Under the pieces are notes generated by a model that ran no database searches, was not told where the DNA came from, and saw only the letters and a program-made list of their open reading frames with translations. 64,000 nucleotides of DNA, taken from the NCBI GenBank assembly GCA_022711115.1, contig JAKLFP010000010.1, positions 14,330 to 78,329 of the forward strand, given 5' to 3'. Shown here piece by piece: positions 1 to 64,000 of this stretch. Numbering within the stretch: the stretch's first letter is position 1; each line of letters starts with the position of its first letter. Position numbers and translations under genes: made by a program. This DNA is from Candidatus Omnitrophota bacterium (GTDB taxonomy: Bacteria > Omnitrophota > Omnitrophia > Omnitrophales > Aquincolibacteriaceae).

Positions 1-1
1 C

Positions 2-2682
<2,681 letters not shown>

Positions 2683-2685
2683 GCC

Positions 2686-3420
2686 ATGGATACTCTTAAT
2701 CCCATTCCCCAGCACGTTGCGATCATCATGGATGGCAATGGCCGTTGGGCCAAACAGCAGGGATTGATGCGTGTAAAGGGGCATGAGATCGGGGCTCAGC
2801 GAGCCGAAGAAATCATGAAAGCGGCTCAGGACAAAGGTATCCGTTTCCTGACGCTTTACGCCTTTTCCAAAGAAAACTGGCGCCGACCCAAAATGGAAAT
2901 AGAATTTTTAATGGGGCTTCTTTCTTCCTATCTGGATAGTCGGTTGGAAAAGATTGTTCAAAACAATATCGTATTTAATGTGATTGGCGAAATTCAAGAC
3001 CTTCCGGATTCCTTACAAAAAAAACTCATCAAGACCATGGAAGCCTCAAAAAATAACACAGGTCTTGTTGTGACCTTCGCCTTAAGTTATTCAAGCCGTC
3101 GGGAGATTTTGCTGGCCTGCCGGAAGATTGCAACCCAGGCGGCGCAAGGGGAGTTGAAGCCTTCGGAGATTTCGGAAGAGACGATATCCGGGAATCTTTA
3201 TACTGCCAACATGCCGGACCCAGACCTCTTGATTCGTACCAGCGGGGAATATCGGATCAGCAATTTTCTTTTATGGCAGATTTCTTACGCGGAACTTTAT
3301 ATCACGTCGAAATTCTGGCCGGATTTTACCCGCGAGGAATTTGATAAGGCCATCGAAGATTACCAAAAACGGGAAAGACGTTTCGGACATACATGCGCGG
3401 CGGGTGGAGGAAATCCATGA
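2686..3420 (+). CDS. uppS: undecaprenyl-diphosphate synthase (cis-isoprenyl transferase)
   Basis: HVAIIMDGNGRWA and FSKENWRRP motifs typical of UPP synthase. Confidence 0.93.
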   Translation: MDTLNPIPQHVAIIMDGNGRWAKQQGLMRVKGHEIGAQRAEEIMKAAQDKGIRFLTLYAFSKENWRRPKMEIEFLMGLLSSYLDSRLEKIVQNNIVFNVIGEIQDLPDSLQKKLIKTMEASKNNTGLVVTFALSYSSRREILLACRKIATQAAQGELKPSEISEETISGNLYTANMPDPDLLIRTSGEYRISNFLLWQISYAELYITSKFWPDFTREEFDKAIEDYQKRERRFGHTCAAGGGNP

Positions 3421-4214
3421 ACCAGCTCACAAAACGATTGCTAATTTCCTTGGTTTTTATTTCCATAGCGATTGCGGCTATTTTTTTTATGCCTCATTGG
3501 TTCTTTTTTCTGGTCATCGAGGCATTTATTTTGTTGGGGCTGAATGAATTTTTTTCGCTTGCGGAACAAAAAGGACTCATTATCCATCGCGGGTTCGGGC
3601 TTTTCTTCGGTGCGATTCTCCCGTTTTCCGGATATTCGTCGATGCAACCCACCGTTTTATTGATGGTTTGCGTGGCGCTTTTCATATTTCTTTTCCACCG
3701 CCGCTCTCCGGATCGTACGATCACAAGTGTTTCCGTCAGTGTTTTCGGGATCATCTACGTGTCCTGGTTTTTCTCTTATCTGATTAAGATCAAGCTCCTT
3801 CCAGAGGGTTCGGCCTGGGTGTTCTATACCCTCCTGCTCGTCAAGGCCGGAGACGCCGCGGCCTATTTTATCGGGAAAAAATTCGGAAAAACAAAACTTC
3901 TCGAACATGTCAGCCCGAAAAAGTCCATGGAAGGTGCTGTCGGCCAGATGCTGGCGACCATTTTATTGTCCGTTTGTTCCGGTGTTTATTTGAATGTGTC
4001 GGTCATCCATCTTTTAATTCTCGGGGTCTTGGTTGGAGCTTTGTCTCTTTTAGGGGATCTTGCGGAAAGTCTGATCAAACGCGATGCCGGGGTGAAAGAT
4101 TCCGGCGCGATTCCAGGGCTCGGTGGCATGCTGGATATCATGGACAGTTTGCTTTTTACGGTTCCATGCGTTTATTTTTATCTGACCGTTATTCTTGGTC
4201 TTGAAAAACTATGA
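3417..4214 (+). CDS. cdsA: phosphatidate cytidylyltransferase
   Basis: Polytopic membrane protein directly after uppS. Start reassigned to the ATG at 3417 (GGTGGAGG RBS, ATGA overlap with the uppS stop). Conserved uppS-cdsA-dxr-rseP synteny. Confidence 0.85.
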   Translation: MNQLTKRLLISLVFISIAIAAIFFMPHWFFFLVIEAFILLGLNEFFSLAEQKGLIIHRGFGLFFGAILPFSGYSSMQPTVLLMVCVALFIFLFHRRSPDRTITSVSVSVFGIIYVSWFFSYLIKIKLLPEGSAWVFYTLLLVKAGDAAAYFIGKKFGKTKLLEHVSPKKSMEGAVGQMLATILLSVCSGVYLNVSVIHLLILGVLVGALSLLGDLAESLIKRDAGVKDSGAIPGLGGMLDIMDSLLFTVPCVYFYLTVILGLEKL

Positions 4215-5353
4215 AAAACCTCGTTATCCTCGGATCTTCGGGTTCAGTGGGAGAGAATGCTCTCCATGTTGTGCGGATTCACCCGGAACGTTTTTCTGTT
4301 AAGGCGCTGGCGGTCAAAAAGAACATCGAAAAACTCTACGAACAGGCCCGCGAATTCCATCCCAAGCTTGTTTGCATCTATGATCCTCAAAAAGCCAAAG
4401 AGGCCGCTTCCAGGTTCAGGAGGTTGGGCATTCGCGTCGTTTCCGGGGATGATGGCCTTTTGGAAGTCGCGACGCTTTCCGGAGTGCATGAAGTGATCTG
4501 CGCCATGGTGGGGGCGGTGGGGTTGAGGCCGATTTTCGCCGCGGTCCATGCGAAAAAAAATGTGGCAATAGCAAACAAAGAGCCTCTTGTCATGGCGGGG
4601 AAGCTGCTTTTGAGCGAAGCGAAAAAATGCGGTGTGGGGGTGCTTCCGATCGACAGCGAACATTCCGCGTTGTGGCAATGTCTTGAAAAACAGGATCCGG
4701 CTTTTGTTAAAAAACTTATCATCACATCTTCGGGCGGACCTTTCCGGAATCGCAAAGGGTCTTTGTCCGGGATCACGCCGTTGCAGGCGTTAAAACATCC
4801 GAAATGGAAAATGGGGCCGAAGATTACGATTGATTCTGCGACGCTCATGAACAAAGGGCTGGAAGTGATCGAGGCTTCGAATCTCTTTCATGTGCCCACG
4901 GAAAAGGTCGAAGTGGTAATCCATCCGGAAGCGATCGTGCATGCCTTAGTGGAGTTTGTGGATGGATCGCATTTTGCCCATCTCGGCGTGACGGATATGT
5001 GCCTTCCGATTCAGTATGCCATGAGCTATCCGGAGAGGCTGGTCAATCACTTGCCGCATCTGGATCTTGTGCGTCTGAAGGCGTTTCACTTTGAAAAGCC
5101 GGATCCGAAGCGTTTCCCGTGTCTTGAACTGGGTTACACCGCAAGCCGTATCGGCGGGACGATGCCGGCTGTGCTGAATGCGGCCAATGAGATTGCCGTG
5201 GAGGCTTTTTTAAACCGGCATATTGGATTTTTGGAAATCCCAAAGATCATTGAAAAAACCATGAGCGCACATCATTTAATCAAAACGCCAACACTTGCGG
5301 ATATTTTTGCGGCAGATGCCTGGGCCCGCGAAACCGCTGAGGAATTACAATGA
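4211..5353 (+). CDS. dxr: 1-deoxy-D-xylulose 5-phosphate reductoisomerase
   Basis: ILGSSGSVG NADPH-binding N-terminus and DXR-family core; 380 aa. Confidence 0.95.
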   Translation: MKNLVILGSSGSVGENALHVVRIHPERFSVKALAVKKNIEKLYEQAREFHPKLVCIYDPQKAKEAASRFRRLGIRVVSGDDGLLEVATLSGVHEVICAMVGAVGLRPIFAAVHAKKNVAIANKEPLVMAGKLLLSEAKKCGVGVLPIDSEHSALWQCLEKQDPAFVKKLIITSSGGPFRNRKGSLSGITPLQALKHPKWKMGPKITIDSATLMNKGLEVIEASNLFHVPTEKVEVVIHPEAIVHALVEFVDGSHFAHLGVTDMCLPIQYAMSYPERLVNHLPHLDLVRLKAFHFEKPDPKRFPCLELGYTASRIGGTMPAVLNAANEIAVEAFLNRHIGFLEIPKIIEKTMSAHHLIKTPTLADIFAADAWARETAEELQ

Positions 5354-6537
5354 ATCATTTGCCGCAAATTTTGAATTTCTTAATTTCTATTCTACCGGCT
5401 CTTATCGTTTTTGGAGTTTTGATCATCGTTCATGAGTGGGGCCATTTCATCGCTTGTCGTTTATCTAAGGTTCGGGTCGAAAAATTCTCGATCGGTTTCG
5501 GTCCGGAACTTTTCCATTGGCAATCCAAAGAAACGCGATTTTCTCTTTCCATTCTCCCTCTGGGAGGTTTTGTCAGTCCTGCGGGGGAAGAGGCTTCTAA
5601 GGTCGGTCCTGAAGGGCCGAAACCCGGAGATTTTCTAGCCGCCTCCACCCTTTCAAGGATCTTTATTATTGCTTCCGGGGTGTTGATGAATTACGTCCTT
5701 GCCTTCGTTGTTTTTTGGTGTGTTTTGATGATCGGACAGCCTGTTCCGGGCACCGTGGTGGGCGGTTTTGTAAAGGGTTATTCTGCCGAGAACAGTTTTC
5801 TTCGCGTGAACGATAAGATTCTGAAAGTGAACGATCAATCGGTGACGACTTTTAAAGACATTTTGGATCAACTGAATAATGCTCAAACTGAGATGATCAA
5901 GCTGAATGTTGAACGACCCCAAACGAACGGAACACCGGAGTTTTTAATCATTCAGATCAAGCCTAAAGTTGAGACCGTGACAGATGTTTTTGGCAAAAAA
6001 GGTCAGCTTAAGAGGATGGGAATTATGCCTGACGGAAAAGCGGTTGTTTATGAACGGTATGAACCTTTTCCGGCCCTGAAGAAAGCTTGGGAACTGGAAG
6101 TTTTTCATACGGTGTTGACCCACAAAGCGATTTTTTATCTGATCACAGGTCAACTTTCAACCAAAAATCTTATGGGACCGCTTGGAATTATCCAAATAAG
6201 CGGTCAAGCGGCAAAAGCGGGGATTGTGACTTTGCTGCAGCTTTTAGCGATCTTGAGTATTTCGCTCGCTGTGATCAACCTTTTACCGTTTCCGGCGCTG
6301 GACGGCGGTCATTTGATCTTTCTTTTAATCGAACTCGTTACGGGGAAACGCATCAGCCCCGTGGTGCAGGAAAAGATCACCACCGTTGGTTTTTTTCTGC
6401 TGATGGCTCTGATGGTTTTTGTGATTTATAATGATCTCGACAATATGCGCGTGATCGACGGAATAAAAAATGCTTATCAATTTGTGGTAGGGGAAATAGG
6501 AAAGTTTTATGCGCTGGTCCAAAACACTCATTCCTAG
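5350..6537 (+). CDS. rseP: RIP zinc metalloprotease (site-2 protease)
   Basis: HEWGH (HExxH) within TM1, an internal PDZ-like region, and a C-terminal LDGG motif; 395 aa membrane protein. Confidence 0.9.
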   Translation: MNHLPQILNFLISILPALIVFGVLIIVHEWGHFIACRLSKVRVEKFSIGFGPELFHWQSKETRFSLSILPLGGFVSPAGEEASKVGPEGPKPGDFLAASTLSRIFIIASGVLMNYVLAFVVFWCVLMIGQPVPGTVVGGFVKGYSAENSFLRVNDKILKVNDQSVTTFKDILDQLNNAQTEMIKLNVERPQTNGTPEFLIIQIKPKVETVTDVFGKKGQLKRMGIMPDGKAVVYERYEPFPALKKAWELEVFHTVLTHKAIFYLITGQLSTKNLMGPLGIIQISGQAAKAGIVTLLQLLAILSISLAVINLLPFPALDGGHLIFLLIELVTGKRISPVVQEKITTVGFFLLMALMVFVIYNDLDNMRVIDGIKNAYQFVVGEIGKFYALVQNTHS

Positions 6538-8191
6538 TCTTCGAAATGTTCCGAAGGATGCCGAGGCGATCAGCCATCAGCTTGCGTTGCGGGCAGGATT
6601 GATCCGGCAACTGTCTTCCGGGGTTTATAGTTATCTGCCGCTTGGTTTTCGCGTATTGCTCAAGATCATTCAAATCATCCGTGAAGAAATGAATCGCGCG
6701 GGTGCTTGTGAAGTCCTGCTGCCGGCGCTTCATCCTGCCGAGATCTGGAAGAAATCCGGGCGATACGAAACGCTCGGAGAAGACAAAATCGCATTAAAAA
6801 ATCGTGCAGGGCATGAGTTTGTGCTTGGCCCCACGCATGAAGAAGTCATTACAGATCTTGTCGGTACCAACATCAAATCTTTCCGCGACCTGCCGCTCAA
6901 TCTCTATCAGATCCAGACCAAATTTCGCGATGAGGCCAGGCCGCGTTTTGGTGTGATTCGAACCAAAGAATTCATCATGAAGGACGCGTATAGTTTTGAT
7001 GCCGATGAAAAAGGTCTGGATGTGAATTATCAGAAAATGTCCGAAGCCTATCACCGGATCTTCACCCGCTGCGGCTTGAAGTTTCAAGTCGTGAATGCGG
7101 ATACGGGAATGATGGGCGGCAAGATGAGTCAGGAATTTATGGTGATTTGTCCTTATGGAGAGGATCGTGTAGCGAGCTCTGAACATGGATATCTGGCAAG
7201 TCAGGATATTGCCATGCGAGGAAACCCAAGCCTCACAACTCCCGCGCCGAAATCCGGAAAACCCGAAATGTTTGATACGCCCAATCTTCGGACAATTGAT
7301 GAGATTTCGCATCGTTACAAAATCCAACCATCGCATATGATCAAGACCTTGATCTATATGGCAGATGGCAAGCCCATCGCGGCTCTTGTGACAGGGGATA
7401 GTGAAGTCAATGAAGGAAAGCTTCGTAAGCTATTATCATTAAAAGAGTTGCGTCAAGCTGACGGGCATGAAATTTTAGAAGCGACAGGTGCTCCTGTTGG
7501 ATTTGCCGGTCCTGTTGGCCTCAAAATTCCTGTTTATGCGGATTGGGATATTCTCGGGATTGCGGATGCTGTGACAGGTGCGAATCAGAAAGATAAGCAT
7601 TTGAAAAATGTCACGATCGGCCGTGATTTTAAGCCGACAGCGACCGGTGACATCCGTTTTGTGAAAGACGGGGATTCTGCCCCGGATGGCAAAGGCAAAC
7701 TGGTACTTACGACCAGCATGGAGATCGGGCATATTTTTAAATTGGGAACACGCTATACCGAATCCATCGGAGCCTTTTTCTTAGATGAAAAAGGTGAGCG
7801 GAAACCCGCGATCATGGGTTGTTATGGCATTGGCGTGAATCGCATTCTTGCCGCAGCGATCGAACAACATCATGATATCAAAGGCATTCAATGGCCGGAA
7901 GCGATTGCTCCTTTTCATTGCGAAATCATTACCATCAATCAAACCGATGAGAAAGTTGTGAAGGTCGCGAGTGATCTTTATCACGAGCTTACGGCTGCCG
8001 GTAGAGAAGTCCTTTTTGACGACCGCGATGAGCGTGCCGGCGTCAAATTTAATGATGCGGATCTTGTCGGTATTCCCAAGCAGATTATTATCGGTGAACG
8101 TAACCTTGCGCAAGGAAAAGTCGAGATCAAAAATCGACGGACAGGCGAAACCCAACTTGTAGATATTGCTTCACTGAAATCCCACCTTTAA
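6509..8191 (+). CDS. proS: proline--tRNA ligase
   Basis: Class II aaRS motifs. N-terminus MRWSKTLIP...SHQLALRAGLIRQ is typical of ProS. 560 aa, with a C-terminal anticodon-binding domain. Confidence 0.95.
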   Translation: MRWSKTLIPSLRNVPKDAEAISHQLALRAGLIRQLSSGVYSYLPLGFRVLLKIIQIIREEMNRAGACEVLLPALHPAEIWKKSGRYETLGEDKIALKNRAGHEFVLGPTHEEVITDLVGTNIKSFRDLPLNLYQIQTKFRDEARPRFGVIRTKEFIMKDAYSFDADEKGLDVNYQKMSEAYHRIFTRCGLKFQVVNADTGMMGGKMSQEFMVICPYGEDRVASSEHGYLASQDIAMRGNPSLTTPAPKSGKPEMFDTPNLRTIDEISHRYKIQPSHMIKTLIYMADGKPIAALVTGDSEVNEGKLRKLLSLKELRQADGHEILEATGAPVGFAGPVGLKIPVYADWDILGIADAVTGANQKDKHLKNVTIGRDFKPTATGDIRFVKDGDSAPDGKGKLVLTTSMEIGHIFKLGTRYTESIGAFFLDEKGERKPAIMGCYGIGVNRILAAAIEQHHDIKGIQWPEAIAPFHCEIITINQTDEKVVKVASDLYHELTAAGREVLFDDRDERAGVKFNDADLVGIPKQIIIGERNLAQGKVEIKNRRTGETQLVDIASLKSHL

Positions 8192-8250
8192 AATCATCGT
8201 CAAAAGGCTTCTCCGCTTTGTTTTCCCCGGATGCATGATAAAATGAATTT

Positions 8251-9354
8251 ATGATGCGTCAGAAAACATCCTCGTTTTATGGATCCAAAAAAATCATCCA
8301 TATCGACATGGATGCATTTTTTGCGGCCGTCGAACAGCGAGATCAGCCGGCACTTAAAGGCAAGCCTGTGATCGTGGGCGGGAACCCTCAAAGCCGCAGC
8401 GTGGTAAGCACTTGCTCTTACGAAGCCAGAAAATTCGGCATTCATTCCGCAATGCCAACCGCTCAAGCCAAGCGTCTCTGTCCCCAAGGAATTTTTTTAT
8501 ACCCGAATTTTGAGAAATACAGAGCTGTTTCCAAAACCATTATGTCCATTTTGAATACTTATACACCTTTGGTGGAACAAGTCTCTCTGGATGAAGCGTA
8601 TTTGGATGTTACGGAGAACCGCTTTAACATCGAAGATCCCGTGACGCTCGCAAAACTGATCAAACAACACATCTTTGCAGTCACACACCTGACAGCGTCC
8701 GCGGGTGTGGCCCCCAATATGTTTCTTGCGAAGATTGCGTCGGATATGAAAAAGCCCAATGGAATCACCGTTGTTCCCCTGGAAAAAGTGCCGGATTTTC
8801 TCCGGGACCTACCAGTGCGAAAAATACCCGGTGTGGGGCCCCGTACTGAGGAAATCCTGAGCAAGATGAATATTAAAACCTGCGGGGAACTCAAAGATGT
8901 TCCCTTCAAGAGCCTTTGTGAAAAGTTCGGGAAATGGGGCATGGAGCTTCACCGCAAAGCACATGGCGAAGAGGACCGTGAAGTCAACCCCTTTTGGGAA
9001 CGTACTCAACTAAGTGCCGAAGAGACCTTTGCGAAAGATATAACCGACATTTCCTGGCTTAAGAGAAAACTGGCGCAACTTGCGGAGAATGTTTTTCATG
9101 ATTTACAGCAAGAGGGTCGGACAGGCAAGACGATCGTGCTCAAAGTGAAATACCATGATTTTGAACAGATTACGCGTTCGAAAACTTTGTCGTTGCCGCC
9201 GCGGGATTGGTATGTTCTTCATGAAACCGCCTGTGATCTGCTGAAAAAGAAAACCTTGGCCGGCAAAAAACCGATTCGGCTGCTTGGACTGGGGGTTAGC
9301 GGTTTGAAAAGCCCAAAGGAAGCAGCTCTCACCAGTCAAAAAGAACTATTTTGA
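8251..9354 (+). CDS. dinB: DNA polymerase IV (Y-family)
   Basis: IIHIDMDAFFAAVEQRD and SLDEAYLD catalytic motifs; 367 aa. Confidence 0.93.
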   Translation: MMRQKTSSFYGSKKIIHIDMDAFFAAVEQRDQPALKGKPVIVGGNPQSRSVVSTCSYEARKFGIHSAMPTAQAKRLCPQGIFLYPNFEKYRAVSKTIMSILNTYTPLVEQVSLDEAYLDVTENRFNIEDPVTLAKLIKQHIFAVTHLTASAGVAPNMFLAKIASDMKKPNGITVVPLEKVPDFLRDLPVRKIPGVGPRTEEILSKMNIKTCGELKDVPFKSLCEKFGKWGMELHRKAHGEEDREVNPFWERTQLSAEETFAKDITDISWLKRKLAQLAENVFHDLQQEGRTGKTIVLKVKYHDFEQITRSKTLSLPPRDWYVLHETACDLLKKKTLAGKKPIRLLGLGVSGLKSPKEAALTSQKELF

Positions 9355-9538
9355 TTTCCTTCCCATTCCCCGCAACGGGTAACAAAACAGTTTTTCCCGC
9401 AAACAGTACGCCGTGAAGCAATACACCAATAATTTTGAAAGATAAAATCTTCTCGATAAAAACCGTCTCTTTGTTGAAAAAAAGAAGAGGATTTCCTGAA
9501 AGCATTTAAAAAAGGTATGAATATAAAACACTCTCGTT

Positions 9539-11236
9539 TCAAGATTGTGGAAATTCCGCTGCTGCGATTGCTTTTTCAAAAAGACGCATAGCCTCTTTTT
9601 CTTGTCCTGCATCACGGCGAATATACCCGAGCAGAACATAAAAAAAAGGATTTTGGGGATCCCTTTGGATCGCATTTCTAAGCAACTGGGTAGCTGAGGA
9701 GGTTTGCCCTGTTTTTCTTAAAGAAATAGCCCAATCGGGAAGAAATGTTTTTGAATCGAGATGTTTGATTAACAACGCGGCAAGGGAAGCTGATTCTTGA
9801 TAAAAAAGTTTTTTTGTGTCGGTGTCTAATCGGGAGTAGCAATTGGTCATGTTGTTTAAAACGGCAAGATCGCCTAGTCCCAATGCGATCGCTTTATGAT
9901 AATGCATGAGAGCCAATCGATCATTTTTAATGCCTTCCCCGGCGTAAGCCTCTCCTAAAGCAACATGAGGCAGTATTTTTTCAGAGGATTCTTTAAGGTC
10001 ATTTCCCCATAACGCGAAAGGACTTCTCCAGAACTCATTTCTGGAATAAGTTAAAAAAGAAAAGACCAAAATGATCAATAAAGCAATCGCTAAAAAGCGT
10101 GTGGCAGAGCGGATGATGGCCCATAACGCGAATGATAAAAAAAGAGTGAATCCAAACATCGGGAGATAAAGACGGTGTTCAAAAATGACGTCGCGGATAG
10201 GAATAATCGAAGATTCAACGCTTAAGGTCAAAAAAAACCAGAGAATGCCAAAAGCGAGCAGCGGTTCTTTTTTAAAAAGAGCGATGGCGAATAAAAAAAT
10301 ACTTCCAAGAAGCAGCAAGGCCGACCACGTGTCCGGATCTCCGGGGAAAACGGAAGGGAGGTAACCGTGACTGACGCATTGGTGGATCGGTAGAAGAAGA
10401 AGTCGCAGATAGGTCCTGAGAACTCGGAATTGAGTTAAAAGATAATCCCAACGGGACATGTCCGTGTCTGCTTTTGGAAGGATATTCGTCATGGTTTCTG
10501 GATGAAAGAAGGGCAAGATAAATTTCCCGCTGAAAAAAATCGGGATGACCGGCAAAAGAACGGCAAAAGGCAACCAGCGGAAGAATTTTTTTGTGAGGGA
10601 TTCTTTTTGGGAAAGCGGGAAAAAACAAAAATCCGCAAGGAGAATCATAAAAGGAATTGTAAAACTGATTTCCTTGGTAAGCATGGCCAATCCAGTGAAG
10701 ACGAGAGAAAAGATGTAAAACCTTTTTTGTTCAAGTCTCGCTTTCAAGTACATCAGAAGGGCTGTGATGTAAAAGAGGGTTGCCAGTGTAGCTGTCCGTT
10801 GGACAATATAAGTAACCGCCTGGGTTTGAAGCGGGTGCACTGCAAAAAAGAGGGCCGTGATTAGTGAGAAGGCATTTTGCTGTGATGAAGGGAGACGGTC
10901 CTGCATGGCGGGTGTGCGGAGAATCATGCGTGTCGTTTCGAAGACCGCGAGTGAAGCAAGCAAATGGATCAACAAATTGATGAGATGATAGCTCCAAGTG
11001 TTTTCACTGGCGAAAGCATATTGCAAGGCGAAGCTAAAGGCTGTGATGAATCGGGCATGAGTGAAATCCCAGATTAATCCCAGGTTTAGCGGTGAATGTA
11101 CGATGGGATAATTGGTTAAGATGTAATGAAAGTCGTCCAAATGAAAAGGCACAATCAGTGTGTTGCTGTAAACAGCGATTCCGAAGAGAACGATGAGGAG
11201 GATAGCTGTTTGGAAGCGTATGATTTCTTTTTGCAT
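9539..11236 (-). CDS. TMTC-like polytopic membrane protein (PMT_2/DUF1736-type N-domain) with C-terminal TPR repeats
   Basis: About 10 predicted TM helices in the N-terminal 400 aa, followed by TPR-like repeats. Paralogous to the next gene. Confidence 0.6.
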   Translation of the reverse strand: MQKEIIRFQTAILLIVLFGIAVYSNTLIVPFHLDDFHYILTNYPIVHSPLNLGLIWDFTHARFITAFSFALQYAFASENTWSYHLINLLIHLLASLAVFETTRMILRTPAMQDRLPSSQQNAFSLITALFFAVHPLQTQAVTYIVQRTATLATLFYITALLMYLKARLEQKRFYIFSLVFTGLAMLTKEISFTIPFMILLADFCFFPLSQKESLTKKFFRWLPFAVLLPVIPIFFSGKFILPFFHPETMTNILPKADTDMSRWDYLLTQFRVLRTYLRLLLLPIHQCVSHGYLPSVFPGDPDTWSALLLLGSIFLFAIALFKKEPLLAFGILWFFLTLSVESSIIPIRDVIFEHRLYLPMFGFTLFLSFALWAIIRSATRFLAIALLIILVFSFLTYSRNEFWRSPFALWGNDLKESSEKILPHVALGEAYAGEGIKNDRLALMHYHKAIALGLGDLAVLNNMTNCYSRLDTDTKKLFYQESASLAALLIKHLDSKTFLPDWAISLRKTGQTSSATQLLRNAIQRDPQNPFFYVLLGYIRRDAGQEKEAMRLFEKAIAAAEFPQS

Positions 11237-11253
11237 AAAGATCCTACAATTAT

Positions 11254-13182
11254 CTAACGCGGGTTTTCTTTATTTGTCTGAATTAATCGGTATAGTCTCT
11301 GCGCTATTTCTTTTTGCCCTATAACTTCCATTTTTTTAATTTGTTCTTTTACCAAATGGATATCGCCTTGCTGTAAATAAATTTCTCCCAATGCTAACAC
11401 GGGGTCCGGATAAGTCGGGTCCAAAGCGCATGATTTTTTTAAAAACCGGACGGCTTCTTCCGGTTTTCCGTTATTTTTAAAAATGATCCCAAGCTGGCAA
11501 TAAGCCGGGGCATAATAGGGATTTATTCTCATTACTTTTATAAACTGCGTCACTGAATTTTTAATGTCACCTTTTTTTTGGTAGGCCACACCCAAATTGT
11601 AATGTCCGATTGCAAAATACGGCTTGATTTTTATAGCTTTTTGCAAGTTCGCAATGGCACGGTCGACGTCATTTTTTTCGCTATAAAGAACTGATAAATT
11701 ATTTAAAACATCGGCTTGCTGCGGATCAATTTCAATAGCTTTGTTGTAGAGCATTAAGGCTTTTTCTTTATCACCTTCAGTGTTGTATAAAATGCCTAAG
11801 TTGTAATAACCCCGGGGATCTAAAGGATCTTTTTCTATTATTTTCTCATAGTATTCTCTGGCTTTTTCGAAATCCTTTTTTTCCAAATAAGCCCTGGGTA
11901 AATTAATATAGCCCCTTTTTTTATCGGGTGATTTTTGCATCACATCTTCCCAGAGCGAAACTTCCGTTCTCCAAACATAGTTTCGGGCATAAGTGAGCGA
12001 GGAAAAGGTGAGAATCATCATGGCGGCAATGGCAACGAAAAGCGGGGTCTTTAGAAAGAAAAATAGTGTGGTGGCTAGAAAAATCGCACACCCGGCAAGG
12101 GGAAGATACATGCGATGTTCGGCGATGACGTCATTAAGCGGAATGATAGTTGATTCCACGCTTAAGGTCAGGAAAAACCAAAATAGGGTGAATGCAACCA
12201 ATCGGTTTTTCTTAATCATCCAGATTCCCATGAGGAACAATCCTGATAGTAATAAAAAACATAATAAAGTTTTTGGTTCCAGCAAAGAATGGGCAATCGG
12301 ATAGTCGTAATCAACATTTTGATGAATGGGGAATAGCAATAGCCTTAGATACGTGCATAAGACGTTAAATTCCGTTAACAAATATTCCAGGCGTGAAAAT
12401 ACATTTTTTTGAGCTAACGGGTTCGGAAAAAATTGATGGGGTGACGTGTACAAGGTGTTCCCGCTGCTCATAAGGGTCAAGCAGGGTATGATGATTAACA
12501 GCAATAGAAAAGGGAATAATTTTGTAAAAATCTTTCTTTTATTACCCGAAAATCCGAAAAATAAACATTCAATGAGTCCCAGCATCAAAGGTAAGGTGAA
12601 TGCGATCTCCTTGCAGAACATGGCCAAAACAGCCATGGCAAAGGCTAAATAAAAATGCACTTTTTTTCCATCTAGCCTTTCTTTTAAATAAAAAATGATC
12701 GTTCCAAGATAAAAAAAAGTCGCCAGAGAAGTTGAGCGTTGAAAGATGTAGGTGACAGCCTGGGTTTGAAGCGGATGTGAGAGAAATATCAAAGCGCTGA
12801 AAACAGACAAATAATGTGAAGCGTTCTGAGAATATTTTCCAAGCATTTGGGGGGTCGACAGAAGCAATAAAACCAAAAAATAAACCAAAAACGAGTTTGA
12901 CATATGTATGGCAAAATTTAAGAGATGGAAACCGAAAACTTGGTGCAGACTTATGCAGTTGTTGAGTGCGAACGATAGATGACAGAGGAACCTTGTCTTC
13001 TCATTAAAGTTCCATATGGCCGGGATATTCGAAAGGTTATAAACGGTCCAGTTTTTTAAAATGCGTGGGATGGCATCAAATTGAAAAGGAACATTCCAAG
13101 AGTTGGAGTAGATAAGAGCGCCTAATCCTAGAAGAAGCGCCAGGATCATGTAGTGCCTTATTTTTTCTGAAAATTCTTTCAT
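11254..13182 (-). CDS. TMTC-like polytopic membrane protein with C-terminal TPR repeats (paralog)
   Basis: Same architecture as 9539-11236. The C-terminal about 230 aa has clear TPR repeats (YYNLGILYNTEGDKEKAL..., HYNLGVAYQKKGD...). Separated from its paralog by 17 bp on the same strand. Confidence 0.65.
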   Translation of the reverse strand: MKEFSEKIRHYMILALLLGLGALIYSNSWNVPFQFDAIPRILKNWTVYNLSNIPAIWNFNEKTRFLCHLSFALNNCISLHQVFGFHLLNFAIHMSNSFLVYFLVLLLLSTPQMLGKYSQNASHYLSVFSALIFLSHPLQTQAVTYIFQRSTSLATFFYLGTIIFYLKERLDGKKVHFYLAFAMAVLAMFCKEIAFTLPLMLGLIECLFFGFSGNKRKIFTKLFPFLLLLIIIPCLTLMSSGNTLYTSPHQFFPNPLAQKNVFSRLEYLLTEFNVLCTYLRLLLFPIHQNVDYDYPIAHSLLEPKTLLCFLLLSGLFLMGIWMIKKNRLVAFTLFWFFLTLSVESTIIPLNDVIAEHRMYLPLAGCAIFLATTLFFFLKTPLFVAIAAMMILTFSSLTYARNYVWRTEVSLWEDVMQKSPDKKRGYINLPRAYLEKKDFEKAREYYEKIIEKDPLDPRGYYNLGILYNTEGDKEKALMLYNKAIEIDPQQADVLNNLSVLYSEKNDVDRAIANLQKAIKIKPYFAIGHYNLGVAYQKKGDIKNSVTQFIKVMRINPYYAPAYCQLGIIFKNNGKPEEAVRFLKKSCALDPTYPDPVLALGEIYLQQGDIHLVKEQIKKMEVIGQKEIAQRLYRLIQTNKENPR

Positions 13183-13281
13183 CTTTGGCGTTTTCCCCGG
13201 CGTTGCTTGTTGCCGAAATTCTAATTCATGAGAGAATCTTTAGTTGCGAATTTAAAGTAAAATATTATACTAAACAAACTT

Positions 13282-14697
13282 ATGGAACAAACGTTATTCG
13301 AAAAAATATGGAACACCCATGTCGTAAAGACCTTCCCGGACGGAACGGTGCTTCTCTACATCGACCGCCAATTGGTCCATGAGGTGACGAGTGCGCAGGC
13401 TTTTGAAGGCTTGCGTCTTTCGGGACGCAAGGTACGTCATCCGGAATTGACGTTTGCGACCATGGATCACAATGTGCCGACCGATGCTGATCGTTTCCAT
13501 ATCAAGGATTTGGTTGCGAAGGCGTCACTGGAAGCGCTTTCCAGAAATTGTAAGGAATTTGGCATTACCCTTTATGACTTGCACAGCGACAAACAAGGTG
13601 TGGTCCACATCGTCGGGCCTGAACTTGGAATCACTTTGCCGGGGACTACGATCGTTTGTGGTGATTCTCATACGGCCACGCACGGAGCCTTCGGGGCCTT
13701 AGCGTTCGGGATCGGAACTTCGGAAGTGGAACATGTGCTTGCCACCCAGTGTCTTTTACAGAAAAAGCCGAAAACATTTAAAGTGGAATTTACAGGCCAA
13801 GCAAAATATCCGGTCACGGCCAAGGACCTTATTTTGAAGCTGATCGGGATGATCGGCACTGCCGGAGGGACTGGTTTCGTTATCGAATTCTGCGGGGAAG
13901 CGATTCGCGCTCTTTCCATGGAGGCCCGTATGACCCTTTGCAACATGGCCATTGAGGCCGGGGCGCGTGCTGGCATGATCGCACCAGACGATGTCACTTT
14001 TCAATATATCGCTTCAGGCAATCGACCTTTTGCGCCAAAGGGAAAAGACCTTGAGAAATGCATGGCTTATTGGAAAATGCTGCCGACCGATGCAGGCGCG
14101 AAATTTGATCGTGAACTTTCGATCAATGCCTCCCAAATCGCTCCACAAGTGACTTGGGGGACGAGTCCGGGTATGGTTGCAGATGTGACGGATTGCGTTC
14201 CAGAACCGGATCAGGTTAAAGGGTACAGTTGCGCGGATGTGGAAAAGGCTTTGAAATACATGGGGCTCAAGGCAGGTATGCCGATCACAGATATCAAAAT
14301 CGATACGGTTTTTATCGGGAGTTGTACCAACGGTCGCATTGAAGATCTGCGAGCTGCGGTCAAATACCTCAAAGGTCAAAAAGTTGCTTCGGGAGTTCGC
14401 GTCTTAGTGGTGCCGGGTTCGCAGCAGGTAAAGAGACAAGCGGAAGCGGAAGGTCTGGATAGGATTTTCCTGGAAGCCGGTTGCGAATGGCGCGAAGCTG
14501 GTTGCAGTATGTGTCTTGCCATGAATCCGGACCAATTGAAACCTGGAGAGCGTTGCGCCTCAACATCCAATCGTAATTTTGAAGGACGGCAAGGGAAAGA
14601 TGGGCGAACGCATCTTGTGAGTGCTGAGATGGCCGCTGCGGCTGCGGTCGCGGGGCATTTTGTGGATATTCGAAAATGGCCGGAGGTGCATTCATGA
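13282..14697 (+). CDS. leuC: 3-isopropylmalate dehydratase large subunit
   Basis: Aconitase-family motifs ([41 protein letters not shown]); 471 aa. Confidence 0.95.
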
Positions 14698-15335
14698 AAG
14701 CCTTTGAAAATTTCCGGGGTTTGATCTTGCCTTTGGATCGTGCCAACGTGGATACCGATGCCATTATCCCGAAGCAATTCCTGAAGTCCGTTTCCCGAAC
14801 AGGGTTTGGTGAAGCCCTTTTTCATGACTGGCGGTATCTTCCTGACGGGAATCCCGATCCTCAATTTGTCTTGAATCAGGAAGATTACCAAAATGCGACC
14901 ATCCTGCTTGCCAGGAACAACTTTGGTTGCGGTTCCAGCCGCGAGCATGCGGTCTGGGCTATTTGTCAGTATGGCTTTCGAGTTGTGATTGCACCTTGGT
15001 CCGGAGAAGGCAAACATCGAATTCCGGGTTTTGCAGATATTTTTCGCAATAACAGTGTCAAAAACGGCCTTTTGACCATCGAGCTTTCTCCGGAAAACGT
15101 AGAAAAGATTTTTCAGTCTATTTTTCAAAACCCTGGTTTGGAGGCAACGGTCCATTTAGAAGAGCAGACCGTTACCTTGCATGTTCCCCAGAACCAGACA
15201 TTTCATTTCGACATCGATCCCACCGTCAAAGCACGTTTTCTTCAAGGGCTTGATGACATCGGTATTACCCTTAAAGAGGAGAAGTGCATTGCTGCTTTCG
15301 AAAAAAAGCATCAAACGCAATTCTTTCCCATTTGA
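14694..15335 (+). CDS. leuD: 3-isopropylmalate dehydratase small subunit
   Basis: LeuD/aconitase swivel domain ([11 protein letters not shown]). Start reassigned to the ATG at 14694 (GGAGGTG RBS, ATGA overlap with the leuC stop). Confidence 0.9.
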
Positions 15336-15486
15336 TCTGAGCTTCAAAGCCATCGGAAAAAGTCGCAACTCCAATTCTATCTTTTGTTAAGAAAAGCCTC
15401 AGTACAGCCGAAAAATGAATACGCCTATCTATGGCAGATCTCTCGGTAGGTCTGTCCTAGTGTCCTGAACCATTGACGGCAAAGGG

Positions 15487-16689
15487 ATGACTTTTATGGA
15501 AAAACTCAAAGATAAGACTACGCAAAGCAATCTTACTAATTCACAAGGTGTTTCAGCCCATCGGGTTTCAAAAAAATCCTTTTCTTTATGGGGATTTTTA
15601 AACGTTGCAGGACCGATGGCAGGCAGTGGAGAACATGGGAAGACGCTTTTGAAGGAACCTTCCAAGGGACCCGTTTTTCAAAACAGCCCCTCTAGCAATA
15701 CTTCCAAAGTGAGAAAGTGGGTGGGTTTGGAAGAGAAGGTTGTTCGGGATTATAAGAGGAAAAGCTTGTTCCCTTTTGAAAAATCAGTTCCGGCAACTAA
15801 GCCGGCGGCAAATGTTATAAAATCCCCGGCGTTGGAAAAACAAAAGACTGCGGATGCCTTTATCGCTCAAACAGTCACACTATCTTCAAGCCCACTTTCG
15901 AGACCTATAGGTCCAGTGACAAAAAAAAAGGAATCTGTCGTATGGATCTTTTTAACGTTTTTAATTCTAGCGGGACTTCCGATCGGGACTTTTGTTTTAT
16001 TTCATCCCGAAAAATTCCGCATTAAGACGGAAAGGATTTCGCAGGAAATGCTGGCAACACTAGCTTCAACGCAGGCTGAGAATAAAAAGCTGGAGAACGT
16101 CTACAGCAAACTTCAAAATGTGTCTACAGATCAACGCAATGAGATCCGTCGGCTCAATTTCGAATTGAGAAATTTATCAGAAGAGCTGAAATCGGTTCGG
16201 AAGAAAGAAACAGTTCTAAGCGCCAACGAGAAAAGCTATCGCAGTGAATTAATGCGGATTACGGCCCAATATGAGATTCAGCTTGATACGATGCGCCAGC
16301 AAATAGCGGGTCGGGATGAAATTATTATGGCGCTCAAAGCGCAGATAAAAGCTTTTGAAAAAATAATCGATGAAAGCGGTTTTGCCGGAGTGGCGGGAGC
16401 TGCTTCTCATATGGCTGTGCGCGGGCAGGCTTCAATGTCTTTCCAAGATAACCCTTCTGCAAACGGGAAAGTGACTCTCATTCACGACCGATATCGTTTC
16501 ATTGTGATCAATATGGGGGCCCAACAAGGCGCCCGTTTCGGGCAGAGGGTGAATATTTATCAAGAAGGAAGAAAAATTACGGAAGGTGTTGTGGACAGGG
16601 TCTATCCGACGATTTCTGCCGTCACGATTTCGGACCGATTTGGTTTGAGTATGATACGGGAAGGGGATGCCATTTCTTTTTCGAATTAA
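15487..16689 (+). CDS. hypothetical single-pass membrane protein with a long coiled coil; possible pilus-locus accessory
   Basis: One TM segment (WIFLTFLILAGLPIGTFVLF), a heptad-rich coiled-coil region, and a conserved-looking C-terminal beta-rich domain. Lies immediately upstream of pilM. Confidence 0.45.
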   Translation: MTFMEKLKDKTTQSNLTNSQGVSAHRVSKKSFSLWGFLNVAGPMAGSGEHGKTLLKEPSKGPVFQNSPSSNTSKVRKWVGLEEKVVRDYKRKSLFPFEKSVPATKPAANVIKSPALEKQKTADAFIAQTVTLSSSPLSRPIGPVTKKKESVVWIFLTFLILAGLPIGTFVLFHPEKFRIKTERISQEMLATLASTQAENKKLENVYSKLQNVSTDQRNEIRRLNFELRNLSEELKSVRKKETVLSANEKSYRSELMRITAQYEIQLDTMRQQIAGRDEIIMALKAQIKAFEKIIDESGFAGVAGAASHMAVRGQASMSFQDNPSANGKVTLIHDRYRFIVINMGAQQGARFGQRVNIYQEGRKITEGVVDRVYPTISAVTISDRFGLSMIREGDAISFSN

Positions 16690-16711
16690 AAAGATCTAAA
16701 GGCTAAGGGAT

Positions 16712-18238
16712 ATGGGAAAAGGTGTTGGTGTTTATATCGGCTACAGTGAGATAGTCGCCGTCTCTGTGGAAAAAAAATCGAGCGGCACGAAGGTTAAGAA
16801 TTTTGTGATCGAACCCATCCAGGCTGAGGGGATGCCAGAATCTGATGGCGGAAAATCCAGCAAAATCAAAAAAGTCAGTATTGTATCGAGTGCGATTAAA
16901 AGAGCTCTAGAAAAGATTAAAGAGCCCGGGGCGTATGTCAATGCGGCCCTGAGTCCTTCTCAGTCGGTGACGCGTCATTTTATCATGCCGACTGTACCGA
17001 AAAAGGATGAGGCTGGAGCGGTTTTTTTTGAGGCTAGCCGTTATATTCCTTTCAAACTTTCCGAATCTATTCTTGATTATTATGCGCAGTTGACCCATAA
17101 GAATGTTTTTTCTGTGATGGTGACAGCCGTGAGGCACGAGATTCTTCAAGCATGCCTTGAAGATCTTCGCGGGGCTTCAGCCAATGTGCTCATGATCGAA
17201 CCCGTTTATTGTGCTGTTGGCCGCGCGCTTCGGGCGTTTAACATGATCGGCAAGACCAAAACTTACGGTTTCATTGTGTTGCAGCAAGACGGAAACGTCA
17301 ATATCACGCTTACAGCCAATGGAATTGTTTATCTTTCCCGGGATTTTATTTTGAGTGGAAATATAGACGAAGATAAAAGTCGTTTCTATGAAGAAGTCAA
17401 AGCTTCGATTGATTACTTTTATAAAATGACCGGAGGCGAGGCGGTCGGGCAGATTTTTTTAACAGGTTCCGGAAATTTAACAACGTGGGTGGAGCATCTT
17501 GAAAGTTCTTTTGGTTATAAGATCCGGTTTGACGTTGCTCATTTTCCCAATGAAAAGAATATTTCTCAGGAAAAACAAAATGTCATTCTTATCGCTTATG
17601 GTTTAGCGCTTTGGTCTCTCAAGTATCCTTCTCCGTTAGGGAATATTAAACTTCTTCCCAAAGACGAACGAAAATCATCACTATCAAGCTTTCTGAGTTT
17701 TCTTTTCTTGGAATGTCTCGCAATCTTTTTAATATTTCTCTTCGTTCGCTTTGTTGCTTTTGAAACCTATTTTTTTCAGCTCAAGGGACAAAATAATTCT
17801 ATCTTAGAACCTTTAAGACGAGAAGACCCTCAAATGATTTCTCTGCCGCTTGCGGAGCTTCAGTCCGAAAAAAGCAAGCTCGATTCGCGGGCAAAACAAT
17901 TGAGTAATTTTTTAGCGAGCAAAACACTCTATTCGTCATTTTTTTCAGCGCTCGGGCACGGTGTGCCCAAAGCTATTTCAGTGGATTACATAACCTTTGA
18001 GAATGGAGAAGGTAAAACGCATGGGAAAAAAGGGAAACCCAAAAAACGCATGAACTTAAAAGGGCTTTGTTTTCTTCAAAGCGCCGAGAAAGAAGTGGCG
18101 ACTATCAATGCTTGGATAAAAAAAGTTTCCGAACAAAAAGTAATGGCCGAATATTTCACAGAAATCAAAATAGAAGAAATTGCGCGCGAAAAGTACAAGG
18201 ACAAAGATTTGACCAAATTCCAGATTTTAGCGGAGTAA
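16712..18238 (+). CDS. pilM: type IV pilus assembly protein PilM fused to a PilN-like TM/coiled-coil module
   Basis: N-terminal about 300 aa actin-like PilM fold. It is followed by a TM helix (FLSFLFLECLAIFLIFLFV) and a coiled-coil periplasmic segment typical of PilN. No separate pilN gene is present. Confidence 0.75.
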   Translation: MGKGVGVYIGYSEIVAVSVEKKSSGTKVKNFVIEPIQAEGMPESDGGKSSKIKKVSIVSSAIKRALEKIKEPGAYVNAALSPSQSVTRHFIMPTVPKKDEAGAVFFEASRYIPFKLSESILDYYAQLTHKNVFSVMVTAVRHEILQACLEDLRGASANVLMIEPVYCAVGRALRAFNMIGKTKTYGFIVLQQDGNVNITLTANGIVYLSRDFILSGNIDEDKSRFYEEVKASIDYFYKMTGGEAVGQIFLTGSGNLTTWVEHLESSFGYKIRFDVAHFPNEKNISQEKQNVILIAYGLALWSLKYPSPLGNIKLLPKDERKSSLSSFLSFLFLECLAIFLIFLFVRFVAFETYFFQLKGQNNSILEPLRREDPQMISLPLAELQSEKSKLDSRAKQLSNFLASKTLYSSFFSALGHGVPKAISVDYITFENGEGKTHGKKGKPKKRMNLKGLCFLQSAEKEVATINAWIKKVSEQKVMAEYFTEIKIEEIAREKYKDKDLTKFQILAE

Positions 18239-18248
18239 AAAGATTTAA

Positions 18249-18785
18249 ATGGCGCTATTACAAATAAAAGAACGACAAAAAGAAATCCTGGTTAAAGGCG
18301 CTGCAGGTGTCCTGACGCTTGTGCTCTGCTATCTTTTTATGATCCATCCCGTATTCAGCCAAATCAGGTTTCTCAAGGGAAATATCTCCGAATCTCAGGA
18401 AAGAATAAAACTTAGTGCCGCGATAAAAGAACAAAAGAAAAAGATGGTGAAAATGGAAGAAGGTTTAGCCTCGCTTCAAGAGCGGGCTATGATTCTTGGA
18501 AGAATTTCAGATCTGGCCAATAAAGCTAAAATGGATGTGCAATCTCTTACCCCTAAAACTCAGGCAGAAGGTAATTATACGAAGTTGACCGTGGAAGTGG
18601 ATGGTAAATCATCCTTTCTGGCCTTCCATCGCTTTTTACAAGAAGTGGAGAAAGCAGATCTTCCGCTTAATGTTAGAGATGTGTCGGTGCTCCGACAGCG
18701 TTTCGAAAATCAACCAAAAGAATCCCGGAATTTACAAGTGCACTTGATATTGGAAACCTATCTGATGCAAAACAAGAAAAAATAA
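18249..18785 (+). CDS. pilO: type IV pilus assembly protein PilO-like
   Basis: N-terminal TM helix plus coiled coil; 178 aa; position between pilM/N and pilP. Confidence 0.65.
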   Translation: MALLQIKERQKEILVKGAAGVLTLVLCYLFMIHPVFSQIRFLKGNISESQERIKLSAAIKEQKKKMVKMEEGLASLQERAMILGRISDLANKAKMDVQSLTPKTQAEGNYTKLTVEVDGKSSFLAFHRFLQEVEKADLPLNVRDVSVLRQRFENQPKESRNLQVHLILETYLMQNKKK

Positions 18786-18786
18786 A

Positions 18787-19290
18787 ATGTCTAGAAAAAA
18801 ATTGTGGTTTTTTTTAATTGTGTTCATGGGGGTGATGTTGCGGACTGTTTTTGTATGCGCAGAGTTGCCGGAGCCTTTACAGAAACAAAATGATGCTGAG
18901 GGGAAGGCAGACGTTGAGAGTTTTATCCAAAATGTTTCAGGACAGGTGCTGCAGGATCCTTTTGCGGATAGTTTCGGTATAGATGAACCTGTTGTTGCCG
19001 CAACCGACAAACCTGCAACCCCACAGATCACCGCGGTTCTTCAGGGGATCGGATCTGGCCAGGAGGATGCTTATGCTATCATTAGCGGAGACATTTACTA
19101 CTTGGGGGAAGAAAAAAATGGTATTAAATTGCTTGAGGTTCACAAGGGATGGGTCGATGTACTACTGAACGGTATTTCGAGCAAGCTCCAGTTGTATCCG
19201 GAGGAAGATCTTAAGAAGGCCCGCAGGGGACGCGTGAAAAGAGCGGCTGCGGGAGCTTCATCTTCGAATAATTCTGGAAATAAATTTTAA
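18787..19290 (+). CDS. pilP: type IV pilus assembly protein PilP-like (signal peptide/lipoprotein-like)
   Basis: Signal peptide with a Cys (VFVCAELPE); 167 aa; precedes the secretin. Confidence 0.55.
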   Translation: MSRKKLWFFLIVFMGVMLRTVFVCAELPEPLQKQNDAEGKADVESFIQNVSGQVLQDPFADSFGIDEPVVAATDKPATPQITAVLQGIGSGQEDAYAIISGDIYYLGEEKNGIKLLEVHKGWVDVLLNGISSKLQLYPEEDLKKARRGRVKRAAAGASSSNNSGNKF

Positions 19291-19319
19291 AAATAAAATA
19301 AATCGGGGTATTTAAAAAA

Positions 19320-21137
19320 ATGAAAAAACAAATGTTGCAGACAAGAAAAAGTCTTCTTTTTTTGTTTTTTCTTCTTGTCATTCTTTCCGGTATTTTAAAA
19401 ACGGAAAGTGCCCTGGCAGAAGAAAAAAAATCAGCTTCTGCTTCGGATGCGATGTCGCAAGTGATGCCGGATGTCAAAGCGGAAAAGACGGTTCAGGGGA
19501 GATATTACCTGGATTTCAAGGCGGCTTCTCTGATCAATGTTCTCAATGTGCTTTCTTCCTTAAGCGGTATTAATTTTGTGGCAGGACGTGAATTAACGGA
19601 CAGACAGGTCAATATGATTCTGGATAATGCCAGTCTTGACGATGTTTTGCAGGCCATCGCTAGAGGCTGTAATGTGGACTATGATTTTCTTCCCGGAAAG
19701 AATATTTATCTTTTTAGGGCAGCCGCGGATGGGCCTGAGAAACCGGCGCTGGTGACGCGAGTATTCAAGCTTTATTATCTTCAGGTGAGTGAGATGAAAG
19801 AAATTTCCGTTTCAGATTCCTCTTCCGGCAGTAGTTCCGACTCCAGTTCCGGTTCCGGTTCCAGTTCTGGCTCCGGCTCTTCTTCGGGCGGTGCTATGGG
19901 AGGCACATCGTCTTCAAGCTCGGAAAATGACCTCACCAGTTCTGCAATCTATAAAGCGATTGAAAAAATACTCTCTGAACGCGGGAAAGTATCCGTGGAT
20001 GATCGCTCCAACAGTTTAATTGTTACCGATAGCGAGGACCGGTTAAGGATGATTGAGGCTGCGATCGTGCAATTGGATCGTCCTCTTGATCAAGTGCTTA
20101 TTAACGTGATTCTCGTGGAAACCTTTGAGGACTTGGACAGGGAACTTGGGATCCAATGGGGAGACCCTCAAACGGGTGTTTTTGGAACGATCAGTGGCGG
20201 ATCACAGACAACCACCTTTCCATTCTTATCTGAAGGCGATACGACCTTGAATAACTCTATGTATGGCAGGGATATATGGAGCGGTATATGGAAAGGAGCT
20301 CAGCAGATACCCAAGCAATTCAATCCCGGCCATGCCACAGGGGATGTCACTGATGGAACACGAGATTTCACTTCTTTTCAGATTCAGATTAAAGCCATGG
20401 AGAATGCTACCAAGCTGAAAATTCTGGCGAAGCCAAAGATCCTTGTGCTGGACAATCATCCGGCGCTTGTCAAAATTGCAACGGACACGGCGATTGGCAC
20501 CACTTCGACGACAGCCTCGGCAGGAGGGTCAGCAGGGACATCGACCCAGAGCGCCGAAAGAACGGAGACCGGGACGATTCTTCGCGTGACACCGCTTATT
20601 AATACCGGAAACCGCATTACGATGACAGTGGAACCGATTTTTTCGACGGTAGATGTTTCCGCCATTCAAGTGGGTGATTTCCCAGCGCAGGATCCCACGG
20701 TGCGCACGGCTCGTACGACGATGATGGTCAATGATGGCCAGACGATCGCACTTGGGGGGCTTTTGATGAGTAACCAGTCTAATGAAAATCGAAAAGTACC
20801 TTTTTTTGGAAATATCCCTGGGATCGGAAAAGCCTTTTTTACTAGTAATTCCAAGAAACTCAAAGACCGGGAACTCATTCTTTTTGTAACGCCCTATATT
20901 ATTCGCGATCCATCCGTGCTTGAGACGTCCAATGCGCCTGAGAAACGAATGAGTTTTGATAATGAGACAGCGCCATTTTGGAAAGTGAAACAAAAGGAAT
21001 GGTATAGAGAAATGAAAGACGGCGCACCCAAATCGACGGAATTTGACCAGTATTTTGATGTTCGAAAAAAGGTCATGGATTCGGTGCTGACGACGCTGAA
21101 CGACGGCGGGCAGGTAGCAGCCAAGGCGTCTAAGTAA
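19320..21137 (+). CDS. pilQ: type IV pilus secretin PilQ
   Basis: Secretin C-domain motifs (GGLLMS...VPFFGNIPGIGKAF...ELILFVTPYIIRD), signal peptide, N-domains, and a Ser/Gly-rich linker. Confidence 0.9.
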   Translation: MKKQMLQTRKSLLFLFFLLVILSGILKTESALAEEKKSASASDAMSQVMPDVKAEKTVQGRYYLDFKAASLINVLNVLSSLSGINFVAGRELTDRQVNMILDNASLDDVLQAIARGCNVDYDFLPGKNIYLFRAAADGPEKPALVTRVFKLYYLQVSEMKEISVSDSSSGSSSDSSSGSGSSSGSGSSSGGAMGGTSSSSSENDLTSSAIYKAIEKILSERGKVSVDDRSNSLIVTDSEDRLRMIEAAIVQLDRPLDQVLINVILVETFEDLDRELGIQWGDPQTGVFGTISGGSQTTTFPFLSEGDTTLNNSMYGRDIWSGIWKGAQQIPKQFNPGHATGDVTDGTRDFTSFQIQIKAMENATKLKILAKPKILVLDNHPALVKIATDTAIGTTSTTASAGGSAGTSTQSAERTETGTILRVTPLINTGNRITMTVEPIFSTVDVSAIQVGDFPAQDPTVRTARTTMMVNDGQTIALGGLLMSNQSNENRKVPFFGNIPGIGKAFFTSNSKKLKDRELILFVTPYIIRDPSVLETSNAPEKRMSFDNETAPFWKVKQKEWYREMKDGAPKSTEFDQYFDVRKKVMDSVLTTLNDGGQVAAKASK

Positions 21138-21155
21138 GAAAGGAATTAGAAAGGC

Positions 21156-22856
21156 ATGCGACTCAATGTCCTTTTGGGAGAGTTGCTCATTGAGCGGAAG
21201 CTCATTACTTCCGCGCAACTTCAAAGGTCTCTTGAGGAACAGAAAACTTCCAAGGAACCTATCGGACAAATCCTCATCAAGAATAAGTTTATCACCGAAG
21301 AAGTTCTTCGTCGGGTTCTTGCCGAGCAGCTGGGCGTTTCTTTTCTTGCCCCCGAACAATTAAAACCGCGGACGGACCAGCGCCTTAAAGAATACTTTTC
21401 TATGGAATTTGCCCTGCAGCATATGGTGCTTCCTCTGGAACGAAAGGGACGCGTTCTGAAAGTGGCGTTGGCCAAAATGCCGGACATGATCTTTATTGAT
21501 AATCTGCGCAAGATCACAGGACTAGATATTCTCACCGTACTATCCTCGGAAAACGAACTTAAAAAAGCCATTGAGGCTTATTACCAAAGCACGAATCTTC
21601 AAGAGGCTATTTCTTCCTCCGCGGTCGACGAGCTGATCGAAAAAGAATATGTCCAGGAAAGGGTGATTGACGACCAGGTGCAGCTTGAAGCGACGATTGC
21701 AGAAGCCGAAAAAGCGCCTGTGGTCAGACTTGTGGATATGATGATTAAAAAAGCGTTGGAAGATCGTGCCAGCGATATCCATATTGAACCTTCAAGAGAT
21801 AAAATCACCATTCGTACCCGCATCGATGGTGTCCTCTACGAACTGCCCCCTCCTCCCAAGCAACTTCATAATGCCTTGGTTTCACGCATCAAGATTCTTT
21901 CCAAAATGGACATTGCAGAAAAGCGTATCCCGCAAGATGGCTCTTTTTCTCTTAAGTATGAGGATCGCAGGATAGATGTCCGCGTATCCACCATCCCGAT
22001 TATTTTTGGAGAAAAAGTCGTCATGCGTATTTTGGACAAACGTATGGAACTTTTGAACATGGAAAGCCTTGGTTTTGAACCCGACCAGCTGCGGCTTTTT
22101 GAGGAAGCCATCAACAGGCCGTATGGACTTATTTTTGTGACGGGCCCGACAGGAAGCGGTAAAAGTACGACACTTTACGCGGCTTTAAACAAATTATATT
22201 CTCCGGAGACAAACATTCTTACCATTGAAGATCCGGTGGAGTATCAGATCGCAGGTATCAATCAAGTCCAGGTGAAATCCGAAATCGGACTTACTTTCGC
22301 GGCGGGTCTTCGTGCATTTCTACGTCAGGATCCCGACGTGATTCTTGTGGGAGAAGTGCGTGATCTTGAGACTGCTGAAATTTGCATCCGCGCATCACTG
22401 ACAGGTCATCTTGTGCTTAGTACGTTGCATACGAATGATGCCATCAGTGTCCCGACGCGTCTTATTGACATCGGCATCCAACCTTATCTTGTGGCGGGAA
22501 GTTTAGGACTTGTCGCAGCCCAGCGTCTGATCCGTGTTCTTTGTCCGGATTGCAAAGAGCCTTACAAAGTCGATTCCAAAATAAAGGATGACTATAAGCT
22601 CAAAGCCGACACACTTTATAAAATGAAGGGTTGTCCCAAATGCCGAGGAATTGGTTATTGGGGACGCGCGGCTATTTACGAAGTTTTTCTGGTGGATGAA
22701 GACGTCCGCCGGCTCATTAATAAGGACTCCAATCTTGTGCAGATGAGGCAGCTTCAAAAAGAAAAAAAATATGATACCCTTTTCCAGAATGGCCTCAAAA
22801 AAGTGGAAAAAGGCATTACGACTTTGGAAGAAGTGTTGAGCGTGGCGTATGAATGA
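21156..22856 (+). CDS. pilB: type IV pilus assembly ATPase PilB (GspE family)
   Basis: N-terminal MshEN/GSPII domain; Walker A GPTGSGKST; Asp/His boxes; C-terminal tetra-Cys (CPDC...CPKC); 566 aa. Confidence 0.93.
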   Translation: MRLNVLLGELLIERKLITSAQLQRSLEEQKTSKEPIGQILIKNKFITEEVLRRVLAEQLGVSFLAPEQLKPRTDQRLKEYFSMEFALQHMVLPLERKGRVLKVALAKMPDMIFIDNLRKITGLDILTVLSSENELKKAIEAYYQSTNLQEAISSSAVDELIEKEYVQERVIDDQVQLEATIAEAEKAPVVRLVDMMIKKALEDRASDIHIEPSRDKITIRTRIDGVLYELPPPPKQLHNALVSRIKILSKMDIAEKRIPQDGSFSLKYEDRRIDVRVSTIPIIFGEKVVMRILDKRMELLNMESLGFEPDQLRLFEEAINRPYGLIFVTGPTGSGKSTTLYAALNKLYSPETNILTIEDPVEYQIAGINQVQVKSEIGLTFAAGLRAFLRQDPDVILVGEVRDLETAEICIRASLTGHLVLSTLHTNDAISVPTRLIDIGIQPYLVAGSLGLVAAQRLIRVLCPDCKEPYKVDSKIKDDYKLKADTLYKMKGCPKCRGIGYWGRAAIYEVFLVDEDVRRLINKDSNLVQMRQLQKEKKYDTLFQNGLKKVEKGITTLEEVLSVAYE

Positions 22857-24174
22857 ATCTGGGGATATCTTGGGGCAGGGGAGCCATCCGCCCGTGAGCC
22901 ATATCACTTATCTTTGCATGGTTCGGCTTCGCCATATGCCCGATCAGGTCAAAAAAATTGTCATTGAGGCCCAAAGCAGGGAAGAAGCTGTCCAGAAGCT
23001 TATTAATCAGGGGCTGGTTGTGGTGTCCGTCAAGGAAACAAGTAAAAAGGCTTCCGGTATTTTGGATATCTTCTCATTCGGAGTTTCTACCGACAGTAAA
23101 AAACCGATCGCGAAATTTTCAATGCCGTTACTTCAAAAAGTGAACACGCGCGAGGTAATTTTTTTCGCCATTCAACTTTCGACGTTGCTCAAGGCAGGCG
23201 TCCCGCTGCTGAGGTCTCTCGACATTATCCAAAAAGGACTTTCGAATGTTTCCTTTAAAGCGATTATCCAATCCATGAAAAAAAGAGTTTCGGCAGGCAC
23301 CACTTTGAGTTTGGCGATTCGGGACTATGAGAATGTGTTTCCATGGGTCTGGGCGAATATGATTGAAGTCGGGGAGGCGACAGGAAAACTCCCGCAGTGT
23401 CTTGATGAAATTGCGGCGTATCAAGAATCCGCGGCGCGTATCAAGGGCAAGGTGATCACGGCATTTATGTATCCTGGGATACTATCGGTGGCGGTAGTGT
23501 GTGCTCTGATTTTTTTAATGATTGCGGTTGTCCCAAAATTTACCATTATCTTTACGGAGCAGAAATTGCAATTGCCATTTATCACGCAAGTGGTAATAGG
23601 GATCAGTAATTTAGTAAGGAATAATTTTCCCATTGTGGCTATTTTTGGCACCGTGATGACAATCTCCATTATTTATTTAAAAAAAATACCAAAGGTGCAG
23701 TTATTAATTGATACAGCCGTTCTTAATCTGCCTGTTTTTGGGACTATTTTTGTAAATGTTGCCGTAGTCCGGTTTTCCAGATCGCTCGGGACACTTCTTC
23801 GTTCAGGGGTGCAAATCCTGAGAGCGCTTGAGATAAGCGGGCGGCTTGTTGAAAATGAATTTATTGAGACGAGGATTAAGCAGGTTGCCGAGGCAGTGAA
23901 GAGCGGGCAGGGGCTTGGGGGCCAACTTGAGTCAAAAAAAGTTTTTCCGGTATTCATGTCACAGCTTATTACAGTCGGTGAAGAAAGCGGCGACTTAGAG
24001 CGATTCCTGGATCTTTTAGCTAATTACTATGAAGAAGGGGTCGATACATTTCTTGCCAGATTGACCACCTTGCTAGAACCATTTCTTCTGATTTTTATGG
24101 GAGGCATTATAGGGACCATTGTTATTTCCTTATTTTTGCCCATTGTTCAACTATCGACAGGAGCAGGAGTATAG
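22849..24174 (+). CDS. pilC: type IV pilus platform protein PilC (GspF family)
   Basis: Two T2SSF repeats and 3 TM segments; 441 aa; overlaps the pilB stop. Confidence 0.88.
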   Translation: MNESGDILGQGSHPPVSHITYLCMVRLRHMPDQVKKIVIEAQSREEAVQKLINQGLVVVSVKETSKKASGILDIFSFGVSTDSKKPIAKFSMPLLQKVNTREVIFFAIQLSTLLKAGVPLLRSLDIIQKGLSNVSFKAIIQSMKKRVSAGTTLSLAIRDYENVFPWVWANMIEVGEATGKLPQCLDEIAAYQESAARIKGKVITAFMYPGILSVAVVCALIFLMIAVVPKFTIIFTEQKLQLPFITQVVIGISNLVRNNFPIVAIFGTVMTISIIYLKKIPKVQLLIDTAVLNLPVFGTIFVNVAVVRFSRSLGTLLRSGVQILRALEISGRLVENEFIETRIKQVAEAVKSGQGLGGQLESKKVFPVFMSQLITVGEESGDLERFLDLLANYYEEGVDTFLARLTTLLEPFLLIFMGGIIGTIVISLFLPIVQLSTGAGV

Positions 24175-24206
24175 TTAGCTTTAGAATTTATATTTTATCT
24201 CAAATA

Positions 24207-24234
24207 TTGCTTTTTCGCTATAAGGTGCTATACT
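24207..24234 (+). promoter_or_regulatory. candidate sigma70-type promoter for the pilin operon (-35 TTGCTT, 16-nt spacer, -10 TATACT)
   Basis: Hexamers read directly in the AT-rich 130-bp gap upstream of the first pilin gene. A palindrome TTGAATAATTCAA follows at about 24247-24259. Confidence 0.3.
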
Positions 24235-24303
24235 TTGAATAAGAAGTTGAATTATTCAAAGCTTCTTAAATAAATATAAAATATAGAATTAGGGAGGATA
24301 AAG

Positions 24304-24762
24304 ATGAATAGAAAGAGAAAAAATCCAAAAGGTTTTACGCTTGTTGAAATTTTGATTGTGGTTGTTATCTTGGCTATTTTGGCAGCGATGCTTTTGCCGA
24401 GGTTCATAAACCAATCTGAAAATGGGTATATCGCGGACGCCCAAAACATGCTTGGTTCACTGAGAAGTTCTTATATCACGGTTGTGGACTCAAGTCTTGC
24501 AACTCCTGTGGCTTTTGGAAATGCGAGTCTTATCAATGCGGCCACCATGGCGACGTGGGGCATGAAACCACTGACTGCGGTTCCAACGGTATGGACCTAT
24601 GCGTGTACTGCTGCAGGAGCTTGTACGGCGACAAGAGTAGGGGGTACTGAAAATGGCGGGACCATTAGGCTGGATGTGAATGGCACTTGGACTTGCACTA
24701 ATGCTGCAGGAGTCGGCTATACTGCCCAGGCAGATCCAACGAAAGGTTGTAAGCCGGCTTAA
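24304..24762 (+). CDS. type IV pilin (prepilin, class III signal peptide)
   Basis: Leader MNRKRKNPKG followed by FTLVEILIVVVILAILAA (G-F cleavage site, Glu5); C-terminal Cys pair; strong AGGGAGGA RBS. Confidence 0.9.
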   Translation: MNRKRKNPKGFTLVEILIVVVILAILAAMLLPRFINQSENGYIADAQNMLGSLRSSYITVVDSSLATPVAFGNASLINAATMATWGMKPLTAVPTVWTYACTAAGACTATRVGGTENGGTIRLDVNGTWTCTNAAGVGYTAQADPTKGCKPA

Positions 24763-24925
24763 GGAAATATCTAGGATGTGATTCAGGCAAGTTGGCAACA
24801 AGGTCCATCGGTGATTTTATAAGACATGTTTTTAACAAAAACGTGCAGTGGGGTGGCAGTACTAAGATGATTTTTGGGAAAAATTAAAATTATTTCAGCA
24901 GAATATTGCGGAAAGAAGGTGCTCA

Positions 24926-25381
24926 ATGGCAATAAATAAGAAACAGAGGTATCAACGTGGTTTTACGCTTGTTGAAATTCTGATTGTTGTTGTTATCCTG
25001 GCTGTTTTGGCAGCGATGGTCGTGCCGAGGTTTATAGACAAATCTGAAAACGGATTTATTGCAGATGCACAAAACTTGCTTGGCTCGCTGAGGAGTTCCT
25101 ATGTAATGGTGACGGATTCAGATTTGACAACGCCGTTGGCTCTAGCAAACGCCGATCTTGCAAGTACAAGCGCTATGGCGACGTGGGGCATGCAACCACT
25201 GGCAGCTGCGCCGACTAGATTTAGTTTTGCCTGTACTGCTGCAGGAAGTTGTACGGCGACAAGGACGGGGGGTAGTTACACAGGAGGCACCATCAATTTA
25301 AGTGAAAGTGGGACTTGGACTTGCGGTGGCGGCAGATATGTTCTTCAGTCAGATCCAAGGAAGGGTTGTAAGCCTGTTTAA
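24926..25381 (+). CDS. type IV pilin (close paralog of the preceding gene)
   Basis: MAINKKQRYQRG leader then FTLVEILIVVVILAVLAAM. The C-terminus DPRKGCKPV matches DPTKGCKPA of pilin 1. Followed by a strong terminator. Confidence 0.9.
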   Translation: MAINKKQRYQRGFTLVEILIVVVILAVLAAMVVPRFIDKSENGFIADAQNLLGSLRSSYVMVTDSDLTTPLALANADLASTSAMATWGMQPLAAAPTRFSFACTAAGSCTATRTGGSYTGGTINLSESGTWTCGGGRYVLQSDPRKGCKPV

Positions 25382-25400
25382 AAAATTGTCCGGCATTGTG

Positions 25401-25436
25401 GCAGGCTGACCATATGGTCAGCCTGCTTTTTTTTTG
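25401..25436 (+). terminator. rho-independent terminator after the second pilin gene
   Basis: Perfect 11-bp stem GCAGGCTGACC/GGTCAGCCTGC with a 4-nt loop, followed by a T9 tract. Confidence 0.75.
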
Positions 25437-25716
25437 TTGACTGCTTGTAACTTTGAGAAAGTGTCTAGATTAGAACAATATCATTCTTACTAATACCAAT
25501 ATGGAATTTAAAAACACGATAATGCGATTTGGAAGTGTCCTTTATCCAGTTAAGCGTCGATGCGGATAGAGCCAATAATGAGCATAGGTGAGGAATTGCA
25601 AAGCATGGTTTCTTTATCTAGCTTATGTCAATGTGAATAAATTTAAGCTGTCAACTAGTAAAAACAATCAAAATGTGTTATTATTCTTATAGGCCTTTAT
25701 ATAAAAGGGGTGGAAT

Positions 25717-26127
25717 ATGGAAAAACTAAATAAGGGTTTTACACTAGCGGAGCTTTTAATTGTGGTGGTCATTATTGGCATTTTAGGCGGGATGGCGCTC
25801 CCACGCTTTTATCCTCAACAGGAAAAAGCACAAGTCGCAGAGGCGGTATCGATATTAAGTGCTATCCGTCAAGGAGAAGCGGCCTATGCGCTAGAACATA
25901 ACGGAAGTTTTCTGGCTCTCAGCAGTGCATCGGCTAATACTGAGTGGGTGAAAATTGGCATAGAAAAGCCTAACATGACCAAATTTACTTATTCGGTCAA
26001 TAGTGCTACTCGTACGGCAACCGCAACACGGGCTGCGGCAGTGGCGACTTATGGGAATACTACCATCACATTAGCTGAAGATGGGACATGGGGCGGGAAC
26101 CATGTTTTTAAACCGACTAATGTTTAG
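25717..26127 (+). CDS. type IV pilin / minor pilin
   Basis: MEKLNKG leader then FTLAELLIVVVIIGILGGMALP; 136 aa. Confidence 0.85.
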   Translation: MEKLNKGFTLAELLIVVVIIGILGGMALPRFYPQQEKAQVAEAVSILSAIRQGEAAYALEHNGSFLALSSASANTEWVKIGIEKPNMTKFTYSVNSATRTATATRAAAVATYGNTTITLAEDGTWGGNHVFKPTNV

Positions 26128-26163
26128 AGTTTGAGAGGCTTCTTTCAGTTAAAAGAGGACCCT

Positions 26164-26589
26164 ATGCGTTTGCAAAGGAAAAAAGGTTTTACGTTGGTTG
26201 AGCTTCTTATCGTGACGGCAATTTTAGGCCTTTTGGCGGCCATGGCGCTTCCAAGAATCCTTGATCCCACCGGCAAGGTAAAGACAACGGAAGCGATCAA
26301 CATTATGAGTGCTATCCGGCGTGGTATGCTGGTCTATTATGATGCGAATCGTTCATGGCCGAATATCTCGGTAAGTACTGATTTCCCAAGAATCTTAGGT
26401 GTTACTTACAGTACGCCTAATTGCGGATGGACTTTTTCCACGGCTGCATCTGGCGCAACTGCTGTTGTGACGGCCACTCATGATGGCGGTACTGGGACGC
26501 TGACGCTTGATGTGGTGAGCGGCGGATGGGGTGGCACCGGTGATTATAATCCGGTCAACGGAAAATACTGGCCCAACTTGGGAACATGA
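26164..26589 (+). CDS. type IV pilin / minor pilin
   Basis: MRLQRKKG leader then FTLVELLIVTAILGLLAAMALP. Start moved to the internal ATG so that the leader length is typical of prepilins. Confidence 0.8.
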   Translation: MRLQRKKGFTLVELLIVTAILGLLAAMALPRILDPTGKVKTTEAINIMSAIRRGMLVYYDANRSWPNISVSTDFPRILGVTYSTPNCGWTFSTAASGATAVVTATHDGGTGTLTLDVVSGGWGGTGDYNPVNGKYWPNLGT

Positions 26590-26691
26590 ACCTATGCAGG
26601 GAAAAAACTCAAGTTTTTTAATGATTAAAAATTTTTTTCGCTTTTTCTTTTTTATGCTAACCACTTTTCCTAAAATCATCTGTTCCACACT

Positions 26692-27429
26692 ATGCCCGAG
26701 AACGCTATCCTGATCCTCGAACAGGATTCGGGAAATTGGCGGAAATTTCTTGTCGATTACTTCGCGGATGTTCCCGCAGTTGTCAGGACTGTTTCGCAAC
26801 TCACGCAAGGGGCCGTTTTGATGGACCGGATGTTACCTCAAGTGATGTTTGCGGAACCTGCTTTTTTGAATCGGTCTTTTCTTCAGAAGGTCAGGGTTCG
26901 TAAAAATACGGATCCTTCTTTCCGCAGTTATCTCCTCGGGGCCGATGCTTTAAAATATAAAGACATTTCTTTCGACGGGATTTTTCCCGTCATCCCGTCT
27001 GTTGCTGAATTTAACAAACGGTTTGTCGATACGCTTCCCATGCCGGAAATCATCAGGCTTTTGGTTGTTGATGACGAGGAGGAGATCGGGGCCCTTGTCC
27101 GTGATTATTTTGAGGGGCGTAAAGGTCCTGCTTTTGAGATTGATTGTGTCCCGAATGGGGCAAAGGCGCTGGCGGTCCTCGCGCATCAAAAACCTCATGT
27201 GATCGTTCTGGATGTCAAAATGCCGGTGATGGATGGCCGGGAATTTTATGCGAAATTCAAAGAAAGAAAACAGGATATTCCGGTGATTGTTTTCTTTGAT
27301 TCTGTTTCCGGGGAAGAGCTGATAGAGATTCGCAAGTTCGGAAATCCTGCCGTGCTCGAAAAAGGATGCCAGGGAAGTTCGCTCCACGCGTTGATGATGC
27401 TGGTCAAAAAACTCGTCTATTTCTCATGA
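26692..27429 (+). CDS. response regulator with canonical C-terminal receiver and degenerate N-terminal receiver-like domain
   Basis: The C-terminal half reads LLVVDDEEEIG...VLDVKMPVMDG...K, a CheY-like REC. The N-terminal 120 aa looks receiver-like but lacks the acidic pocket. Last gene of the pilus locus. Confidence 0.7.
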   Translation: MPENAILILEQDSGNWRKFLVDYFADVPAVVRTVSQLTQGAVLMDRMLPQVMFAEPAFLNRSFLQKVRVRKNTDPSFRSYLLGADALKYKDISFDGIFPVIPSVAEFNKRFVDTLPMPEIIRLLVVDDEEEIGALVRDYFEGRKGPAFEIDCVPNGAKALAVLAHQKPHVIVLDVKMPVMDGREFYAKFKERKQDIPVIVFFDSVSGEELIEIRKFGNPAVLEKGCQGSSLHALMMLVKKLVYFS

Positions 27430-29366
27430 AAAAAGTTGTTTTTATTCTCCTTGGATTTCTCCTTTCAGCCTCCCAGCCATTGTGGGCACAAGAAAAAATC
27501 CTGGATCGCAATGATTTCCTGGAGATGGTTCAGGAACAGGCATTCCGGTTTTTTGAGAAGGAGCATAATCCGGAGAACGGTCTTGTCCATGACCGTGCCT
27601 CCAACCAGGAAGGCGGCCATGAAAATTCTCCCGCGAGTATTGCCGCGACTGGATTTGCACTGACGGTTTATCCTGTGGCGGTGGAAAGGGGATGGATGAA
27701 CCGTGCTGCAGCATATGCCTTGACGGTTCGGACGCTCGAATTTTTTCTGAACGATGCGCCGCAGCACAACGGATTTTTTTATCACTTTTTGAATAGGCAG
27801 ACCGGCGAGCGCGTCAACCATTCGGAGCTTTCGCCGATTGACACAGCGCTGTTTCTGGCCGGCGCGCTTTTTGCGGCGGAATATTTTGATGATACCAAGA
27901 TCCGGGAGCTTGTCCAAAAAATTTACGAGCGAGTTGATTTCCCTTGGATGCTCAATCACGGCAAGCATTTTGCGCTTGCCTGGAGTCCTGAAGCGGGTTT
28001 CAGCAGGCAGCGGTGGGATCATTTTGACGAATCCATCCTGCTTTATGTGCTTGCCATAGGTTCCCCGGCCCATCCGGTTTCGGCAGACAGCTGGCATACG
28101 ATTTTACGGCCGGTAGGGAGTTATCAGAATTACCGGCTGATACAAATGCCGCCGCTTTTTGTACATCAGTATCCCCACATCTGGCTCGATCTTCGCAATA
28201 AAAACGACGGCACTGTAGACTATTTCCAGAATTCCGTGAACGCCACCCTCGCAAACCGGGCTTTTTGCATGGAGCAGGCAGCGAAGTTTTCGGGTTATGG
28301 GCCGAATTTTTGGGGATTAACGGCGTCAGAAGGTCCTGCCGGTTATCGGGCATATGGCGCCCCGCCGGGTTGGACGGCAGCTTTTGACGGAACGATCGCA
28401 CCGACGGCATGCGGAAGTTCGATCGTTTTTACGCCGGAAGAGTCGATGGCATGTCTTGAAAATATCTACAATCAGTACGGAGATAAAATGTGGGGAAGGT
28501 ATGGTTTTGCGGATGCCATCAATGTAGGGAAAAATTGGGTGAGCGATAAGGTGTTAGCTATTGACCAAGGACCTTTGCTCTTGATGATCGAGAATTATCG
28601 CACCGGATTCATCTGGAAATTTATGAGCCAGAGTGAACCGGTTCAAAAAGCATTTGAAAAAATCGGTTTTCGAAACGGCACACGGCCTATTCCTTGGCCT
28701 GATCCTCCGGAGTATCATGCGCGCTATGTGCCGGAGGGTATCCGAGTGGACGGATTTCTCAAAGATTGGCCTCACACCGAATTGATTGTTTTAAGGCCTG
28801 CGACACATCGGGAGTTCGGCGATTTCTCAGGAACTGAAGATCTCACGGCTACGATTCGCTTTGTATGGGACCAGGAACATCTGTATTTTGTAGCGAAAGT
28901 GAATGATCCTGATGTGGTCGTCAAAAGGTCTGCTAAAAACATCTGGCGGGACGATCTTTTCGAGATTTTTGTAGATCCGGAAGGGGATGGTTTTTTTTGG
29001 CAGGATTCGCGTGATTTCCAGCTGGGGTTCCGTCCCGGTAAGGGCGATCGCCCTGTTGAAGTTTGGTCATGGTTCCAGGGCGGTGAAGATCCGTCTCAAA
29101 ACGGGAAGGTTCTTGTAAAAAGTTATACGGATGAAAAAGGTTATATTGTGGAAGGTGCAATTCGCTGGGACTATTTGGGGATGAACCCGAAAACCGGGGA
29201 TGTTCTAAGAATCAGTCCGGCGCTCCATGAGGTTGATAGAAAAGGGGCGGATGGAAAACTGCAGTGGTTTTTCCGGAATGAAGAGAAATTTCAGCGTTTT
29301 GCTCTCGGGAAAATCATGCTCACTCAAGAAGGGCGGCTTCAAGATGCGAAAAACAAAAATCTCTGA
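27426..29366 (+). CDS. secreted six-hairpin glycoside hydrolase (DUF3131/GH144-like) with C-terminal CBM9-like domain
   Basis: Signal peptide MKKVVFILLGFLLSASQPLWA. Central region resembles the DUF3131 / endo-beta-1,2-glucanase family (pattern recall, not searched). C-terminal about 190 aa resembles CBM9/DOMON-like domains. Start set at the internal ATG 27426, overlapping the upstream stop. Confidence 0.55.
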   Translation: MKKVVFILLGFLLSASQPLWAQEKILDRNDFLEMVQEQAFRFFEKEHNPENGLVHDRASNQEGGHENSPASIAATGFALTVYPVAVERGWMNRAAAYALTVRTLEFFLNDAPQHNGFFYHFLNRQTGERVNHSELSPIDTALFLAGALFAAEYFDDTKIRELVQKIYERVDFPWMLNHGKHFALAWSPEAGFSRQRWDHFDESILLYVLAIGSPAHPVSADSWHTILRPVGSYQNYRLIQMPPLFVHQYPHIWLDLRNKNDGTVDYFQNSVNATLANRAFCMEQAAKFSGYGPNFWGLTASEGPAGYRAYGAPPGWTAAFDGTIAPTACGSSIVFTPEESMACLENIYNQYGDKMWGRYGFADAINVGKNWVSDKVLAIDQGPLLLMIENYRTGFIWKFMSQSEPVQKAFEKIGFRNGTRPIPWPDPPEYHARYVPEGIRVDGFLKDWPHTELIVLRPATHREFGDFSGTEDLTATIRFVWDQEHLYFVAKVNDPDVVVKRSAKNIWRDDLFEIFVDPEGDGFFWQDSRDFQLGFRPGKGDRPVEVWSWFQGGEDPSQNGKVLVKSYTDEKGYIVEGAIRWDYLGMNPKTGDVLRISPALHEVDRKGADGKLQWFFRNEEKFQRFALGKIMLTQEGRLQDAKNKNL

Positions 29367-29982
29367 TTCTGAAGAAGAAAAAATCCAGACAACGGCAAGT
29401 ATTGATATAGGGACAACGATCCGGTATTTGCGCGAAGAAAATAAATTGAGCGGTATCGCGCTTTGCCGCCGGGCGAAAGGGCTTAATCCCAAGACGTTGA
29501 CAGCGCTCGAAAAGGGCCGGATCAAAAATCCTTCCATCGCGACATTAGAGCTTCTGGCGAAGGGGTTCGGCGTGACCGTGAGCGGTCTTTTTCGCCAGGC
29601 GGAACTTCGACAGCAGGAATATTTTTCATTGGGTTCCCCAAAAGGATATTACAAGATCGATTTCTCTTCGCAGGGTATTCAGCTGATTTCTTTTACGCCG
29701 ATTGCGGAAGATTTCTTTTGTGGGAAAATGATCGTTGAAGGACAAAGAGGATTCGGTGAAAAGCTTTTGGGGAACATCGGGACTTTTTTTGCCATGACTT
29801 TAATCGGACAATTGGAAGGGAAGGTTGAGGGGAAAAGCATCTTGCTGAAGGAAGGGGATAATCTTTTTGTAAAAGGGGGTATGAAATTTCAGATGACGAA
29901 CACTCTTCAGCGAAATGCGACACTTCTTTTAGTTGCAGTCCCTTCCTGTTTTAAAGGGAAAACTTTTTTAAAAAATAACTGA
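29344..29982 (+). CDS. XRE-family HTH transcriptional regulator with C-terminal cupin domain
   Basis: HTH_3-like segment IRYLREENKLSGIALCRRAKGLNPKTLTALEKG, then a beta-rich C-terminus. Start moved to the internal ATG (MRKTKISD); the upstream part of the ORF overlaps the preceding gene in another frame. Confidence 0.7.
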   Translation: MRKTKISDSEEEKIQTTASIDIGTTIRYLREENKLSGIALCRRAKGLNPKTLTALEKGRIKNPSIATLELLAKGFGVTVSGLFRQAELRQQEYFSLGSPKGYYKIDFSSQGIQLISFTPIAEDFFCGKMIVEGQRGFGEKLLGNIGTFFAMTLIGQLEGKVEGKSILLKEGDNLFVKGGMKFQMTNTLQRNATLLLVAVPSCFKGKTFLKNN

Positions 29983-30144
29983 TAAAAACTGGTTATGCTC
30001 TAGCAGTACTTTACAGGATCGAGCAAAATGGATCCGGGAAGGTTGTAAGTGTTTTTGTCATCAAGACATGGCATCTTTCTGTCGATAAATTACCAGCGAT
30101 GTATTGTGTCTCAACTTGTGATAAAATTATATTAATAAAAACTT

Positions 30145-32223
30145 ATGAAAAAAGCCTTTTTACTTCTTTTAGGGTCTTTTAGTTTTTTTACGCTATCGGT
30201 TTTTCCTCTAACGCTAGAGGCCGCCGAATCTCCTGTCAATCCCTCCACAGTTCATGTAGTGACCGAAGATGAAATGCGGGTGAGTCCGGGCCTAAGCAGT
30301 TTTTCTTCCGGACAAAGCCCCCAGATTTATTCTCCGGTCCAATCCCAAGGTGCTAATGACATCCAAGTCGGTTATGTGGCCTCTCAACATGAGACAAAAA
30401 GTGCCAATCCTCAAGCCAGGAAAAAGGAAAAGACGGAGCTGGTGAAACAGGAAAAGGAGAATAAGAAACGAGAAAGAATGGAGAAAGCCGCAAGGAAAAA
30501 AGAAAAAAGGGAACGCATCAAGGCAGAGCGGCAGGAAAAAAGAGGAAAATTCAAAAAAAACCGTGAGGAAAAAAACAAAAAAAGATTGAGCGACAAAGCC
30601 ATGCAGCAGGCCATTGAAATGCAGGTCGCGGCTTCTCGTGCGGAACGAATCCAGCAAATGCCTTATCTTGACAAGATTTATATCCAGTCACAAATCACCC
30701 CGCTTAAGATCCAGCAAAAGGAAGAGTTCCTGAAAGGCGGACCCAAGGACCTTCAAGACATCATTGCGCGCGCCCGATCGGTCAACACGAAGGCAAAAGC
30801 CGATTATGAAAACATTGCGTTATACCATCGTCGCTTGATTCAATCTTTCCGGAAGCTTTTTCCGGATGTTTCTCTGAATATGAATAACAGAGAAGGCAGC
30901 TTGAGCGGGTTGCCAGGGATTCCTGAGACTTATACCGGCGTTGATTGGCATGTGGTGCTTCGGCAGCCTCTTTTCAACGGAGGGATTCTTTGGAACACGT
31001 TTCTTCAGGAAAAGGCGAATCTAGAAGCGGCCAAAAAGAATTTTGACAAAACCAACACGGAGATTGTATACGACCTTTCCCGTGTTTATTTTGAATATCA
31101 GCGGACGCTCCAAACGGTGGAAGAACATAAGGCCATGGTAGAAAAAATGAAGCGCTTTGCGGAGATGTCGGAGAATAAATTCCAGCAAAAAATTATTTCC
31201 GAGATCGAACATCTGAATGTGCAGTCACTTTACAGCCAGATGCAGTTTGATCTCGAATCTGCCCATCAGGAACTTGAGCTCGCAAAGCTGGACGTCCAAA
31301 AGAACCTTGATCTTTCTCCGAACGACGCATTATCCATGGCGAAGGTTTATGACTTAAGCCCTCTGTTTCAGAATGTTTCTTCGGGACCGGAGGGGAAGAT
31401 GCTGGAAGATGCTGCTAAGGTATTGCCGAGTGTGTTTAAGGGGGATGAAAAAGCGCCGGAACTTTCCAAAATGATCGATCTTTCTTACGGGAATCGTGCC
31501 GAACTCCAGGTGGAAGCCGCCAAACTTCAGGCTGCCCGTCTTGGAGAAAAAATCCGATGGGGAGAATTCCTGCCCAAAGCCTATTTAACTTACGAAATCG
31601 GAGCTCTGGGAGAGGCCGATCAAAAGGGCCCATACAGTGATATCACGCATGCTGCCAATCCGATATATTCCAACAAGCCTACTCCGAAAAGAGATTGGCG
31701 GTTTCTGATCGAAATGAACTGGAATCTTGGCGGAAATAAAGTAGGCTATACCTATGAGAGGACATCGAAAGCACCTTCTCTTACTCAATATGAATCCCAA
31801 CGCGGTACGCAAGCGAGAACCAATGGCATGACCTTTGGCGTGTTGGATGGATTAGATGCGTTTGTCACCACGAAACAGGCGGAGGTTGATAAACTGAACC
31901 AGGTTTTTGAACTGGAAAAAGCCGAAAAACAGGTGCTGCAGGATGTGAAACAGGGTTATTACGATTTTCAGAAGGCCGCGATCCAGATGCGTTCGACGGT
32001 CAAACGGCTGGAATATCGGAAACGCTTGCGTGATTTTGCGGAGCACCGGCTGAGTAAAAAAGAAATCGAATTGTCCGAATACCTGCAGGCAGAATCGGAT
32101 CTGACCCGCGAAAAAGCGGAGCTTCATAAGGCCCTCAGGGATTATTTTATGGCGAAAGCGTCATTGAATCATGCCATCGGGATTCAAGATTTTTATAGTA
32201 TTGAGATTCCCGATAAACAATAA
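30145..32223 (+). CDS. outer-membrane efflux factor (TolC/OEP family) with long N-terminal extension containing a Lys/Glu-rich charged segment
   Basis: Signal peptide. About 150-aa extension including KKEKTELVKQEKENKKRERMEKAARKKEKRERIKAERQEKRGKFKKNREEKNKK. The C-terminal about 450 aa has the two-repeat OEP architecture. Followed by MFP and RND genes. Confidence 0.75.
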   Translation: MKKAFLLLLGSFSFFTLSVFPLTLEAAESPVNPSTVHVVTEDEMRVSPGLSSFSSGQSPQIYSPVQSQGANDIQVGYVASQHETKSANPQARKKEKTELVKQEKENKKRERMEKAARKKEKRERIKAERQEKRGKFKKNREEKNKKRLSDKAMQQAIEMQVAASRAERIQQMPYLDKIYIQSQITPLKIQQKEEFLKGGPKDLQDIIARARSVNTKAKADYENIALYHRRLIQSFRKLFPDVSLNMNNREGSLSGLPGIPETYTGVDWHVVLRQPLFNGGILWNTFLQEKANLEAAKKNFDKTNTEIVYDLSRVYFEYQRTLQTVEEHKAMVEKMKRFAEMSENKFQQKIISEIEHLNVQSLYSQMQFDLESAHQELELAKLDVQKNLDLSPNDALSMAKVYDLSPLFQNVSSGPEGKMLEDAAKVLPSVFKGDEKAPELSKMIDLSYGNRAELQVEAAKLQAARLGEKIRWGEFLPKAYLTYEIGALGEADQKGPYSDITHAANPIYSNKPTPKRDWRFLIEMNWNLGGNKVGYTYERTSKAPSLTQYESQRGTQARTNGMTFGVLDGLDAFVTTKQAEVDKLNQVFELEKAEKQVLQDVKQGYYDFQKAAIQMRSTVKRLEYRKRLRDFAEHRLSKKEIELSEYLQAESDLTREKAELHKALRDYFMAKASLNHAIGIQDFYSIEIPDKQ

Positions 32224-32340
32224 CGAACTTTTATACTAACTACTGCGTTATTGCCATTTTATGGGTTCGCAGGAAGGTACCGTTAACCCATAAAAGTAAC
32301 CGTTAAGCGGTACTAAAAAGAATCAAACGCGGAGTCCAAA

Positions 32341-33756
32341 ATGGAAATCAATAAACCTGAAGGATCAGAAAGTGACAAGCCTCAATTCCAGGAGAAACCT
32401 TTTTTAAAAGACCCGTTAAAACAACCGGGACCGTCCGTGGAAGGACCTTCCGGGTATCCCTTTTCCCCGAATAAAAAACGTCTTGTGATTATCGGCGTTA
32501 GTGTTGCTTTAATTGTCCTTCTTTTTGCCGGGAAAATGGTGATGGATCTTTTTAAGGGTCCCAAGGTTCCGTTGACCCAGACCATGGCGCAACAACAGCA
32601 GGCAGTGAAGGATGCGCCCGTAGCGGTGAAAGGTTTCAAGGCCGGACGATTTAATTATGAGGATACACTCAATGTTCTTGGGAACATCAAAGGATCGATG
32701 GAGCTCAAGCTTAGTTTCGAGATTCCCGGCGTGATCAGTTCGATTAATTACAAAGAAGGGGAGCATTATGAAGAAGGCGCCCTTCTTGTTTCTTTGAAGC
32801 AGGATGATATTCTTCTGAGACTTAAACGCGCGCAGGCGGGTCTTAACAAAGCGGAATCTCAAGCCAAGGTCATTGAAAATGAAGTTGCGGAGAATGAAAA
32901 ACTTCTCAAGATGGGAGCTATCCCGCAATCCACTGTGGACAAGAAAAAGCTTGAACTGGATGCGGCAAAGTATGAGACCGAAGCTCAGAGGCTTGAAATG
33001 AAAGCAAACGAGTCCTTTCTTGAGAAGTCCAATCTTTATGCCCCCTCTTCGGGGATGTTGGGAGAATTGAACATTGAAGAAGGGGAAAACATCAGTCAGA
33101 GCACGTTGATCGGGACTCACATTAATACGGAATACGTCTACGCAGAGTTTGGCATCGTAGAACGCGATGTGCAAAAAATCACATTGGGCCAGAAGGCCAA
33201 GGTCTTTGTCGATGCGTTTCCGGATAAAACTTTTGAAGGTGTGATTGAAAATATCGCACCGCAGATCAGCGGGACAAGCCGCACGTCAACAGCCAAAGTC
33301 CGTGTGGAAAATCCGGAAGGAGTGTTAATACCGGGTATGTTTGCCCGTGTCAGGATCATGCTCTACAGCAAAAAAGACGCCTTGGTTATTCCGACGGACG
33401 CCATTCAGGGCGGGGAAGGCGAAAAATTTATTTATGTGGTAAAGCAGAAACAGCTCGAAGGGGGTGCCATGCCGGAGGCCCTTGTGGCTCCTGCTGAGCC
33501 TGTCGCCAAAGGCATCAGAGACATGTTTACTTCTAAAAAAGACCAGAAGAAACAGTTGTCTGAAAAAGCGGCTTCTCAAAAAATTGAAGACGGTACGGTC
33601 GAAAAAAGGCCCGTAACGGTCGGATACACGCGTTCGGATTATTCCCAGATCGACGCCGGGCTGACCGAAGGTGAAATTGTTGTCATGACCGGTTTTGAAA
33701 GACTGGAGGATGGAAAGAAGGTCCGCCTTGTTGAGACCCAAGAAGCGGAGCTTTAG
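32341..33756 (+). CDS. RND efflux membrane fusion protein (periplasmic adaptor, HlyD family)
   Basis: N-terminal TM anchor, coiled-coil hairpin, and lipoyl/beta-barrel domains (VRVENPEGVLIPGMFARVRI); 471 aa. Confidence 0.85.
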   Translation: MEINKPEGSESDKPQFQEKPFLKDPLKQPGPSVEGPSGYPFSPNKKRLVIIGVSVALIVLLFAGKMVMDLFKGPKVPLTQTMAQQQQAVKDAPVAVKGFKAGRFNYEDTLNVLGNIKGSMELKLSFEIPGVISSINYKEGEHYEEGALLVSLKQDDILLRLKRAQAGLNKAESQAKVIENEVAENEKLLKMGAIPQSTVDKKKLELDAAKYETEAQRLEMKANESFLEKSNLYAPSSGMLGELNIEEGENISQSTLIGTHINTEYVYAEFGIVERDVQKITLGQKAKVFVDAFPDKTFEGVIENIAPQISGTSRTSTAKVRVENPEGVLIPGMFARVRIMLYSKKDALVIPTDAIQGGEGEKFIYVVKQKQLEGGAMPEALVAPAEPVAKGIRDMFTSKKDQKKQLSEKAASQKIEDGTVEKRPVTVGYTRSDYSQIDAGLTEGEIVVMTGFERLEDGKKVRLVETQEAEL

Positions 33757-33759
33757 GCA

Positions 33760-36700
33760 ATGAGTTTACCGGAATTTTCGATCAAGAAAAAAGTAACCGT
33801 TTTCATGATGACGGCTTTGCTTTTCTTGATGGGAGTCTTGTCGTTTGTTCGTCTTCCGCAAGAACTTTTCCCTCCTATTACTTTTCCGCAGGTGACGGTC
33901 GTCACGGATTATTCGAACGCTGCGCCGGAAGAGATTGAAACGCTTATCACCCGCGTGATCGAAGAAGCGATCGGATCTGTTGCCGGCATGAAACGCAGCG
34001 AATCGATCTCGAGAGAAGGCCGCAGTACGATCACCGTGTCCTTTAATTGGGGGCAGGACATTGATTTTGCGGCCCTTGCGCTCAGAGAAAAAATCGATCT
34101 GATCAAGGAGAGACTTCCCAAAGAGGCTTCGGACCCCGTAGTTTTAAAGTTCGATCCGCTCTCCAAACCTATTTTGATTATTTCCGTGACCGGACCTGAG
34201 ATCCCGCCCGTGCGTTTGAAATTTTTAGCTGAAAAAATGATCAAGGACCGTCTGGAAAAAGTGGAAGGGGTTGCCTCGGTCAGTATTTCCGGCGGTGTGA
34301 ACCGTGAAATTCTTGTGGATGTGGATCAGCCGCGTCTTCAGGCGAACAATCTTTCACTTCTTGAGATCGTGAATTCCCTGGATGAAGCGAATGTGTCCTA
34401 TCCGGCCGGGAGTATCAAAAAAGGCCTTTATGAATATCTGATACGTACGGTTGGAGATTTCCGTTCGCCGAATGAGATTGGTTATGCGGTAGTCGGTGTT
34501 GATACCGTTGATAAAGGAAGACGTGAAGACACCAGCTTTGTGGAACGTGACAAGAGCGAGGGCCCTCGTGAGACGATCGAAAGGTTTCGTGAGGAAGTCA
34601 TCAAGAGGATGCTGGAAAAACGGCTTGTGCTCGTCAAGGATGTTGCGAAGGTCACCGACGGTCGAGCTGAGATCACCAGTATTTCCCGTTATAACGGTGA
34701 AGCCAATATTTCTCTTTCGATTCAGAAACAATCCAATGCGAATACGATCAAGCTGGTGGAGCAATTAAAAAAGGAATTGGCCGGTTTACAGGATGACCTT
34801 ACGTCGCGGGGCCTCAAAGCAAAAATTATTTATGATCATTCTATTTTTATCAGGAATAGCCTGGATGACCTGGCCATGCAGGCCATGTTGGGAAGTGTTT
34901 TTGCACTGATCTCGTTGTTTCTTTTTTTAAGGTCTTTCGCCATGGCGGTGCTGGTTGTCTTTTCGGTGCCCATGACGATCCTTGGTGTTTTTTTGTGTAT
35001 GTCGCTTGGGAAGGTGACGTTGAACATGATGTCCCTTGGAGGTCTTGCGCTCGCGATCGGTATGATCACCGATACGAGTATTGTCGTGTTGGAAAATATT
35101 TTTCGCAAACGTCAAGAAGGCGCAAAACCGGAAGAAGGAGCGATTGAAGGTGCTACCGAGGTCATTTGGCCGGTGGTATCTTCGAACTTAACATCGATCG
35201 CTGTATTTTTCCCTCTCATTGTGTTCGTGCCGGGTATTGCCGGGCAGTTCTTTAAAGACCTTTCCTGGGCCATCATTTTTTCCCAGATCTTTTCCACGAT
35301 CATCCCGCTGACGCTGATCACCATGCTTTCGATCTATGTGATAGTCAAACAGCAGGAATATAAACCTATCAGCTTAACGGGTTCCCTGGATCAGTACCTC
35401 TTGAGCCTCCCGACGCCGCAGATGCAGAACCAAACCATGATTGCCATCCTTGTCGCGGCGTTTATTTTACTGGCATCCACTTTTCTGATCGTTCCGACCA
35501 TGGATTGGGAAGTGCTGCCCAAGGTGGACCAGGGGCAGCTTTATGCGAAAGTGGATATGCCGCTTGGCACAAGGCTTCAGATTACGGATGAGCTTTGCCG
35601 GAAATTGGAAGAGATCATCAGCGATGAACCTGAGGTCAGAGACATTGCGGTGGCTGTGGGGAGCGAACGAGGTGCCAAGGGCAAGGGGGAGATCAAGATT
35701 GAAGCGCTGCGGCCTTCACAGGCGATGATCCTGATAAGTTTGCACGAAAAAAGAAAGCGATCTTCGGCGCGTGTCATGGCCTCGATCGCCAAAAAAATGA
35801 AAAAACTTGAAATAGAAAAAAAGAACATCCGTATTGAATTGGCCCTTCAAGGGAATGAGTTCGCAACGGTTGGGACATCGATCAAACCGATTATTCTGGA
35901 AGTGAAGGGTTATGATTTTCAAACCATGGAAGCGACCGTGGAGCACTTGAAGAGGCGTTTGGCCGAAATCCGCGGGGTAATTGATATCGGCAGTGATATG
36001 GGAGAGAAGTCTCCGGAGACAAAACTGGATATTAAGAAAGATCGAGCGGCTCTTTACGGGATCTCCGCGATGGATATCTCTTTGACCGCGAAGGCTGCTA
36101 TTGAAGGAGTGGTCGCAACGGAATATCGTGAAGCAGGACGGGAAGTGGATGTACGCGTGCGTTTGTCCAAAGAGGACCGTGCCAATATCAGTAATTTAAG
36201 CAATCTTCTTCTTTATTCAAAAACATTGGATATTCACGTCCCTCTCAAAGAGATTGCGAAGATCAAACAAGGGCTTGGTCCCAGTGAGATCAAGCGTCTC
36301 GACCAGGAAAGAACGGTCACGATCTCCGCAGACATCGATAGGAGCCGGCAGGACAAAGATGTCCTCTCGGACGTTCGTAAGCTGCTGGCGAGTCTCAAGA
36401 TTCCTGAAGATATTCCCCAGGATTTTCAGGTCAAACTCTCCGGCAAGGCAAAAGAGATAAGCGAGAATTTTGGAAGCGTGATCTTCGCGTTTATTCTGGC
36501 AGTATTGCTTGTTTATATGATCATGGCGGCTCAATTTGAGTCCTTTCTCCAGCCGCTGATCATTATGGTGACCGTTCCGCTTTCTTTTGGCGGCGCGATC
36601 ATCGCCTTGAAAATTACCGGAAACTCCTTGAATGTGATATCGCTTTTGGGTCTGGTTCTTTTGGGCGGTGTGGTCGTCAACAACGGTATCATCCTCATGG

Positions 36701-37017
36701 AGTACATCAACCAGTTGCGGGCCGAAGGGATGGAGCTTGTCGAAGCGGTTTGGCTTTCGGTGCGGACCCGTACCCGGCCTGTCTTGATGTCATCCGTGAC
36801 GACTATTCTTGGCATGCTGCCGGTTGCGGTAGGGATCGGGACCGGTGGGCCTGCCATTCTGTCGCCGCTTGCCGTAACGGCCATGGGCGGTCTTTTTTCT
36901 TCGACGCTTTTAACCTTGATTGTCCTGCCTTGCCTGATGATCCTTGTGACTCGGTTTATAGAATCCCATTTTGGCATCGAGGAGGAAACCATAGAGGGGG
37001 AAGCGGGCGCTTCTTAA
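33760..37017 (+). CDS. RND multidrug efflux transporter (AcrB/HAE1 family)
   Basis: 1085 aa, 12 TM helices, two large periplasmic loops; N-terminus FSIKKKVTVFMMTALLFLMGVLSF is typical of AcrB. Confidence 0.9.
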   Translation: MSLPEFSIKKKVTVFMMTALLFLMGVLSFVRLPQELFPPITFPQVTVVTDYSNAAPEEIETLITRVIEEAIGSVAGMKRSESISREGRSTITVSFNWGQDIDFAALALREKIDLIKERLPKEASDPVVLKFDPLSKPILIISVTGPEIPPVRLKFLAEKMIKDRLEKVEGVASVSISGGVNREILVDVDQPRLQANNLSLLEIVNSLDEANVSYPAGSIKKGLYEYLIRTVGDFRSPNEIGYAVVGVDTVDKGRREDTSFVERDKSEGPRETIERFREEVIKRMLEKRLVLVKDVAKVTDGRAEITSISRYNGEANISLSIQKQSNANTIKLVEQLKKELAGLQDDLTSRGLKAKIIYDHSIFIRNSLDDLAMQAMLGSVFALISLFLFLRSFAMAVLVVFSVPMTILGVFLCMSLGKVTLNMMSLGGLALAIGMITDTSIVVLENIFRKRQEGAKPEEGAIEGATEVIWPVVSSNLTSIAVFFPLIVFVPGIAGQFFKDLSWAIIFSQIFSTIIPLTLITMLSIYVIVKQQEYKPISLTGSLDQYLLSLPTPQMQNQTMIAILVAAFILLASTFLIVPTMDWEVLPKVDQGQLYAKVDMPLGTRLQITDELCRKLEEIISDEPEVRDIAVAVGSERGAKGKGEIKIEALRPSQAMILISLHEKRKRSSARVMASIAKKMKKLEIEKKNIRIELALQGNEFATVGTSIKPIILEVKGYDFQTMEATVEHLKRRLAEIRGVIDIGSDMGEKSPETKLDIKKDRAALYGISAMDISLTAKAAIEGVVATEYREAGREVDVRVRLSKEDRANISNLSNLLLYSKTLDIHVPLKEIAKIKQGLGPSEIKRLDQERTVTISADIDRSRQDKDVLSDVRKLLASLKIPEDIPQDFQVKLSGKAKEISENFGSVIFAFILAVLLVYMIMAAQFESFLQPLIIMVTVPLSFGGAIIALKITGNSLNVISLLGLVLLGGVVVNNGIILMEYINQLRAEGMELVEAVWLSVRTRTRPVLMSSVTTILGMLPVAVGIGTGGPAILSPLAVTAMGGLFSSTLLTLIVLPCLMILVTRFIESHFGIEEETIEGEAGAS

Positions 37018-37022
37018 AATCG

Positions 37023-40000
37023 ATGGGTCTTCCCAGTTTTTCAATTAAACGCCCGGTTTTGACCGGGATTTTGTATGCCGCTATCGTCATTTTAGGTCTC
37101 ATCTCTCTTTCCCGACTCAAGGTGGAACTTTACCAAGGCCAAAGCATGAGTATCATCAGCATTGTGGTTCGTGCGCGCGGCGGTCTTCCATCCGAGGATG
37201 TCGAAAAAATGATCACCAAACCCATCGAAGAAGCCATCGGAACCGTCGGCCACATGAAGGGTCTTTATTCCAGTTCCCGTGAAGCGGAATCGCGCGTGAC
37301 CATGGAATTTGAGCCTGGAACGAACATGAATTTTGCCTCCCTTGAGATTCGAGAAAAATTCGCGCGCGTCAAGCCGTTATTGCCCAAAGAAATCGAAAAA
37401 CCGGTCATTGCCAATTACGACGATGCCCAATCCGCCATTGTATCTTTTGCCGTGACATCGGAGACGTTGTCGCCGGAGCAGATCCGCGAGGTGGTGGATG
37501 TGAAGCTCAAACCTGTGGTGAGCCGTGTGGATGGCGTGGCAAGTGTGGAAGTGTACGGTGGCCGCGAACGAAAGATTCTTGTGGAACTCGATCGGGACAA
37601 GATGGTGGCCTATAACATTTCCATTGAAAGGGTGATGGATGTTCTCGGGCAGAGCAATATCAATCTTCTTGCCGGCAATGTGGGCACCGGAAAATACGAA
37701 TTTGCGATCCGGAGCATGGGGGCCTTTTTGTCCGTGGAAGATATCGGGGAAATCGGAGTGAAGGCGACCCGCCAGGGTTCGATCATTCCTCTCAAAGAGA
37801 TAGCGACCATCAAAGATTCTTACATGGAAGCTACGGATCAGGCGCGCCTGAACCTTGAACAGAATGTGACCGTCTATATCAAAAAGGCGAGTCTTGCGAA
37901 CACGCTTGACGTTGCAAAAAATCTGGACAAGGTTCTGGATGCTTTTGAAGAGGATCAACACGGAAATTTAAAGATCGTTTATGTCAGCAACAAAGCGGAA
38001 ACCATCGAACGTGCCATCAACGATGTCAAAGAGGCCCTTTACATCGGACTTTTCCTGACCATGGGAGTGATTTATGTCTTCATCCGCAACTGGGTCCTTT
38101 CAGCGATCATTCTTGTGGTCATTCCGTGTTCTTTGATCACAACCTTTATCTTTATGGCGGCTTTCGGGATCAGCCTTAATGTGATGACGCTGAGCGGGCT
38201 TGCCTTGTCGATCGGGATTTTGGTAGATACCGCAGTCGTGATCATGGAGAACATCTTTTCCAAAAAGGAAAAAGGGCATGCGGACCTTTATGCGATCCGC
38301 GAGGGCAGCGAAGAGGTGTGGTTGCCCCTGTTGACTTCGCTTTTGACCATGCTGGTCGTGTTTTTGCCGCTTGTCCTGATCAACAAAACCATCCAGCTGA
38401 CCTATTGGGGATTTGCCTTCACGATATGCGTGTCCTTGATTGCATCTTTTTTTGCCGCGCTGATGCTTATTCCCATGATGATCCGTCAGTTCGGGATTGC
38501 GGCGCTGAACAGACACCGGCCGGACACAGCCAATACTTTTATTGAGAAATCACGCGAAAGGTATGTGAAAGCCATACGCTGGTGCATTGCCAAGCGGAAG
38601 CTTGTGGTTTTAACGGTGATTCTCCTTTGCGGGATAGCCGTGTGGCGTCTTATCAAGACTCCTTTCGATCTTCCCTCAACTTTTGAAGAAAATGAATTTG
38701 CGGTCGTGACTTTCCCTTTGGCTGGCGCCCGCCTGGAAACTAATGATGAGGTCATGAAAAAACTCGAGGGCATTTTAAGCCAGATTCCGGATGTGACGCT
38801 TTTTTCCACGACCGTCAGCAGGGATGATCTCCGTCTTTTTATCCGTCTCAAACCCGCCCGAAAAAGGACCTATTCGAAAGATGAGATTATGAAGCTGATC
38901 GACGAAAAGGGAAATGCGGCCATCAAAGAGGTCCATCCGGACTATAGTCTGATTGTGGATGAAGGGGCAGGTTCTTCGGAGTCTAAAAAACTGATCGTAA
39001 ACATCTATGGGCAGGACGGCGACGAACTTGAAAGACTTGCCAAGGCCTTTGCGCAAAAAATGTCCAAGGTTCCGGGGCTTACCAATCTTGTGATGACCGA
39101 CCTTCGCAAACGGCCGGAATATGCACTGGTGGTGGATAAAGGCAAGGCGGCCATGTATGGACTTTCGGTGAGGAAGGTGGCAGATACCATGCATGCCCAA
39201 ATCCGAGGCATGAGGCCCACCAAATTCCATGAACTGACCAAAGGGCAGGAGATAGAAACCATCACGCGCCTGCAAGCGATCTATCGGCAAAAACTGGAAG
39301 ATCTCGGGCAGATCTATGTGGAGACGAAGGATAATACCACGATTCCGATTAGTGAGATTGCCAATTTCTATCCCAGCACAGGCCCGCAAACGATCGACCG
39401 GAGGGATAAACACCGGTACGTGTTTGTCAAAGGGGATATGAAAAAGCCCATGGAGCAAATCGCTCAAGACGTGAAAAAGGCATTGAAGGATGTCAAACTT
39501 CCCGATGATTATTACTGGCGTTTTGCCGGTTCCTATGATGATATGATGGCCAGCAAGAGCCAATCGACGCTGGCGTTGCTGCTGACTTTCTGTCTGGTTT
39601 ATATGGTGATGGCCTGTCTTTTTGAAAACTATCTTTATCCTCTTCTCATTATGAGCAAAATTCTTCTGAATTTTATTGGTGTTTGGATCGCTCTAGCGGG
39701 TGGCCCGATCGGGGCGTTACAGCAAATGGCTCATGGCGCCAGCAGTTTTCCTTTATTCGGAGGGCTCTTTGTCCCATTGGATTTGATGCTCCAGAAAACC
39801 TTGGAATTTTTTCAGCAAATCCCTTTTTTCGGGGGCCTTTTCATCCAAAGGCCCTTAAGCACGCAGGCTTTGATCGGGATGATCATGTTGGCGGGGTATT
39901 CGGTGAATGCCGCGATCCTCTTGGTGGATCATGCGCTCCATCTGTCTAAAGAAGAAAGCAAGGAAGAGCGTTTTATCCAGGCGGGAGTCGACCGTCTTCG

Positions 40001-40262
40001 GCCGATCATGATGACAGCACTTGCCGCGATTCTCGGATTTTTGCCGATGGCATTAAATTTGGGATCTGCCAGTGATCTATGGTCGCCTTTGGCGGTAACG
40101 ATCATCGGCGGACTCATCAGTTCGACGACCCTGATTCTTTTTGTTTTGCCCGCGTTGGTCATGCTGACGGATGACATTCAGAAATTTATAAAAACTTTTT
40201 TTGCGGCAATCATCGAGAGACTTCCTTTTCATCAAGTTCGCAGAGTAGCTTCCAGTTCTTAA
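37023..40262 (+). CDS. second RND efflux transporter (AcrB-like paralog)
   Basis: Start reassigned to the ATG at 37023 (MGLPSFSIKRPVLTGILYAAIV...), 6 nt after the stop of the first pump. 1079 aa RND topology. Confidence 0.88.
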   Translation: MGLPSFSIKRPVLTGILYAAIVILGLISLSRLKVELYQGQSMSIISIVVRARGGLPSEDVEKMITKPIEEAIGTVGHMKGLYSSSREAESRVTMEFEPGTNMNFASLEIREKFARVKPLLPKEIEKPVIANYDDAQSAIVSFAVTSETLSPEQIREVVDVKLKPVVSRVDGVASVEVYGGRERKILVELDRDKMVAYNISIERVMDVLGQSNINLLAGNVGTGKYEFAIRSMGAFLSVEDIGEIGVKATRQGSIIPLKEIATIKDSYMEATDQARLNLEQNVTVYIKKASLANTLDVAKNLDKVLDAFEEDQHGNLKIVYVSNKAETIERAINDVKEALYIGLFLTMGVIYVFIRNWVLSAIILVVIPCSLITTFIFMAAFGISLNVMTLSGLALSIGILVDTAVVIMENIFSKKEKGHADLYAIREGSEEVWLPLLTSLLTMLVVFLPLVLINKTIQLTYWGFAFTICVSLIASFFAALMLIPMMIRQFGIAALNRHRPDTANTFIEKSRERYVKAIRWCIAKRKLVVLTVILLCGIAVWRLIKTPFDLPSTFEENEFAVVTFPLAGARLETNDEVMKKLEGILSQIPDVTLFSTTVSRDDLRLFIRLKPARKRTYSKDEIMKLIDEKGNAAIKEVHPDYSLIVDEGAGSSESKKLIVNIYGQDGDELERLAKAFAQKMSKVPGLTNLVMTDLRKRPEYALVVDKGKAAMYGLSVRKVADTMHAQIRGMRPTKFHELTKGQEIETITRLQAIYRQKLEDLGQIYVETKDNTTIPISEIANFYPSTGPQTIDRRDKHRYVFVKGDMKKPMEQIAQDVKKALKDVKLPDDYYWRFAGSYDDMMASKSQSTLALLLTFCLVYMVMACLFENYLYPLLIMSKILLNFIGVWIALAGGPIGALQQMAHGASSFPLFGGLFVPLDLMLQKTLEFFQQIPFFGGLFIQRPLSTQALIGMIMLAGYSVNAAILLVDHALHLSKEESKEERFIQAGVDRLRPIMMTALAAILGFLPMALNLGSASDLWSPLAVTIIGGLISSTTLILFVLPALVMLTDDIQKFIKTFFAAIIERLPFHQVRRVASSS

Positions 40263-40315
40263 AATCTAAAATCGGCTTTTCAACCCGTTTTGAAGGACGG
40301 TGAGAGGAGAAAACA

Positions 40316-40909
40316 ATGAAAGAAGATCAGAAGATTGAAGCAATTCGACGGTCCAATCAAAGGAAGGTGAGAAATATTCTTATTCACCGGCCCATGCAGC
40401 GGGAATTTTCATTTATGCTGATCGCGCTTTTCATGGTGTCTTCCGCGGCCATTGCGTGGGTGATCCATCAAACCATCCGGGATGCCGCGTTCGGCGGCGG
40501 GTTCTATTTCGGGAAGGTGAATCCTTTTCAGATCCTTTCGGATGTCAGCTACCAGATCATCATCAGGGTCACATTGGTGTTGATTTTCACGCTCATCCTG
40601 ATCGGCAGCTACGGGATCACTTTCTTGCATCGTGCGGCCGGTCCGGTTTTTCGCTTTCGTCAAACCCTGCTGAAGATCAATCGCGGAGAATTACCCTCCG
40701 AGATTACTCTTCGCGAGGGAGACTTTTTTCATGAAGTGGCGCAGGACATCAATGTCATTATCAAGCGCCTGAAACTAACCCACGAGAAGATGACAGAACT
40801 TAAAACGAAATTAAACGATGCCCATCATCTGGCCACTTCCGATGAATTGAGACGAAAAATCGAAAATATGCAAGCCATGCTTGATTCTTTTTCCAAAGAA
40901 GCTATTTGA
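40316..40909 (+). CDS. small membrane protein with two TM helices and a HAMP-like domain
   Basis: Two TM helices, then an amphipathic AGPVFRFRQTLLKINRGELP...FFHEVAQDINVII segment resembling HAMP. No output domain. Confidence 0.5.
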   Translation: MKEDQKIEAIRRSNQRKVRNILIHRPMQREFSFMLIALFMVSSAAIAWVIHQTIRDAAFGGGFYFGKVNPFQILSDVSYQIIIRVTLVLIFTLILIGSYGITFLHRAAGPVFRFRQTLLKINRGELPSEITLREGDFFHEVAQDINVIIKRLKLTHEKMTELKTKLNDAHHLATSDELRRKIENMQAMLDSFSKEAI

Positions 40910-41128
40910 AATGATGTGAAGATGGAGCCATGAGTGTGGTTTTTTTTTGGATAGAGCCACAAAACTTCAGAGCTTTTCATCGATAAAAAAGTCTTTCAAG
41001 ACTATTTTTTGCTATATTTAAGTCAGTTTTGATATTTGGCTAAAAGCTTTTCCTAGAATGAACGATCATCTTTCTTCCATAAAAAGCAATTCATAAAAGC
41101 AGAAGCAACTAATTTTTTTTCTGCTCTT

Positions 41129-41160
41129 GCAAATAAGTTTTTAAAAGGGTATACTTCACA
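41129..41160 (+). promoter_or_regulatory. candidate sigma70-type promoter (TTGCAA ... TATACT) for the secreted-protein gene
   Basis: Hexamers in the AT-rich 295-bp gap; AAGGAG RBS 8 nt before the ATG at 41205. Confidence 0.3.
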
Positions 41161-41204
41161 CAACCCTCGCCAATAAGTAATTTCCATGAAAGGAGTAACA
41201 ATAA

Positions 41205-41831
41205 ATGAAGAAGCTGAATTTGATTGCAATGCTGTTGTTTGTTGCGGTGATAGTTCTCGGTTTTGGGGCTATCGCGCATGCGGCTGATCCTGTAGTGCCT
41301 GCTGCGAGTTCCGGTAATGAGCTGATGCTCGCGGATTTCGATACTGGAGATAAGCCGAATAATGTCGGCGGTGATTTCGGTGCTTGGGATAAGGACCCTA
41401 ACGATGATACCCAAGGATGTCAGTTGTCCTTCGAGACGGATGATGCCAAGGGGGAAACGGGCGGCTATTCGATCCGTTTGAACTATGATGTCGACTCTCC
41501 GAATCCTGCTTATAACGGTTTCTGGATGAAATTGAATGGCGAGGATGCTACCGCTTACAACACCCTGAATTTCTTTGTGAAGGGTGACGCAAAAGTCGGT
41601 TTCACCAAACGCTTCAAGATCGAACTCAAGGATATGACCAACAAGCCTTCCGCTTACATTGTGAGCGGTGTGACGGATCAGTGGCAAAAGGTTTCGATCC
41701 CGTTCGAAAAATTCCGCAGAATTGAAAACTGGAATTCTTTGAACGAATTTGTCATCGTTTTTGATGACATCAACACGAGTCCGAAGACCGGCTCCATTTT
41801 GGTTGACGATATCTCGCTTTCGAAGCAATAA
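41205..41831 (+). CDS. secreted hypothetical protein (signal peptide; beta-sandwich-like)
   Basis: Signal peptide MKKLNLIAMLLFVAVIVLGFGAIAHA; Asp/Gly-rich beta-strand-like sequence; monocistronic with its own terminator. Confidence 0.6.
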   Translation: MKKLNLIAMLLFVAVIVLGFGAIAHAADPVVPAASSGNELMLADFDTGDKPNNVGGDFGAWDKDPNDDTQGCQLSFETDDAKGETGGYSIRLNYDVDSPNPAYNGFWMKLNGEDATAYNTLNFFVKGDAKVGFTKRFKIELKDMTNKPSAYIVSGVTDQWQKVSIPFEKFRRIENWNSLNEFVIVFDDINTSPKTGSILVDDISLSKQ

Positions 41832-41864
41832 TCGAAGCGTTTTACGTTATCGACGGTTTTTAAA

Positions 41865-41898
41865 ATAGCCGACCCTAAAAAGGTCGGCTATTTTATTT
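41865..41898 (+). terminator. rho-independent terminator
   Basis: Stem ATAGCCGACC/GGTCGGCTAT with loop CTAAAAA, followed by TTTTATTT. Confidence 0.75.
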
Positions 41899-41997
41899 GG
41901 AGCTCAAGTTTTCTTAGAGACTTTTTTTACGTAACCTGTTGTTAAATTTAGACTTAAAACTTTAAAAAGGCCGTTTTTTGTCGATAATAAAAATACC

Positions 41998-43581
41998 ATG
42001 ACTGACACCGGGGAAAAGGGAAAATCCGAGAACGAATTTGTTGTCAAGGCAAGCCGGATCTTGCTGGCCAAACGCTGGCAGGTGCTCCGTCTGATCACGC
42101 AGGTCCAGGACTATTCCCGCTATATGCCCAACGTGAAAGAGTGTAAGGTCTTGAGCCGCAATCGCAATCGCGTCGTGACTCTTTGGAAAGTCGAGATGGG
42201 GAGGATCCCGATCTCCTGGCAAGAAGAAGATACCTTGGACTTCCGGGATTTCCAAATTCACTTCAAAACCATCGATGGGGATCTGGAGAAATTCGAGGGC
42301 TATTGGAAACTCCAGGAGCATCCTTCGGGAGGTACCGAGGTTTTTGTGGAAGCGACCATCCGTCTGGGCATTCCCATCGTTGAAAATATTGTCGGGGGTA
42401 TGGTCGCGGAACGGGTCAAAAAGAATTTAGAAGCCATCCTCCGGGCTTTCGAAGAAGCCCTCACGGCCCGCCGTTATCAAAAAATCCGTTCCCGAGGCAG
42501 TCATGATATCAAAGGTTTTGGGGTGATCGGTCATCCTTACAATTTGAAGCATCTTGTCCAATACCTTAAATCCTTCAATCCGGCAATGCGGGTCCCGTCG
42601 CCGGAATTTCTTTCGAAAGTTTTTGAATTGATGCCGTCTTATGTGACGCATGAAATTAAAAAGTTCCAGGCGGCGAGCGGGAAAAATGTCCATGGCTCTT
42701 TCATCATGTGCAATATCATTCCCGATATGCTGGATAAGGATATCGAGCAAGTCGTCCGCAAAGTAGTGGAATCCTGCAAGGTGGCGGAAAAACTCGGCCT
42801 GGGCATCGTTGCGCTCGGAGGGTTTACTTCGATTGCGGGTGAAAAATACGGCGATCAGTTTCGACAACTTATCAATGTCCCGGTGACAACCGGGAACACC
42901 CTGACGGCTGCCATGGCGGTCGAAGGTGTCTTGAAAGCGGCGCGTTTGCGGGGTTTAGATCTTTCCCAAGCCAAGGTGACTGTGATCGGGGGCGTTGGCG
43001 ATATCGGAAGTGCCTGTGCTCGTTCTTTTGCGCGCAAAGTTAAAGAGATAACCATTACAAGCCGGAGTGCCGAACATCTTGAAAAAGCCCGCTTCATGCT
43101 GGACGGTTTTCCCGCTAAATTTTCCGGCAGTCACGACAATAATGCGGCCGTGCGGGATGCGGACATCGTCATTGCCGCCGCGAGCGCGTCGCAATCGATT
43201 GTGGAGATCTCCAGTTTTAAGTCAGGGGCCATTGTGTGCGATATCGGCTATCCAAAAAACATCGCTTACGCCGATACGGATCGAGAGGACATTCTTATTT
43301 TTGCGGGCGGGATTTGTTCCTTGCCGCAGGAATTGAATTCGGGTTTTGATATCGGTCTGCCTTCTTCCAAGGTACTCTACGGCTGTTTCTCGGAGGCCAT
43401 TGTCCTTTCCCTGGAAGAGCGTTACGAGAATTATTCGTGGGGAAAAGGCAATATCACCGAGGAAAAGATGGCGGAGATCCTTGCCATGGCCCGCAGGCAC
43501 GGTTTTGAGCTGGCGCCCTTTTTCTGGGGGCACCGGCAATTGAGCGACGAAGAGATTCAGGCCATTAAGGTAAAATCATGA
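41998..43581 (+). CDS. SRPBCC (polyketide-cyclase/START-like) domain fused to an acyl-ACP reductase (AAR)-like NAD(P)H-dependent domain
   Basis: N-terminal 140 aa has a Polyketide_cyc2-like pattern. C-terminal about 340 aa shares a run of motifs with cyanobacterial AAR as I recall it: GVIGH, ALGGFTSI, TTGNT, VIGGVGDIGSA, DIGYPKN, YGCFSEA and YSWGKGNITEEKMAEILAMARRHGF. No search was run. Confidence 0.65.
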   Translation: MTDTGEKGKSENEFVVKASRILLAKRWQVLRLITQVQDYSRYMPNVKECKVLSRNRNRVVTLWKVEMGRIPISWQEEDTLDFRDFQIHFKTIDGDLEKFEGYWKLQEHPSGGTEVFVEATIRLGIPIVENIVGGMVAERVKKNLEAILRAFEEALTARRYQKIRSRGSHDIKGFGVIGHPYNLKHLVQYLKSFNPAMRVPSPEFLSKVFELMPSYVTHEIKKFQAASGKNVHGSFIMCNIIPDMLDKDIEQVVRKVVESCKVAEKLGLGIVALGGFTSIAGEKYGDQFRQLINVPVTTGNTLTAAMAVEGVLKAARLRGLDLSQAKVTVIGGVGDIGSACARSFARKVKEITITSRSAEHLEKARFMLDGFPAKFSGSHDNNAAVRDADIVIAAASASQSIVEISSFKSGAIVCDIGYPKNIAYADTDREDILIFAGGICSLPQELNSGFDIGLPSSKVLYGCFSEAIVLSLEERYENYSWGKGNITEEKMAEILAMARRHGFELAPFFWGHRQLSDEEIQAIKVKS

Positions 43582-43691
43582 GACTGTTAGCCAATGGCTT
43601 ATCGCCTATAGCCCATAGCACGTAGCCGCCAATCGCCTCAATCTTTGACTAGAGTCTATAGGCTAGGAGCTAAGATCGAGAGTCTGATCTT

Positions 43692-46157
43692 ATGACAAAC
43701 ATCATGCATGTTTTTGAACTCAACTTCTATGCCGTGCCCCTTGTCGTGGTCGGGCTTCTGATGTTTCTGACCGGGCTTTACATTTTTCTCCACAACAAAC
43801 ACTCCCGCGCGAACTTCTCCTTTTTCCTGATCTGCCTTTGCGGTCTTTTTTGGTTTTTCGGAAATGCCGCGACCTATTCGGCGCGCACGCCGGAAGCCGC
43901 GCTCGCTTTTTACAGGGCGGTCACGTTTTTGGGCGTGGCCCTGATCGCGCCCTGTGTTTATTATTTTTCCGCAAGCTGGTTGAATCTTTTTGATAAGCAA
44001 AAGGCCGGCGTGCGGACCGCGCTTTTCTTGGGGGCTGCTTTTTATATTGTAGGGCTTTTTTCTCCAAGAAGTTTCCCCGGCGTCCGGCATTATTTTTGGG
44101 GCTACTATCCGGTCTATGGGCCGCTGAATTACTATTTTCTCGGCTATTTTTATCTGGTGCTGGCCAATGCGTTCTATAATTTTTTCAGGGCCTATTTCAA
44201 AGAACCGCGGGGTGTTCGCCGTACCCAGATCCGATTGATCACGCTCAGCTTTGTGGTGGCCTTTTTCAGCTCGCTTGATTATCTGCCGAAGCTGCTCTCT
44301 TATCCGGTTTATCCGCTGGGTTTTCTCCTCGTCTTTTTGTGGATCCTGATCGTGGCCTACGCCATCATCAAATACAGGGCCATGGATATCGAAACCGTGG
44401 TCCACAAGACCTTGATGTGGCTGGCCACCTCGGCGGTGGCGGTGGTGCCGTTCCTGGCAGTGATCTACGGGTTTGAAAAGATCCGGAATCCTTCCTCGAA
44501 CTTGCTTTCGACACTTTATTATTTTACGGTTTCGATCGCTTTTTATTTTTATTTCCGGGCCATCCAGCCGCGGCTGGACCATTGGTTCCAGCGCCGGCGC
44601 ACGAACCTGCTGGCGATTCTTGAGCAATTCTCCAAGGAGCTCGTGCATTTGAAGAACCTGCGCGACCTTCTGCAAAACTTCGCCCGCATGCTCCGGAACA
44701 AACTTTTTGTCCGCAGGCTTTCGGTCTACCTGTTGGATGAGAAAAAAGGGGAGTTTGTTCCCGCGATCGCCAAGGGGCTGCGCAGCTTAAAACCCTTTCC
44801 CAAGGGGCATCCCTTTTTTTCGTGGCTCGAGAAAACGGATGCCGTGGTGGTTGGGGAACTTGTGCTGGCGGATCCCTCCGTCGAAACGTTCAAAAAAGAA
44901 TTAGAAGATTATTTTCAGGCAACCCAATCCTTTTTAAGCGTGCCCTTTGTGCTCGGCGGGAAATTGATCGCCCTAGCGAACCTCGGCAAAAAAGCAAATC
45001 TGCGCCGGTATGGTTTTGAAGAAGTCCAATTTTTCGCCAAACTGAAAGCGCCGCTTACCATTGCCTTTTCGAATTCCATGCAGTTTGAGAATATTTCCGA
45101 ACTTTACAACCAGGTCCGCAAGATGAGCGAAGAACTGAAGCAATGGAACATCGAGCTGGAACAGCGCGTGGAAGATCGGACGCGCGAGTTGGTGAAAACC
45201 CAGGACCAGCTAGTGCAGGCCGAAAAACTCGCGACGCTCGGCACGCTTGCCGGCGGCGTGGCGCATGAGATCAACAATCCCTTGACGGCAGTTCTGACCA
45301 ACGCGCAGATCCTCAAAATGACGGCGGACGAAGATGTCCGGGAATCGCTGGACCTGATCGAGGAGGGCGCGAAGCGGTGCCAGCAGATCGTCCAAAAGCT
45401 CATGAAATACGCGCGTAAGACCGCGGAAGAGGCGCCGCACAAGGAAGTGGATCTGAATGAAGTGGTGCAAGGGACGTGCGCGCTTCTGGGGTTTCAATTT
45501 CAGCAAGAGAATATCGAGATTGAGACCAAGCTGGGCCAGATCCGCCGCGTGATGGGAATCGGCAATGAGCTGGAGCAGGTGCTTACGAACCTTCTTGTGA
45601 ACGCCCGGGATGCCATTAAGTCCAATCCTCAATCAAAAGATTTAAAGGTTAATGGGACTAGTCCTGGCAACCTTCAGTCAGAAGAAGATAGATGCCAGGG
45701 CAAATCCCATTCTCCATCAAAAGATTTAAAGGTTAATGGGACTAGTCCTGGCAACCTTCAGTCAGAAGAAGATAGATGCCAGGGCAAATCCCATTCTCCA
45801 TCAAAAGATTTAAAGGTTAATGGGACTAGCCCTGGCAACCTTCAGTCAGAAGAAGATAGATGCCAGGGCAAGTCTGCAAGAAGCCAAGGCCGGATTGTGG
45901 TCGAAACCCGCGGGAAGGGAGCCATGGTGGAACTTGTGGTCACGGACAACGGCATCGGTATTCCCAAAGGAAACCTCAAAAAGATCTTCGATCCCTTTTT
46001 TACGACCAAAGAGGTCGGTTCCGGTACTGGGTTGGGGCTTGCGGTCAGTTACGGCATCCTGAAGCGGCATAATGCTTCCGTGAGCGTTGATTCTTCGCCC
46101 GGCAAAGGTACTACCTTTGTGCTTTGCTTTCCCCGAAAGCAACAAGGTGAATCATGA
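43692..46157 (+). CDS. sensor histidine kinase (7TM N-terminal sensor, GAF-like, HisKA, HATPase_c) carrying an in-frame 3x28-aa repeat insertion
   Basis: 7 TM helices N-terminally; H-box [13 protein letters not shown]; N-box [10 protein letters not shown]; G-boxes DNGIGIP and GSGTGLGL. Three copies of [28 protein letters not shown] lie between the N box and G1 box. Confidence 0.85.
45633..45884 (+). repeat. 3 x 84-bp near-perfect in-frame tandem repeat inside the kinase ATP-binding domain
   Basis: Units start at about 45633, 45717 and 45801. A single T/C difference (actagtcct vs actagccct) separates copy 3 from copies 1-2. Confidence 0.9.
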
Positions 46158-46199
46158 AATGTCCTAGTGTTCAATTGGGATTTCATGTCCAATTCGCCA

Positions 46200-46255
46200 T
46201 TAAAAATTCAAAGGTTAATTGGACTAGCCCTGGTGACCTTCAGTTAGATGAAAAA
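46200..46255 (+). repeat. diverged partial copy of the 84-bp repeat unit in the intergenic region
   Basis: caaaggttaattggactagccctggtgaccttcagttagatg aligns to the intragenic unit aaaggttaatgggactagtcctggcaaccttcagtcagaag at about 80 percent identity. Confidence 0.6.
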
Positions 46256-46319
46256 AAACAGGGGCATAACACTACCTTCACGCTCCGGTTTCCTGCGGCT
46301 CATTCATCCACCCAAAAGT

Positions 46320-47807
46320 ATGAATCCGTATAATTTTTCCATTTTGTGCTTTGGTTTTTGTTCCCTCCTCTTGGGACTTTTTGTCTGGCTCAAACGGCAG
46401 GATCGTGTCGGCCAATTGTATTTTGTGTTGTCTTTTTTTTATGCTGGTTGGGCGCTGCCATTTTCTATAAAAATCAGTGATAATATTTCCTATGCTGCGG
46501 CGTTATACGCAGCACGCATGGCGAATTGTTCCGCGGCATTTATCCCAACTGTTTGGCTTCATTTTTGTTTGGTTTATACCAAAAGAGATGAAACCCATAA
46601 AAAAATACTTAAACTTTTTTACGCAATACCGCTGCTCATTCTTGCTGTTTCTTTTACACCGTGGTTTGTCCCGGGGCTCAGACCTATTCTCAGTTTTAGA
46701 CACTATGCAACCCCGGGTATTTTTTATTATTTGATGACATTGAATTATTTTATAGTTATTCCGCTGGGCTTTAACCAGTTATTTGACAAGATGAAAGAGG
46801 TTTCAAGAGAAGAAAGGGAACAACTTTTAGGACTTTTTTTCTCGGCCTTTATTGGCTATTTGGGAGGCGCCTTAACTTTTTTGCCGATCTATGGCATTTC
46901 ATTCCCTCAAGAAGGTATGTTTCTGTTGCCGATTTATCCCTTTGCTCTGACGTACTTTATGATTAAGCAGAAGATCTTCGACATCGAGGAGTTGGCCCAG
47001 GCGGCTCATCGGGACAAGTTAACAGCGATCGGGGTTTTGGCGGCGAGCATCAATCATGAGATCAAAAATCCGCTTTTTATTATCAAGGGACTCGCGGAGA
47101 ATTGTCTGGAGCGGCAAAAGGAAGGTGTTTTTTCCAATAAAGAAAAAGCCCTGGAGAGCGCCAACGACGCGATGAAAAGGAGCGTCGAGCAAGCGGACCG
47201 GGCGATGGATATCATCCGTAGGTTGTCGCTTTTTGCCAAGGCCGGGATCGACAGTGAGATCAAATTCGAGTTTGTGAAGATCGCGGAAGTGCTTGAAAAT
47301 ATTTTGCCGCTGATCCGTTATGAACTAGCAGCGAAAAATATCGTACTGACCCGTGACATTCCGCCCAATATTCCCGAAGTCCGCGCGGACCGGCGTTATC
47401 TTGAGGAGATTCTTTTCAACCTGCTAGTGAATGCCTGCCAGGCTGTCAGGGAAACCGGACGGGAAGGGGAGATCAAAGTGACCGCGGCCGTCATTGCGAG
47501 GGAACGAAGCGACCGAAGCAATCTCCCAATTCCGGACCTTAATAAAACGGGATCGCTGCGGCCCAAAAATGGCCTCGTGATGACAACTCCTGACAAGGTC
47601 CTTATCACGATCCAGGACAACGGCCCCGGGATCCCTGAAGATAAAATCAAAGACGTTTTCCGCCCCTTTTACACCACCAAAGCCGAGGGCACCGGTCTAG
47701 GTCTTTACATCACCAAACAGCTTGTTGAAAAAATCGGTGGACGGATATCTGTTGAGTCCCAGCAAGGCATTGGCACGACTTTTAAAGTTATCCTGAAGGC
47801 AGCCTGA
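46320..47807 (+). CDS. sensor histidine kinase (7TM N-terminal sensor, HisKA, HATPase_c), paralog
   Basis: Start set at MNPYNFSILCFGF by analogy with the next paralog. H-box LAASINHEIKNPL; G-boxes DNGPGIP and GTGLGLYI. Confidence 0.85.
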   Translation: MNPYNFSILCFGFCSLLLGLFVWLKRQDRVGQLYFVLSFFYAGWALPFSIKISDNISYAAALYAARMANCSAAFIPTVWLHFCLVYTKRDETHKKILKLFYAIPLLILAVSFTPWFVPGLRPILSFRHYATPGIFYYLMTLNYFIVIPLGFNQLFDKMKEVSREEREQLLGLFFSAFIGYLGGALTFLPIYGISFPQEGMFLLPIYPFALTYFMIKQKIFDIEELAQAAHRDKLTAIGVLAASINHEIKNPLFIIKGLAENCLERQKEGVFSNKEKALESANDAMKRSVEQADRAMDIIRRLSLFAKAGIDSEIKFEFVKIAEVLENILPLIRYELAAKNIVLTRDIPPNIPEVRADRRYLEEILFNLLVNACQAVRETGREGEIKVTAAVIARERSDRSNLPIPDLNKTGSLRPKNGLVMTTPDKVLITIQDNGPGIPEDKIKDVFRPFYTTKAEGTGLGLYITKQLVEKIGGRISVESQQGIGTTFKVILKAA

Positions 47808-47810
47808 GCC

Positions 47811-49187
47811 ATGAATCCGTATAACTTCTCAGTCCTGTGTTTCGGTTTTTGCAGTTTGCTTCTCGGAATTTTCGTTTGGCTTAAGCGGCAAGATTATGTT
47901 GGGCGACTTTATTTTGCTTTATCCTTTTTTTATGCTGGTTGGGCAATTTTTATATCGATTAATCTTAATAATGACATTTCGCCGGACCTCGGTCTTCTTA
48001 TGGGGCGATTAGGGAATGGCTTTGCTATTTTTATTTCCATTATTTGGTATCATTTTGTTTTGGTTTATACAGGATTTATTGAAAAACATTACAAGTTGGT
48101 GAAGTTTTTTTACATCATCTCGATACTAACATTTTGTTTTGTGTTTTCACCTTGGTTTATTCCAAAGACAGCAACTATAGTTGGTTTTAAGCATTACTCG
48201 CAAGCTGGACCAATCCATTATTTTTTTTCATTCTTATTTTTCATTCTAGTCACACTAAGTTTTATTGAATTGCACCGGAAAATAAAGAACTCTTTCGGAT
48301 ATGAAAGAGCGCAATTCAAAGGACTTTTTTGGACAGCCCTTTTGGGGTATCTCGGAGGGAGTCCGGCTTTTCTTCCGATTTATGGGATTCCCATGCCCCA
48401 ATATTGTCTCTTTTTAATGCCCCTTTATCCATTCATGTTGGCTTACTTCATGACCAAACAAAAACTCTTCGATGTGGCGGAATTGGCCCAAGCGGCGCAT
48501 AGGGATAAACTTTCGGCAATTGGTTTATTGGCAGCCAGTATAAATCACGAGGTCAAAAATCCATTATTTGTCATTAAAGGCATGACAGAAACACAGTTGG
48601 AACGTTTGCATGACCCGACGCAGTCAACAGAAAAGTTAAGAGAAATGCTAGAAAAAACCCTTCAGCAGGCGGATCGGGCGCTTGGAATTATTCGAAGCTT
48701 TTCTGAGTATGCAAAAAGGCAAAGCTCGCGAACATTCGATAAACAAATGCTCGATATTCGAGAAGTTATTGACAATATTATTCCGTTTGTGCGCAGCGAG
48801 TTGGCTTTGGACTCTATTCACCTAGAGTTGAATATACCGGCAAAAACCATGATCTGTGCGGACCAGCAATCCATGGAAGAAATCTTTCTGAATTTAATCG
48901 TGAATGCCTGCCAGGCGATAAAAAGCACTAATAAAACGGGTGAGATTGAGATTTCATCAGAGAAAGAAGATCCGTGGATCAGGATTGCAGTGCGAGATAC
49001 CGGGCCGGGATTGTCACAGGATCAGCTTTCAAGGATCTTTGAGCCATTTTACACAACAAAAGTATCAGGGACAGGCCTTGGACTTTATGTGGTCAAGCAG
49101 CTTGTCGAGAAAAATCAAGGCAGGATTGAGGTAGTTTCAAAGATCGGCGTTGGGACCACCTTTACCCTTATCTTTTCGCAACACTAG
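47811..49187 (+). CDS. sensor histidine kinase (7TM N-terminal sensor, HisKA, HATPase_c), tandem paralog
   Basis: MNPYNFSVLCFGFCSLLLGIFVWLKRQ is almost identical to the N-terminus of the preceding gene. H-box LAASINHEVKNPL. Noticeably lower GC than the upstream paralog. Confidence 0.85.
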   Translation: MNPYNFSVLCFGFCSLLLGIFVWLKRQDYVGRLYFALSFFYAGWAIFISINLNNDISPDLGLLMGRLGNGFAIFISIIWYHFVLVYTGFIEKHYKLVKFFYIISILTFCFVFSPWFIPKTATIVGFKHYSQAGPIHYFFSFLFFILVTLSFIELHRKIKNSFGYERAQFKGLFWTALLGYLGGSPAFLPIYGIPMPQYCLFLMPLYPFMLAYFMTKQKLFDVAELAQAAHRDKLSAIGLLAASINHEVKNPLFVIKGMTETQLERLHDPTQSTEKLREMLEKTLQQADRALGIIRSFSEYAKRQSSRTFDKQMLDIREVIDNIIPFVRSELALDSIHLELNIPAKTMICADQQSMEEIFLNLIVNACQAIKSTNKTGEIEISSEKEDPWIRIAVRDTGPGLSQDQLSRIFEPFYTTKVSGTGLGLYVVKQLVEKNQGRIEVVSKIGVGTTFTLIFSQH

Positions 49188-49352
49188 TTAATTCAATGGG
49201 TTATAGGACTTTTCTTTAAGGGATGGCTCTATTTAGCCGATATAACACTAGTGAGTTTTGTTTAATTTGGTGTGCTGACGATACAATCAACAAGAGAAGT
49301 TATTTAACATTTCGTTTAAAAAACCTTTGATAAATTACAATTTAAAAACAAT

Positions 49353-50180
49353 ATGTTGTTCGAAAATATGAAAACAGCCATAGAGGATTTTTTTTATAAA
49401 AAAGTTATTCGCAATATATTAATGCTCAGCAATTTTGGGCGACGTAGCGTTTTAGGAGAAGCTGCTTCGGGTTATAATTTTGACTATATGTATGAAAATA
49501 AACCGCACGGTTTTTTAGGAATAGGATATTTAATTGATAAAATGTTGCTTAATTTACCAGCTGTTCAAGCAACCAGACTCCGGCGTGTAAATATTGTCAA
49601 AATTGTAAGCAACGAGATCGAAAACCATAGGTTACAAGGAAAAACAACGAAAATTTTAGATTTAGCATGTGGCGCAGGCCGATATCTGTCAGATATTGTA
49701 AAGATTTTTTCCAAGAATAAGATAGAGATTGTAGGAATTGATTACGATAATAAATCATTAAAATTAGCTAAAAATCTCAGTGAAAAAGAAGGTATCTCAA
49801 AGGAACAAATCAGATTTGTTAAAGGGAATGTCTTTAGGCTGAGTATTCTAAAAAAATTGGGAAAACGAGTTGATTGGCGACCTAACATTGTTATTGCATC
49901 AGGGCTGACCGTTTATATTGATGATGATGAAGTGATAAATATGCTAAAACAAATTTATGAAGGGTTAGCTCACGATGGATGCATATTAATCGATAGCCAG
50001 GAAAGCAATCCAAGTCGCAAGTTGATGGAAAAGGTTTTAAAGACCAAGCAAGGAGCTTGGATTCTTTACTATAGGTCTCCAGCACAATGGCGGCATTGGT
50101 TACATAAATGTGGGTTCAGAGATATCGTTATTAGTTGTGATCAATGGAAAATGTACAACCTATGTTCAGCGCGAAAATGA
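49353..50180 (+). CDS. class I SAM-dependent methyltransferase
   Basis: Motif I ILDLACGAGRYL plus downstream acidic and IASG motifs. Low-GC gene. Confidence 0.7.
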   Translation: MLFENMKTAIEDFFYKKVIRNILMLSNFGRRSVLGEAASGYNFDYMYENKPHGFLGIGYLIDKMLLNLPAVQATRLRRVNIVKIVSNEIENHRLQGKTTKILDLACGAGRYLSDIVKIFSKNKIEIVGIDYDNKSLKLAKNLSEKEGISKEQIRFVKGNVFRLSILKKLGKRVDWRPNIVIASGLTVYIDDDEVINMLKQIYEGLAHDGCILIDSQESNPSRKLMEKVLKTKQGAWILYYRSPAQWRHWLHKCGFRDIVISCDQWKMYNLCSARK

Positions 50181-50554
50181 TGGCAGTATCAAAACCAACA
50201 ATTTTATTAATAGATGATGATCAATTGGTGTTGCGCTCCTTGGCAAAAGCCTTGGAAAAGGCTGGTTATAATGTGTTAGCAGTAGATGGGTACGATACAG
50301 CGATGGCTGCCATTCATGATAAAAATTTTGACTTAGTTTTGTCGGATATTCGTATGCCAGGAAAGAACGGTGTTGATACTGCGAAAGAAATCCAAGATAG
50401 TTTAATTGCAAATGGTAAGAAAGATTTACCGATTATATTTATAACGGGCTATAGTGGCGATGAAGAAAAGTTGCAGACGCCTTTATTGGGAGAAACATTA
50501 TACAAACCTGTAGATATAAATCGTTTACTAACTATAATTCGGGATTATCTATGA
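50177..50554 (+). CDS. single-domain response regulator (CheY-like receiver)
   Basis: ILLIDDDQLVLRSL...LVLSDIRMPGKNG...K. Start moved to the ATG overlapping the methyltransferase stop (ATGA). Confidence 0.8.
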   Translation: MMAVSKPTILLIDDDQLVLRSLAKALEKAGYNVLAVDGYDTAMAAIHDKNFDLVLSDIRMPGKNGVDTAKEIQDSLIANGKKDLPIIFITGYSGDEEKLQTPLLGETLYKPVDINRLLTIIRDYL

Positions 50555-51798
50555 AAAATCGGGTTGCTGTTACAGGAATAGGCATTGTGAGTCCCATCGG
50601 AATTGGGATTGATAATTTTTGGAAGGCGACAATTTCTGGTGAATCTGGAGCAGGAGAAATTACATTATTTGACGCGTGTAATTATGCTACAAAAATTGCG
50701 GCAGAAGTGAAGAATTTTAATCCAGCGGACTTTATGCTTCCGGAAGTTTACAGAAAAACTGATAGGTTTGCTCAATTTGGAGTTGCTGCTGCAAAAATGG
50801 CTATTGAGGAATCAAGATTAGAAGGAGCTTATGATCTGCAACAGAATCGCATACCAGTTATTATTGGCTCAGGGTTAGGTGGAAGTTTATTTCATGAGGA
50901 ACAAATTTTTCAATTGATTGGGACTCAAGAGCCAAAAAAAGTGCTTTCGAGCTCTGTTCCCCGAATTACTCCAAATGCCGTATCAGCGTTTATTGCCATG
51001 CAATATAAATTTCGCGGAACTAATTTGACTATTTCAACGGCATGTTCTTCAGCAGGGAATGCGATTGCCTTGGCTGCCCAACAGATTGAAAATGGAAAAA
51101 CGGATATTGTGATTACAGGGGGAGTAGAATGTCCCATAACCCCCTTTACTTATGCAGCCTATCAATCTCTTCGGGTATTATCAAAGGGCTTACAAGGGGC
51201 CAAGAAGGCGTCTCGGCCGTTTGATAAAAAAAGAGATGGCTTTGTGTTAGGAGAAGGTGCTGGCATTTTAGTGTTGGAGAACTATGAAAAAGCGTGTTCA
51301 AGAAAAGCTATTATTCATGCCGAACTAAAAGGTTATGGAAGTAATTGTGGCGCTTTTCATATGGCTGCACCTGATCCTAGTGGAGCAGATGCAGCCGCAG
51401 TTATGCGTGAAGCTATAATGCATGCTGGGATTTCAACAGTAGAAATTGACTATATTAATGCACATGGGACAGCTACTCAAGCGAATGATGTATGTGAAGC
51501 AAAAGCTATTAATATGGTTTTTGAAGAAGGTGGGAAAAAACCTTTTGTTAGTAGCACAAAATCTCAAATAGGTCATACGATAGGAGGTGCAGGAGCAATA
51601 GGTGCTATTGCGGCTATTTTGGCTGTCAAAAATGATATTATTCCTCCTAATATTAATTGTGATGAGTTAGATGACCAATGCAATATTAATGTGGTTCAAG
51701 AAAAAGCGTTGCACGCTCGTACGATCAATGCCATTTCAAATTCTTTTGGTTTCGGATCTAATAATACGGCCTTAGTTTTTGGAAAAGCGGAATACTAA
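50551..51798 (+). CDS. beta-ketoacyl-ACP synthase II-like condensing enzyme (KAS, FabF/FabB type)
   Basis: Active-site TACSS Cys, plus His motifs NAHGTAT and GHTIGGAGA; 415 aa. Confidence 0.88.
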   Translation: MKNRVAVTGIGIVSPIGIGIDNFWKATISGESGAGEITLFDACNYATKIAAEVKNFNPADFMLPEVYRKTDRFAQFGVAAAKMAIEESRLEGAYDLQQNRIPVIIGSGLGGSLFHEEQIFQLIGTQEPKKVLSSSVPRITPNAVSAFIAMQYKFRGTNLTISTACSSAGNAIALAAQQIENGKTDIVITGGVECPITPFTYAAYQSLRVLSKGLQGAKKASRPFDKKRDGFVLGEGAGILVLENYEKACSRKAIIHAELKGYGSNCGAFHMAAPDPSGADAAAVMREAIMHAGISTVEIDYINAHGTATQANDVCEAKAINMVFEEGGKKPFVSSTKSQIGHTIGGAGAIGAIAAILAVKNDIIPPNINCDELDDQCNINVVQEKALHARTINAISNSFGFGSNNTALVFGKAEY

Positions 51799-51826
51799 AA
51801 TCATGAATGTGAAGGGAGTTACGATT

Positions 51827-52108
51827 ATGACGGATTCACTGCAAAGAAAAGAAATTTTACAAAGACTGGAAAAAATTTTTAGTAACCTTTTGCGATCAAT
51901 GCAGGAAAAAGATCTTAAAAAGCGTCCTATTATTTCTTTTGATACTGACATAGCAAAGGATCTTTCAATTGATTCTGTAGAAACACTCGATTTACTCAAT
52001 AGCATAGAAGAGGAATTTGAAGTGAGTCCTGATTTACATGTAGCTAACACAAAGCGGAAAGTCGGCCAGATTGTTGATTACATAATAGAATTGCAAGAGC
52101 AAAAATAA
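51827..52108 (+). CDS. acyl carrier protein (dedicated, ACP-like)
   Basis: DLSIDSVETLDLLNSIEEEF phosphopantetheine-attachment Ser in a DSxE context. Start chosen at the ATG preceded by a GAAGGGAG RBS. Confidence 0.7.
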   Translation: MTDSLQRKEILQRLEKIFSNLLRSMQEKDLKKRPIISFDTDIAKDLSIDSVETLDLLNSIEEEFEVSPDLHVANTKRKVGQIVDYIIELQEQK

Positions 52109-52131
52109 ATTTTGTTAAATGAGAAAATAAA

Positions 52132-52911
52132 ATGGCTATTAATAAAAAAGTTGAAGAAGAGAATAAGATTTGGATATTAGAAATCGATAATCCTCCGATG
52201 AATAATTTAAATCCTGTTGTGGTCGACGGACTTAGTCGAGAAATTAAAAGTTTTAATGAAGATGCTGTCGCTCGTTCAATGGTCATAACAGGGGCTGGTG
52301 AAAGAGTGTTTATCGGTGGGGTAGCGATTGAGGAGATTAGGAAAATAAAGTCTTCAGATCAAGGGATGATTCTAGCGAAAAAAGGACAAGAATTATGTAA
52401 TCAGATAGAAAATTCCGAAAAACCTATTATTGCAGCTGTAAATGCCCTGTGCATTGGTGGAGGGACAGAAATCCTTTTGGCTTGCCATCTCCGTGTGGCT
52501 TCCGAGAAAACAAAATTTGGTCAACCAGAAATTGCGATGGGTTTTATGCCTGGTTTTGGTGGGACTCAACGATTGCCACGTGTAGTTGGAATTTCACAAG
52601 CGCGTCGCCTTATTTTATTGGGGGAAACTATCGACGCTCAAGAAGCATATCGAATAGGGTTAATTGATTTTCTTGTTTCTAAAGAAAAACTGCTATCAAC
52701 AGCTATGAATCTGGCCAAAAAAATAGCTGAAAAAGGACCAATAAGCATTTTAATGGCACAGCGCTCTATTCAAAAAGGCTATCAAATGAATTTAAAAGAC
52801 GGTCTTGATTTGGAACTGAAGTTATTCGGAGAGCTTTGCAAAACTGAAGACATGAAAGAAGGATTACAGTCTTTTATTGATCATCGAAAAGCTATTTTTA
52901 AGGGACGATAA
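52132..52911 (+). CDS. enoyl-CoA hydratase/isomerase (crotonase) family protein
   Basis: Crotonase oxyanion-hole region ALCIGGGTEILLACHLRVA and FGQPEIAMGFMPGFGGTQRL; 259 aa. Confidence 0.85.
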   Translation: MAINKKVEEENKIWILEIDNPPMNNLNPVVVDGLSREIKSFNEDAVARSMVITGAGERVFIGGVAIEEIRKIKSSDQGMILAKKGQELCNQIENSEKPIIAAVNALCIGGGTEILLACHLRVASEKTKFGQPEIAMGFMPGFGGTQRLPRVVGISQARRLILLGETIDAQEAYRIGLIDFLVSKEKLLSTAMNLAKKIAEKGPISILMAQRSIQKGYQMNLKDGLDLELKLFGELCKTEDMKEGLQSFIDHRKAIFKGR

Positions 52912-52917
52912 AATCTG

Positions 52918-53541
52918 ATGATAAGTGGAGTAATCTGCTTTGGTGATAGTATTTTAGCTGGGACAGGAGCATCATTTCGCGATAAAGGATGTGCCAAGCT
53001 ATTGAAGGCAAGATTAAAAATACCAGTCTCTTTGAAAGGAATTAATCGTAATACCAGCCAAGATGGTTTAATTCGCTTACAGCAAGATGTGCTAGACCAG
53101 AAGAATTTATCTCATGTGATAATCCTTTTTGGGAATAATGATTGTCGTTTTGTAGATTCTAACCGCTTTTCTGTTTCCCAAGATCATTTTATTGAAAATC
53201 TCAAAGAAATGGCCGCTAGCATTAAACGCAACCATCAAATCCCCATGTTTTGTAATTTACAGCCAATAGATTTTCCAATGCTATTTCAATTCATGCCGGA
53301 AGTTCAAAAAATTTATAGTGAAAACAAAATAAACCCCGAAGAACTTCAAGGGACATATAGTGATTTGATTGAAAATTTTGCTAAGAAGAGCGCCGAAATC
53401 TTAATCGATATTAGAACTCCATTAAAATGTAAAAAAAATGAAATTTTGGCAAAAGATGGACTGCATCCCAATGATTATGGCCATGAGATAATTGCGCAAA
53501 AGATTTTCGCTGAATTAAAAAAATACGATTCTACAATTTAA
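52918..53541 (+). CDS. SGNH/GDSL hydrolase (TesA-like thioesterase/lipase family)
   Basis: N-terminal block I ICFGDSILAG (catalytic Ser) and C-terminal DGLHPN block (catalytic Asp/His); 207 aa. Confidence 0.75.
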   Translation: MISGVICFGDSILAGTGASFRDKGCAKLLKARLKIPVSLKGINRNTSQDGLIRLQQDVLDQKNLSHVIILFGNNDCRFVDSNRFSVSQDHFIENLKEMAASIKRNHQIPMFCNLQPIDFPMLFQFMPEVQKIYSENKINPEELQGTYSDLIENFAKKSAEILIDIRTPLKCKKNEILAKDGLHPNDYGHEIIAQKIFAELKKYDSTI

Positions 53542-53577
53542 CTTTTGATTTATAACGAAACTCAGGAAAGCATCTCA

Positions 53578-55875
53578 ATGGCATTCTATATCCTGATAAC
53601 GGGACTTATTACCGCATCATATGCAGGCCTGGGCCTTTTCGTTTTTTTAAATGATCGAAGGAAATTTCTTTTTCGAATTTTTTTGTTATTTTGTTTGTCC
53701 GTCGCCTTATGGGCGTTTGGATATTTTATAACTCTCTTATCTCATATTACTTATCCAGTCGCAATTTTATCTAGCCGTATTTCGCATGCCATTGGGGCTT
53801 TTATTCCGATTACCTTTTTGCACTTTGTCTTGTCGTTTCTTCGCATTGATACTAATCATCGCCGACTTTTGCAAAACGGTTATATTGTATCCACAATTAT
53901 GTTCGGCATTGCACTAACACCATATGTGGTAAGCGATGTGGTGCAAAAGATGGATATTCGATTTTATCCCGAAAAAGGGTTATTTTATCCAATATATGCG
54001 GCGCTTTATTTGGTTTATGCGCTTGGATTTGCTCAGTTTTATCTATTTAAATCTTTTTTGAGCGCTACCGGAATTAATAAAAAGCGACTTCTTTTCTTTA
54101 TAGTTTCAACATTTGTAGGTTTTATCGGTGGTGTTTCGCTTTTCTTGCTAATATTTAATATTCCTGTTCCTCCTTATGCTAGTTCACTTATTGTAATTTG
54201 GCCATTTGCAATGGCGTATACGATTATTAAATATCGCGAATTTAATATAGAAGTTATTATTAAAAGGACATTGGTTTTTACTGGAGTTTTTGGTTCAATC
54301 ATTGGCATTGTTGCTATTGTGACAACACTTGCTCAAAATTATTTGGGGCAATATCTTGGTATAGGGCTGTTGGCGCGACAGATTTTTAGTGTTTTGATTG
54401 CCATCTTGCTTTTTGATCCGATTCGAAAACTGCTGATTAATCTCACGGACAAATACCTTTTTCAGAAAAAGTACGACTACCACAAGCTGCTCAAGGACGC
54501 GTCGCGGGGGATGTCGAACATCGAGAGCCTGGAGCGGTTGCTGGGTCTGGTCGTGCACTTCGTGACCATGAAGATGCGCGTGAAGAACGCGGCGGTGTTG
54601 ATGCGGGAAGGGGGCATGGATCAGTTTCATCTGGTGTATCAGCGCGGGTACGATAAAAAACACGTTGCCCTGACGCTCTACAGTAATGACCCGCTGATCC
54701 ATTACCTGGAGAATCATCAGGAGGCCGTGGACATCGAAAGGGTGAAAGAACAAGTCGAATCCGCCTCCCACCAGCGCGACAGAAGCGAGGTCGCGTATGA
54801 TTATGAAGCGATTCGCGAACGGATGATCCAGTTGCAGGCCAGCTGTTGCGTGCCGAGTTTTTTGGGCAAGGAGCTCAAGAATGTTCTTCTGCTCGGCGAA
54901 AAAAAATCCGGCGAATATTATTCCAACGAAGACCTGAATCTGCTTTACACGCTGGCGCAGGAATCCGCGATTGCGATCGAGAATGCCTGGCTTTATGATG
55001 AGGCCAAGAAAAAATCCCGAGAACTCGAACACATCAATGAGCAATTGGAACATTCCAAAACGCTTTTGATGAAAGCCTTGCAAGAAGCCGAAGGCGCGAA
55101 CAAACAGCTTCAGGACACACAGGCACAGTTGATCCACGAGCAGAAAATGGCGACCCTGGGCCGTCTGGCCGCGTCCGTGGGGCATGAAGTCAACAACCCA
55201 CTGACCATTCTGTCCATGAACGTGTCGCGCGTGATCCTCAAGTACCGGAAAAACCCGGATATGAAAGTGATCGAGATCCTGGATGTTTTTGACAAGATGG
55301 AAAAAAATATCGAGCGCATCAAAGCCGTGGTGAACACACTGACCGGGCTCCTCAAGAAATCCGAAAAAGGAAAATTCGAACCGCTGTCGCTCAAGCTGAT
55401 CCTGGAAGAAACCCTGCCGCTCGTGCAGTTCCAGACCTATCTGGACAATCTTTCGGGCACGGAAGTGGATTTCAACGTGCCGGGCAATATCCCGCTTATT
55501 CGCGGCGATCTGGAGCGTTTGCAGGAGGTATTTCTCAATCTTTTCATCAATGCCTATCATGCCATGGCCGGGAAGCGGCACCGCAAGATCGCGGTGGCTG
55601 CCGAGATCGACCCGCAGGACTCAAAGATGGTGGCGATCCATTTCAGGGACAACGGTTCGGGCATGACCGAAGATGTCATCAAAAAGGTCTTCAATTACGG
55701 TTTCACCACCAAACCGCTAGGCAAAGGATCAGGGCTCGGCCTGTATATGTGCAAGTACATCATTGAGCTTCACGGCGGGACGATTGTGGTGCAAAGCAAA
55801 GTCGGGGAGGGGACGACGTTCACGCTGACGCTGCCGATCTACGAGGAGTCTCCGGCGCTGAAGGCGCGAAGCTAG
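53578..55875 (+). CDS. sensor histidine kinase (7TM N-terminal sensor, GAF-like, HisKA, HATPase_c); compositionally chimeric
   Basis: ATG at 53578 with an AGGAAAG RBS; the ORF-track start at 53545 is a TTG. H-box LAASVGHEVNNPL; G-boxes DNGSGM and GSGLGLYM. GC jumps from about 35 to about 60 percent near nt 54450. Confidence 0.85.
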   Translation: MAFYILITGLITASYAGLGLFVFLNDRRKFLFRIFLLFCLSVALWAFGYFITLLSHITYPVAILSSRISHAIGAFIPITFLHFVLSFLRIDTNHRRLLQNGYIVSTIMFGIALTPYVVSDVVQKMDIRFYPEKGLFYPIYAALYLVYALGFAQFYLFKSFLSATGINKKRLLFFIVSTFVGFIGGVSLFLLIFNIPVPPYASSLIVIWPFAMAYTIIKYREFNIEVIIKRTLVFTGVFGSIIGIVAIVTTLAQNYLGQYLGIGLLARQIFSVLIAILLFDPIRKLLINLTDKYLFQKKYDYHKLLKDASRGMSNIESLERLLGLVVHFVTMKMRVKNAAVLMREGGMDQFHLVYQRGYDKKHVALTLYSNDPLIHYLENHQEAVDIERVKEQVESASHQRDRSEVAYDYEAIRERMIQLQASCCVPSFLGKELKNVLLLGEKKSGEYYSNEDLNLLYTLAQESAIAIENAWLYDEAKKKSRELEHINEQLEHSKTLLMKALQEAEGANKQLQDTQAQLIHEQKMATLGRLAASVGHEVNNPLTILSMNVSRVILKYRKNPDMKVIEILDVFDKMEKNIERIKAVVNTLTGLLKKSEKGKFEPLSLKLILEETLPLVQFQTYLDNLSGTEVDFNVPGNIPLIRGDLERLQEVFLNLFINAYHAMAGKRHRKIAVAAEIDPQDSKMVAIHFRDNGSGMTEDVIKKVFNYGFTTKPLGKGSGLGLYMCKYIIELHGGTIVVQSKVGEGTTFTLTLPIYEESPALKARS

Positions 55876-56055
55876 ACTTCAGACCACGGACGACAGACTA
55901 TAGACTGCAGACCCTAGATGGCAGATTTCAGAGCTGGAGGAAGTTGTCATTGCGAACGTTCCCCGCAATTCGTTGGACGAATCCGTCCGAGAAATTTGGC
56001 AGAAAGTGAAGCAATCTCGCAATATTCAGGCTTAAAGAATTAATAAAAAATAAAA

Positions 56056-56096
56056 AAGAGATTGCCATGCCATCAAAACGAGGCTCGCAATGACAG
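56056..56096 (+). repeat. hairpin repeat family copy A (GAGATTGCCAYGYC...CTCGCAATGACA)
   Basis: aagagattgccatgccatcaaaacgaggctcgcaatgacag, 9 nt upstream of the GIY-YIG start codon. Confidence 0.6.
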
Positions 56097-56104
56097 AGTA
56101 ACCT

Positions 56105-56386
56105 ATGTCAAAAAAAGGTTATGTTTATATTTTATCGAACTCTTCCAATACAGTTTTATATACCGGGGTAACATCAGATCTTTGGGCGCGAGTGGGTGAG
56201 CATAAACAAAAGTTAGTGAAGGGATTCACAAAACGGTATAATGTTACTAAGCTTGTCTGGTTTGAAGAATTTGGATCGATTCATGAGGCAATTGCGTCAG
56301 AAAAGAAAATAAAAGCAGGATCCAGAGCTAAAAAAATAAAATTGATTAAAACTCTGAATCCTGAATTTAGAGATTTAGCATTATAG
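56105..56386 (+). CDS. small GIY-YIG nuclease-domain protein (YhbQ/UPF0213-like)
   Basis: KGYVYIL...LYTGVT...FTKRYNVTKLVWFEEF is a GIY-YIG core; 93 aa. Confidence 0.8.
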   Translation: MSKKGYVYILSNSSNTVLYTGVTSDLWARVGEHKQKLVKGFTKRYNVTKLVWFEEFGSIHEAIASEKKIKAGSRAKKIKLIKTLNPEFRDLAL

Positions 56387-56390
56387 TTTT

Positions 56391-56433
56391 AAGAGATTGC
56401 CACGCCCCTCAAAACGGGGCTCGCAATGACAAA
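56391..56433 (+). repeat. hairpin repeat family copy B
   Basis: aagagattgccacgcccctcaaaacggggctcgcaatgacaaa, 5 nt after the GIY-YIG stop. Confidence 0.6.
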
Positions 56434-56479
56434 CAGGAGAAAAGTCGCAGTTTGTGGTTAGCGGTCTGGAGTTTTTAGT

Positions 56480-56836
56480 ATGAAAAAAATACTGATTGTG
56501 GATGATGAAGTCGGGATCGTGCAGGAGATCAAGGAATTCCTGACCGAAGAAGGCTATGACGCTTATACGGCGGATACAGCCAAGGAAGGGATCCGTCTGA
56601 TCCAGGAATTGAAACCGGATGTGGTTTTTATTGATGTGAAACTGCCGGATGCGTCCGGGATCGACGTGCTGAAGGCGTGTAAGGAAGAGTCTCCCAGAAC
56701 CAAGACCGTCATGGTGACGGGCTATGTGGATCAGAATTTGATGGATGAGGCCGAAGCGGTCGGGCGTGACGCGTTTCTTCAAAAACCTTTTGACCTTGTC
56801 CGCATCACCGAAGAAATCGAACGGTTGCTTGGCTAG
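56480..56836 (+). CDS. single-domain response regulator (CheY-like receiver)
   Basis: ILIVDDEVGIV...VVFIDVKLPDASG...K; 118 aa. Confidence 0.85.
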   Translation: MKKILIVDDEVGIVQEIKEFLTEEGYDAYTADTAKEGIRLIQELKPDVVFIDVKLPDASGIDVLKACKEESPRTKTVMVTGYVDQNLMDEAEAVGRDAFLQKPFDLVRITEEIERLLG

Positions 56837-56929
56837 ACTATAGGCCATCACTATAGACTGGAGACGGCAGACTGAGGCATGTCATCGCGAGCGAAGCGTG
56901 GCGATCTCCTGGCTATCGAAGTCGGTAAA

Positions 56930-57208
56930 ATGAAAAAAGGTTATGTCTATATTTTAGCAACTCCCTCCAACAAAGTTCTTTATACGGGCGTTACCGCAGA
57001 TCTTTGGGATAGGGTGACTCAACATAAAGACAAAACGGTCGAAGGGTTCACAAAACGTTACAACGTTACCAAATTGGTTTATTTTGAAGAATTCACATCC
57101 ATCATGGATGCGATCTCAGCGGAGAAAAAAATAAAAGCTGGATCCAGAGCTAAAAAAATAGAGTTGATTAAAACATTGAATCCTGCATTTAAGGATCTAG
57201 CGCAATAA
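56930..57208 (+). CDS. small GIY-YIG nuclease-domain protein (YhbQ/UPF0213-like), paralog
   Basis: MKKGYVYILATPSNKVLYTGVTADLW...FTKRYNVTKLVYFEEF. Start moved to the internal ATG to match its paralog. Confidence 0.8.
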   Translation: MKKGYVYILATPSNKVLYTGVTADLWDRVTQHKDKTVEGFTKRYNVTKLVYFEEFTSIMDAISAEKKIKAGSRAKKIELIKTLNPAFKDLAQ

Positions 57209-57210
57209 TT

Positions 57211-57253
57211 AGGAGATTGCCACGCCCTAAAAGACAGGGCTCGCAATGACAAA
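57211..57253 (+). repeat. hairpin repeat family copy C
   Basis: aggagattgccacgccctaaaagacagggctcgcaatgacaaa, immediately after the GIY-YIG stop. Confidence 0.6.
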
Positions 57254-57285
57254 AAGGGAAAAGCTTCAGACGGAGGTTTTCAATT

Positions 57286-57822
57286 ATGAATTTTATTCAA
57301 ACAGAAATTCCGGGTGTGATCCTGATCGAGCCCAAGGTCTTTCATGACCCGCGCGGCTTTTTTTATGAAAGTTACCGCAGAAAACTTTTCGCGGCCAACG
57401 GGATCAAGGACCATTTTGTCCAGGACAACATCAGCTCGTCGGCCAAAGGAGTTTTGCGCGGCCTTCATTATCAGATTGCGCCACGGGCTCAGGCGAAGCT
57501 GATGCGTGTGATCAAAGGGTCTGTTTACGATGTTGTTGTGGATATCCGGCCACGGTCCAAAACTTTCGGCAAATTTGTCGCGGTCACGCTTTCTGCGGAA
57601 AACAGAAAGTTACTTTATATCCCCAAAGGTTTCGCGCACGGTTTTTGCGTTCTGGAAGACGGCACGGAATTCATGTACAAGGTTTCGGACTATTATTCAC
57701 CCGAACACGAGCGAGGCATCCTCTGGAGTGATCCGGGTCTGGCGATCCCTTGGCCGAAGTTGGATCGCGCATTCATCCTTTCCGAGAAAGACAAAAAATA
57801 CCCTACCCTCAGCAGCTTATAG
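57286..57822 (+). CDS. rfbC: dTDP-4-dehydrorhamnose 3,5-epimerase
   Basis: Cupin RmlC motifs (FHDPRGFFYESY, RGLHYQ, DGTEFMYKVSDYY); 178 aa. Confidence 0.92.
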   Translation: MNFIQTEIPGVILIEPKVFHDPRGFFYESYRRKLFAANGIKDHFVQDNISSSAKGVLRGLHYQIAPRAQAKLMRVIKGSVYDVVVDIRPRSKTFGKFVAVTLSAENRKLLYIPKGFAHGFCVLEDGTEFMYKVSDYYSPEHERGILWSDPGLAIPWPKLDRAFILSEKDKKYPTLSSL

Positions 57823-57898
57823 CCGATAGCTCATGGACAATAGCTAATAGCTCATAGCTTTTAGCTATAAGCTAGAGTCTAGGGTCTCAAGTCTAGAG

Positions 57899-58330
57899 CT
57901 ATAGGTTTTCTTTCGGCGTGATATTCCAGTGATACAGGATTATGGAGGAACCTTGGGGGCCGATGTCGAGGGTGATTTGGGTTTCCGGTTTATCCTGAAA
58001 ACACATTTTGGAAGATTTTTGGCAGTAATAAATATCCGCCTTGAGCGCGAGGATGGCATGTCCCGGTCTTGTCTTGAGCGTGATCTTAAAAGTATTGCCG
58101 GAGAGTTTTGGCAATGGCTTCGGAATTTCAACAATGTCGGGATTGGCGGTCTGGCAGGCGATTGAATGAGGGGCCTGCGGGATGAGCTCGTAGCCCTTGG
58201 GAAGATAAAGCTTCACCGTTAAGGTTGTGTCTCCTTGCTGTACCTGAAAAGCCGTTGCCTCTGTCTGTGTGATTGACAGAAGCAACAGGAACAAACTTGA
58301 AAGGATGATTTTCCCGAAATATTTTTTCAT
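57899..58330 (-). CDS. secreted hypothetical protein
   Basis: Signal peptide MKKYFGKIILSSLFLLLLSITQTEA; 143 aa. Confidence 0.55.
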   Translation of the reverse strand: MKKYFGKIILSSLFLLLLSITQTEATAFQVQQGDTTLTVKLYLPKGYELIPQAPHSIACQTANPDIVEIPKPLPKLSGNTFKITLKTRPGHAILALKADIYYCQKSSKMCFQDKPETQITLDIGPQGSSIILYHWNITPKENL

Positions 58331-58480
58331 TTTAAGGAACCTTTAAAGTATTATCAATGGAATGAGAAGCTTTCTCAAGGAGAAAAACAACAGGCGACAG
58401 ACTGGCGACTCAAAGTCTGCCATCGCGAGCCGAAGGCGAAGCGATCTCTTATCAATGATTAAAATAATAAGGAATTAATA

Positions 58481-58533
58481 AAAGGAGATTGCCACGTCGC
58501 TCCTTTGGAGCTTCTCGCAATGACAAAATGACC
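58481..58533 (+). repeat. hairpin repeat family copy D (longer inner stem GGAGC/GCTCC)
   Basis: aaaggagattgccacgtcgctcctttggagcttctcgcaatgacaaaatgacc, upstream of the DUF167 gene. Confidence 0.55.
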
Positions 58534-58571
58534 GATTCCGTCTTCGCGAGCCAAATGCGGCAAAAGACGCC

Positions 58572-58802
58572 ATGAAGCTGACGATCAAAGTTAAAACGAA
58601 CGCTAAAGAGAACAGAGTAGAGAATACTGCGGACGGGGGATGGCGCGTTCTGGTGAAGGCCCCGCCGCAAGAAGGGCGCGCGAATGAAGCGGTCATCGAG
58701 GCGCTCGCGGGCCATTTCCGCGTTCCTAAAAGCCGGATTGCGATCATCGGGGGTTTCAAAAGCAAAACTAAAGTTGTTCGAGTCGGAGCGTGCGAGTGCT
58801 GA
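58572..58802 (+). CDS. DUF167 (YggU-like) family protein
   Basis: IKVKTNAKENRVE...VKAPPQEGRANEA...L...IIGG..S..K is a typical DUF167 pattern; 76 aa. Confidence 0.75.
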   Translation: MKLTIKVKTNAKENRVENTADGGWRVLVKAPPQEGRANEAVIEALAGHFRVPKSRIAIIGGFKSKTKVVRVGACEC

Positions 58803-58921
58803 TTTTTAGACCACAGACGGCAGACCACAGACAAGAGGCCCAACATCTCAAAAGAGCTTTCAGACTGCAGTCATCAGTCTGTAGTCTGATGGCAATAGTA
58901 TTTATGGTAAAATAGATTCAT

Positions 58922-61270
58922 ATGTTCCGACAGATTGCAGAATTTATCTACCATTTTCGCTGGCCCGTTTTTCTGGCCATGATCCTCAGCCTTTTTTTTG
59001 CCGGCATCGCGCTTTCCCATCTGACGGTGGATCCCTCCATGGAGCCGCTTTTCATCAAAAAATCTCCCGAATACAAGTATTATCAGGAATACCGCCAGAA
59101 ATACGGCAGCGACCAGATGATCGCCGTTGCAATGTCGACGAGCGACCTGTTCACGGAACCGAACCTCAAGGTGCTCAAGAACATTACGGAAGGCATTTCA
59201 AGCTACGAACAAGTAGAACGTGTCATGAGTCTCGCGAACATTCAGGACATCAAGCATAAAGGGCTCGGGGTCAAGATGGTCCCGGCGCTTCAGGGGGTTT
59301 TTGAGAAAGAAAGGACGTTTGAAGAGGCTAAAAGGGACATCCTCCGCAATGAACTTTATCTCAATAACCTGGTTTCCAAGGACGGGAAGATCGCCAATGT
59401 CCTGGTCTATCTGAAGCCGGCGGAAAAGGATTCCGTGACCGGTGATATTTTTATTGAAAAACTCAAAGATTATCTCAATGATTTTGAGCGGCCGGACCTG
59501 AAATTCTACATGGCCGGGGCGCCGGTTGAACAATATGAATTTATCAGGCTGATCCAACGCGACCAGCTTGTTTTTGTGCCTATGATCGCTTTGGTCCTGA
59601 TCGTGATGACCTTCTGGATCTACCGGAGTTTTACGTGCATGATCCTTTCGATGTCGATCGTTTTTATAACCCTTCTCTGGACGCTTGGGACCATCGCGGG
59701 TTTGGGGCAGCAACTCAATCTGATGACGTCGCTTCTCGCGCCCGTGATCATGATTGTCTCGGTGATCAATTCGACCTACCTGATCAATCTCTTTTTTGAG
59801 ATCCGTCCGCATCACACGAGCCTTAAAGAATCCGTGATCCGGACCATCGAACAACTCGGCTTGCCGTGTTTTCTGACGCATTTTACGGCGATTCTGGGGT
59901 TCGGATCGCTCGCTTTGAATCCGATCCCCGCCATCCAGAGTTTCGGGATTTTTGCCGCGCTCGGGACGTTTTATTCTTACATCGTGGAGATCATCATGAC
60001 CACGCTGTTGCTGCCGATCTTGCCATACCGGCCGCTGAAAGTGGATCTGCGCAGCGATCGGCACTTTTTTAACCGGGTTTTTCTTGGGTTTCTCGAGAAA
60101 TTCGAATACCGGTGGAGGTGGTGGATCCTGATCACCACTTTTCTTGTGCTTGTTTTTTCCCTCGAGGGGATCCGGAAGATCGAAGTGGACACGAACATCG
60201 TCAAGCAGATGAAGCCGGACCTGCCGCTGGCGGTCGCGACCAAATTTATCGATGATCGTCTTACGGGCGTCTATTCCCTCGGATTTGTTTTCCGGCGCAA
60301 GGACGGTGAGAGCATGGTGGATTACAAGGCCCTGACCCTCCTGGATCAATTCAAAACCTATCTTGAGAAAGAGCCGGGGATCGCGAAGGTCAACAGCATC
60401 ACCACGCTTATCAAAAAGATCAATGAAGCCCGCAAGGACGATCCTGACGCCTATCTCATTCCCGATAAATCCATTCTTCTCAAGCTCTATTTTAAAGGGA
60501 TGGTGGCTTCCGAGGACCCGGAGCTTTATAAAATGATCTCCCCGAATTTTAAAGAGATCCGGATGGAGGCGCGGATGCGCGCGATCGGAACCACGCAGGG
60601 AGCTTTATTAGAAGAACGGGTCCGTGAATATCTGGAAAGGAATCTGAGCGGTTTCTTCGAGTATAAGTTGACGGGCAATGTGGTGCTGCTTGGAAAGATC
60701 GCCAAGAGTCTTGTGCATGAGCAGACACGAAGTTTTTTGTTTGCCTTTATTTCGATTCTGATCGTGATTGTCTTGATCTTCCGTTCGATCCGTTTGGGTC
60801 TTTTGGCGGCCATCCCGAATGTTTTTCCGATTCTGGCGGTCTATGGGATCATGGGGTTTGCCGGGATCGAGCTTTCGACCGCGACGGCCATGATCGCGAG
60901 CATCGTCTTGGGTCTGGTGGTGGATGCCTCGATCCAGTTCCTGTACCGGTTTCGCAAGGAATTCCAGCACCGTTCGCATTATATCCAGTCCCTGCATCAT
61001 ACTTACCGCAATATGGGGCTGTCTATGGTCGTTTCGACGCTGATCCTTTGTCTTGGTTTCGCTTCGAGCGTGTTCGCCAGTTTTCGCATCACGGTTCATT
61101 TCGGAGCCCTGACGAGCCTGACGATCTTTTTGGCGCTCTTGTGTTCGCTTTTGGTGCTTCCGGTGTTTTTGACCATGGTCAAACCCTTCGGCCCGCAGCG
61201 GCTTTTTAAGCGAAAGGTTTCGGGCAAGGAATCTATTTCGGAGCATGCGGGGCCGGTGAAGGACGTTTAG
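58922..61270 (+). CDS. MMPL/RND-superfamily exporter (two 6-TM bundles with periplasmic domains; HpnN-like architecture)
   Basis: 782 aa with 12 predicted TM helices in a 1+5 / 1+5 arrangement; RND/MMPL-like TM4 region. Confidence 0.75.
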   Translation: MFRQIAEFIYHFRWPVFLAMILSLFFAGIALSHLTVDPSMEPLFIKKSPEYKYYQEYRQKYGSDQMIAVAMSTSDLFTEPNLKVLKNITEGISSYEQVERVMSLANIQDIKHKGLGVKMVPALQGVFEKERTFEEAKRDILRNELYLNNLVSKDGKIANVLVYLKPAEKDSVTGDIFIEKLKDYLNDFERPDLKFYMAGAPVEQYEFIRLIQRDQLVFVPMIALVLIVMTFWIYRSFTCMILSMSIVFITLLWTLGTIAGLGQQLNLMTSLLAPVIMIVSVINSTYLINLFFEIRPHHTSLKESVIRTIEQLGLPCFLTHFTAILGFGSLALNPIPAIQSFGIFAALGTFYSYIVEIIMTTLLLPILPYRPLKVDLRSDRHFFNRVFLGFLEKFEYRWRWWILITTFLVLVFSLEGIRKIEVDTNIVKQMKPDLPLAVATKFIDDRLTGVYSLGFVFRRKDGESMVDYKALTLLDQFKTYLEKEPGIAKVNSITTLIKKINEARKDDPDAYLIPDKSILLKLYFKGMVASEDPELYKMISPNFKEIRMEARMRAIGTTQGALLEERVREYLERNLSGFFEYKLTGNVVLLGKIAKSLVHEQTRSFLFAFISILIVIVLIFRSIRLGLLAAIPNVFPILAVYGIMGFAGIELSTATAMIASIVLGLVVDASIQFLYRFRKEFQHRSHYIQSLHHTYRNMGLSMVVSTLILCLGFASSVFASFRITVHFGALTSLTIFLALLCSLLVLPVFLTMVKPFGPQRLFKRKVSGKESISEHAGPVKDV

Positions 61271-61438
61271 CACAAGCGACTGTCATCCAAAATTGAATAC
61301 GGCAGACGAAGGCCCGGCAACGGTTCTTTTCCAGAAAAAAGTAGCAGAGGATTTGAGGAATCGCTATAATGAATTCTCCTCAGGACAATCTGCAGCGGAT
61401 CGAGCCTCTGGATATCTTGCTTGAAGTCATGAGAAAGG

Positions 61439-62980
61439 ATGTCGATGTTATATTTTTTTCATCAAAAAACCGTTAGCTGGGTTCTTTTGTTTTTTGTTGC
61501 CGGAACCCTGTTGCTTTTTCCCGGGTATGCGGTGGCAGCGCAAAGAAGTTCCGATTTCATGAACGTGACATCGAACAAGGATTCGATCGAGGGGACGATG
61601 GGATGCCAGGGCCTTACATCTTCCGACAACGTCCTTTGTGTTGAAAAAGTCATGCCGAAGAAAATCCAGGTCGGGAAGCAGTTCGATTACACGATCAAAG
61701 TGACCAATCTTGCCGAATGCGGTGTTGACGATGTTGTGATTACTGAGAGAATTTTGGAGAAATTCGCCATCCTGAATGCCAATCCCGAATCGACCAAGAG
61801 CGGCGGAAATACCGCGGAATGGGCGCTGGGTTATTTGGGGCCCAAAGAATCAAAGCTCATCACGATTACAGGTTCGACGCAAGATCCTAAAGTGACGACC
61901 GCTTGCACGAAAGCCGTCTATCATCCGCTTCTTTGCCTTCGTCCTGAAGTCCTTGAATCGGATTTGAAGGTGACCCTCAAGGCGCCGGAACGGACTCTTA
62001 TCTGTGATCCCATCCCGGTAAACATCACGGTGGCGAATACCGGGAAGGTCGCAACGGAAAACGTCAAAGTGACGCTGGTGCTGCCGCAAGGACTGACCAT
62101 GAGTGACGATAAAGCCGGTCAGACCATCATGATCGGGACATTGCCGGGAGGTGGCGCGTCTAAAAGCTATGACCTGAGCCTGAAGGCTTCGAAGCCTGGG
62201 ACTTATCCCCATAAAGCGACTGTCGAAGCAGAAGGTGGCTTGATTATGACGGCGGTTCCTTCGACGACGGTGGTGGCTCAACCCGTGATCAAAGTAAGCA
62301 TGACCGGTCCGGCGAAAGTTCTTGTCAGTAAAGATGCGGAGTATAAGGTCACCGTTGAAAATGCGGGGAATGCGGATGCCGCGAACACCCTGGTCACATC
62401 GCAAGTGCCTTTCGGCATGAAGTTTGTATCCGCCAGTAACGGCGGCGTCATGGCGGACGGTAAAGTGACTTGGAATCTGGGGATTCTCGGCAGTCAGAAA
62501 TCCGTGAGTGTTCATATGCTCTACCGGGGGGAGAAAGAAACCTCAGCGCAACCCAAAGTGACGGTCGCAGGGACCTGTTGCCAGGAGACTTCGGCAACGG
62601 TCAAGACCGAGGTGCAGGGGATTCCGGTCCTTCTTTTTGAATCCGGGGATAGTGAGGACCCGGTGGCGGTCGGCGGTTACGAAAATTTCCATGTCACGCT
62701 TGAGAATCAGGGCTCCGCGGCTGCAAAAAATGTGGTGGTCAAAATCAATCTGGAAAAGAATTTCGAGTATGTCTCTTCCAAAGGCCCGACGGTCGCGAAG
62801 GCCGAGAACTCCAAAGAGATCGAGTTCGCTCCTTTGGCCTCACTGGAACCGAAGCAAAAAATGACCTGGGAGATCCGGGCCAAGGCTGTGGAAGAAGGGG
62901 ACCATCTTTTCCGGGTCAAGGTCAAAAGCGATTCGAATGAAAGGCCGATCGAAAAAACAGAATCCACGCATGTCTTTTGA
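61439..62980 (+). CDS. secreted DUF11-repeat (conserved repeat domain) protein
   Basis: Signal peptide. At least three DUF11-like Ig-fold repeats (VTVANTGKVATENVKVTLVLPQGL, VTVENAGNADAANTLVTSQVPFGMKFV, VTLENQGSAAAKNVVVKINLEKNFEYV). Confidence 0.7.
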   Translation: MSMLYFFHQKTVSWVLLFFVAGTLLLFPGYAVAAQRSSDFMNVTSNKDSIEGTMGCQGLTSSDNVLCVEKVMPKKIQVGKQFDYTIKVTNLAECGVDDVVITERILEKFAILNANPESTKSGGNTAEWALGYLGPKESKLITITGSTQDPKVTTACTKAVYHPLLCLRPEVLESDLKVTLKAPERTLICDPIPVNITVANTGKVATENVKVTLVLPQGLTMSDDKAGQTIMIGTLPGGGASKSYDLSLKASKPGTYPHKATVEAEGGLIMTAVPSTTVVAQPVIKVSMTGPAKVLVSKDAEYKVTVENAGNADAANTLVTSQVPFGMKFVSASNGGVMADGKVTWNLGILGSQKSVSVHMLYRGEKETSAQPKVTVAGTCCQETSATVKTEVQGIPVLLFESGDSEDPVAVGGYENFHVTLENQGSAAAKNVVVKINLEKNFEYVSSKGPTVAKAENSKEIEFAPLASLEPKQKMTWEIRAKAVEEGDHLFRVKVKSDSNERPIEKTESTHVF

Positions 62981-63033
62981 GCAGAAGGTTGAAACTGTGA
63001 AGGATTTTCTAACCAATAAGGGAGGGTAAATAT

Positions 63034-63207
63034 ATGAACACCATTTTAGGACTGATTGTTTTGGCGCTCGACATCATTGCGATCGTCGATTGTGCAAAAA
63101 GCGGGGTCTCCACAGGCAAAAAGGTCCTTTGGATCATTTTGATTCTGGTCCTGCCGTTGATCGGTATGATTCTGTATTTCCTTGTGGGTAAGAAAAAGGC
63201 CGCATAA
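63034..63207 (+). CDS. small PLDc_N-domain membrane protein (57 aa)
   Basis: MNTILGLIVLALDIIAIVDCAKSGVSTGKKVLWIILILVLPLIGMILYFLVGKKK has the PLDc_N hallmarks (D..AI...W..L.LPLIG..YF). AAGGGAGGG RBS; below the ORF-track size cutoff. Confidence 0.7.
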   Translation: MNTILGLIVLALDIIAIVDCAKSGVSTGKKVLWIILILVLPLIGMILYFLVGKKKAA

Positions 63208-63224
63208 AAAAGTTACACCACAAA

Positions 63225-63265
63225 GGCCGTGGCGGGGAAATGCCTGTCACGGCCTTTTTTCTTTT
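63225..63265 (+). terminator. rho-independent terminator
   Basis: GGCCGTG...CACGGCC stem followed by TTTTTTCTTTTT. Confidence 0.65.
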
Positions 63266-63333
63266 TGGGATGTCTTTATTTTTTAAAGGGTTTCCTGTAG
63301 AATGTGCCACCTTGTTGCAGTTATTATCAGGAT

Positions 63334-63408
63334 GCTGGTGTAGCTCAGGGGTAGAGCAGCTGTTTTGTCCGCCAGAGGCGGATGCGTCCTTTGGCGCATA
63401 AACAGCGG
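63334..63408 (+). pseudogene. tRNA-Thr 5'-half fragment (acceptor 5' strand through anticodon) with 31-nt hairpin insertion; lacks T-arm and 3' acceptor strand
   Basis: GCTGGTGTAGCTCAGGGGTAGAGCAGCTGTTTTGT matches the intact tRNA-Thr 37 nt downstream except in the D-loop. It is followed by CCGCCAGAGGCGGATGCGTCCTTTGGCGCAT, then AAACAGCGG, then unrelated sequence. Confidence 0.6.
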
Positions 63409-63440
63409 AATGATTTTAGCTTTATTATTTCGGTTTAATT

Positions 63441-63513
63441 GCTGGTGTAGCTCAGTTGGTAGAGCAGCTGTTTTGTAAACAGCGGGTCGGGGGTTCAAAT
63501 CCCTCCACCAGCT
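63441..63513 (+). tRNA. tRNA-Thr (anticodon UGU)
   Basis: Cloverleaf folded by hand: acceptor GCTGGTG/CACCAGC, D-arm GCTC-AGTTGGTA-GAGC, anticodon stem GCTGT/ACAGC with loop TTTGTAA, T-arm GGGGG-TTCAAAT-CCCTC. Confidence 0.85.
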
Positions 63514-63602
63514 GATATGGCGTTCATTGAAAGTTAATTTTTGCACTTGCACATGAAGTGCAAGTGCGGCTTCGGCAGAACCTAGAAGGTTCTATCCGAT
63601 CC

Positions 63603-63686
63603 GGGGAGTTGCCCGAGCGGCCAAAGGGGACAGACTGTAAATCTGTTGGCTTTTAGCCTTCAGTGGTTCGAATCCACTACTCCCCA
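63603..63686 (+). tRNA. tRNA-Tyr (anticodon GUA), type II with long variable arm
   Basis: Acceptor GGGGAGT/ACTCCCC, anticodon stem ACAGA/TCTGT with loop CTGTAAA, long variable arm, T-arm AGTGG-TTCGAAT-CCACT. Confidence 0.85.
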
Positions 63687-63843
63687 GTCTTATTTTAAAA
63701 TATTCTGAAAACAAAAGCGGAAAAATGGCAGTCCTGCAACAAACAGTAACTGTCATCCCATATTCAGAATTTCTTCAGCGGGACCGATACACTATCCGTA
63801 GAGAAGTTGAGGTGCCGTTGGGTCTCAAGCGAGGGAGGAGCTT

Positions 63844-64000
63844 ATGGAAAGTGCCAATGATCAAGCGCCCGGAATTTTGACTAGGGAAGACATCATGAAT
63901 GATCCATACAAACGGGAACTTATTTTGAAGCTTCACGAAGAACTTTTTGAGTTTTGCCAGCCGCCGGAAAAAGCTTCCGAATCAAAGCTTTTCGACGGTT
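63844..64000 (+). CDS. hypothetical protein, 5' portion (runs off window end)
   Basis: GGGAGGAG RBS 5 nt before the ATG; open to the end of the window. No recognisable motif. Confidence 0.35.
   Translation, partial: MESANDQAPGILTREDIMNDPYKRELILKLHEELFEFCQPPEKASESKLFDG

Follow-up and report, generated by a model that had tools for sequence, protein, structure and literature searches.

The window, a 64-kb stretch of an Omnitrophota contig, carries two ssnA-like genes lying side by side, 0.8 kb apart, each encoding a small GIY-YIG nuclease, together with nine copies of one oriented hairpin repeat, split five to four between the strands. Eight of the nine repeats are grouped around the two genes for these 92–93 aa proteins, and the layout is either a gene between two inverted repeats (→ gene ←) or a gene-less pair around a spacer (→ spacer ←). 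Three such gene-less doublets occur in the window. The repeats were scored with a covariance model that was built from eight copies and scanned unfiltered across the whole window, and the features are as follows.

47490–47585, no strand assigned: 96-nt gene-less doublet (forward repeat 47490–47523, 25-nt spacer, reverse repeat 47549–47585; model 43.8 and 44.6 bits; the extents of the pair are also given as 47489–47525 and 47549–47585)
55945–56018, plus strand: forward hairpin repeat (SRM-like), TGTCATTGCGAACG...GAAGCAATCTC, with a structured insertion of ~49 nt in the loop (weak model match 55942–55975, E 0.13)
56058–56095, minus strand: copy A, hairpin repeat with its GTC-first (forward) reading on the minus strand (model 50.5 bits, E 3.6e-11)
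56105–56386, plus strand: ssnA-like gene 1, 93-aa single-domain GIY-YIG nuclease (Pfam PF01541, E 9.4e-16, residues 4–78)
56393–56431, minus strand: copy B, reverse-orientation repeat directly 3' of ssnA-like gene 1 (model 55.6 bits, E 1.5e-12)
56880–56908, plus strand: forward repeat TGTCATCGCGAGCGAAGCGTGGCGATCTC, left end of the gene 2 unit, with GCGAAGC in the loop (model 42.7 bits, E 4.2e-9)
56930–57208, plus strand: ssnA-like gene 2, 92-aa single-domain GIY-YIG nuclease (Pfam PF01541, E 1e-13)
57213–57251, minus strand: copy C, reverse-orientation repeat, right end of the gene 2 unit (model 54.2 bits, E 3.6e-12)
58418–58450, plus strand: forward repeat with GCC replacing GTC (TGCCATCGCGAGCCGAAGGCGAAGCGATCTC), left half of a gene-less doublet (model 46.2 bits, E 4.8e-10)
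58485–58525, minus strand: copy D, reverse-orientation repeat, right half of the gene-less doublet with the 58418 copy (model 44 bits, E 1.9e-9)

The proteins encoded by gene 1 and gene 2 are 75% identical, and that of gene 1 is identical to a protein from Candidatus Omnitrophota (P0003). A domain search of both returned nothing besides PF01541, an NCBIfam search returned nothing meaningful, and the catalytic-type residues Y, Y and E are invariant across 22 homologs. A sequence search of the PDB gave marginal UPF0213 matches only. UPF0213/YhbQ-type proteins (PDB 1zg2, 1ywl) are likewise small single-domain GIY-YIG proteins of ~95–107 aa, but the match is marginal (E 0.002–0.009), they belong to another subfamily, and hairpin repeats have not been reported for them. 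Gene 2 is bracketed in inverted orientation by the repeats at 56880–56908 (+) and 57213–57251 (−), and gene 1 by those at 55945–56018 (+) and 56393–56431 (−), with copy A as an extra; the stop codon of each gene is followed by a hairpin within 6–7 nt. The 55945–56018 repeat also pairs with copy A as the left member of a gene-less doublet. Related assemblies, from this organism or one nearly identical to it, keep the window's gene order in the vicinity of the GIY-YIG genes, which leaves no empty sites for comparison. The repeat sequence is also a cause of spurious ORF extensions, such as 'VIARE...' and 'MSSRAKRGD...'.

The repeat class of the window is GTC-ATTGC...GCAAT-C, and eight of the nine copies have YGTC, an arm starting with AT, a second arm ending with AT, and C; the 58418 copy has GCC. 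A search of the window found three exact occurrences of GAGATTGCCACG plus two with one mismatch, and four exact occurrences of CTCGCAATGACA, where our arithmetic gives an expectation of ~0.008 for an exact 12-mer per 128 kb on two strands. With up to two mismatches, the two strings had 15 and 13 matches as compared to 5.0 and 5.7 in shuffles, none of 100 shuffles attaining the observed values. The covariance model recovered exactly its eight copies (E 1e-9 to 1e-12) and the interrupted copy (E 0.13), and nothing else in the window. Outside the doublet at 47490–47585, which lies in a kinase gene, the copies cluster within ~2.6 kb around the two GIY-YIG genes, and the first 47 kb hold none. A looser palindrome search (GTC plus any arm starting with A) was too permissive; a hairpin candidate at 43168–43196, inside ORF 41998–43581, was discarded, as it is not among the matches of the covariance model. 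A literature search for the literal repeat strings produced unrelated primer matches only.

The original prediction described four direct copies whose inner stems differ but stay complementary, and both points hold for copies A to D. In their predicted fold, five outer base pairs (ATTGC/GCAAT) are separated by a small asymmetric internal loop from an inner stem that varies, namely GCCCC/GGGGC, GCCCT/AGGGC, GCC.TC/GA.GGC and GCTCC/GGAGC in the four copies; folding z-scores of single copies are modest (+0.8 to −2.7 with DNA parameters). The family is larger than first thought, with nine copies including the pair in the kinase gene, and the supposed inverted partial matches, which do exist, are full opposite-orientation copies (those at 55945–56018, 56880–56908 and 58418–58450).

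We compared the window with 80 loci that were selected by protein homology alone and span Planctomycetota, Chloroflexota, Cyanobacteria, Bacteroidota, Patescibacteria, Gammaproteobacteria and others. These loci contain 327 hairpins of the form GTCAT+arm...arm'+C, as compared to 16.6 in shuffles, and 227 of the 327 have the ATTGC arm. A forward copy lies upstream of the GIY-YIG gene in 50 of the 80 loci, a reverse copy downstream in 63, and both are present in 45. Adjacent repeat pairs in other genomes are inverted in 90 cases and tandem in 41. Repeat cores are nearly identical between very distant phyla; the GTC and C flanks are conserved across phyla, the loop is the variable part, and of 44 units in other genomes, 39 and 38 have T or C at position −1. 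The stems covary. Among 150 half-sites GTCATNNNGA with an arm other than TGC, 71 have their own complement downstream, while permuted arms gave a mean of 2.7 and a maximum of 7. In the model alignment of 150 matches, 92.4% of cells were paired versus 81.6% in shuffles, cells changed on both sides numbered 101 versus 30.2, and the covariation score was 0.232 as compared to 0.081 when shuffled (attained by none of 500 shuffles) and 0.016–0.053 with slid partners. The covariation is thus beyond chance, in agreement with the earlier proposal that compensatory changes mark selection on structure.

A system with known biochemistry has a similar layout. The Ssn/SRM system was described for SsnA and its NTS repeats in Neisseria meningitidis (Chenal et al. 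2025, Nat Commun 16:2388, PMC11893778), where a small GIY-YIG enzyme binds its hairpin solely in single-stranded DNA, does not bind RNA, and cleaves a few nucleotides to the 5' side of the hairpin. Cutting is limited to the strand with the forward motif, and neither RNA nor duplex DNA is a substrate; the three bases before the palindrome are the determinant of cutting and the C after it that of binding, and the loop is free and extendable (PMC11893778). The repeats analysed here conserve the corresponding positions, GTC and C, and vary in the loop. The same study mutated the catalytic residues Tyr6, Tyr17 and Glu64 of N. meningitidis SsnA and delimited the family by E < 1e-10 to the N. meningitidis protein or by assignment to cd10448. 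A role in natural transformation has been shown in Neisseria, and NTS copies are reported to be rare inside genes (2%).

We scanned metagenomes for canonical NTS/dRS3 pairs (GTCATTCCC-N8-GGGAATC, inverted, 300–330 nt apart), and the protein link to SsnA runs through the NTS-flanked metagenomic proteins found in this way, not through N. meningitidis SsnA itself. The scan gave at least 120 loci, 93 of which hold an ORF of at least 70 aa, and 85 of the 93 encoded proteins match both window proteins over the full length (E 1e-16 to 1e-31, median identity 48–49%); for the gene 1 protein, BLASTP E values against proteins bracketed by canonical NTS hairpins go down to 2e-31. One of these loci (L085) encodes a 94-aa protein that has Y6, Y17 and E64 and is bracketed by CGTCATTCCCGCGAAAGCGGGAATCCAT. 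It is 49% identical to the gene 2 protein (E 2e-29), whose Y7, Y18 and E65 align to Y6, Y17 and E64.

The published degenerate SRM string, HGTCWYN(0-2)YYVSBRHN(0-5)WNVSBRGN(0-2)RNCYNB, which is a search device rather than a definition, matches the 5' elements in 85 of 119 NTS-pair loci. It has no match in the window, though the NTS consensus does match it, and in the 80 homolog loci it matches in three, in none of them next to the GIY-YIG gene. The class with ATTGC or ATCGC arms therefore lies outside the formal search of that paper, and the ATTGC repeats that escape the published string are new here. Given the conserved layout around the GIY-YIG gene, the stem covariation and the ~49% identity to NTS-flanked proteins, the window most probably holds a member of the Ssn/SRM system: we are confident that its hairpins are Ssn-related motifs and that the two adjacent genes encode SsnA homologs which would recognise them. 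The two systems share a single-domain GIY-YIG protein of 92–94 aa with equally spaced catalytic Tyr, Tyr and Glu, an oriented hairpin repeat on both sides of the gene in inverted orientation with extra copies clustered nearby, and a repeat made of Y-GTC, a palindrome from AT..., a free loop, the palindrome to ...AT, and C. They differ in the arm (ATTGC or ATCGC in the window class, not ATTCCCGC) and in what comes after it, in the window class a conserved GAG and then a longer loop that often pairs with itself; in the host, an uncultured member of Omnitrophota; in the two adjacent gene copies; and in one doublet that is translated inside a kinase gene. The role in natural transformation known from Neisseria is not documented for Omnitrophota.

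By analogy with SsnA, the repeat would fold into a hairpin when its DNA becomes single-stranded, during replication, repair, uptake or transfer. The enzyme would then bind the hairpin together with its asymmetric flanks (Y-GTC 5' and C 3' of the palindrome) and cut the GTC-bearing strand a few nucleotides 5' of GTC, whereas the complementary strand, double-stranded DNA and RNA would presumably not serve as substrates. Since the repeats around a gene or spacer are inverted, the cuts at the two ends of a → ← unit are predicted on opposite strands, shortly beyond its borders. The inner stem-loop could vary and yet stay paired because the free 'loop' position tolerates extension. The present analysis itself shows how the loci are built, that the repeats accompany the gene across phyla, that stems covary, and that the proteins are homologous to ones flanked by canonical NTS; the single-strand specificity, the cut position and any restriction of incoming single-stranded DNA are expected from PMC11893778. 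I-TevI-type homing endonucleases also carry a GIY-YIG catalytic domain and come from small, patchily distributed genetic units. Those enzymes possess an additional domain for DNA binding and cleave the duplex at the intron-less allele, in contrast to the window proteins, which are a bare catalytic domain with relatives that cut single-stranded DNA only.

The hairpins were originally placed in 5' leaders, with cis-regulatory RNA among the candidate roles; on this reading they would lie in untranslated regions and control translation or stability of the GIY-YIG, receiver, rmlC and DUF167 genes. Copies A to D do precede start codons, at about 9, 48, 34 and 46 nt rather than 5–40 nt, their RNA folds are stable in three of the four cases (z-scores −2.2 to −3.9), and their stems covary. 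However, four more copies have the opposite orientation, one pair lies within a coding sequence, the downstream genes are functionally unrelated, and across the 80 genomes the repeats track the GIY-YIG gene, on both sides and inverted, not whichever gene follows. Copies A to D come before start codons simply as the right-hand ends of → ← units that occupy intergenic gaps. The comparison with Rfam suggested at the outset also spoke against regulatory RNA: Rfam 15 at gathering thresholds found two tRNAs only in the whole window, and at E ≤ 1 no family fell on the hairpins within 55800–58800. SsnA, moreover, does not bind the RNA form of its repeat (PMC11893778), and we regard RNA-level control as highly improbable. 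That the hairpins act mainly as transcript ends or mRNA-stabilising structures of the small nuclease genes, as terminators lacking a T-tract, is improbable as well, even with a hairpin so close to each GIY-YIG stop codon. The sequence following each of copies A to D is A-rich, the T-tract is absent, a terminator and promoter scan of the window found nothing on the hairpins, and no copy scored as an intrinsic terminator, as had been anticipated; the element is likewise present 5' of the genes, in opposite orientation, and in pairs that enclose no gene, and its conserved asymmetric flanks (GTC and C) would not be needed by a terminator.

The 96-nt doublet lies in frame within the HATPase_c domain of a histidine kinase (ORF 46320–47807), where it is translated as VIARERSDRSNLPIPDLNKTGSLRPKNGLVMT; two kinase paralogs in the window have no doublet. 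Among orthologous kinases of 67–83% identity, the same loop is empty, holds a different doublet, or holds the opposite arrangement. In the loop after GEI(K/R/V), L208 is empty, while L205, L206, L207 and the window hold different doublets. To find orthologous kinases with different doublets or none at a single loop is new here and suggests mobility; gain and loss of units and doublets at new sites is very probable. The pattern of insertion resembles that of the Rickettsia palindromic elements (Ogata et al. 2000), short palindromic repeats lying in frame in coding genes and translated as extra surface loops, with orthologs known both with and without the insert. A link between these elements and SRMs is possible, and Rickettsia is among the genomes with more than 300 SRMs (PMC11893778).

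The → gene ← units and → ← doublets might be active mobile elements moved by the GIY-YIG nuclease, an IS-like autonomous unit with miniature derivatives, in parallel to REPIN/RAYT or to the hairpin-dependent transposition of IS200/IS605. The inverted terminal hairpins, the two gene copies at close distance, the gene-less doublets, the excess of inverted over tandem pairs elsewhere, the variable filling of the kinase loop and the near-identical repeat cores in very distant phyla are consistent with this, and the idea was raised in PMC11893778, as a hypothesis without testing. Of the three roles first considered, the one that made the repeats targets or ends of a small mobile unit associated with the GIY-YIG genes came closest. 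Against active mobility, target-site duplications are missing: at 44 complete units, the best direct-repeat lengths do not exceed permuted controls. In addition, GIY-YIG enzymes have no known strand-transfer or ligation activity and the nuclease is the sole enzyme of the unit; the two strands are each predicted to be cut once, which is not the case in IS200/IS605; and presence or absence in orthologs could also stem from deletion between arms or from recombination. The three doublet spacers, when aligned, show weak AT-rich similarity (...TTAA..TAAAA...), too little to argue that the doublets were copied from each other or arose by deletion from the gene-bearing unit. We regard movement by the nuclease as less likely than not. 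REP/BIME-type palindromes are a reasonable analogy, as originally suggested: an enzyme gene is bracketed by inverted imperfect palindromes, which are dispersed as inverted doublets, mostly intergenic, and a hairpin is recognised in single-stranded DNA. They are not a class to which the repeats belong, since the flanked gene encodes a GIY-YIG nuclease, not an HUH/Y1 transposase, and the joining chemistry is not known for the GIY-YIG enzyme. It is hardly credible that the palindromes are serviced by a RAYT (Y1) transposase encoded elsewhere, with the GIY-YIG genes as bystanders, as the enclosed genes are PF01541 and not Y1 transposases, the enclosure recurs in 45–63 of 80 homolog loci in many phyla, and the window copies lie around the two genes and not in its first 47 kb.

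The sequence GTCATTGCGAG...GCAATCTC and its relatives, which recur widely and mostly go unannotated, are thus assigned to a system whose biochemistry is known. That system is under-detected by the published motif string, which finds almost none of the hairpins with the predominant ATTGC arm, and annotation should avoid labelling such hairpins as terminators or riboswitch-like leaders. For enzyme tools, they provide a new specificity class of predicted pairs, each of a single-strand-specific nuclease with its site. The separate doublets found in a single kinase loop offer a concrete, testable case for the mobility that was only hypothesised in PMC11893778. It is conceivable, if rather doubtful at present, that the → ssnA ← units and gene-less doublets form a separate class of mobile elements whose motor is a single-strand nuclease consisting of the GIY-YIG domain alone, a functional parallel to REPIN/RAYT with unrelated chemistry. 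Such elements would have inserted repeatedly, in frame and stop-free, in a tolerant surface loop of the ATP-binding domain of histidine kinases and so remodelled these proteins, and the ATTGC class may predominate in Bacteroidota, Cyanobacteria, Planctomycetota, Patescibacteria and others.

We found nine hairpin copies in the window: seven lie inside 2.6 kb, and the remaining two sit together as a pair, 8.4 kb upstream. The four direct copies of the original prediction (A-D) are present, and the matches it described as inverted and partial are also copies, although not partial ones, since each is a full copy in the opposite orientation. Here, forward denotes the orientation in which a copy begins with GTC, and genes 1 and 2 are the two GIY-YIG (ssnA-like) nuclease genes.

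Hairpin copies in the window
47489-47525 and 47549-47585, forward and reverse: copy pair inside the kinase ORF
55945-56018, forward (+): loop with an insertion of ~49 nt
56058-56095, reverse: copy A, right half of a doublet, before gene 1
56393-56431, reverse: copy B, 3' of gene 1
56880-56908, forward (+): upstream of gene 2
57213-57251, reverse: copy C, 3' of gene 2
58418-58450, forward (+): left half of a doublet with copy D, GTC mutated to GCC
58485-58525, reverse: copy D, right half of a doublet, before the DUF167 gene

Copies A-D have a common left arm, GAGATTGCCAYG, and a common right arm, CTCGCAATGACA. These 12-mers have 3 and 4 exact matches in the window and, with up to two mismatches, 15 and 13 matches as compared to ~5 in shuffles, counts that none of 100 shuffles reached. 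We derived a covariance model from eight copies and ran it across all 64 kb without filters; it recovers those eight (E 1e-9 to 1e-12) and, weakly, the interrupted copy at 55945 (E 0.13); beyond the nine copies, it has no other match in the 64 kb window. A segment at 43168-43196 (GTCATTGCCGCCGCGAGCGCGTCGCAATC, within ORF 41998-43581) has the repeat's outer arms, yet it was missed by the model; probably it matches by chance or is a strongly decayed copy. The forward consensus is Y-GTC-ATYGC-GAG-(variable stem-loop)-NNN-GCRAT-C-TC, and the predicted fold of the copies comprises a 5-bp outer stem (ATTGC/GCAAT), a small asymmetric internal loop, and an inner stem that is variable but paired.

The repeats build → gene ← units and gene-less → ← doublets. 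On the + strand, the forward copy at 55945, an AT-rich spacer of 39 nt, and reverse copy A are followed by gene 1 (56105-56386), reverse copy B, and a receiver-domain gene; then come the forward copy at 56880, gene 2 (56930-57208), and reverse copy C; and finally rmlC, a minus-strand gene, the forward copy at 58418, an AT-rich spacer of 34 nt, reverse copy D, and the DUF167 gene. Both GIY-YIG genes encode single-domain proteins (PF01541) of 92-93 aa, which have 75% mutual identity; their exact or near-exact database entries carry the name Candidatus Omnitrophota. For gene 2, homolog alignment favours the ATG at 56930. Its longest ORF (56879-57208) begins within the upstream hairpin (MSSRAKRGDLLAIEVGK...), and a gene caller took this start in L081, a related contig, giving a 109-aa product. 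Such repeat-derived N-terminal extensions, as in the homolog P0078, are probably common annotation artefacts.

The window also contains 7-nt tandem arrays (AGACTAC x5.6, AGCTAAT x7.7, CTAGAGT x3.9, and AGACCAC x3.6) at 55873-55918, 57814-57898, and 58808-58886 and also at 56837-56878. For the kinase, receiver, rmlC, and DUF167 genes, such an array begins at or just past the stop codon, and within the window the arrays are confined to these sites. Two short gaps, which precede the forward copies at 55945 and 56880, contain the kinase and receiver arrays and align with each other. Elsewhere, 45621-45871 comprises 3.0 tandem copies of an 84-nt unit (97% identity, TRF score 474), and two tRNA genes (63441-63513 and 63603-63686) are the window's only Rfam matches at gathering thresholds.

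The same arrangement recurs in other phyla. We collected 80 loci, one genome per species, by homology to the GIY-YIG proteins alone; they include Planctomycetota, Chloroflexota, Cyanobacteria, Bacteroidota, Patescibacteria, Gammaproteobacteria, Acidobacteriota, and others. By eye, the upstream flanks read GTCATTGCGAG...GAAGCAATCT and the downstream flanks AGATTGCTTCG...CTCGCAATGAC. We then screened the loci for GTCAT with a 5-nt arm starting from its AT, no more than 70 nt of loop, and the complement of the arm with C directly after it; this generic search returned 327 elements in the 437 kb of these loci, as compared to 16.6 in shuffles. A forward copy lies within 200 nt upstream of the gene in 50 of the 80 loci and a reverse copy downstream in 63, with both present in 45. 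Several arm classes can be told apart, and every class comes with a complement of its own: ATTGC (227), ATTCT, ATCCT, ATTCC, ATCGC, ATTAC, ATGGC, and others. A Microcoleaceae locus (L040, 190-1239) has the ATGGC-arm class with ~50-nt loops, and 2 of its 4 listed loops contain GCGATCGC, the cyanobacterial HIP1 palindrome. The loop of short copies (e.g., 56880-56908) is often GCGAAGC, found in 23 of the 327 elements; this sequence forms an unusually stable DNA mini-hairpin, in which two G-C pairs close a GAA loop, and it would suit a structure that acts as DNA, not RNA.

Because the generic search itself demands complementarity, a half-site test served as an unbiased check. Among 150 half-sites GTCATNNNGA with a non-TGC arm, 71 have their own complement plus ATC downstream, while permuting the arms among sites gave a mean of 2.7 and a maximum of 7. 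Across 150 aligned model hits, paired cells make up 92.4% versus 81.6% in shuffles, and 101 cells are altered on both sides versus 30.2. The covariation score is 0.232 versus 0.081 in shuffles (reached by 0 of 500), and it falls to 0.016-0.053 with the partners slid. In 27% of cases, an inner segment surpasses 95% of its own shuffles in stability. The hairpin is thus under genuine selection, which bears out the structural selection proposed in the original prediction.

The original prediction placed the hairpins in the 5' leaders of four consecutive genes, with a cis-regulatory RNA among the candidate roles, and copies A-D do precede the next gene's start codon, because they are the right-hand ends of the units. 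A regulatory RNA in leaders is contradicted by the mixed orientations of the copies, by the pair within coding sequence, and by the fact that the repeats accompany the nuclease gene, not the genes downstream; in addition, the hairpins match no Rfam family. Intrinsic terminators, already set aside in the original prediction, are excluded.

The window repeats and genes very probably belong instead to the Ssn system described in 2025. In Neisseria meningitidis, SsnA is a 94-aa single-domain GIY-YIG protein (cd10448) that binds the NTS hairpin repeat CGTCATTCCCGCGMAVGCGGGAATCYRG solely as single-stranded DNA and cuts a few nucleotides upstream of the motif, without acting on the reverse strand, duplex DNA, or RNA (Chenal et al. 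2025, PMC11893778). The three bases preceding the palindrome are most important for cutting and the C right after it for binding, while the loop is dispensable and extendable (PMC11893778). In many phyla, SsnA homologs lie between Ssn-related motifs (SRMs) arranged as NTS-ssnA-NTS, a layout that the authors liken to insertion sequences and to REP/RAYT (PMC11893778). The REP/BIME-like option considered for the window likewise holds as an analogy only, since the enclosed genes are not Y1 transposases. The window repeat shares with NTS both the layout and the build: GTC, a palindrome that starts with ATT, a free loop, ...AAT, and C.

The protein link was made via NTS-flanked metagenomic proteins. 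Scanning metagenomes for canonical NTS/dRS3 pairs, inverted and 300-330 nt apart, yielded at least 120 loci, of which 93 of those listed have an ORF of at least 70 aa; 85 of these 93 enclosed proteins match both window proteins, with E-values between 1e-16 and 1e-31 and a median identity of 48-49%. For example, locus L085, whose flanks match the NTS consensus at 27 of 28 positions, encodes a 94-aa protein with Y6, Y17, and E64, the residues mutated in PMC11893778. It is 49% identical to the gene 2 product (E 2e-29), in which Y7, Y18, and E65 align to these residues.

The published degenerate SRM string matches 85 of 119 5' elements of the listed NTS-pair loci, has no match anywhere in the window, and matches in just 3 of the 80 homolog loci, none adjoining the gene. 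The ATTGC/ATCGC class, commonest in these homologs, therefore lies outside what PMC11893778 formally searched, and the main text of that paper mentions neither Omnitrophota nor this arm class. The window repeats lack the string but have the underlying SRM determinants. A Bacteroidota locus (L055), whose ssnA-like gene has ATTGC-class repeats, also has Neisseria-type repeats (GTCATTCCCGC...GCGGGAATCCAG, at 96-216 and 1428-1473), one of which has a long, structured insertion in its loop; a single genome may thus combine two specificity classes.

NTS copies are reported to lie rarely inside genes (2%; PMC11893778), whereas the window has one doublet translated in a gene. This 96-nt doublet (47490-47585) lies in frame in the HATPase_c domain of a histidine kinase ORF (46320-47807) and adds 32 residues, VIARERSDRSNLPIPDLNKTGSLRPKNGLVMT, a segment absent from two kinase paralogs in the window. 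Tandem paralogous HisKA_7TM histidine kinases occupy 46248-49187 and 53545-55875 in the window and 1-3083 and 7474-9771 in L081, with the doublet in one only. Among orthologs at 60-83% identity, many are empty at the doublet loop, and others have inserts whose translation shows the repeat signature (VIAS..., ...GLAMT).

Kinase orthologs at the DNA level
L208, 67% identity: loop empty
L205, 72% identity: different doublet with a 7-nt spacer, right half much like copies B and C
L206, 72% identity: opposite arrangement (← →)
L207, 83% identity: the window's doublet plus an additional half copy

The kinase loop is a single site polymorphic for presence/absence and arrangement. Immediately before the insertion site, conserved codons for GEI read GAGATC/GAGATT and resemble the GAGATYGC end of the repeat.

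By analogy with SsnA, each repeat would fold in single-stranded DNA, and the cognate nuclease would bind the hairpin with its asymmetric flanks and nick the same strand a few nucleotides 5' of GTC. Predicted cuts fall just left of 55946, 56881, 47490, and perhaps 58419 on the + strand, and just right of 56094, 56430, 57250, 58524, and 47585 on the - strand, and would bracket each → ← unit from outside. The 58419 copy, with GTC mutated to GCC, may be bound without cutting. In Neisseria, the outcome is restriction of incoming single-stranded DNA (PMC11893778). The polymorphism of the kinase inserts, the existence of doublets, and repeat cores that are almost identical between distant phyla all speak for units being gained at new sites. 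Active transposition is a separate and less certain claim, because we found no target-site duplication in 44 complete units and know of no joining activity for this GIY-YIG enzyme. For the Ssn system, our results make two modest additions, an under-detected repeat class and a concrete case of insertion polymorphism.
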